Shown in pieces: positions 1 to 64,000 of a stretch of 64,000 bases of DNA (the stretch's first letter is position 1; every line of letters starts with the position of its first letter). Origin of the DNA: Salpingoeca rosetta (taxonomy: Eukaryota > Protista > Choanoflagellata). Under the pieces are notes generated by a model. That model had not been told where the DNA came from, did not search any database, and saw nothing but the letters and a program-made list of their open reading frames with translations. Made by a program: the position numbers and the translations under genes. Location: assembly GCA_033442325.1 (NCBI GenBank), contig JAWQFM010000017.1, positions 981,125-1,045,124 of the forward strand. The letters run 5' to 3'.

Positions 1-476
1 AGGAGCGGGAGGAGGAACGGCGCAATGTGCTCGTGCGTCTGCAGGAAGACTGTTTCCCGGAAGATGCTTGCGAGGAACACGGGCGCATCGGCGACAATGT
101 CTTCTTGAGTGGCGTTGAAGATGTGAGGTGCTGGCTGAGCGCAGTGGTTGTTGTTGTTGTGGCTGCTGCTGTGGTGATTGCTGCGGTGGTGGCGACGGTG
201 CGCTGATGCGCTTCCAACTAGTTGTGGTTGCTGGTGCTGGTGCTGTTGGTGCTGTTGGTGTTGGGTGGCGATGGCAACAACTGCAAGCTCCGCAATCTTG
301 AAGATGACCTCTGGCGGAATGCTCAAGGCCATGGCTTGGAACGCGCACGCGACGTGGCCGGCAAGCGTGTGTACTTGGCGCTCCATGGCGGCGGTGAGCG
401 TCAGCACGCTGGCATATGCAGGGGCCGTGAACATGACTTCGCGATGCTGGTTGAGCATGGCTGCATGTACGTTCAT
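1..476 (-). CDS. Hypothetical protein, partial (frame runs off the left edge of the window)
   Basis: Stop-free minus frame from ATG at 476 to base 1 (MNVHAAMLNQHREVMFTAPAY...ALSIPPEVIFKIAELAVVAIATQHQQHQQ...FRETVFLQTHEHIAPFLLPL) with C/G-ending codons. The frame is also open upstream, so the start is uncertain. LSIPPEVIFKIA is weakly F-box-like. Confidence 0.4.
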   Translation of the reverse strand, partial: MNVHAAMLNQHREVMFTAPAYASVLTLTAAMERQVHTLAGHVACAFQAMALSIPPEVIFKIAELAVVAIATQHQQHQQHQHQQPQLVGSASAHRRHHRSNHHSSSHNNNNHCAQPAPHIFNATQEDIVADAPVFLASIFRETVFLQTHEHIAPFLLPL

Positions 477-1055
477 GTGTGCCGTGGCCTCGTGCCAGGA
501 GGCAGGAAGGAAGGGCGTATTGGGGCAAGGGCTGGGGCAGGCAACGCGAAACTGAACACGCCGCCGCCCTCCTTCTTTCACACCTCCGACTCTCAGCAGG
601 TGGCGTGTGTGCTCTGTGCTTCTTTGTAAGTGAGCGGTGGTTTGCATCAACACCCACAACACCTCTTGTCTTCGTTCATGTCACATCCGTCGTCACAAGA
701 CGCTTCTTTGTTGCGAAATGGGAACAGGGTGAAGTGTACTGGCAGGGTTCGTGAAGCTTTTGAAATGCATGGAATGTTCCTTTGCTTCACGTTGGGTGTC
801 GTGGGGAAATGGAAACCATGCAGTTTGGGCACACCTGAGCATTCTGACCAAGGGGGGGGGGTTGTATGCAAGAACAAGTGATGGCGACATCATGTCCCCA
901 AGACAACAGTGGCAATGACAACAACCAGCACCATGTCAATGCTACCCGTCACAACTTTAGGAATTCATAATGTAATGCAGGTAAGTGTGCATGAACACGC
1001 AAAGCGCAGACAAGAATACAGCGCAAGTCAACATAATCATCACGTCGCATTGTTG

Positions 1056-2929
<1,874 letters not shown>

Positions 2930-3244
2930 GACCACGATGCCTTGCCTTGCTTGACTCGCTTGCTTCTTTGTTTGTCGTTGTAGCACACAGTTGACCCCGT
3001 CACTTCAGCCGGTGTTGTAAATGATGATGACGGCGCACTGTGGTGGACTGTGGTTGGTGTTTGCGGTGTTGGTTGCCACTGCCATCGCCGCGTTTGCAGT
3101 TACGCGCCGTTTACGACAGCACAAAAAAGGCACAACCAGGCGACAACAACGTTCAATCAACAAGGCAGCAAGGAAAGCAAGAAGCAAACACACACACACA
3201 TACGCACAGACACAGAGCAGCAAAGGGGTTTGATGTCAGCCATT

Positions 3245-6623
<3,379 letters not shown>

Positions 6624-6898
6624 CGTGTGCGTGCTGTGGATGGATGGATGGATGGATGGATGGATGGATGCGGCAGAGGTTGGCGAAGCGAGAAAGAAAG
6701 CAAAACACTGAACGAGTTTGTTTGTGTGGTTTGTGTGTGGTTTTGTTTGTGGTGGTGGTCGGCCCACTTGTCAAATCTCTCACTGGCCGGCTGGCTGGAC
6801 AAAAGCGTAAATGAACCGCTTCTCGGTCAGCCGCCAACCGTTCGTTTTGGTTGCTTTTGAACCAACCATGCAAAGACAAACATGTTTTATTTCGCTAT

Positions 6899-6911
6899 TG
6901 CTGACTCAGCA
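6899..6911. promoter_or_regulatory. Perfect T-MARE palindrome TGCTGACTCAGCA in the divergent PARP / beta-propeller promoter
   Basis: Exact 13-bp match to the Maf recognition element with an AT-rich flank (TAATTTTT), 276 bp upstream of the PARP ATG and about 325 bp upstream of the 7236 ATG. Function is inferred. Confidence 0.5.
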
Positions 6912-7187
6912 TAATTTTTGGCTGCCCATCCTGGGCGTAGCCGCCTCTCCCCGCGCGCCCCGCAAAAATCCTCCGCAGCCACGCCCACGAGCAAGCACAT
7001 GCACAAACACAGGGCAACGTGGTTGGCAAGCAGTGCGTCGGGGACCTTTATTTGTTCACCGCCTCTCTTTGACGCCACAGATCGCATCCATCCTTCTGGT
7101 GCCTCAACCCTTCCTTGCTTTTGAAGCTCCTCTTTCTTTGTTTGACACTTCTTCCCTCGCCTCAGTTCCCACCACAGACACACACAG

Positions 7188-7219
<32 letters not shown>

Positions 7220-7235
7220 ACACAGACACACACAC

Positions 7236-9935
<2,700 letters not shown>

Positions 9936-10770
9936 GCTGAGCTGAGCTGAATTGAGCTGAGTGCCACCCCGCCATACGCACATGTGTAAAGGGAGGACTG
10001 GAGGAGGAGCCCCAGGAGAGGTGTGTGAGAGATGGTGGCAGTGACAAGGGTGTAGGTAGTGCATAGGTAGGCGTGTGCTTTGTGAAAGCTTGAGCCAGTG
10101 CGTGTATGTGTATCTTTGAGCGAGTGCGTGGTCGTGTGTGTTTGTGAGTGCATGTGTACACGATGCTTGCGTGCCAGATGTGCACCCGATCCAATCAACC
10201 CAAGGTATGCAGGCTGTTTACGTTCATGATGTCAGCTCCATCACGTAATGTTACACATCACTCCTTGGTTTGTTTTTTCTTTGTTTTGTTTTTTGTGCTT
10301 CTTGGTTCAATGTGCATCAGGGCAGTGCTGTCTGTACTTCTGATGCGCAGATGGTTTGTTTGTTGCTGCGTCACACCAGCGTGTGCAGTGTAATTGGTGG
10401 TTCTGTTGTCTTTATATCAATGTGAAGGTCAGTCAGTTAAACAGGAGATATATGGCAAGGGTCAAGTAAGCCAACAGAACAGGGGACACGTCAAACCGAT
10501 TCGCATCAAGCCACGTATGTGCGAGTGTGCCCAGGGAAAACTGACAGCACCCAGCACAAGGGATAAGTTACACCCTTGGTCGGGGTGCATGCAAGCAGAA
10601 ACAGAAAACAACTACGGCCACTCAATACATGGTCTGAAATTGGGGGTCGGGGTCGGGGGTTGCATAGGAAACCAACGCATGGAGGGGGAGAGGGGGGGGG
10701 GAAGAAACGACAGCACAAACAAACAAACAAACAACAAACCAAAACAAACAGACAGACAGACAGATACACA

Positions 10771-13002
10771 CTACTTCTTCTTCTTGTCCTTGCCCGCCGC
10801 CTGCTTCTTGCGGCGGCGTGTGGGCTTGTTTGGGTCGTGTGTCTTCATGTGTGCGCAGAGGTGGTCACTGCGTGTGAAGCACCGCTGGCAGACCTTGCAC
10901 TTGTACGGGCGCGCTCCCGTATGTGTGCGCATGTGTCGCTTGAGCTCGTCTGCTCTCGAAAACGCCCAGTGGCAGCCCTCAAACGTGCACGCGTGCGGCC
11001 TCTCCCCAGAGTGCGAGCGCAGGTGCGTCTTGAGGTGGGAGCTCTTGATGTACCGCTTGCCGCAGCCCGGGTGCGGGCACACGTACGGGCGATCCCGGCC
11101 ATCGTCGCGCGGCTGCCGTGACCTTCGCTTAGGCGCATTCACATACGGCGGGAGGCCCTCCTCGTTGCCATCGTTGCCGTTGCCACTGCCTGTCTTGGCG
11201 CTGGCACTCTTGCCGTTGCTCTTCCTGCCGAGACGTGCACCGCTGCGTCGCGTGCCCTTCTGCTGTCGCCGCCGGGCTGATGATGGTGCCGATGTCGAAG
11301 TCGATGCCGGTGAGGGCGGTGACGGGGATGCGCCTGGGAGCGCGCGCGCCTTGCGGGTACGACCACGGCCACGACCGCCGCCAACTGGAGGCTGCTGGTA
11401 CGGTGGTGGGGGCTGCGACTGCGAGGGAAGCAGCAGCGGTGGTGGGGGCGGCAGCGGTGAGAGTCGTCCTGGCGAGAAGCGACCGTGCATGTTCGCCGGC
11501 TCAACCAGCGCGGAGGACGCAGCGAGAGAGCGGCCAGAGAGAGAAAGAGGCCAATCAGACGCAAGCAGACGCGACGATGGTGGCGGTGGCGGTGTGCCAC
11601 CAAGCCGATGCTGGTGGTGGTGGTGGTGGTGGTGCTGGGGGTGGTAGTGTGACTGCTGCTGTGTGTGATGGAGCGGGTGGTGTCCGGTGCGGAGAGAAGA
11701 GGCGGTGGCGGGCATTGCTGTGGATGCCGACGCATCCGATGGGATGAGTGGCACGGCGTGCGCGGCGGTACCGGGCACGTGCTGGTGTTGGTGGTGTTGG
11801 TGGTGTTGGTGGTGTTGGTGGTGCAGCAGCTCTGCCAGCGTGGCGGAGGAAGAGGACAAGGAGGTGCGGCGTGGGCTGCGGACATCACGCGGGGTGTATG
11901 GGTCGCGGAGCAACGAGGTGTGCTCGTCCAAGGCGGCGTGTGCACCCGTGAGCATGGACACGGTGTCCCCCGACACAGTATCAAACGGGTTGTCGAGCTC
12001 AAGCAGGCTAGGGTCGAGCGTGGTTGCGTCCAGCAGCGTGCCGTGGCCGCTGGCACTGCCGTAATGGCGGCCCCTTCCAAGACTGCCGCTGCCACCAGCA
12101 ATACCCGGCGACATGGTTGTGGCGTGTGCCGACGTTGTTGGCGTGGACGTGGGCTCCCCACTCTCCCCGTTGTTGGCGTCGGTGCCACCAATGTCAGTCT
12201 CCAAGAGCGACTGCAAGTGGGCGGTGAAGTCGGTGGCTGACGCGTACGTCGGCGTTGCTGGCCTCCGTCGTGCTATCCCCGCACCGCCTCCGCCTCTTCC
12301 TCGAGCAGCTGCCATCATCGCGGATGCGTGTGTTGTGTCTGCGGCGCCAGAGGGTGCTGTTGCCATGCCGCCGTGCGCGTGGCCCCCGCGTCGGTTGCCG
12401 TTCGTGGCGGCGTTTCTACCGCTGTTACTGTTGTTGTTACTGCTGTCGTTATGGTCGTCGTTGTTGCCATGCGAATCGGCTGCACGCTCACGGCCGCTGC
12501 CGCGCTCATCCGCGTCACGTGGGCGGCTGTCTTCGTCGTGTCGCGTCTCACCGGGCGTGGTGGACGTGAGCGGGAGGATGGGCAAGGCTGCCTGTGTGCG
12601 TGACGTTTTTCCTGTTGTTAGCGTTCCTGTCGCTGGCGACGATGACGACAGCGGGGAGCTGCCGTGCCGCACGTGTGGTGGCGTCCACCCAGCAGAGGGT
12701 GCAGCTGCAATGCCGTGCACGTGGCCCTGGTAGCTGCACCCCGACGAGGCAGACGAGGGGTACGACGCCGTGCCCGATGCGGACGGCGGGTTGGTGGAGG
12801 CAAGCAGGTCGGCGGCGTGCGTGGTGGGGCTGCTGCACGCGTCGTGCTCATGCTGATGGTGATGGCGATGTTGGTGTTGGTGGTGGTGTGACTCGAGTGG
12901 ATGGTGGTAGGCACCAGCGTGTGGGTGGTCACCGCGGTGCACGCCATGGGGCGGGGAAGGGATTGTGGTGGAGCCGGAGTGCGCATGCAGTGGTGACGCG
13001 TG

Positions 13003-13034
<32 letters not shown>

Positions 13035-14724
13035 ACGAGGGCCCTTGCTGGGGTGGGCCTGGTGACGGCGTGTCACCGGCAGTGAGCTGTTGCTGCTGCT
13101 GGAGGTGCGCGTGGCTGTCGTTGCTGTCACCGTGGTCATGACCGTGGCCATAGTAGTCGCCAATTTTTGGGCGCTTGTGTGGGTTGTTGTCCATGCTGTT
13201 GCCGTTGATGGTGTGGATGTTCCATGCAAACGGGTTGTGGTGAACGTAGCTGGTGGTGATGCTGGTATCACTGTTGCTGTGGTGGTGGTGGTCATGCTGG
13301 TGTTGATGGAGGAGGTGGTGTTGATCATTGTACGGTTGATGGTGGTGGTGGTGGTGGTGGTGGTGGTGGTCCTGGTCACCGTCAGTGCTGTCGTTGCTAT
13401 CGTCTGGCCCGCTGTGGCCGTGGTCAGGCAGCGGGACCACAGCAGTGGTGGCCGTGGTGTTGTTGGCGATGCTGAAGGAGAAGCGGAGCGGCAGCTGCGC
13501 CACCATCGTGGGTACGCTAGTGCATGTGCTTGGCGGGACATAAGTCTGGTACACGGAGGTCCAGCCCTGGCGGCGCTTGGTTGGCGGCGACGATGATGGG
13601 GACGAAGTGGCGGTGGAGGCTGGAGGTGGTGGAGGAGGAGGTGGAGGTGGGAGCATCATGGGCTTGTGCGGGGCACAGGACAGCTGGATGTGGTTGTTGT
13701 TGTGGTGGAGGTGGTGTACGGGTTGGGGGCGGCACGCCACAGCGATGTTGCCCGTGTGCATGGGTGTTGGGGTGGTTGCCGTGGCCAGTGGCGATGAGGG
13801 CTGTGACGACGATGGGCAGCCTGTTGACGACGTCGGGGACGCGCCGTCATGTGCGTGTGTTGGTGTTGTTGTGGCAAAGAGGGACGCAGGGGCTGCCGTG
13901 CTAGTTGCGGTTGTTGTTGTTGCTGTTGTTGCTGTTGTTGTTGCTGTTGCAGCCTCGTATGTGGTGGCGTCGCTGGTGTGCACAGCAGGGCGGCGGGGAG
14001 GCTGTGGGGGCGGTGGAAACTTGGTGTACAGATCCCTTGCCACTGTTGGGGATGACGCGAACCCAGCCGGCGGTGGGGTTGACGAGGACACACACCGCGC
14101 GCCACTGGCGCTGTTGGCGGCGGCCGTGGCGTTGGATGCAGTTGCTGAAGCTGTTGCAGCAGCTGTTGTTGTAGTTGGCGGCGTGGTGTTTGGAGTGTGG
14201 GTTGTGGCTGAGGAGGATGTGCGTGTGACAGGAGAGGGTGAAGGTGTTGGGGATGGCGAGGAAGCAGAGGCGTTGCTGCCGCGCTGCCTCAGACGCGGTT
14301 CTGGCGCGTGCCGTTGGTCCTGTTGTTCCTGTTGTTGCTGGTCCTGTTGTTCCTGTTGTTGCTGGTGTTGCGGTTGGTGTTGTTGCTGGTGTTGCGGTTG
14401 ATGTTGTTGTTGCTGGTGGTGTGCATCGGGGGAGGCGCGTGGTGCTGGGGTGGCGGCGGTGTCATCGTGGCCGGTTGCACTTGGCGGGGAAGGGCTATGG
14501 GGCGGCGTGGACGCGGCCGAGGCGACGACGGTTGATGTCGGCGTTGATGGGTGGGCAGTCAGCATGGTCTGAAGGTCCTTGGTGCTTTGGTGGAGGGAGG
14601 AAGGCGGGTTCACGGACGCCTGGTGTGTGTGCTGGTGGGGGTGGTACTGTTCGTGTTGCTGCTGTTGCTGCTGTGTTTGTGGGGGTGCTGCCACTGTTGC
14701 TGCTGGAGGGGACTGCATCTTCAT
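10771..14724 (-). CDS. Kruppel-like factor (KLF/Sp-type) C2H2 zinc-finger transcription factor with a very long low-complexity N-terminus
   Basis: C-terminal triple finger [77 protein letters not shown] carries the KLF recognition residues (KSSHL, RxDEL, RSDHL). First in-frame ATG at 14724; no Sp buttonhead box seen. Confidence 0.9.
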
Positions 14725-16584
14725 GGCGATGCATGCAAGCAAGTTGCAGCCGTGACACTGTATCTGTGGTGGTTGGGGCTGGCTGGTGCTCCGATGGCCG
14801 GTCAGCCAAGTCAGTCAGCCAGACAAGACACACGGTCAGTCAGGCTGCCCCAAGGGAAAAGTGGGGGGGGGGGGGAACAGAAAGAGGGCAGCCGCGAGAG
14901 CTTGGGCCAGTTCCAGGCGCGGGCGTGTGTGTATGTGTGTATGTGCGTCGTTGGCGGGTGCAGCTCGCTGTGTCAAACGGAAGGGATGACTGACGAGTGC
15001 ACGATGAGACGAAGAGCAGTGCTGCCGTCGTGAGTTGAGCTGCTGGTGCTGCTGGTGTTGGTGGTGGGTGCGATGGCAGGCGTTGTGCACGGCGGCGGAA
15101 TGGAAGGTGCGTACTCCTCTGTCCGGACAACGGATGAAAGATGACGGCGGCGGAGGAGCGGTCGTTCAGTTGCCTCTGTGTGTGTGCGTGGGGGCCGGTG
15201 GAATTGGGGCTGGGCGGTGCTGTGGACTCGGGGTGTGGTTGGGCGGGTGTGCTGCCTTGGCGAGAAAATGAACTGTCGGGGAGTAGCGACGCGGGTGGAA
15301 TCCACACTCGGGCAGGATGCGAATGAGGGCAGAGGAGAAATGCAACAGCGTGGGTGGAGAAGGAGAGAGAAATTGAGGGTGGGGGGAAGGCAAGACTTGC
15401 GGGGAGGAAGTGGGGATAGAGGGGAAGGCGATTGACTAATGCAAGCAACTTGGAGTTGAGGGGGAATTGGTTGGCGAGCCCGATTGCTTTGAATGGAAGG
15501 GATCAATGCATGAATGGGGGCTGCTGAATGGGGTTGCACCTCGAATCAAACACTGTTGTGCGCTGAATCGAGGGCGCGTATGTGTGTGCAAGCAGAGGGA
15601 GCACAGGGATGGAGCAGAGAGAGAGACAGAGAGAGCGAGGAGGGGGGGACGGGGACGAGGGCTGAATGAAGGATGAAGCAAGGGCGAACAAACGCGCGAT
15701 GAATGGGTTTCGAGAGGAGAGAGTCAGAAGCCGAGCTAGCGAGTGATACAATGGTCACTCAGTGCGGATAGATGGATGGGATGGGATGAATGGGAGCTGG
15801 CGATCAGCAATGGACACGCGGGTTTGAGCGAGGAAAGCGGTCATGAAACCTCGGACTTTCGTGTGTGTGTGTGTGTGTGTGTGTGTGTTGCTGATGGTGT
15901 GTGGCTGTTCGTGGGGTTGTTGGTTCGTGCCAAGCGTTTGAGATGATGTGCCGTTTGCCGCAAGGGGGAATTAAAGAAGCGTTTGAAACCTCCTGTCGGT
16001 TTGCTTGCTTGGTTGCCAGCTAGCTAAGCAGTGCTGTGGGTGCTGGTGGTCTGAATAACGGTCTGTGTGCAATTGGGTTGATGACGTGAGCGACGATGAG
16101 GAGTGGGTGCGTGTGATCAAAATCATGCGTGTGGGTGCGATGAGGTGGGGAGCGGGTGAGGTGGGGAGCGGGGATAGCACTCACGCTGACAGTTGCGGGC
16201 ACGAACACACACACACACACACATACGCCGCACACGCATAGACAATAACTGACCTTGCAGCTTGTTTGGAAAATGGACCTTGTTGAGGGTGTGTGTTGTG
16301 CGTGTTGCGTGGTGGCGTGGGTGCTCTGTGTGTCAGGAAGTAAGTAGCTGCAGAGCAGCGGTCGTCATCATCAGGTTGCTTGCTTGCTTGCTTGCTTTCG
16401 GGTGTTGTGCCATTGTGTGCGAGGCTGCTTTGTTTGTGTTTGTGTGTGCGTGCATGTGTTTGGGCGGTCTGCAACAACAGCAAACCAACAACGCGCACCG
16501 CCCTCCTTCGCCACCAAACCACGACAAGGCAAAACAATGGTCGTGTCACCCGATGGTGTCATTGTTTTCGTTTGGTTGCCTCTG

Positions 16585-16646
16585 ATTGGCCAATTTTCAG
16601 ACAATAAAGTAAAATTGAAGGGTGGCGTTGCGATCGGGGGCGTGGC
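16585..16646. promoter_or_regulatory. Putative KLF-gene promoter: double CCAAT palindrome (ATTGGCCAAT, 16585-16594) and GC box GGGGCGTGGC (16637-16646)
   Basis: Motifs seen directly about 1.9 kb upstream of the KLF ATG. Assignment as the promoter is inference. Confidence 0.35.
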
Positions 16647-17592
16647 CGCAGGTTGCAACAGCATGTCTTGGGGTGTCGGATATGATGGTGGACAAGCTGT
16701 GTTTGAGGACAACAGTGGCGGTGTTCTCACAGCATTCCCTCTTGCTTCACTTGTTGTTTCGTGCTTCCTTTCCCCCCTCAACCCACGTCCACACTTCCAT
16801 TCCTCAGCGTTTACACTTGACAATGTCATGGGGGGTTCAATTTAAGTGATGTATGTATTCTGGCGCGTTGAAAGCAACAACAGCAGCAACAGCAACACAA
16901 GGCAGACAAGAGACACGATGGATGAAGAGGGGATGGCGGGCGCACGCAGTGTGTGCATGTCAAGTGATTGTCAAGTGGGGACTGCGCGGTTTGCGTGGGT
17001 GGATGGAAACTTCTCCTTGAGCAATAGTGTGCGCCAAAGAAAAACGGGCACCTATCAGAGAAGAACCCCCACACAAAAACAACACCGAGCATCAAAAACC
17101 CACAACACACGAGCGAAATAAAGGGCCGCAAAGCGTCTTGGGGGTGCGTGCGCGCGCGCCAAGAACCACCAAGCACATCATGTCATCTCACTGCCAAAAA
17201 CAGTGCAGCTGCAAAAGGAGGCAACGCAGTTAGGAAAAGCAGAGCAAGGCGCAGGCAACAAAAAGAAAGAAAGAAAAAGAAAAGGCAAAGCAAGGGCAGG
17301 CAGGAAAAAAGAAAAGGGCTAAATGACATGAACGGTCGTCGTCACAACGGAAACAAAACACAGACAAACACAAACAACAACAATGACAGGACACACGAGG
17401 AAAAAAGAGCAAAGGGGAAAAAGGCGCGTGGAGGAACCGTGTCTTGCAAAAGCAACAACAGCTCACACCAAGCGTTCAAGGGTGAAAGAAAAAAGGGGTA
17501 AATCGAGACGTCGGTTATCCGATCAGTCTCGGGGGGCGGGTTTCGGGTGTTTTGCTTGTGCAAGCAAGCACAAACAAACACGCGTGGTGCCT

Positions 17593-18858
17593 TCAGCAGC
17601 AAAGCGGTTGCGGTTGCTGCTGTTGTGGCACCTGGCCGTTGGCGCGGAGGACAGAGGTGAGCAGAAGCTGGAGGCCAGCGAGCTGCGTGTCGGCGTCGGC
17701 GACAGCCTGGCGCAGGTTGATGTTGTTCGTCTTGAGCGTGTTGACGCCCATGCGTTCCTGCTCGCGCTTCTTGGCCTGGGAGCGCTGGTTCTGCACCTTG
17801 CGGCGCTCGTCCACGTAGAGCTCGACAAGCGCGCTCCTGTCCGGGCGGTCAAGGCGGGCCAGCGTCTTCTTGATGGCCTTGAACGTCATTTTGTCAACGT
17901 CCAGCGCAGCGAGGCGGAAGAAGAACGCGTTCTTGGGGCTGGAGCGGTCCTTCTTGCGGGCGGGCGCCATGCGGTTGCCGTCATGGGCAACAAGGTCCAT
18001 CACATTCTCCGTGGTGATGCCGCCGGCGCGGGTGTGCGTGCACAGCCACTGCTTCAGCTGCTCCTCCGCAGCGCTCAGCGTGCAGGCGATGCCCTGCTGC
18101 TGCTGCTGCTGCTGCTGCTGGCGGTTCTGCTTCTTTGTCTTGGTCTTCTTCTTCTGGTTCTTGTCGGCCGCGGGCGATGCTGGCGGTGTGGACTGGCGAC
18201 GCACAGGCGACGACGCAGGCGAAGAGTAGCCAGACGAGGCTGGTGGAGACGACGCCACAGACGCGAACATCGGAGATGGAGGCGCCATTGAAGCTGCCTC
18301 AGCCTCGACGCCAACACTGTTGCCCTGGCCGTGGAAGGACCAAGTGGTGGCCATTGTGGACCACGCCTCGGCTGCAGACGGCGGCGACGACGACGACGAC
18401 GATGACGTGTATGCCGACTCGGCGGGAGAACAGGGCGTGGAGATGCGCATGCCGCTGATGGTGGACGACGACGCGGGCGAGCTTGGTGCACCACCAACGA
18501 TTGCCAACGACTCCAAGTTGAGCGTGGAGAGCGGCGGGTAGGCGGGCTCCTCACCAGCAAAATAGCTGTCAAGCGCGCTGTCCAAGTCGGCGTCGGTGCT
18601 GCCGACCGAGGCGAGGCTGTCGAGCGCAAGGTCCATGCTGTCCATGTGCGGCACACACACGTCAGTGCTGCTGATGCTGCTGGTGGTGGTGTCTGTTGTG
18701 ATTGGCGTCGCCATCGGCGCGCTTGTTGTTGGGGGGAGGGCAACGTCGAGGTCAAAGCTGGCGAGGTCCAGCAGGTCGCCAAACGAGGACATCATCTGGG
18801 CATCGTCAAACAGCTCAAACATGGCTGGCGAGCCAGCGCGAGGAGCAAAGGAGGCCAT
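17593..18858 (-). CDS. Divergent bZIP transcription factor with acidic N-terminal activation-like region
   Basis: ERRKVQN-QRSQAKK-R-EQERMGVNT-L-KTNNIN-L-RQAVAD-A-DTQLAG-L fits the N-x7-R-x9-L-x6-L bZIP spacing. Acidic/hydrophobic N-terminus (MFELFDD...LLDLASFDLD). ATG at 18858. Confidence 0.7.
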   Translation of the reverse strand: MASFAPRAGSPAMFELFDDAQMMSSFGDLLDLASFDLDVALPPTTSAPMATPITTDTTTSSISSTDVCVPHMDSMDLALDSLASVGSTDADLDSALDSYFAGEEPAYPPLSTLNLESLAIVGGAPSSPASSSTISGMRISTPCSPAESAYTSSSSSSSPPSAAEAWSTMATTWSFHGQGNSVGVEAEAASMAPPSPMFASVASSPPASSGYSSPASSPVRRQSTPPASPAADKNQKKKTKTKKQNRQQQQQQQQQGIACTLSAAEEQLKQWLCTHTRAGGITTENVMDLVAHDGNRMAPARKKDRSSPKNAFFFRLAALDVDKMTFKAIKKTLARLDRPDRSALVELYVDERRKVQNQRSQAKKREQERMGVNTLKTNNINLRQAVADADTQLAGLQLLLTSVLRANGQVPQQQQPQPLCC

Positions 18859-19320
18859 CGTTGTCCGTGGTGGTGAGGAAGGGAGGAAGGGAGGGGAGGA
18901 AGGGAGGAAGGGAGGAAGGGAGGAATTGACGACAAGGTGAAAAGAACAGCAGCGATAAGGGAAGGCGAGGGGGGAAGCGAGCGCTTGCTGTTCGTCTGCA
19001 ACTGCTGCTGTTGGCGTTTTGCTCTCGAGAAGGGAAGGAATGAAAATGGTTACGGGAAAAGCGACGACAACACACAAAATTAGGCGAAAAAGAAGCAAGC
19101 AACAGAGAGAAACGACGGCCAGCTGTTCCCCTTGTTTGCCTTGCTTGCTTGTTTCCCTTTGTTCTTTCTCTCGCACTGCTTTGTGGGTTCGTGCTGAGAG
19201 ATTTTGCGATGCAACCACCCACGGACCGAGCAATACACCCAATCAGTGAACGTGGTGAAATGTAAACAACATATCCACCAATGCGTATTTCAAGCCATTG
19301 CTCGTGCGAAACAAACAACG

Positions 19321-19393
19321 TGACTCACACCAAAATTTGTGGGGTTGACAGCGGACAGGTCGCACTGACGCTGACTCAGAACCTGAGTCAGCA
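19321..19393. promoter_or_regulatory. AP-1/MARE cluster upstream of the bZIP gene: TGACTCA (19321-19327) and inverted repeat GCTGACTCAG-aac-CTGAGTCAGC (19370-19392)
   Basis: Three TGA(C/G)TCA cores within 75 bp, two with the GC flank of MARE/ARE sites; CCAAT boxes nearby at about 19239 and 19278. Confidence 0.5.
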
Positions 19394-19640
19394 ACATTTT
19401 ACGCAACAGGACAAAGCGCATATCGCACACAAAAAAAAAGGCAAACGAAGCAATCAGGCAGGCATCCGACCGGGCACTTAGTTGTGGAACACGGGTGAGA
19501 AGAGGAAGATGCGTTTTGCGACACATGATTTGACGACTGTCACACCCAACAACTCAACACTCACACAACTCACTCACTCTTTCGACACACAACACACACG
19601 AATACACAAGCACACTTCTCTCCCCCCCACACACACTCAC

Positions 19641-20978
19641 TCACTCGTCGCTGTTGGTGCGCTTTGCAACGATGCAGCGAATGGCCACCATCAACACCAT
19701 GATAAAGGCAACACCACCAGCAACCGACGCAGCAATGATGGTGGAGTTGGCGTAGGTGCTGTTGCTGCTGCCATCCGTGCTGCCGCCGCCATTGGTGGAC
19801 GTGTCCTTGAAGCACTCGGAGAGGATGTTGATGTAGCCCGTGTCGCACGTGGCGCACTCGCCATCAAAGTCGCACGCCAGGCACCCTTTGGACCGCCCCT
19901 TTGGGCCGCAGCACTTGCCACCGCGGCACACCCCTGTCGCGCAGTCCGTATCCGCCGCGCACACGGCGCCGTTCACGTTCAGAAACGTGCACGCCCCTTC
20001 GTTCAGCTCGTACCCATACTCGCACCCGCCACACACGCCGCCGTCTGCCGTGCAGTTGGTGCACGCGCTCGAGTACTTGCTGTCGTCGCAGCAGAACCCG
20101 CCCGAGCACTGCATCGACGCGCACTCCTGGTTCCGCTCGCACCCTGCGCCCGCCGGCTGGTCCCGGTAGCACGTGTTGGCCGTGAGCGACCCCAGGTCAT
20201 AGTCGTCCGTTGCGGGCGCCAGCGTCGTCGTCGCAGCGCTGTCGTCCGGCAGCACGCGCGTGCGCAGGAACGTGTTTTGCGAGTCGACCATGGCGCTGCG
20301 GCGGCGGCGGCGGGCGCTGTCCTTGACAAGAAAGTACGGTGACGCGCACGCAGCACAGTACCCACCGCCGTTGCCGCTCGCACACGCCGTGCAGCCGGGC
20401 ACGCGTCCAAGCGCGCCGCAGCAGTACCCGCCACGGCAGTCGCCGCCGTGGCACTGGGCATCCAGCGTGCACGCGTAGCCAGGGGTGGTGCGGGCAACCA
20501 GGCAGTACACCAGCTGCACGCCGTCATCCCAGTTCACAACACAGCACCGCTCGCGGCTCAGGTCCCCAGCCAGCTCTGCCCGCGACACGGAGCAGTTGCG
20601 CTCGGACGGCACCTGCCGCACCTTGCCTTCCACCGTCATGCGGGCGATGCACTCAGCGTTGGACGCGGAAAACGGCGAAAAGTCGCCGCCAAACGTGTAC
20701 TCCAGGCCCACCGTCGTGCTGTTGTACAGCGTACCGTTGCTCAGCGCATCACCAGCGGCCAGGCCGGGCGCAGCGGTCCACTTGCTCACAAATGCAGAGT
20801 CGTGTTCGCAGCGCACCTCCACCGTGGTGGCCGTCGTCACGGACGCATTCGTTGTCGTGAACTTGGTCGCAGACAAGTGGAAGATGGGGCTCTGCGCAAC
20901 CGTTGTCCTTGCTGCACAGCACATGACCACCACCACCACCGCAATCGCCACCTCAAAGGTCCACGAAGCGAGCCTCAT
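19641..20978 (-). CDS. Cys-rich type I membrane protein (signal peptide, 3 Cys-rich repeats, furin-like site, C-terminal TM)
   Basis: Signal MRLASWTFEVAIAVVVVVMCCAA; repeats of CxxDxxCxxGxCxGGxCC...CxxC...CxxC; RRRRRS; TM IIAASVAGGVAFIMVLMVAI. The 3' end may be spliced because the stop overlaps GTGAGT. Confidence 0.75.
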   Translation of the reverse strand: MRLASWTFEVAIAVVVVVMCCAARTTVAQSPIFHLSATKFTTTNASVTTATTVEVRCEHDSAFVSKWTAAPGLAAGDALSNGTLYNSTTVGLEYTFGGDFSPFSASNAECIARMTVEGKVRQVPSERNCSVSRAELAGDLSRERCCVVNWDDGVQLVYCLVARTTPGYACTLDAQCHGGDCRGGYCCGALGRVPGCTACASGNGGGYCAACASPYFLVKDSARRRRRSAMVDSQNTFLRTRVLPDDSAATTTLAPATDDYDLGSLTANTCYRDQPAGAGCERNQECASMQCSGGFCCDDSKYSSACTNCTADGGVCGGCEYGYELNEGACTFLNVNGAVCAADTDCATGVCRGGKCCGPKGRSKGCLACDFDGECATCDTGYINILSECFKDTSTNGGGSTDGSSNSTYANSTIIAASVAGGVAFIMVLMVAIRCIVAKRTNSDE

Positions 20979-21751
20979 GTCTTCAACATTGGTTGAGTGT
21001 GTGTGTTGTGTGTGAGTGTGTTGTGTGTGAGTGCATGTGAGTGCATGTGAGTGAGTGTGTTGTGTGAGTGTGAATGTGTGAGTGTGAATGTGTGAGTGTG
21101 AATGTGTGAGTGTGGCGTGTGTGAGTGTGGCGTGTGTGAGTGCGTGAGTGCATGTGAGTGTGTTGTGTGTGAGTGTGGTTGAAAAACCAGAGCACACCAA
21201 GCTGTCCCGCTTTAACAACAAGGGAGGCAAGCCAAGCAACATGTTCACAATGACAATGCCGTTGCAGCAGACAAAGCGCGGGTGCATTCACCACACAGAC
21301 ACAGACACACAGATGTAGATACACACGCACGCACACAGGCACAGACACAGACACACAAGCACACAAACGCACGCAAACGGACGCAAACGCACACACACAC
21401 ACACAGACAAGCACACACAAACACAGACACAGACACACAGACACAGACACACACACACACACACAGACAAGCACACACACAAGAGCAGGACCTCACTTGA
21501 GAAGAAGATGTGTCGGTAAGGAAGGGGAAAAAGGAAGGATACAACACAGCAGTTGATCCAACACGGCGCTCGCTCCCTCTGTTGTTGTGGTGCGTTGGGA
21601 AGCAGAGGAGGACGCTGATGGTGATGCCGATGGGTGCGGCGTGTTGTTGTTGTCGTCGTCGTTCGTTGATTTGATGTGGGAAGAAGGCACGCCCACAACA
21701 CAACAGCCAACCAGAAAATTGGCAAAGGCTTCAAACAGAATTCAGCAACAA

Positions 21752-21782
<31 letters not shown>

Positions 21783-22108
21783 TGCTGCCATTCTCGCTCC
21801 TCCTCTCTTCTTTTTGTTGTCTCTGCTTGGAACCGCGTGCGCTGCGTGGGCTTGCTTGTCGTTGCTTATTACAATAGTGGGACACGGGCGCGGAGGCGCC
21901 CATGTGCGCGAGAAGCTTAAGGCGAAAGAAAAGCAAAAAACTACACCTGAGTGGCAATGACATGACACACGCAACACACACTCATACACATGCACAATTC
22001 TTGCCTCTCGTTCATTCACTCATACCATACACACACACGCACTTTCTCTCCCCCCCCCTCTCTCTTCTTCAGCCTCACACACACACACCCCTCTCATCTC
22101 GCCCTTTG

Positions 22109-23556
22109 TCAGTTGAGCAGGATTTGGGCCTGTGGGGTCATGGGCTCGGTGGTTGGCGTGTCCTGCGTGTGTGGGTTGTTGCGGTGGCAGTGGTCGCACC
22201 ACGCCCTGAGCCCGTTGTTGGAAATCTCCCGCTTCAACTGCCCAATGTTCGCCTTCCACGAACACCGCTCAGCCTGCACAGTGGTGGATTGGTAGCGCAA
22301 GAGTGAGGGAGAGTGCCTCTTTGATTGCCGGACGCAGCACCAGACAGACCGATAAAACTAGACAGAGACAGGCAGACACACACACACACAGACAGACAGA
22401 CAGACACACACACACACACAGAGACAGACAGACAGACACACACACACACAGAGACAGGCAGACACACACACATGCACACACACACACATGAATACACACC
22501 TCGAGCCTGCTCTTGGCCAAGCTGTTTTCGTTCTGATCACAGTCGCGCTTGTGCGCAGTCGCTTTCATGGGCTGCGCGTGGGTTGCGATTGGAAGCAGTT
22601 GGACGGGGCGAAGATGAGATGAAATCAACAGTTCTTCAATGTGCGTAGATGGACGTCGCCAAAACAAGTGCAGGCAAAACACGGACAGACCCAGCCCACA
22701 CCCACACACACTCGTTCGCACCAGGTAGGTTCGCGGTTCGCACAGGGACGGAAACTCGCTAAAGAACTTCTTGTATCCGCCCGCCATCACATACATCTTT
22801 CGGAGAAGGAAAAAAACAAAAAAAAAACAAAAACGGAGGTTGGGTGGTGGTGAGCTCGACAACAACAACAACAACCAACCAACCAACCAACCAACCAACC
22901 AACCAACCAACCAACCAACCAACCAACCAACCAACAACCAACCAACAACAACAAGAAGCTATGATTGATATCCAAACGCTCAATTTAAAGCAGTACGCTC
23001 ACACGTGTGTGTATGCAACGCACCTCGGGGTAGATGAGTTCTGGATGCTCGCGCGTCAGGTACAAGTCAACCTCGCTGTTGGCGCAAGGGCACACACACA
23101 CACACATAGTGAGAAAGGGGCGGGAACTATGCAGGTAAGTGATGACAGGCAAAGCAAGCAAGCACAGCAAGCAAGGAAGATCACAATGAAGCAGGTGAAG
23201 CAAGCACATCGACTCCACATGGCATCTCACCGCATAAACGCGTACTGGCCCGGGGCGCGGTGGGAGGAGAATTCGCAGTGGAAGATGATAGCGACATGCT
23301 CTGGGTCCTCCATCAGCACCGGGTTGCTGAAGAAGTTGCCGAGAATGTGCTCGCGCATCCACCAGTTGCGTGCCCCTGACACAAGAAGAGAGACAGAACA
23401 CAGAGAAAACGTAACAGAAAGGGAAGCGTCAAAGGTAGCACAGCGAGTGAGGGGTTAGGGAGACGGATACGATGAAAATGGTCAGAACACCCGTCGATCG
23501 ACACACACCCAAACACACCCAAACACACCCAAACACACCCACAGACACACAGACAG

Positions 23557-23588
<32 letters not shown>

Positions 23589-23791
23589 AGACACAGACAC
23601 ACAGACAGACACAGACACACACACACTCTATCTCCTGTCTTGTGCACGCACCGACAATGTGTCCGCCCCTGTGTTCAAAGGGGAAGCGGCAGTCGATGAT
23701 GAAGAAGTTCTTCAGGCCGTTTGGTCGCGCACCGCGCAGCAGAGACGCGACCGTCGCCGTCGACACACACCGGATGTTCGCATTCAGCCTG

Positions 23792-23830
<39 letters not shown>

Positions 23831-26492
23831 CCACAGGGACCGTATGATGAGAGCAATGAATGCGAGTGCCAGACTGCATTGGGAGATTCATGCAGGTACA
23901 CAAATCGGTAGACAATTGCATCATTTGACAACAAACGACTACAAACGACGACAAAGGACGACAAACGATTGTACATGAACCAACACGACTGCACGCAATT
24001 ACACCCACCCACCCACCCACCCACACACACACACACACACAAGGCGACTTACTTATGCGGTTCGTCGAGGGTGTCCAGCATGCACTTCTTGAGCAAATCA
24101 CCGCGCACGCTGAGGTCGTTGGGAAGAACAGGGGCCGCTGCGTTTGGGCCGTGCTGCTTGCACAGCTGGCGACGGTGCAGCATGTCGTGATCGTCAACAG
24201 CCCTGGGCGCACACAAGCAAACACAAGCAAGTGAGCGTCAAGTCAGGAAGATGGCGGGGAACCGACAAGAAAGCAGTGAGGGGGCGCAAAACTGGGAAAT
24301 GCCCAAAGCTCCGTGGGCCACCAACACGTCAAAAGCTCCGTGAACCACCAACACGTCAAAAGCTCCATGAACCACCAACACGTCAAAAGCTCCGTGGGCC
24401 ACCAACACGTCAAAAGCTCCGTGAACCACCAACACACATCCACCCCTACACCCACACCACAGCACTCACGATTGTGTGCTGATGTCGGGCATGGAGCGAG
24501 AGTTGCGCTGTCTAAAGTGCATGCGGGCAACGTGGGCCGGCGACAGCGCCGCCGCCACCCCCATCATCGCCGTTGTCGTGCTCGAAGACGCCGTGGCCAT
24601 CGTCGCCAGTGCAGTCGCTGTTGCTGTTGTTGTTGTTGGGTTGCTGGATGTGAATGCCGTGCTCATGACGTTTGTTGTTGCTGTCGCTGTCGCTGTTGCT
24701 GATGATAATGCACTTGTTGATGATTGCGCCATTCTTGTGGACGCAAAGTGACGCCGCGGCCTGCTCATGTCCGCATGAACGGTTGCGAATGACGCAATCG
24801 CCTCTGATGCATCAAAACCAACGTGCCAGCCAGCCCACCGTGCTTGCTCTCCATGTTGCTCTCCATGTTGTTGCTGTTGTTGTGGCTGGAACTGAGCATG
24901 GTGACGGTGACGAGGATCGACAGTACCACTCTCTGCATTAACATCATCATCACAACAACCACCACCCGCAACATTGCCAGTATCAGCGCCATCATCCGCC
25001 ATGCCGGCGCTGGCGTTGTTGCCCTGCGTGTTGTTGCCGTGTCCACGCATCACCCCGCGCATGATTGCACCACCACCCATCGCCCGCAGCATCGAGTTGG
25101 CCACGGCGTGCTCCGGCGCACAGATGGACGCGTGGCGGCACATCTGCTCGCGGTGCCTGCCAGCCCACACCCGGTGCTGCGGTGGTCGATGCTGCTGTGG
25201 TGCGAACGTGTCAGGGGCATCAAACAGCATGTCAAGCTCAGCCGTGTCGCCCTCATCAGCGAATGCCCGTGCGTCCACATCTCGCTCCTCCTCCTGCTCC
25301 TTCTCCTCACGACTCTCCGCCATCGCCTGTGCGCTCGTCACCTCCTCTCGTCTGCCGCGAACCACCTCCCCAGCCCCTTCCTGCTGTTGCGCATGAACAC
25401 CTTTACCGACACCACCGACACTGCCATCGCTAGTGCCACTGTTGCTGCTGCTGCTGCTGCTGTCATGGTTGCCGCTGTGGCGCAACACCTGTAGTGACGG
25501 CAGCATCCCGGGCCGCGTGACAGTAAAGGCGCCACTTCGTTGGCACGGACCAGACAGCGACCGGCTCCGTGTCAGTAGCGACGACGACAGTGGCGTTGAG
25601 GATGATGTCGGCGACGCTGCCGGCTCTTTCGCTGCTGCAACCGCCATCATCATCGCATGGCTGATGGAACTGGTGCTGTTGTCATGGCTTGTGGTGTGGA
25701 CATCGCTTGCGCCATCAGCCACACCGCAGCCCGGACTCTGTTCAATGGCAGCAGCCAGCGTGGGTGCAAACAGCGGCGGCGCTTTCCCGCGACACCGCCC
25801 ACGATCATCACCACCAACACCAACACCAACACCAACAGCACCTTTGCCGCTGCCGCCGTCCCGATGGCCGCTGCCTCTGTGTGCGGAGTTTGGTCCACCA
25901 AATCCAAGGAAGCTCGCGTTTGCACTCATGCACGACTCGTTCAGGCTCTGGTTCGTCACATCCAGATGCCCTTGGTGTTGCTGCTGGTGCTGCTGGCGCC
26001 CGTGGAGCCCAAACAAGTCTGGGGGCGTGGCCATGGAGGATGCGTGAGCAGCCACATCATCCCCACGCGACGCACCAGCGTCAGCACCAAGGACTTGCGC
26101 ACCCATGCTGCCAAAGCTGTGGTCTCCACACTGCTCCTCGTCGGCTTCGTCGACCGGTGACATGGGCGCAGTTGCAATGCCGCCGCCGCGGCGATCACCA
26201 TTGACACCACAATCCTCATGTGCAATGTCACCATCTCGGTGTTCCTGTTCCTCCTCGACAACAATGCCAACACCGCCCAACAACTCCCCTTGCGGATGTG
26301 CTGTTGCGGCTGCCGTGTCCTCATTTCGCTTTTCGCATTCTTCCTCTTCATCCTCATCCTCCTCACATGTGCGTGTGGGAATGGGTGAAGGGGAGCGCAC
26401 AAGCACGCACACCGCCTGCTCATCCACCTCTGCTGAACCGGCAGTGCTGTTGTTGCTGTTGATGTCGCAGCTGTTTCGGTCACTGCCCGCGG

Positions 26493-26526
<34 letters not shown>

Positions 26527-26551
26527 GGTGTTGTTGTTGTTGTTGTTGACG

Positions 26552-26604
<53 letters not shown>

Positions 26605-26976
26605 GGTGCCTTCCCCTGTTTCGCTGGTGTCATTGGTGGTGAGAGTGGAAGCATCCCGCGTGTCTGCGTGGTGTTCCTTGGTTGTCTGCAGGCGCTTCGG
26701 CCACACAAATGCCTTGAGCGACTGGGCAGAGGTCGGCGAAAACACAGACGTGGTGCTGGCGCTGTCGCTGGTGCTGCTGTCCTTTGTGTCTGCGTCCGAT
26801 GCGTGGGCGGTTGCGGGCGGCGTGAAGAGTGACGACGACGACGCGCGCGAAAACACGCCAGACGAAAACGAGGAGAAGGACGCAGACCGCTGAGGCGAGG
26901 AGCGAAACACGCCACGCCGCTGAAACAGCTCTGCCTTGCCGCTCTTCCTGCTGCTGCCACTGCTGCTGCTGCTGCC

Positions 26977-27031
<55 letters not shown>

Positions 27032-28458
27032 TTATTGGTGGTGGTGTTGTTATTGGTGGTGGTGTTGTTCTCGGCGTCGTTGATGGTGGTGCTACTGCTC
27101 GTTGGGGTCGACAAGGACGACAGCGAAGGCAGCGACGACGACAAGGAGGGCGGGCGATGGGACATGCGTGCGGGTGTGTTCCGATAATCGCATTTCTTCG
27201 ATGCCTTGAGTAGCGTCGTGTCATCCAGCTCATCCAGCCCGCTGTCGTTCGAGAGGGAGCCGTGGTGGCTCACAATCGCGCTGTCAGGCGAGCACACACC
27301 AACCTGCTGCTTGCCCACCTCTCGTTGCTGGAGTTGCTGCAGTTGCTCCAGTTGTCGACTACGCACGCCATCACGCACCACCTGTCGATATGAGCGCTGC
27401 ATCAGCAGCCCACGATCAAGCGTGGCTGATTTTCGCTTCTGCGATACGCTCCCGCGCCCACGGCTACCATTACCGCTACCACTGCGGCTGCGGCTGCGGC
27501 CTGGCTGCCCAAGACCGCCGCGCTTGCACTGGCCATCGTCCTCACGCGTGTAATCGTTTGCAATCACTGCCGTGCCTGCATGCATTTGGTGGTGTTCATC
27601 GGCGTCCAGCGCCGCCACGCCCATCTGTTGTTGCTGTTGTTGGTGGCGCTGGTACCGGGGACCGCTGTCGTTGTCTGTGTTGCGGCCCGCATCACCTTGG
27701 GTGATGTCATGGTTGCCTGCAGGCACAGGCGCCGCAAGGGCCGTGAGGCGACGGCGCACCTTACAGTTTTCGCTGCGTGAGCGACGCAGCTTGTGTGGCG
27801 GCCGACGTGTCATCCCCTGCTGGATCTCGCTTCCGCTGTACGCGCGTGCACGCTCACCCACACCACCATCAGCATCATCAGAGTGGCGACAGCAGCTTCC
27901 ACTGCGACTGCTGCCGGTGTCAGCGTTGTCGTTGTTACCATCGTTGCTGGCGGTGCGGGGTTGAAGGGCGCACATTGGTGCAGGGTGTGACAGGCACGGG
28001 CGCGCATCTGCAACAGGTGCCGCGGCGTTTCCATCTCGCTCGCCCTCCACGCCCGCGTCGTCAGTGGTGTGGTTGGCGGCTCTGCGCTGGGACTGGGCCG
28101 CTGTGGGCGCCGCCGTGCCCTGTGCAGCAGCAGGACGTGCGGGCATGCCACGTGGTGCATGCGTCACGACAGACGTGAGCGAAGACGACAACGACGACGA
28201 CACGGACAGCGACGACGCCGACGACGAAGAAAACGGCGCGTGGTGGTCAAACGTAAACGCGGGCTGCTGCGTGAGCTTCACTGGGGATGAGTGGGTGGTG
28301 GAGGACGGCTGGCTGTCGCCATCAAAGGTGAAGGCAACCGGCTGTTTCTGCAGCAGCGCGCCACACGACCGCGCGGAGAGCGGGGCAGATGATGTTGGCG
28401 TGGTGCACGTCGACGTCACGCCAGAGGAGGCGTTGGTGTTCACACCAAACCCCAAAGA

Positions 28459-28490
<32 letters not shown>

Positions 28491-30324
28491 ATGAAGATGA
28501 AGATGCATTCGTGCGTGCAACGTTGTTCAGCGACACGGACAGACGCGCACGTGTGCGCATGGACATAAACGCCGACGACGAAGACGACGAGGATGTGTGT
28601 GTGGTTGCCGCTGATGTCCCCGGTACAGCCGGCGACGACGCTGAAGACGAGAGCGCCGTGAACGAGGTGGGTGGCTCATGCATGGTCATACCACCACCAC
28701 CACCACCACCACTGTTGTTGCTGGTGGTGCCAGCAAGACTAGAGTGGGGGCGAGAGGGCGGGGCTGAGGGCGGACCGCTCTCAGGCAGCGAGGGCGAGAA
28801 GCGAAACACCCGCTGGCTGTGATGGTCGTACTGCGGCTGCGGGTGCTGGTGCTGGTGCTGGTGCTGGTTGTTGTGGTTGTGATCGTGGTTGTGAGCGCGG
28901 CGCGGTGATGGCGATGGGGTGTTCATGGCGAGCGTCTGCATCATGCTCACGGGCGTCATGGGCAAGCGCTGCTGCTGGCTGTGGCGCCGCCTGCTGTTTC
29001 TGCTGCTGCGGCCACTGATTGTGGGCTCAGGCATGCCGTCGTCATGACACGAGGCGGTTTCATGCCCACGCATCACCTCGCCACCCACACCCTCCGCACC
29101 GTCACGGCCGATGCTGATGCCGGTGTTGGTGTTGGTGTTGTTGCCCTGATCGGGGCGTTGATCCATGTCCTGTTCGTCGTGCCCACCCGTGTGCACAGTG
29201 TTGGCGGCGGTGTTGGCGTTGTCGATGGGGAGCGGAGAGGGGAGGGGAGCGGTGAAGGTGCCATCGCTCGCGGGAGAGAAGGTTGACACGTGGTCGTCTG
29301 ATTCACCGCCCCCGCCGCAAAGCATGTCGGACACGTCTTCGCTCACGAGGGTGAAGCGCGTAATCTCGTCGCTGATGCTCTCGCGCGCACTCGGCGCCGA
29401 TGACCGGATCTTGCCTGAAAACACGCGGCAAGGTGTTGGGCGTTGCGTGTTTGGCGGTGAACAAGGAATTGGGTGGCGAAGAGAAACAGAAGACTCGTAT
29501 GCGTGCACGCATGCACGCGACTTCATCAAGCAAAAGAGCGAGTGAGGGGGGGGGGGGGGCTATGCATGTGAATACACAAATGCACACAGACAGACAGACG
29601 TACGCACATGCACACACACATAGACAGACGCACACACACACACACACACACACACACCCTACCGACCGAGGACGTGGTCGGCCGGGTGGTGTGAGGGCAT
29701 GAGCGGAGAAGAGCGCGTGCGGGCGTTGAAGAAGCGGCGGTGCGTCTTTGGATACTTTCCACCGGTCGACGTGGGCGTCTTATTCAGCGGCTGCGTCCCC
29801 GCCACTGATGACGATGATGACAATCTGGGTTGTGCCGGCGTGGTTGGCGTGGTCGGTGCCGCGTGGCCAGAGGGCGGCGTGATTGTCGTTGAGCGTGGCA
29901 GCGAGAGTGGATGGTGTTGGTGTTGGTTATGAAACGGGGACGTGCATCCCTGCACATGGTCACCGGCAGACCTGCTGCCTCTCCTTTGTCGAATGGTAAG
30001 TGTTGGGGACGTGTTTACCGCACCGTCATCTTGGTGGGGTAGTTGGCGAGCGTGGTTGTTGTGCTTTGGGTCGAGGGCTGTTGTGCTGTTGGAGTTGTTG
30101 GTGGTGTCGGAGAAGGGCGTCCGTGAGGCCATGGTCCGCGTCGAAGGGGAGGAGCAGCGTTGTTTCCCCAATAGCTCCACCCGCTTTGCCTGGAGAAGCT
30201 GCTGTGGCGGCGGCGATGGTGGTGCTTGAGATAAGCGATGGCTTGAGCGGCGCAAGAGGCGGTGGCGAAGGTGCTTGCGGCGATGATGGTGTTGCCACTC
30301 CCGACACTCGTCCCTGCTGTTCAT
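22109..30324 (-). CDS. cdc25: Cdc25 (M-phase inducer) phosphatase with a giant disordered N-terminus; multi-exon
   Basis: Spliced catalytic domain GDLLKKCMLDTL...NIRCVSTATVASLL...IIDCRFPFEHRGGHIVGARN...IIFHCEFSSHRAP...LIYPEMYVMAGGYKKFF...CEPRTYLPM (CX5R motif at 23257-23280). It joins in frame to the 29414-24470 exon and a first exon ending at 29667. Start is 30324 or 30132. Confidence 0.88.
24305..24435. repeat. 27-bp intronic minisatellite, about 5 copies (aaaagctccgtgaaccaccaacacgtc)
   Basis: Head-to-tail units with 1-2 substitutions and no spacers, inside a Cdc25 intron. Confidence 0.9.
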
Positions 30325-31595
30325 CGTTGACACCGGGAAGAGAACGGGAGCAAGAATACCGGGCCAAAAAGGAAGGAAGCGAAATAGAGAACGAGAGAGA
30401 GAGAGAGAGAGCAGTGACGGGGTGAGTCAGGCGGTTCTCGGTGATCGTTGTGATGGTGAATGCGATGATTCGTGTGGCGAGTGGTGTGTGGTAGTGGTGT
30501 CGAGGATGTGGAGGTGAAGGTAAACAAGGAATTGAAAAAAAGGGCGGCAAAGGATGTGCTGTGCGAAAAGTGTGTCACCACCACCTATCGACCGACCAGA
30601 GTCACACCCTCCCACGCATGCACAGGCAGGTGTTACTCGAGCACCACCGGTGAGCGCGTGCAAGGTTGCGTGCGTGCGTGTGTGCTGTCGGTTGGCTGGT
30701 TGGGAATTGGTGGTGGGAAACACAACACACACACACACACACACACACAGTGCGGGCCAGTCGATTGACTTCGGAACACCCTGACCTGACGTGCTGCCTG
30801 ACGATGGGCACGAGCGAGTGAGGACGATGACGGGGTTGCGTTTGGGTGGGCAGGGAAAGTTCACACCTCCCAAACGGATGCAAGCCAAGCAAAGCAACCA
30901 AAAGCCAACCGCAGGCCCAAGTTCGTTCGTCGAAGCAGCCACTCACGAAAGAACCTGCGAATGTGTTTGGGCGGGCGCAAGAACCGTGTCAGATGTATGC
31001 ATGCGTGTACATGTCCGTGTGTATGTCATCATCATCATCATCATCATAGCAAAGCAAGCGAGCCGCCCGACCTTCGCCACCCACCAACCAACCAACCAAC
31101 GAACACCGATTTGTTGATTCCCCACTCCTGCCTTCTTGCCGGTCGTTGCGGGCTCGACTCCACACCAACCCGCCACCCAACACCCAACAACAACAGCACC
31201 CTTCCGCACTGCTTCACGCACCCTTCTGCTGCGTTTGTTTGTGCTGCACTGGCGTTGAGGTGTGTGTGTGAAGAAAGGCGAAGCAAAATTTTTTTCTTTT
31301 GTTCGTTATTCTTCGCTGCTGGTCAAATTTCTCGCGGCACACAAGCACCGGTCGGGTTGGGTCAATTGTTTTTTGAAAAAGTCGCGGCAGAAGCGGGACA
31401 CGACGACCTAGCCGATATTCTGTGAAAGACATTCGCTGTGTTGGTAGCACTGAAGTCAGTCATACACCATTGGGCGCGACACAGACAGTTGCAGAAGCGA
31501 AGCACGACGGCAGAGAGGCGAACCACCACGACAACACACACCACTGCACATTAATTGTTGCCCCTCGCACACCACCACCACAGATACACTGGACG

Positions 31596-31975
31596 ATGCT
31601 GTTCTCGTTCCACACGGCGTGGTTCTCTACCTCGTGTCCGGAGGCCATTGTCGAGCTGTGGAGTGCGTTCGGCCTGCGTTTGCTGCTGTTTTTTTCTTGT
31701 TTGCTTGCTTCTCGTGCGCTGCTTTGGCGATTCCGCGTTTGAGTCATGATCATTGTTCTTTTGGTGGCGAGCACAGTTTGGCGCGAAACAACTACGCCAC
31801 GCTGCAACTGCCCATCTCCACTGACACCACCCGTGACTGTTGTACGTACATCTGTTGGTCCTTTTGTGCGTGGGACAGAGAAGCACGATGGCGTCCTGGT
31901 GCCCGTGGACTGCGCCGACTTTGTCTTCAGTGATGATGCGGACCACGATGACACCGCGCCGTGAGTCGTCATTGT

Positions 31976-32018
<43 letters not shown>

Positions 32019-33027
32019 AAGTATGAGGGACGTTTTCTGTGCGTGTGTGCGTGCGTTTGGAGTTGCTTCCACACATACATCCACGCGTGTCAGGTACACG
32101 TGTGGGCTGCATTCATGACATGATGTGCAAGCTGGCTGCACATGCATGTGCTGCTTACATGAGGAAGGAACCCCCTCCCACCACCACCGCTCACAATTCA
32201 CAAATGCTGTTTGCGTGCTCATTCCCATAGGTTGTTTGAGACGGAGGATTACAAGACTGACCAGTTGACCGTTTTCCGGTCCTCGTGGGTGCGGCGTGCC
32301 GTCAATGCCGCCAGCAACGCGGACGCTTGCCAGCTACTGGACCAGTACGTCCTCACGCCGCCCCGATCCGATCACTCCACACCTCCTGAGGTACTGCGCG
32401 CATGCGTGCGCGTGTGTTTGTTTGTGCAGCGTGTATCCGTGTGCGTGTTTACATTTGTGTGCATGTGTGTGTATGTGTGTACATCTGTATGTCTGTGTGC
32501 ATCGCCTCCCCTCTTGTCTGTCTGTGTCTGTCTCTGTGCAGGTGTCGTCATGTACAACTGCGCGCGTATGCATCATCCATTGTTCGCTGGTTATTCACTG
32601 TGGGTGCGAATTTGTTTCCTTGTCCAACTTACGTGTATCCACCTGCACATGTTCTGTCTTGTTTTGCTTGCCTTGTCAGGTTGCGGCTGCTGCAAGGAGC
32701 AAAGCTGCGCGCGGCAAAACGCGCCAAACACAGCAAGCCCAGTCACAACAACAAACACAGCAACAAACACAGCAACAACCACAGCAACAGCAAGCACAGC
32801 AACAGCAAGCACAGCAACAGCAAGCACAGCAACAACAGCAGGGACAGGACTGGGCGGAGGCGCCGGCCACGTGGGCTGCGCTTGGACGGACGTGGAGCAC
32901 GCTGGACCACGATGTGAGCAGCTTTGAACACGTGCGACGCGTGCTCTCCGTCGATGCCAATACCATGATTGACGAGTTTACCCCTGGCAAGGCGCCCTGG
33001 CGCGTCGTCAAGGCTGGCCACGCATAG
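31596..33027 (+). CDS. TERB2: TERB2-like protein (telomere repeat-binding bouquet formation protein 2), about 218 aa, 4 exons plus a possible 24-nt micro-exon
   Basis: Exons 31596-31662, 31879-31960, 32231-32390 and 32680-33027 (GT-AG, phases consistent) give MLFSFHTAWFSTSCPEAIVELWKKHDGVLVPVDCADFVFSDDADHDDTAPLFETEDYKTDQLTVFRSSWVRRAVNA...LDQYVLTPP...IDEFTPGKAPWRV. This matches my recollection of the vertebrate TERB2 motif order (WF..S...W....G...ADFLFS.DA.HPDT...DY....TVF...L..PP; C-terminal DFIPG). Confidence 0.72.
31777..31788. promoter_or_regulatory. E2F site TTTGGCGCGAAA in TERB2-like intron 1
   Basis: Reverse complement is TTTCGCGCCAAA, the classic overlapping E2F site. A CHR-like TTTGAA lies at 31372-31377 in the Cdc25/TERB2 divergent promoter. 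Confidence 0.4.
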
Positions 33028-33510
33028 CACCACTTGTGTGTTTACATGTGCGTTCATGTGTGCGTTCATGTGTGTGCATGTGCGTTCATGTGTGTGTGTG
33101 TACGTGTGTGTACATGTGTATACGTGTGCGTACATGTGTGTGTGTGTGTGTTTTCGCAGGAGTGTAGCTGACTTCTTGCTGGCGACGGTTGCTTGCTTGC
33201 GTTGCTTTCTCCTTTTGTGCTTTGAATCTTTTAATACGTCGTTTAATTGTCAACTATATACACGCGAGCAACCACGCTTGCGCGGGAAGCAGCACGCACG
33301 CACAAGCCACCGACCGCAAGAGCCATCACAGCACGTACTGAAACAAGATCATGTCATCGTCGTGTTGCAACAAGAGCGAAAAAAATAATACCACTTTGCA
33401 TCCCATCCCATCCACACACGCCCACGTGGTGCCGCAGCAACATCACGTCAACATCAGTGATGTGATCCCACGCATGCTCTCGAGATCACACACACGCGCG
33501 CGTACATGTA

Positions 33511-34028
33511 TCACAAGTACGGTGCAGGGCGGAGAAAGTGCCACGTGCTCACCAACAGCGGAGGGCCACTGCAGGAGCGAGTTGTGCATGTGTGTGTGTG
33601 CGTGTGTGTGTGTGTGTGTGTGCGTGCGCGCGCGTGTGTGTGTGGGTTGCGAGCATCTGTGAGGGTGGATAAGCACATGTGAACACTTGTGCGTGTTTGT
33701 GTCAGCACATGCACGCACTGTGTGGATGTGTGGGAGTCTTTGCACAAAACTGTGCCAGCAAGCAACACAAGCACCATGGACATCGCATTCATACGTTCAT
33801 CACTCAACATTCGCGTTCAAAACGACTCACCACGAGAAGAGGATCACAAACAGCAGCGAAGGGTAAAACAGCTGTTCGGCGTAGAAAAACGCGAGGAAAA
33901 ACACGCCGCCGGCGTGCGTCACAATGGCTGCAAACAAGCAGGCACATGGAGGGCAGTGAACATGGGAGTGGAGGAGAAAGACAACGGCGTGTTTGTGTGT
34001 GTGCATGTGTGTGTGTTGTGTGTGTGTG

Positions 34029-34062
<34 letters not shown>

Positions 34063-34407
34063 AGTGTGTGAGTGTGTGTGTGTTCTGACTTCCACCGCAT
34101 GCAAGACAACACATATCACAACATCAAAGCAGATGCGCAGATCAACGGAAAAAAAAACAACCGGACAGGTGGACGACCGATGCACGCGCACCAACACAGA
34201 AGCAAACACACAACCACACACAACCAAACTTACTCACACACACATACAACCACAAACAAACTCACAAAACAAGCTGCAGCCCTGGGAGAACATGGAATAA
34301 CCAAAGAAGAAGAGAAGAAACTCTGCGAGGTTGCACAGAAGCAGCGTCCACACATAGCCGTCATATCTGTCGCATCACACGTGCCGCGTGAAAGCAGCAG
34401 CAGCAGC

Positions 34408-34438
<31 letters not shown>

Positions 34439-34440
34439 GC

Positions 34441-34532
<92 letters not shown>

Positions 34533-35218
34533 ATCACAGTAAGCTTAGCAAGATTAGCAGCAAGGGGTAACCCATGAGAGATTGGCAGCAAGATGAGCAC
34601 CTATGTCAGCGGCAAGACAACCAGGCATTGGATGGAGGGAAGCGGCAAGCATGCGTGGCTGACGTGCGATGGTGCAGAGGAGAGTCCAAGTCATCCAATG
34701 GCAGGTGTTTCAGCAAATGTTCCTCCTGAACCAAAACAAAACACACGCACACACATTCACACACAGTGGCAAGGAGAGTTGAGTGTCGGCAGGGTTGTGA
34801 AGGGTGTGTACAAGTGCGCATCAAGGAAAGCAAAGGCATTGGTGGGTACACAGACAAGGACGGTGGCAGGCACACAAGCAGGGCAGGCAGGCGTACAGGC
34901 ACACAGACGCAAATGTACATACATCAACACACACACATGTGCACGTAAGCACACAAACACACACTCTCTCACTCACTCTCGCACACACAAACACACACAC
35001 ACTTACACACTGACACAGATACACATACATATACACATCCAGCTGACCTTGCGCTGAGTAAGGGCAATGGCGATGATGCATTGACAGGCAATCAACGCAA
35101 AGCGAAACCGCAACAACACATCCACCCGCACGCGGTCACTCATTCCCGCACCACCACCACCACCACCAGCGCCAGCAACACCAGCAGCACGGTTGCTGTC
35201 CTGTGTCATGGCGGTCAT
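33511..35218 (-). CDS. TMEM107: TMEM107 ciliary transition-zone membrane protein, 5 exons
   Basis: Exons 35218-35048, 34725-34664, 34366-34266, 33927-33831 and 33568-33511 splice in frame: ...LLRFRFALIACQCIIAIALTQRKEEHLLKHLPL...WTLLLCNLAEFLLFFFGYSMFSQGCSLFSIVTHAGGVFFLAFFYAEQL...VILFSCGPPLLV. Four hydrophobic segments and E..xF..GxSMF....SL.SI..H motif as in TMEM107. Start may be 35218, 35209 or 35143. Confidence 0.78.
34394..34531. repeat. (CAG)n/(CAA)n microsatellite inside TMEM107 intron 2
   Basis: About 140-nt triplet run seen directly; non-coding in the spliced model. Confidence 0.9.
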
Positions 35219-35486
35219 CACCGTTGCGGCCTAGTCGAATATTCACTGGTGTCACAGTGAATTGTCCAAAATCGCACGCATTTTGCTGCTGTTTGTTGCC
35301 AACCGCACCAACAACTGCACCAACACCCTCGCACACCAACACCTTCTCATATCTACACCCTTCTTCTTCCAGCCTCATCAGCTCACAGCAGCAGCAGCAG
35401 CAGCAGCAGCGCACACACCCTCCTTGCTCGCCAGCTCCTTCTTGCCCTCTCCCTCCACCCCGCTCTCACGCACGCAGACGCATGTG

Positions 35487-38400
35487 ATGAGGTTGTTTCG
35501 AACGCGGATATCCCCGGGAGGGCAGGAAGAGCAGGAAGATGGGGCAGTGGCAGTGACAACACCGCGCATCGCTGGCGACGCAGACTGGGATGATGATGAG
35601 GATGGTGCCGGGAGCAATGGCGACGATGACGCCAGTACACAAGGGGGCCCACACATCCCTTTGAACAGCGGCACCATTGCGGGTGATGGCGACGGCCACG
35701 CCGACTCCATTCGCGCACTCGCCGTCAGCCGGTGGTGCGTGTTCACGGCCAGCGCAGACGGCACCATCAAGGCATGGAACCCAGAGACGCACCAGTGCGT
35801 CGGCACGCTTGTTGGGCACTCCGGTTGCGTGCGCGCCCTGGACGTGTCGGACGACGGCCGACGCCTCGTCTCAGGGTCCTTCGACAACACCGTCAAGATC
35901 TGGGGGCTCACGCCGTCCATCCTCTCCACCACCATGGCGCCCGTCACAGACCCCTGCGTCAGCGTCAGTGACGAAACCTTGGCCACCAGCAACAGCAACA
36001 GCAGCAACACCAACAACAACGATGCTCACCAGTCACAGGAACGCCGCTCCCAAGCACATTCACAGCAGCAGCAGCAGGAGCAGGGCTCAGCGACAGCTGG
36101 CCCCTCCTCGGCGACACCGGGCCCGCGACGACGAAAGCGACGGGGTCTCCCAACCCGGCTGCTGTCACGAGCGCGGCGAACGCGACAGACCGTCATCAGC
36201 GACCTCAAGGCAACCCTCACAGGCCACACGGGCAAGGTGTATGCTGTCACCATCTCCGAGGACGGCAACCATGTGGCCAGCGCAAGCAAGGACCGCACCA
36301 TCAAGCTGTGGAACATGAAGTACCACCACTGTGAAGCCACTTTGCAGGGCCACCGTGGCGGCGTGCGCTGCGTGCTGCTTCACGCCATCAAATCCACAGA
36401 CCACGACACCGACGAAAGTACCGAGCGTGGTGCCACTGGTATGCCCATGCACCCGGGCTTAAACGTGGCGGCGGCATCCACGGGCGCAACCCTTGATCCC
36501 ACAGCAGCGAAGCTGTTCTTCAACCAGTCCCTTGAGCAGAGCATGCTGCTGCGCAGTGGTGCTGGTGCCGGCACAAACAACACCAGCAACAGTGGATGTG
36601 ATGATGACGACGATGGCAATGGGAGCAGCAGCAGTGGCAGCAGTAGTGTTGACAGCGATGCGAGTGACGACGAAGAGGACACAGATGAGAATGACGACGA
36701 CGACGACTTGGAGGGTGCCGAGGCTGCTGGGGACGGTGAGCCTGGTATTGCAGAGGGTAATCACTTTATCTCCAGCAACAGCAACGTCAGCAACAGCAAC
36801 ACGACAAACAACGACACCAGCACAAGTAATCTGCTGCAGAATGCACAGCCGATGCCATCACGGCAGCATGAAGACGCAACTTCGACAAGGAACAAGAAGA
36901 AGAACAAGAACAAGAAGAAGAAGAAGAAGAAAAAGCGACGGAGGAGAAGTAGCAAGCTTGCACGCCACCACCGCAATACATCAGGCAACAATACAAGCGC
37001 AGCAACACCGACCACAGGAGCAGCAGCAGCAGCAACCGCGCGCGTGCAAGGTGGTGGGTTTTGCCTCCCTGGGGTGCTGATGGTGAGCGGCAGTGAGGAC
37101 TGCACCATCAAGCTGTGGGACCTCGGCAGCATGATGTGCGTGGGCACGCTCACAGGCCACAACAACTACATCAACACCGTGGCCATCACCCCACGCGGTG
37201 ACATCCTTGCCTCTGCCTCTGGCGACAAAACCATCCGCCTGTGGAGCGTGCCGGACCACCGCTGCCTCACCATCCTGACGGGACACACGGACTGGGTCAA
37301 CTCGCTTGCTATCACGCAGCAGGGGCGGTACCTCGTCTCGGGTGCGTGGAACGGCATCATCAAGATCTACATTCTCGAGACGCACGACTGCCTTGCCACC
37401 TTCCAGGCGCACGCGCGCAACGTGTCTGCGCTCAAGCTGGCGCCAGACGACTCGCACATTGTCTCTGCCAGCCGAGATCGCACCGCCAAGGTGTGGGACC
37501 TCAATCTTGACGAGCGCGTGTCTGTGTGGCACGGGCATGCCGCGTGTGCCAAGTGCGCCGTCGTCTCTGCGGACGGCACGCTCCTGTGCACGGGGGGTCA
37601 CGATGCGGTGATCAAGATCTGGGACACGGCCACTGGGGACTGCATTGCCACCATCGCTGCGCACAGCGACTACGTCAACGCGCTCGCCCTCACCCGCGGC
37701 GACATGCTGTTGGTCAGCGCGAGCGGTGACCGCACACTGCGCGTGTTCAACTTTGACACGCGTCGCTGCCTGCAGGTGCTCAAGGGGCACACGCACTTTG
37801 TTCGCGCGCTGGCCACGGCGCACAGCGGCCAGTGGGTTGTCTCCGGCAGCTGGGACCAGACGCTGCGCATGTGGGATCTGGACACGGGCAAGTGCCTTGC
37901 TGTTCTTGGCGGGCGTGAGGGCAAGGTGACCGCCGTCGCTGTCACACGCGACGACACCACCATCATCTCCGGCAGCAGCAACAACCACGTGCGGCTGTGG
38001 TCTGCGCAGAACCACGTGTGCCTTGCATCCCTCCCCGGTCACCACTCCCGCATCAACGCGCTCGCCGTCACCAACGACGGGCATGTCATATCCGGCAGTG
38101 GCGACTGCACGATACGCGTGTGGAATCTCACCACCCGCAAGTGCGCGGCTGTGTTACGCGGGCACACGGACTATGTCAACTGCCTGGTGCTGTCGCAGGA
38201 CGCTGACGGGCACACGCACCTCGTCTCGGGCTCCCACGATGGCTCGCTCATCATCTGGTCGCTCGAGACGCGCACGTGCGTGGCCGCGCTTGGCGGGCAC
38301 ACGGCGCCCGTCACCGCCGTTGTCGTCAGCAACGACGGGCGGTTTCTCTACTCCGGCAGCAAGGACATCTCTGTGCGCGTGTGGCCCGTGGCGTCGCTGC

Positions 38401-40932
38401 TTGCACCGCACAGCTTCTTTGGTCTGCCCCACTTCCCGACGTTTGCCATTGAGGGCACCATCCAGTATGACCGCTTTCACGCCGACGCCGCGCAGCGCAT
38501 GCGGGCGATTCGCACGGCCCTCCACCGCTTCCCGCTCACGCTCACCTTCCACATGCCCGACATGGCGCACACGCCGCTCGGGTGGGCGGCCGGCAGCAGC
38601 AGCCGCCTCGACATATTGCACGCGCTGTTCGCCACGCCAAACCTCCCGCTGTTTGACATTGGCGCGCGGCCGTCGCTGCTTCGCCAGGCAATCTTCGAGG
38701 CCAAGGACGAGGAGGTGGTGCGGGCTGTGACCACCAAGATTGTGCAGGCGGCGCGTGCGCAGGACGAAGGGGTGGAGCGACCGGAACTCCCGTCCGCTTG
38801 GCGCCTCTCCGTGAGCTCGCTGGACGAGTCGTTTACAGAGGACATCATCTCGTGCGTGGAGCAGTACCCGGGTGTCGCTGCCGACTTCCTGGACAATCTT
38901 GGCCTCGTTCGCGCCAACACGGACAGCGGGTTCTCGCAGCAGCACACGCGGCTGCCTGGTCCCGAGATGATTGTCGCCGGCCACCACCTGCCCCAGCAGC
39001 ACGACCTGTGGCACCGTCTCAAGCAGCGCGGTGTCATGCGCAAGCTGGAGAAGCCCTCCGCGCGCGCCGTTGTCACGGAGGCGCGGGTTGTGCCCGTGCC
39101 GTACGCTGGCGGCTTTCTTCCGGACGGCCGCAGCTTTCTCGATGCGCTCGTGGAGACGGGGCGAGCAGAGCTGTTCAACAACTACATTGCCCGTGCCATT
39201 GTCCGCTTCAAGTGGGAGTGTTACGGGCGTCGCACGTTCCAGCGCGGTGGGCTGTTCTATCTGCTGTCGCTGCTGCTGGTCACCACGTTTGCGTTCCTAA
39301 TTAACCTGGAGGGCAAGGCCGTGCACACGCTGCTGACGTCCAAGAGCGGGAGCGACGTTGCGTCTGTGGTGGTGCTGCTGTTCATGCTGGGTGTGTCCAC
39401 CGCCGAGCTCTCGCGCGAAGTGGAGCAGTGGAAAAGGCTTCCAGACCGCTTGCACGACTTTTGGAACTGGCTGGATGCGTGCAACATCATGTTGGTGTTT
39501 GTCGTTGGCATCACGTACATGAGCGGGTGGCAGCACACGCGCGCCCTGCTGGCCGTGTCCGTGTACTTGCGGTGGTTTGGATCCCTCTACTACATGCAGG
39601 CGTTCAAGGTTGGTGTGTGTGTGTGTGTGTGTGTGCGTGTGTGTGTGCACGTGTTTGTGTGTGTGTGTGTGTGCGTACGTGTGCGTGCGTGTGTGTGCGT
39701 GTGCGTGCGTGTGTGTGCGTGTTTGTGCGTGCGTGCGTGTGTGTGTGAATGTGAATGGGTGTGGATGATGATAGTTTGCCTCGCACAAGCGTATGGGGTG
39801 ATGATTGTGAGACACAAACGTTGACGTTGGGCGCATTGGTTTTATTGGTTGTCTGTGAACTCACATGGCACCTGCCCCACTTGCTTTGTATCCTTCTTCC
39901 CTTCTTGCTTTCATTCCTCCACCCCCCTCTCCCCAACAGCGAACCGGCCCGCTTGTCCGCATGGTGCTGGTCATCTGCTTTGACATGCGTTTCTTCCTCA
40001 TGCTGCTTGGCATCAGCATCATGGCTGCGTGGGTCGCCTTTCGCGTCCTGCTGATACAAGGCACCGCGGGTTACGATGAGGCGCTTGGCGACCCGGCCAA
40101 CGGTCTACTTGTCATGTTCAACATGCTGTTGCTGGTGGACTTTGACATTGCCACGCTTGGCGGCGAGTACGTCGTGCTTGTCCGCATCATCTTCCTCCTT
40201 TCCATGATCCTCGTGCCCGTTGTGCTGCTGAACCTGCTGATTGCGCTCATGTCGGACTCGTACGAGCGCATCCAGGACCGCGCAGACATTGAGTTCCAGC
40301 TGCTGCGCGCACGCATCTTGCGGGAGCAGGAGGCGTTCATGAGCGAGGCGAAGAAGAAAGACCCCCGCATCTTCCCCAAGTGGCTGCACGTGCTGGTGCC
40401 AAAGGGCGGCGGTGTTGGGCGCCCACCGGCAACGGAGCAGTGGCTCGGCGTCTTGCATGTGTTGCGATCGGGTATCGATGCGCTCTCGGCAAAGCTGGAC
40501 GGCGTGCAGCAGCAGATGAAGCAGAACGCAGCACAGAGATCAACAAGCATGAACTACCAGCCACAGCAGCAATCACAGCAGTCGCACAGCAGTGACAACT
40601 GTGATGGCGGTGGTGGCGGCGCTTGGGGTGGGCACGTGTCTGTGAGTGCTCCCGTGGACTTTTCGCATCGGGAGCGGACGTGGCTGGAACCATCGGCAAG
40701 AAGGGAAACAACAGACACCGCCATGGCCACGCTTGGCGTCGGGGACAGTAGCGGAAGACATGGTACTGCTGGCAGCAGTGATGATACGGGTGGTGGTGGC
40801 ACAAGAAGACAGCAGCAGCAGCAGCAGCAGGCGTTGGAAGATCGGATGGTGCGATTGGAGGCCAAATTAGATCGCCAGCATGAGCAGCTGCAGGCCATTC
40901 TCACGCAGCTCGCAGCCCGTCCACAGCAGTGA
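35487..40932 (+). CDS. TRP-family cation channel with a large N-terminal WD40 region, 2 exons
   Basis: More than 12 WD40 repeats (GH...SGS.D.TIKLWD), then pre-S1 [19 protein letters not shown]3 DFWNWLD, S4-S5 [14 protein letters not shown]|[10 protein letters not shown]6/TRP helix [32 protein letters not shown] and a C-terminal coiled coil. Intron 39609-39939. Confidence 0.9.
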
Positions 40933-41123
40933 TGGGTGTCGTTGTTGACTTGCTTGCTGTTTTCAGGTTGTTGTGAGGTGGGGGGGGGGCAGCGATGGAG
41001 CGTGGTGTGATTCAAATGAGGTTTCAGGCAATAACATAATCAACCATGTAAGTCTCAAGAGCAAGCAAGTCAAGAAGAAGCAAGCAACAAGCAAGCAAAG
41101 CAAGGCAAGGAAAGTCAACAACA

Positions 41124-41144
41124 TTGGCGCGCCAAATCTTCGAA
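41124..41144. promoter_or_regulatory. Palindromic E2F site TTGGCGCGCCAAA plus CHR-like TTCGAA just upstream of the HECT gene ATG
   Basis: Motifs at 41124-41136 and 41139-41144, 35 bp before ATG 41179. Function is inferred. Confidence 0.4.
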
Positions 41145-41178
41145 ATTCGCGCACAACCAAACAAAACCAACAGCAACG

Positions 41179-51944
<10,766 letters not shown>

Positions 51945-52346
51945 ACCAGATGTGCAGTCACACGCACAAACAGCCAGAGACGGTGGCAGGACCCCAGCTA
52001 CGCTCAGACACATACATATAAGCACATCGTTACTTGTGTTACACTGTGTCTTTGTTCATTTCATTCCCTTCTTATTTGAATCATTCTGCTCTTTAAATCT
52101 TTGATGACAATAAAGCGTCACACCCCAGTCACCATGTTCGTTCGTTCACACCTCATTGCACCTCTTTTCCTCACACCTCCCCAAGCTCCCTTCCACAAAC
52201 ACGCATGGAGTGTCAAAGACTGCATGCAAGCAAGCAAGAAGTCACAACTCCACAAAGCGACAGCTCATTCACGTCCAGCATGTGTACACCACCACCGCCA
52301 TCACCATCACCACCACCACCACCACTGTCATCGTAATGTCAAGGGC

Positions 52347-55300
52347 CTAGAGCGGGTATTGTGGGTCTGCGGCCTGGAAGATGAACGCTGCAGCGATGCC
52401 ACCGGCAAACATAAAGGGGACGGCAACGAATGACGCAAGATTGCCGAGGGTGAAGCCTGAAGAAAGACGCACACATGGCAAGAGCGAAGCGGTGGAAATG
52501 GAGGGTGAGGGAATGATGGTGCGTGTGTCAGTAAGCAAGTTGCTGGACAAGCGACACTCATGCAATTGTAAAGTGTGTGGGCGAACATATGCACACATGC
52601 ACTCAAACACAGGCACAGACACACATGCACACACCTGAGATGCCGTGTCCAGAGGTGCAGCCGCCAGCAAGACGGGAGCCAAACAGCATGAGGAAGCCGC
52701 CGATAAAGCCTGCGGCAGGATGGATGCCGTGCACATCACCAAGCACGCCCGAGCTGACGGCAGAGACGAGGGCACCAATGATGGCGGCGGCGAGGTAGAT
52801 GACTTGCCACCAGTTGCCCCAGCCAATGCGCATGCTGGCAAAGCGCGAAAAGTGCTTCTCCCTGTCGCAACATGAAGGGAAAGAATGGTGATTGGGGCGG
52901 GGGGGGGAGGAGAAGGTTGGTGAGTGAGGAAAGACGCAGGCGAGTTGCGAGTAACAGACAGACAGACAAGTAGGCGGGCAGGTAAGGCAGGCAAGTAGGC
53001 AGGCAAATAGGCTGATAGGCAGGCAAATAGGCTGATAGGCAGGCAAGTAAGCAGGCAGACACGCACACACATAGACACACACACACACACACGATGCCGC
53101 ACCTGTGCTCGTCTGGGAGGGCGTGTGTTGTGAGGGAGCAGACGGCGCCGTAAGCAGTGGACGACCCGAGTGTGTCGCGAATGACGTGGATGGCGGGACC
53201 CTGAAGAAGACCGACAATGATGCCGCTCGCCCACGGCGGCCAGCTCTTGCACGCAAACACGTAGCACCTGAACACGCGTGGTGACGGCGGGTGGGATGGG
53301 GTGAGGAAATGGACGGTGCATGTGTGTGTGCGTATGCATGTGTGTATGCATGTGTGTATGCATGTGTGTGTATGTTTGCTGCTTTGTTTGTTCGTATGTG
53401 TGTATGTGTGTGCGTGCAACACAGGCGACGCATCACCTGTCGTGACATCGTAGCCGTTCGCGCCCCTCACTCAACATCACGCGTGACCGCATGAGCATGA
53501 GCATGAGCATGAGCATGACTTACTTCTTCTCGTTGGGGAATCCTGTTTCGTCCTCCCATGGCTCCAGCACCTCGAGTACGATGATGACGGCGACAGACAT
53601 GGCGACCTGGCCCACAGCCAGCACCCAATATGGGATGGGGGACACCTCGTCCAGGTGGAACGCCTTGAACTTGGGGCCAATGTCAATCCACTTTGTCATG
53701 ACGGGCTCCAGAAATCCATACGCAAGCGCGCCTGCTCGTGGAAAGTGTGTGTGTGTGTGTGCGAGAGAAAGAGTGTGTATGCGTATCAGTATGTGTGTGT
53801 ATGCGTATCAGTATGTGTGTGTGTGAGTGTGTGAGGGTGTGTGCTGAAGGCAGATAAGCGTGCGAGACAGGGTAGCAGTCCGCTGTTGTTCACGCCACTT
53901 GAGCATGCTGCCACACGACGTCCAACGCAAATCCCAAGCATCACTCACCGGCAAAGGCGCCGATGAACGTGGCGTACGCGGTCGGGACACCAGCACCAAG
54001 CTGTGCAGCAACCATGCCTGGGCAAGCACCGCCAATGGCCATGCCGGCACCGCTGTTGACGATGGTGACAGTGGTTGCAGGGAGAGAGAGAACTTGTGGT
54101 GAGTGTTCGCGTGCTGAAAGTGGGGGTTGTGGTGGATGGCGGGATGGTAAAGATGATGGAAGAGGGAACAGAGGCTCAAGCAGGGAAGATAGTTGAACAA
54201 AACAAGGCGTCAAAACACATGCACGAACACAGAGAGAGAGAGAGAGACAGAGAGAGAGACAGACACAGAGAGAGAGAGACAGAGAGAGAGAGTGTGTGTG
54301 TGTATGTGTGTGTACTCACAGCATGAAACCGCCGAGGGCGACAGCAGTGATGATGCCACGCTGGTAGCAACCGTGGAACATGTCTCTGTAACAGCAAAGA
54401 AAGCAAGGGAAGCAGTCAGCGTAAGAGGAGAACATGAAAGGCAGGCGGGAGTCTTGTAAGGGTAGCCAACGTCAACGTCAGTGGTGGAGGGGCCACGCCG
54501 TTAGCTGAGATGGCTTGACAGTCTTACCGAATGTGGTCAAAGGTGCTCTTGTGGAACTTGTATGCGAGCAGAAGCATGGATGCGCTGGCGGCCATGGCAG
54601 CCAGGAACATCTTCAGCATCAGCCAGCGCTGCAGGTGGGAGCAGATGGGGAGAATGGAAACAGGGTGTCAGTGATGAGTTGAGGTGGGCAAAGGGGCACT
54701 CCAAGGTGAAAGTGCGGTTGATGCACACACACACACACACACACGCATGGCGGGGATGCCTCAGTTACCATCATCACCATGCTTGGAATGATGCTGCTCA
54801 CCTCAAAGAGGAACTGGCGACGAATGTTCACGGGCTCGAACACCCGTGACTTCTCAAACACATATCCAAAGCCAAAGCCCATCAAGATGGCGGTCAGGAC
54901 GCCTGATGTGGTGGTTTGTTTGAGGCGGTAGGACGCATGAGACAGGTGACAAAAGGTGAGAAGAGTGTGAACGTGGCAGCTGAGCGTGGCAGTTGGCGGC
55001 CGTCTCAAGGTGTATGTGTGTGTGTGTGTTGGCCGGGGGTAGGATGCACAAGCTCACAGCCACGTACAGCCTTGCACACACGCGCAGAGCTGAAGCCGAG
55101 AGACACTGAGGATGCAACACGCACGCACACACACACACGCACACTCACACACAACACACACACACAACACACACAACACACACCTTGCCAGATGGTTTTC
55201 TTTGACATGGTTGCGCGGCTTGTGCCTGGGACCTCCTCAACCTCGCCCTGTGCGCTCATGGTGGGCGGGGTGGTCGGGGCCAAGGCCTTTTCGGCCTCTG

Positions 55301-55376
55301 GGACAGTGTACGAGGCTTGGTGTGCGCTGCTCATGATGAGGGGTTTCCTTTCCGATGACGCAGAGGAAGAAGACAT
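52347..55376 (-). CDS. YeeE/YedE family (TsuA-like) sulfur-compound / thiosulfate transporter; multi-exon
   Basis: Spliced motifs GFGFGYVFEKSRVFEP...QFLF...MLKMFLAA; LGGFMLGAGMAIGGACPG; WPPWASGIIVGLLQ...LGSSTAY; FIGGFLMLFGSRLAGGCTSGHGISG. These form two Sulf_transp repeats with conserved Cys. Confidence 0.88.
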
Positions 55377-56149
55377 GAGGAAAATGAAGTCTGGGTGGTC
55401 GGGGGAACAGGTCCAAGCTCAACGATGTCGTGGGGGGAGATGAAGGGCCAACTGAGGGAAAGCAAGCTGCAGCAACCTAACAAGCAAGCAAGCGGGCAAG
55501 GCATGAAGCAACGAGGAATGGTGATGTTTCGTCCGCGTCGCCAAGCAAGAGCAAGTGAGTGTCTTCATCTTGGGTGGTTCGTTGCGTTCTTCTCCGTCCT
55601 CAGAAGGGAAAACAGTCGTTGCCCCGAACGCAAAATTTAGTGTCTCGTCATTTCCACACGGCATGACATGACCGTGCATGGCGTCATGGCACGAATGGCA
55701 CGACGCGTGTTGCTTTGCTTTGCCTGCAAGCATTCGGGTCGTCCAGTTTCGTTGGGCAGAAGCTTGCAGGCCCTGCTCGCTCACTGGTTGGAGTCATGCG
55801 TCAAAGCGTAGCGTCTTCATCTTGCTTATTGCTTGATTGACGTCTTTGCTGATCTTTCTGTTTGCGCAGTGCAATGGTTTGATGGCAAGGCAAACACATT
55901 ATATGGAAAGGAAAGCACAAACAATCTTTTTTTTTTCAAGTTCACATCATTTCCACCCACCCAGCAGTCAATGGTGCCAAACTTATGTATGGTTGCTTGT
56001 TTGCTTCTATGCAAAACGAAACAGCAGGCAACAGAAGAAAGATTACAAGGTGCGAATCAGAAATCAAACAGCAGGCAAAAGGGCTTCGCACGCCAAACGC
56101 AAACGCACGCAGAGATAACAGCAATTGCCAACACACACACAGACACACA

Positions 56150-56200
<51 letters not shown>

Positions 56201-56254
56201 TCTCTCTCTCTCTCTCAAATACAGCCCCACCCCACCCACCCCCAAACCGCACGA

Positions 56255-59200
56255 CTACGTTTTCTGCAAGGCCTTTGCGCGCTGCTGGTCAACGGCGAGG
56301 CTGATGTATGTGGAGATGACAGACTGAATCTCAATGCCCTGGCGCGTCTCGCAGCGCGTCACACGCTGCACCATCAGGTTGCCCAGCTTAAAGTCCAGGA
56401 AGTGCTTGCGCGTCTCCTTGGAGCCCAGCTTGCGCGTGGACACAATCTCGTTGAAGTTGTATGCCAGAATCGTCTCGTTCGTCTCCACGTCCAGGAAGCG
56501 GATGCCGCTCTTGTTGATGGCCAGGCGCGCCGCCCCCTTGATGCGCGGATCGCTCACCTTGTCCAGGTAGAAGAACCGCGAGCCAAACAGGTCAAAGCTC
56601 TCCTGCGCAAGCTCAACAAACGCGCGCTCGGCCTCGTGCGGCGAGACCTTCTCGTAGTCGCGGTGCGCCGACGTCAGCGCCGAGCTCCACTCCTCTTGCG
56701 TCAGCGCCTGCGCCACCTGCTGTGGTGCAAAGCGGTCGTACGTCGACAGCAGGCGGTCCAGCGAGCGGTCTGGGTCAACCGCAAAGTGCCGCAGCGCAAC
56801 CAGCTTCGGCAGCACAGAGTGCAGCGTCGCCGGCGACAGCTCAGACACTACAAGCAGGTGCCCGCGCACAAAGTCCTCCAGCACCTGCGCAAACACCATG
56901 TTGGTGTAGGTGACGTTGGTCAGCGGCATCGGGTGATACCACAGCCGCTTCTTCAGGTACAGTCGGAAGGGCAGGCTCTTCTCCTCAAAGATGGTGGTGA
57001 TGTCCAGGATGTAGTCGTCTTCGTTCAGCAGCACGCCGTCCCTGTTCGGGTTGGTCTGGATGTACAGCCCAAACTCCTCGTGGTGCGGGGTGCCCATCTT
57101 CTGGCACATTTCCTTCAGCACGTCCTTCACCACCGTCGACGCGTGCACCTTGATGCTCTTCGTGCGCTTGCCAGGCAGGTACAGCTTCTGGATCTTCTTG
57201 AACTTGCCCTGGATCAGCGCCATCACCTCCAACCGGTTGGGCAGCTTGCGCCGCCCCCCGCACCGCAGCGTCGCCTTGAGGTTCTGCAAGCAGATGGACG
57301 CCTCGTCACGGAACTCGCGCTGCGTGTTGTAGGCAATGGCCTGCAGGTAGCTGCGCAGGTACGGCTCAAACTCCGCCGAGGGCTTGGAGTAGCTTGTCAG
57401 CACAATGAGCAGCCGCCACCCGCGCGCACAGCTCTCCTGGCGCTCGCTCTTGTTGTTGGTCACCTGCTTCAGCAGCTGGCAGTAGATCTCATCACGCAGC
57501 TGCGGGTGCTGCTGCGCCACCTTGAGCAGAAACTCAATCACGTCCATCTCCGTCTTGCCCTTGGCCATGTAGTCGCCCATAAAGCGCATGATGTTGAGGA
57601 AGCTGTCCAGCGCAAGCTTGTTCAGGAAGCTCTCCGTGTCATCAAGCTTCAGCAGCGACGCCTGGATGGGCGACTTGGTGAACTTGACCAGCGACGCAAG
57701 CTCAGACCACGACCACGACAGCCCGCCGTCCTTGTCCTTCTGCTTCTTCTTCTTCTTCTTGTCGTCCACCCGCTTGACGGTCCCGCGCACAGACCCGGCC
57801 GCTGTGCGCTGCATCTCGTACAGGTCGTGGCCCATGCGGAAATGCTCCTTCGCAAACTGGAGCAGCGAGTACCGCTGCTCAGACAGCAGCTCGTCGTCAT
57901 CCAGCACCGCCCCGCGCGTGCGCACCGTGTTGCCCGGCGCGTGGCCCATCCCCGCCGAGGTGAGCGCCTTGCTCGAGCCAGCACGCTTGGACAAGCGCAG
58001 CCGCGTTGAGCTGAGGTTGGCGCGGCTGCCCTGCCGCAGCTGGAACGCGCGCTTCGCCGCCTCAATCGTCGTCTGCGTCGGCTCGCCCACAATCGGCGCA
58101 ACGTAGTTCTGCGGGAACGCGCCCGTGCGCCCGCCAAACGTGCCGTACAGCCAGCCGGGGTCCAGGCCCGTCCGTGGCGCCAGCGTGACAACGGCGTCGC
58201 GCGGGAAGCTCAGCAGTGTCGCATCGCGTGTCTGGTACGGCTTCATGGCCACAGCGTACTTGGCGTCCTTGCCAGAGTCGATGATGAACGCCTCCACAAG
58301 CTGCTTGATCGTGGCGCCGCTGCGGGTGGTGAACGTGTAGCGCACAGAGGACAGCGACGCAACCAGCTGTGTCGGCGTCACCCGCCAGTCGTCCACAGTC
58401 ACGTTGCCGTAGCTCACGTTCTCCTTGTTCTCCGTGTCCGTCACCCAGTGGCCCGTCTGCTGCACCATGCGTCTGTGCTCCTTCACCAGCGTCACGCCGT
58501 TGTGCCCGACAGCAAGCACGTACTTGTCGTCAGGCTCCTGCGCCTCAAGTTGCACCTCGTAGTTGCGTGCAAAGTACGCCGGCCATCCTTTGGCCAGGGC
58601 GACCACCTCCTGCTTATCCTCCTCCGCCGCGCTGATGGCGCTTGTGCCCGTGATGCCCTTCTTGCTCAGCATTTCGCGTGCGGCGTTCAGCGCTCCCTTG
58701 GGGATCCGCGCGTGCCCGCTCTCAATGTCGTGCACCACTTGGTAGAACACCAGGTTCTGCGACAGCGGGTGGTCTGCCAGCGCGTCGCCAGGCAGCAGCA
58801 CCTCCTTGCGCAGCATCAGCGTCCATGGCGCGCTTGCTGGGTCGTACAGCACCCCCGCGCTCGTGTCAAGTGCCAGCTGCACCACATCGCGCGTCTTGCT
58901 GCCAGAGGCGCCAGCGCCCCCGTTGTCACCGCTGCCGCGGCGTTGCTTTGCCGTACGCCGCATGTTCTTGGGCGACGCCGACGCGAGGGTTGATGTCGAC
59001 CCGGTACCTTGCAGGCGCGACCGTGGCGTCGTGGGCGAGGTGGTGGTGACAAGTGGTGCAGCAGCGGCGGCGGCACGTGTTGACCGCGGTGATGCGCTGC
59101 CTGTTGCCGAAGCTGCGTCAGACTCCGCTGGTGGTGGGGGCGGCGGTGGCGGTGGTGCTGGTGGCATGGGTGGGCCTGCAGGTGGTGGCGGTGCTGGCCT

Positions 59201-59449
59201 TCGCCCTGCTTTTTTCTGCTGCCGAGGCCCCGTCACGGGCGGCGACGGTGGCGGCGGCGGCGCTGAAATGTTTGCCAGGCTTGACTTGCGTCTCGCTGCA
59301 GATGCCGTGTGACATGAAGGAATATTGGGTTGGGTTGGATGGCGTGAGTCATGGACAGTGCGATGTTGATCATGGGGCGTGAATTACAAAGACGATCACA
59401 CGGTCAGACTGATTGCAACACGTTACTATCACGCAAACAGACAGATGGA

Positions 59450-59490
<41 letters not shown>

Positions 59491-61976
59491 GCACACACGC
59501 ACACACACCACAGAAACACACAAGCGCACACCTTTGTTCTTTGCAATCTGCTGCTTGAGCGCGTGCATGCCCGCATCGTTCGTTGTCGACGTTGTCGCCC
59601 CGCTTGCTGCTTGTGGTCCAGGTGGCGGCGGTGGCGGTGGTGGCGGTGGTGGTGGCGCAGCTGTGGTCGCGGATGTCGTGACTGGGCCTGCTGGGGGCGG
59701 TGGAGGCGGCGGTGGAGGTGCTGCTGTGTTTGGTGCAGTGGATGGCCCGCCAAATGCTGGTGGCGGGGGCGGGGGCGGGGGCGGTGGCGGTGGTGCGCTG
59801 CCAAGCGGCGCCGGTGGTGGTGGCGCGGCAAACCCTGGTGGCGGCGGCGGAGGTGGTGGTGGTGGTGGGAAACCTGCGCCCGAGCCCTGAATGCGCGATG
59901 CAAGGGACTTGCTGCGATCATCGCCGCGTTCACCTTCGTCCTCGTCCCGCAACAGCTGCTCGAACATGGAGTCGATTTGCTGCTCCATGCTCTGCCCGTT
60001 GATGAGCAGCAGCGACTTTGGCTTGCGCGTGCGGGGCGCGTTGACGAGGTTGGCCACGGCCGAGTCGTCACCGTTTGCACCGACACCGCCAAGATCCGTC
60101 GCCTTGGTCGACACGCCCGGTGCACGCGCTGCTGCTGCTGCCGACGCCGCCGCTGCGACCTTGCGGGCAACAGGAGGCATCTCCAGCCCGGCCACCCAGT
60201 CCAGCACGCACTCCTCGCTCTCAAAGTCCTTGTTCAGGCGCTCGTCACCGCTGCCGGTGCCAACCACCGTCCACCCGCTTGGGCGCGACATGCCCAGCGT
60301 GCGCGCAACCATGTTGCCAAGCTCGGAGGCGGTGGTGGCGGAGTCGACCATGACGCGCTGCGATGTGCCGTCGGGGAGTTTCACGTCAACGGTCATGCAC
60401 TTCTGCTGGGCAGCGGCCGTGAGTTCCAGCAGGGACGTGGCGTTGGTGCGCTGCTGTCGCCCCTGTGCGCGCAGCAGCTTGTGCTGGCACAGGGCGCGGT
60501 AGCCCTCAAACCCGTGCGCGGTGATGTAGCAGAGGAGGTAGGGGAAGAGGCGGTCGGAGGGCGCGAAGCAGCTGAGGCAAAGCGCCATGAGCAGCCACCC
60601 CCGCTCTGCATTGAGATCGTTTGGATTGAGCCACGTCTGGTTGCACAGCTGGCACAGCACCTCGTCCTGCAACGTGGGCATGGCAATGCACTTGAGGATG
60701 AGGTAGGTTGCAAAGACGACCTCCGTGGTGCCGTTGACGGCTGGGTCGCCCATGAACCGTTGGATGACATTGAACAGCTCTAGCGCCGTCTGCTCGTCCT
60801 CCTTCGACTTGAGCTTCAGCTTCGTCTGGTTCCAGGGTGAGTGAGTGAGTTGAGGTGAGGTGAGTTGAGGTGAGTGAGTGGGTGAGTTGAGATGAGGTGA
60901 GTTGAGGTGAGTGAGTGGGTGAGGGAGGGAGGGACGGCAGAACGTTGGTTGAAGACGAGAAACACACTGTGCGTAATAACCACTTGTGTGTTGTGCTGTG
61001 CTGTTTCGTTCGCGGTGTGTGCACAAACCAGCACATCACACCAGCACACACACACACACACATATGCACCCCATACACACACACACACACACACACACAC
61101 GCGCCCCATACACACACACCTGTGTAAGTGCGCCGCGGGTGAATGCCCAGATGGATCCCTGCTGGAAGAAACCGCTGACAAACTTGCTGAAGTCGTGGCC
61201 GGCGACGTCGCGGGGAATCTGCAGGTGTACACGCGTGTGTGTATGTGTATGTGTATGTGTGTGTGTACGTGTGTGTGCGTGCGTGCGTATGCGTGTGCAG
61301 TAAAGTAAGATGAGCAAAGCGATGGCGTGTGGCTGTACACAGGCTCTGGCCACCACAACGGACGACCACGCCCACCACGACAATCGCGTACACCACGACG
61401 ACGATCCACCCCACCTGCGGGACGCTGTATGTGTGCTTCTTCCACTCGCCCTCAAAATCCTCCAGAATGTCCTCGGCGGTGACGTTGACAACGCCGCGCG
61501 AGACAGACCACGACTTGAGCAGCTGCTGCAGATCAGCAGGCAGCGGCAGCGTGGACACGTCTGTTTCCCGGACAACGAGGGAGGGGGATAAGAGAGGGTC
61601 GTGCGCGCGTTGGCATTAACGGAGAGCGAGTGATGAGCAACAAAGGGAAGGGATGCACATTCACAGCCAGAGGTGAGGCGATACATCACTGTTGTGAGCG
61701 CTAGCATCGCAGCAACAGAAGAATAAGAAGAGGAAGAAGTAGTTGCGTCGCCATCACCAACCACCACCAATTCACCACCACCACCGCGTGTCGTGCTCAC
61801 CCCCAACGGAGCGTTCGCCAGCAGCGCGCAGTCGTTCGCGCTCAAGGGCACGTTCACGTCGCACCCGGTCACGCTCCAGCAGGTACTTGCGCCTGATGGT
61901 AGAGAGTGGGGGGGGATGGAGGCAATAGAGATGAGGGGAAGAGTGCATGCAGGCACGGTACACTGCATGACGTACG

Positions 61977-62007
<31 letters not shown>

Positions 62008-62429
62008 ACACACACACATGCTGAAGGAGTGACGGCACCTGATGGGGAGCATGCGTGTGAGGGACTGGAAGATGATGACTGCGTTGAGGCGGCGGTCAAA
62101 TTCGCGCCGCGCAGCCTGCATGCGCGCAAACGACTGAATGGTGACGATGGCCTGACGCACGCGGTTGTAGCGTTGCACGGCAATCCACCGCTTGACGTTC
62201 TTCTGGATGATGACCACAATGTGGTAGAGGGCGTGGCTGCGCATCTCCTCCAGCTCGCGCTCAACGCTCTCGCGGATAAACACCTGCAGGGGGAGGGAGA
62301 GTGTTGGGCGAAGCTTGTTGGTGAGCAGAGTGCGTTGAGGGCACTCATATTATGGGTGTACAGGTGCGACTTCTCAAACATGGCCATCACAGTCACACAC
62401 AGACTCATACAGACAAGAACACAGGAACG

Positions 62430-62483
<54 letters not shown>

Positions 62484-63448
62484 TCACACACACACATACA
62501 CAAACACACCCATACCCACACACGGCAGACCTTTGTGAGGCCGAGCTGCCAGGAGTCTGCGGGGCTGATGACGAGCTGGGAGAGGATGAGATTCGCCATG
62601 CCACGCGGGTCTGACGGTGGCGTCTTGCCCTTCAGCACGGGCCGGAACCTGATGGTTGTTGTAGACGTGGTCGTTGTTGTCGGTGGTGTTGTTGGTGAGG
62701 GTGTTGTTGGTGGTTTGAAGGGAAAGCACAAGGAGTGAAACGTGAGGAACGTGGAAGATCATACAAGGAGACACACACATGTGAGTACAGCGCTCGCCTG
62801 CGTCACGGTACCATTGCTTCCATTCACCACCACCACCACAGCGACGCCATCACGAGCGCGCGTGTGTTGCTGACCTGAAGTTGAAGGAGTCAAAGTCGAT
62901 GCGGACCGGGTATCCGATGCGCCGAATGCGAATTGTCTCCAGCATTCCCGAGTAGCGTAGCTGAGGATGAAGAGTGGTTGACATGGTTGGTGTGGGGATG
63001 AATAAGGCGGCGATGGAAGAGCGAGCACGGTGACATGACCCAACCCATGGTTGTGCAAAAAATCAAGCTCGCAGCAAAGCACATTCACACACACCGAGGT
63101 CGACAGACGACAGAGAGAAAGAGAAACAGAGTTCCACACAGACAGACAGACAGACAGACAGACACACAGACAGACAGACAGACATACACACCGCACCTGG
63201 TTGAGCACGAGCTGGTGCTGGAAGGAGTCTGGGAGTTTGTCTTCGTTGGGTTTGATGCAGCGAACAAAGTACGGGTAGCACTTGGACATTGTGGCAATCA
63301 GGTTGGACAGCGATGTTGTGAACACACTCGCAACCGTCGGCCGCTTGCGGCCAGTCGCGCCTGGTGATGAACACATTCGAAAATGAGGGGATGGGAAAGC
63401 GTGTGAGAGCGTGCATGTGTGTGTATGTGCGTGCGTGCATGCGCGCGC

Positions 63449-63480
<32 letters not shown>

Positions 63481-63846
63481 GTGTGTGTGTGTACGTGTGT
63501 ACCATGTGTTGGTGATCCGTCCAGCTGTTGACACGCGAGTCACACTAACACGCCAACCACATTACTCTCCCCTCCCCACTACCTCCACCACTCCCCGTGC
63601 TGACCTGATGCGCGCCTGACGCTGGCGGACGCGCCGTCGACGTTCAGCAGGTCGCTGATGAACGGAGCGCTGCTCGTACGCATCAGATCCTTCAGGTCCT
63701 CGCGCAGCGTGTCCCGGTTCTTCTCGAGGAACCCGTGCACCTGCCGACGGCCATGGTGCGGTGGTGCGCAGGTGGTCGGGTCGTGTGAGCCCGTGTGTTT
63801 GTACCTTTGCTTGCGTGCGTGTGCGTGCGTGTGTGTGCGTGTGTGT

Positions 63847-63905
<59 letters not shown>

Positions 63906-64000
63906 CGCGTGTGTGTGCGTGTGTGTGTGTGTGTGTGTACTGACCGTGTACCAGACGTTGCCAGCGTAGTGCTTGATGCCAAACTGCGGGCTGCGTGTCT
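56255..64000 (-). CDS. Unconventional MyTH4-FERM myosin, class XV-like (motor C-terminus, IQ, MyTH4, Pro-rich insert, SH3, MyTH4, FERM); 5' partial
   Basis: Motor motifs [40 protein letters not shown]; IQ motifs IQKNVKRW and IQSFARM; MyTH4 LQDEVLCQL...RGWLLM and LRDEIYCQL...RGWRLL; SH3 LSFPRDAVV...GWLYG...GAFPQNYV; WTLMLRKEV segment as in myosin XV. Confidence 0.88.

What the first reader, a model, noticed from the sequence alone, without database searches (positions are those of the whole stretch)
31596..33027. Hidden, apparently full-length TERB2 homolog: meiotic telomere-bouquet machinery outside animals?
Seen: four exons join with canonical splice sites into a ~218-aa protein that no single ORF in the track reveals. 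Known: vertebrate TERB2 (~220 aa) bridges TERB1 (via its N-terminal domain) and MAJIN (via a C-terminal motif) to tether meiotic telomeres to the nuclear envelope, and TERB1-TERB2-MAJIN is generally regarded as animal-specific. Inference: from memory of the human sequence, both the N-domain (AWFSTS...LW...G...ADFVFSDDADHDDT...DY...TVF...VLTPP) and the distal motif (IDEFTPG vs LHDFIPG) are conserved in order, separated by a Gln-rich linker. If the host is a choanoflagellate, the complex would predate animals.
Basis: partly seen in the sequence, partly recalled or inferred. Interest (0 to 1): 0.9.

Follow-up and report, generated by a model that had tools for sequence, protein, structure and literature searches.

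The report
Choanoflagellate copy of meiotic protein TERB2

Summary
Confirmed. Four GT-AG exons (31596-33027, +) give a 218-aa protein identical to the public model PTSG_06632 of Salpingoeca rosetta, so it is not hidden. It is a true TERB2. On its own it hits human TERB2 (PDB 6J07, E 1.2e-8), and an animal-only profile scores it 92 bits. Its fold matches TERB2 better than any generic BRCT domain. The residues that bind TERB1 (Y57) and MAJIN (E202, F203, P205, W210) are in register. Introns 1 and 2 sit at the same positions and phases as in sponge, placozoan, annelid and snail TERB2, which points to inheritance from the choanoflagellate-animal ancestor. Caveats: Pfam already labels the protein TERB2 and probably contains it, so Pfam scores are circular. 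The MAJIN-binding motif is weak taken alone. I found no other non-animal TERB2. Meiotic expression, partners and function are untested. This scan earlier noted TERB1-like and MAJIN-like genes on other pieces of this genome, and one of those reports already mentions this gene; I could not check them. Searchable papers still date the complex to the animal ancestor.

The parts
31596..31662 (+). Exon 1 (aa 1-23): start codon, first strand with the AWFS motif, helix ending in the conserved Trp22
   Evidence: aligns to TERB2 profile positions 1-20
31663..31878 (+). Intron 1, phase 1, directly after Trp22; same column and phase as in Corticium, Trichoplax, Owenia and Lymnaea TERB2
31777..31788 (.). 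Two-way E2F-type site TTTGGCGCGAAA inside intron 1, the only perfect copy in the 64-kb window; function untested
31879..31960 (+). Exon 2 (aa 23-50): conserved Gly27, the FVFSDD strand, and Asp47-Thr48
31961..32230 (+). Intron 2, phase 2, after DT-x; same column and phase in all five animal genes mapped
32231..32390 (+). Exon 3 (aa 50-103): Asp56-Tyr57 and Asp60 (human TERB1-contact residues D55, Y56, D59), the TVF strand, and the YxLxP motif at 89-93
32391..32679 (+).
32680..33027 (+). Exon 4 (aa 104-218): Ala/Gln-rich low-confidence linker (about aa 104-180), then the MAJIN-binding-type motif (F185; E202-F203-x-P205-G206; W210) and the stop codon

Best explanation
The gene is the S. rosetta orthologue of animal TERB2, inherited vertically from the last common ancestor of choanoflagellates and animals, and most likely still works as a two-ended adaptor. 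SHOWN here: an N-terminal BRCT-like domain (aa 1-96) of the TERB2 type, a disordered Gln-rich linker, and a C-terminal motif with the MAJIN-contact residues in register; two ancestral intron positions; a native position in the S. rosetta genome. INFERRED from the mammalian structures: the N-domain binds a helix-turn-helix of a TERB1-like protein that sits on telomeres, the C-terminal motif wraps around a MAJIN-like inner-nuclear-membrane protein, and the linker spans the two. In meiotic prophase this would tie chromosome ends to SUN-KASH complexes and help homologues pair. My odds: orthology about 0.97, vertical inheritance about 0.93, meiotic TERB1-MAJIN bridging about 0.7.
For: phmmer of the protein alone against the PDB gives one significant hit, human TERB2 6J07_A, E 1.2e-8. 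An animal-only N-domain profile scores it 92.4 bits. The N-domain finds 94 other proteins among 1.8 billion, and every one with a name is from an animal, many named TERB2. Structure: top hit 6J07 by Foldseek (E 8.7e-6, rmsd 1.8 A; next BRCT 1.8e-3) and by VIA-align (Z 13.3 against 10.0). The Atlas's own model gives TM 0.85 to TERB2 and at most 0.68 to other BRCT domains. Human Y56, whose mutation abolishes TERB1 binding, and F192, whose mutation abolishes MAJIN binding (PMC6361898), correspond to Y57 and F203. Human D191, F192, P194, Y199 (PMC6297230) correspond to E202, F203, P205, W210. The motif starts 17 residues from the end (animals 14-37), and 0 of 20,000 shuffles reach its score. Introns 1 and 2 match 4 of 5 and 5 of 5 animal genes; chance about 2e-4 before splice-site bias. 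Keeping both binding surfaces on a long branch implies both partners exist (inference). Earlier scan notes report TERB1-like and MAJIN-like genes in this genome (unchecked).
Against: No second non-animal TERB2 was found, although the protein collection includes EukProt. The C-terminal motif is weak by HMM (1-5 bits) and finds nothing in the PDB by itself. Human E58 is Thr here, and the basic DNA-binding tail (human 214-220) is missing, as in most invertebrates. The tree cannot place the sequence. Six probable RNA runs of laboratory material seem to hold the spliced transcript, which may mean expression outside meiosis. No junction, expression, partner or localisation data were obtained.
Confidence: 0.72

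Rival explanations
1. A true, vertically inherited TERB2 orthologue whose job is not (or not only) meiotic: a constitutive or cell-cycle-regulated telomere-to-envelope tether, like fission-yeast Bqt3/Bqt4 in vegetative cells, with meiotic restriction arising in animals.
For: Six probable RNA runs from two studies hold 0.46-0.47 of the stretch's words, close to the 0.39-0.54 expected for a spliced transcript and far from the 0.89-0.97 of DNA-like runs. The gene sits head-to-head with a Cdc25 cell-cycle phosphatase gene and has an E2F-type site.
Against: Culture conditions and levels are unknown, and deep libraries pick up leaky meiotic transcripts. TERB2 is germ-line or meiosis-linked in mouse, Hydra (PMC7227075) and sponges (PMC7743902). 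Earlier notes put E2F sites at several meiotic genes of this genome (unchecked).
Confidence: 0.2
2. The gene came into the Salpingoeca lineage by an old DNA-level transfer from an animal, so TERB2 remains an animal invention.
For: It is the only non-animal member found. Shared introns would survive a DNA transfer. The tree does not reject a position beside vertebrates or sponges, and the best tree puts it weakly beside gastropods (93/74).
Against: Long branch and at most 34% identity to any animal row; GC3 in the range of its neighbours; host-style repeat-rich introns. Reported transfers into S. rosetta are from bacteria, algae and fungi, though that screen did not test animal donors (PMC7971027). 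If the TERB1-like and MAJIN-like genes on other scaffolds are real, three separate transfers would be needed. Missed orthologues are expected for a short, fast-evolving, meiosis-linked gene.
Confidence: 0.05
3. A generic small BRCT protein that resembles TERB2 by fold only, or animal DNA contaminating the assembly.
For: The N-domain does have a BRCT fold. The Pfam score is probably circular.
Against: Sequence-level hit to TERB2 alone; shared introns; C-terminal motif in place. It is embedded in a 1.39-Mb S. rosetta scaffold and held by 20 sequencing runs of one organism from at least five studies.
Confidence: 0.01

Closest known systems
Animal TERB2 (Pfam PF15101; human TERB2 in PDB 6J07), middle subunit of the TERB1-TERB2-MAJIN complex
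   Same: Length (218 aa, as rodent TERB2); BRCT-like N-domain; Y56-, F192-, P194-equivalent residues; YxLxP motif; flexible linker; C-terminal motif; introns 1 and 2.
   Different: Host is unicellular. The linker is poly-Gln. The third intron differs and the intron before the C-motif, present in all five animal genes mapped, is missing. Human E58 is Thr. There is no basic tail. The head-to-head neighbour is Cdc25, not the MBD-domain gene seen in three animals. Partners and meiotic role are untested.
Generic BRCT domains (XRCC1, DNA ligase IV, TopBP1/Rad4, Rap1)
   Same: Same fold for aa 1-95 (Z 6-10).
   Different: Only 4-19% identity, lower scores than TERB2, no PDB sequence hit, and no TERB2-type C-terminal motif.
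Fission-yeast Bqt1-Bqt2 / Bqt3-Bqt4 and budding-yeast Ndj1 telomere adaptors
   Same: Analogous job: linking telomeres to SUN proteins in meiosis (PMC9140367).
   Different: No sequence similarity to TERB1/TERB2/MAJIN is reported (PMC7227075), and none turned up in my searches.

Membership tests
TERB2 | N-terminal TERB1-binding domain with family-level sequence similarity (independent of Pfam) | tested here: met
   E 1.2e-8 to human TERB2 in the PDB; 92.4 bits with a profile of 63 rows lacking this protein; E 3e-11 against a rodent TERB2
TERB2 | N-domain fold closer to TERB2 than to other BRCT domains | tested here: met
   my model used a TERB2 alignment, so partly circular; Atlas's own model, TM 0.85 against 0.68 or less
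TERB2 | TERB1-contact residues D55, Y56, E58, D59 | tested here: met
   D56, Y57, D60 kept; E58 is Thr59: three of four, including the essential Tyr
TERB2 | [F/Y]xLxP motif at the end of the N-domain | tested here: met
   Y89-V-L-T-P93
TERB2 | C-terminal MAJIN-binding motif (D191, F192, P194, Y199) near the C-terminus | tested here: met
   E202, F203, P205, W210 in exact register, 17 residues from the end, 0 of 20,000 shuffles; weak by HMM and phmmer alone
TERB2 | Unconserved flexible linker between the two ends | tested here: met
   pLDDT 45-60 over about aa 120-200
TERB2 | Basic C-terminal DNA-binding tail (human 214-220) | tested here: not met
   absent; also absent from most invertebrate members, so a vertebrate feature and not a family-defining one
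TERB2 | Ancestral intron positions | tested here: met
   two of three introns shared with sponge, placozoan, annelid and snail genes
TERB1-TERB2-MAJIN complex | TERB1 and MAJIN encoded in the same genome | not tested
TERB1-TERB2-MAJIN complex | Meiosis-specific expression | tested here: inconclusive
TERB1-TERB2-MAJIN complex | Physical binding to both partners and telomere-envelope localisation | not testable with these tools
   needs experiments or a multi-chain prediction

The most novel reading that the evidence does not exclude
The whole TERB1-TERB2-MAJIN tether is older even than choanoflagellates plus animals and goes back towards the animal-fungal ancestor, with diverged members hidden among small fungal BRCT proteins. 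The lead is an Atlas cluster of 52 Basidiomycota BRCT proteins of 260 aa at score 0.90, which I could not test. The milder reading, a complete complex already working in meiosis of the choanoflagellate-animal ancestor, I put at about 0.65-0.7.
Probability: 0.1. Interest if true: 0.8.

Novelty: new member of a known kind. Interest (0 to 1): 0.55.

Why it matters
The dedicated evolutionary study dates TERB1-TERB2-MAJIN to the ancestor of animals (PMC7227075), and a 2026 review still calls it conserved 'in most metazoan' (PMC13522668). A full-length TERB2 with shared introns in a choanoflagellate moves the origin of at least this subunit back one node. It suggests that the animal way of anchoring meiotic telomeres arose in a single-celled ancestor. 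It also offers a tractable test system: S. rosetta mating can be induced (PMC13366479) and, from my own knowledge, its genes can be edited, while its meiosis is barely described. The shift is modest, since meiosis itself is ancient and databases already carry the label.

Tried and rejected
(1) Pfam as proof: rejected as probably circular. The protein scores 230.6 bits over the whole profile, poly-Gln linker included, against 79-128 bits for invertebrate members and 92 bits on my animal-only profile. I infer it is in the Pfam seed; I could not see the seed. (2) Other non-animal TERB2: none found. The word-based searches returned only this protein and animal proteins, two metagenome scans were blank (one search failed), and all named hits of the HMMER search were animals. 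The unnamed top hit P0002 and P0015 group near sponges and have animal-type neighbours (DAXX, Bcl-2, T-box); P0070 groups with Hydra. These searches are insensitive for diverged, intron-split genes. (3) Trees: unresolved. (4) The C-terminal piece alone against the PDB: no hit. (6) Literature: no paper holds TERB2 with 'choanoflagellate' or the locus tag, the one TERB1 + choano paper concerns sponges, and the supplements checked were blank. Subscription papers are not covered. (7) E2F sites near animal TERB2 starts: none in five genes, so that site is not shown to be ancestral. I fetched no contig that I took for human; comparisons with mammalian TERB2 were at protein level only.

Full report
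OBSERVATION. Four exons on the + strand (31596-31662, 31879-31960, 32231-32390, 32680-33027) join through three GT-AG introns of 216, 270 and 289 nt (phases 1, 2, 0) into one 657-nt frame of 218 aa. No single ORF shows it. The product is identical to the NCBI model PTSG_06632 of the choanoflagellate Salpingoeca rosetta. That gene lies on supercontig GL832972.1 (1.39 Mb), which matches the window without a mismatch over 21,432 nt. The stretch is held by 20 runs of one organism from at least five studies. So the gene is real and native, and it was already annotated.

IDENTITY. Each exon, scanned alone, hits Pfam TERB2 (PF15101) at successive profile positions. I do not rely on this. The whole protein scores 230.6 bits including its poly-Gln linker, while sponge and annelid members score 79-128, which suggests this sequence is in Pfam's seed (inference). 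Independent tests agree all the same. The protein alone finds one significant PDB sequence, human TERB2 6J07_A, E 1.2e-8. A profile of 63 N-domains without it scores it 92.4 bits. Its N-domain finds 94 further proteins among 1.8 billion, and every one that carries a name is from an animal, from sponges and placozoans to vertebrates, many named TERB2. An AlphaFold2 model has pLDDT above 90 over aa 1-90 and a low-confidence linker. It matches 6J07 first by Foldseek (E 8.7e-6, rmsd 1.8 A; best generic BRCT 1.8e-3) and by VIA-align (Z 13.3 against 10.0). That model used a TERB2 alignment, but the Atlas's own model agrees: TM 0.85 to TERB2, at most 0.68 to other BRCT domains.

BINDING SURFACES. In human TERB2, Y56 is needed for TERB1 binding, F192 for MAJIN binding, and D55, E58, D59 form salt bridges to TERB1 (PMC6361898). 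D191, F192, P194 and Y199 form the MAJIN salt bridge and wedge (PMC6297230). Using a macaque orthologue for numbering, S. rosetta has D56, Y57, T59, D60 and E202, F203, P205, W210 in exact register. The [F/Y]xLxP motif found in all animal members is Y89-P93. The C-terminal motif is statistically weak alone: 1-5 bits by HMM and no PDB hit. But it starts 17 residues from the end (animals 14-37), and a matrix built from animal rows gives it 11.2 bits, reached by 0 of 20,000 shuffles. I chose the anchoring pattern knowing the query, so that figure is optimistic. The basic tail that binds DNA in human TERB2 is missing, as in most invertebrates.

GENE STRUCTURE. I mapped introns in five animal genes. 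Intron 1 (phase 1, after the conserved Trp) is at the same alignment column in Corticium, Trichoplax, Owenia and Lymnaea. Intron 2 (phase 2, after DT-x) is at the same column in those four and in Dendronephthya. Two matches of three has a chance of about 2e-4 before allowing for splice-site bias. Intron 3 is different, and the animal intron before the C-motif is absent. This is the strongest new evidence here: the gene shares descent with animal TERB2 at the DNA level, and it is not a look-alike BRCT protein or a retrocopy.

ORIGIN. Trees on about 100-140 columns do not place the sequence. It is a long branch with at most 34% identity to any row of the named-taxon tree, and no placement tested was rejected. 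Recent contamination is excluded; an old transfer from an animal is not formally excluded. Against transfer are host-like GC3, host-style introns, and earlier unchecked notes of TERB1-like and MAJIN-like genes on other pieces of this genome. I found no other non-animal member. That is a real gap, but expected for a short, fast-evolving gene poorly represented in vegetative transcriptomes. Vertical inheritance from the choanoflagellate-animal ancestor is the simplest reading.

EXPRESSION. Indirectly, six probable RNA runs from two studies hold 0.46-0.47 of the stretch's words, against 0.89-0.97 for DNA-like runs. A spliced transcript would give 0.39-0.54. This fits a spliced mRNA in laboratory material of unknown state and says nothing on level or timing. 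A perfect E2F-type site lies in intron 1, and the head-to-head neighbour is Cdc25. Both hint at cell-cycle-linked control and are untested.

MECHANISM. Most likely the protein is a two-ended adaptor as in mammals: the N-domain on a telomere-bound TERB1-like protein, the C-terminal motif around a membrane-anchored MAJIN-like protein, and a flexible linker between. In meiotic prophase this would couple telomeres to the LINC complex. The anatomy is shown; partners, localisation and timing are inferred (0.72). The main rival is the same orthologue acting outside meiosis (0.2). Old transfer from an animal (0.05) and artefact or generic BRCT (0.01) are unlikely.

WHAT IS KNOWN. Da Cruz et al. 2020 (PMC7227075) report homologues 'mainly in metazoans', date the complex to the animal ancestor, and never mention choanoflagellates in text or held supplement. 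Reviews repeat 'most metazoans'. No searchable paper joins TERB2 with choanoflagellates or names this locus; subscription papers are not covered. The protein is nonetheless already labelled TERB2 by Pfam, and an earlier report of this scan on the TERB1-like gene (s1-432391) already points to it.

VERDICT. A new member of a known family in an unexpected lineage: known to databases, apparently not to the literature. It moves the origin of TERB2 before animals and makes the meiotic telomere tether testable in a unicellular relative. Interest 0.55.

Noticed in passing
window 31777-31788: A perfect two-way E2F-type site (TTTGGCGCGAAA) lies in intron 1, 182 nt after the start codon; it is the only perfect copy in 64 kb (about 0.27 expected even with one mismatch). 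I looked for it after reading earlier notes on E2F sites at meiotic genes of this genome.
   Followed up: partly
window about 22109-30324, minus strand: The upstream head-to-head gene (2095-aa model with no precomputed Pfam hit) is a Cdc25 phosphatase: exon 23230-23379 hits CDC25A/C with E about 1e-5 and keeps the HCX5R loop. Its start lies 1.27 kb from the TERB2 start, so they may share a promoter.
   Followed up: partly
L004 1589-2900, L006 1356-2428, L007 1-2703: In a sponge (Corticium), an octocoral (Dendronephthya) and an annelid (Owenia), TERB2 is head-to-head with an MBD-domain (methyl-CpG-binding) gene: an old animal microsynteny not present in S. rosetta.
   Followed up: no
L002 10001-11473, L003 10001-10825: Two TERB2 genes from metagenome assemblies (probably sponge hosts) have no introns, and both are followed by an AMP-binding-enzyme gene; possible lineage-wide intron loss or retrocopy.
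   Followed up: partly
window 33036-33161: A TG-rich stretch just after the stop codon ends in a typical acceptor at 33160; possibly an intron in the 3' untranslated region or an alternative last exon.
   Followed up: no
window 35262-39824+: Large WD40-repeat protein with a C-terminal membrane region that looks like a TRP channel; from my own knowledge this resembles the choanoflagellate TRPW type. A TMEM107 gene lies between it and TERB2.
   Followed up: partly
ESM Atlas result for P0001: A cluster of 52 Basidiomycota 'BRCT domain-containing' proteins of 260 aa scores 0.90 by features (164 of 256 shared): a lead for fungal TERB2-like proteins, but near chance level and without sequences to test.
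   Followed up: no
P0070 (L009) and P0102: Hydra and a related environmental transcript have greatly lengthened TERB2 linkers (584 and 911 aa in total) yet keep both ends, showing that the linker length is free.
   Followed up: no
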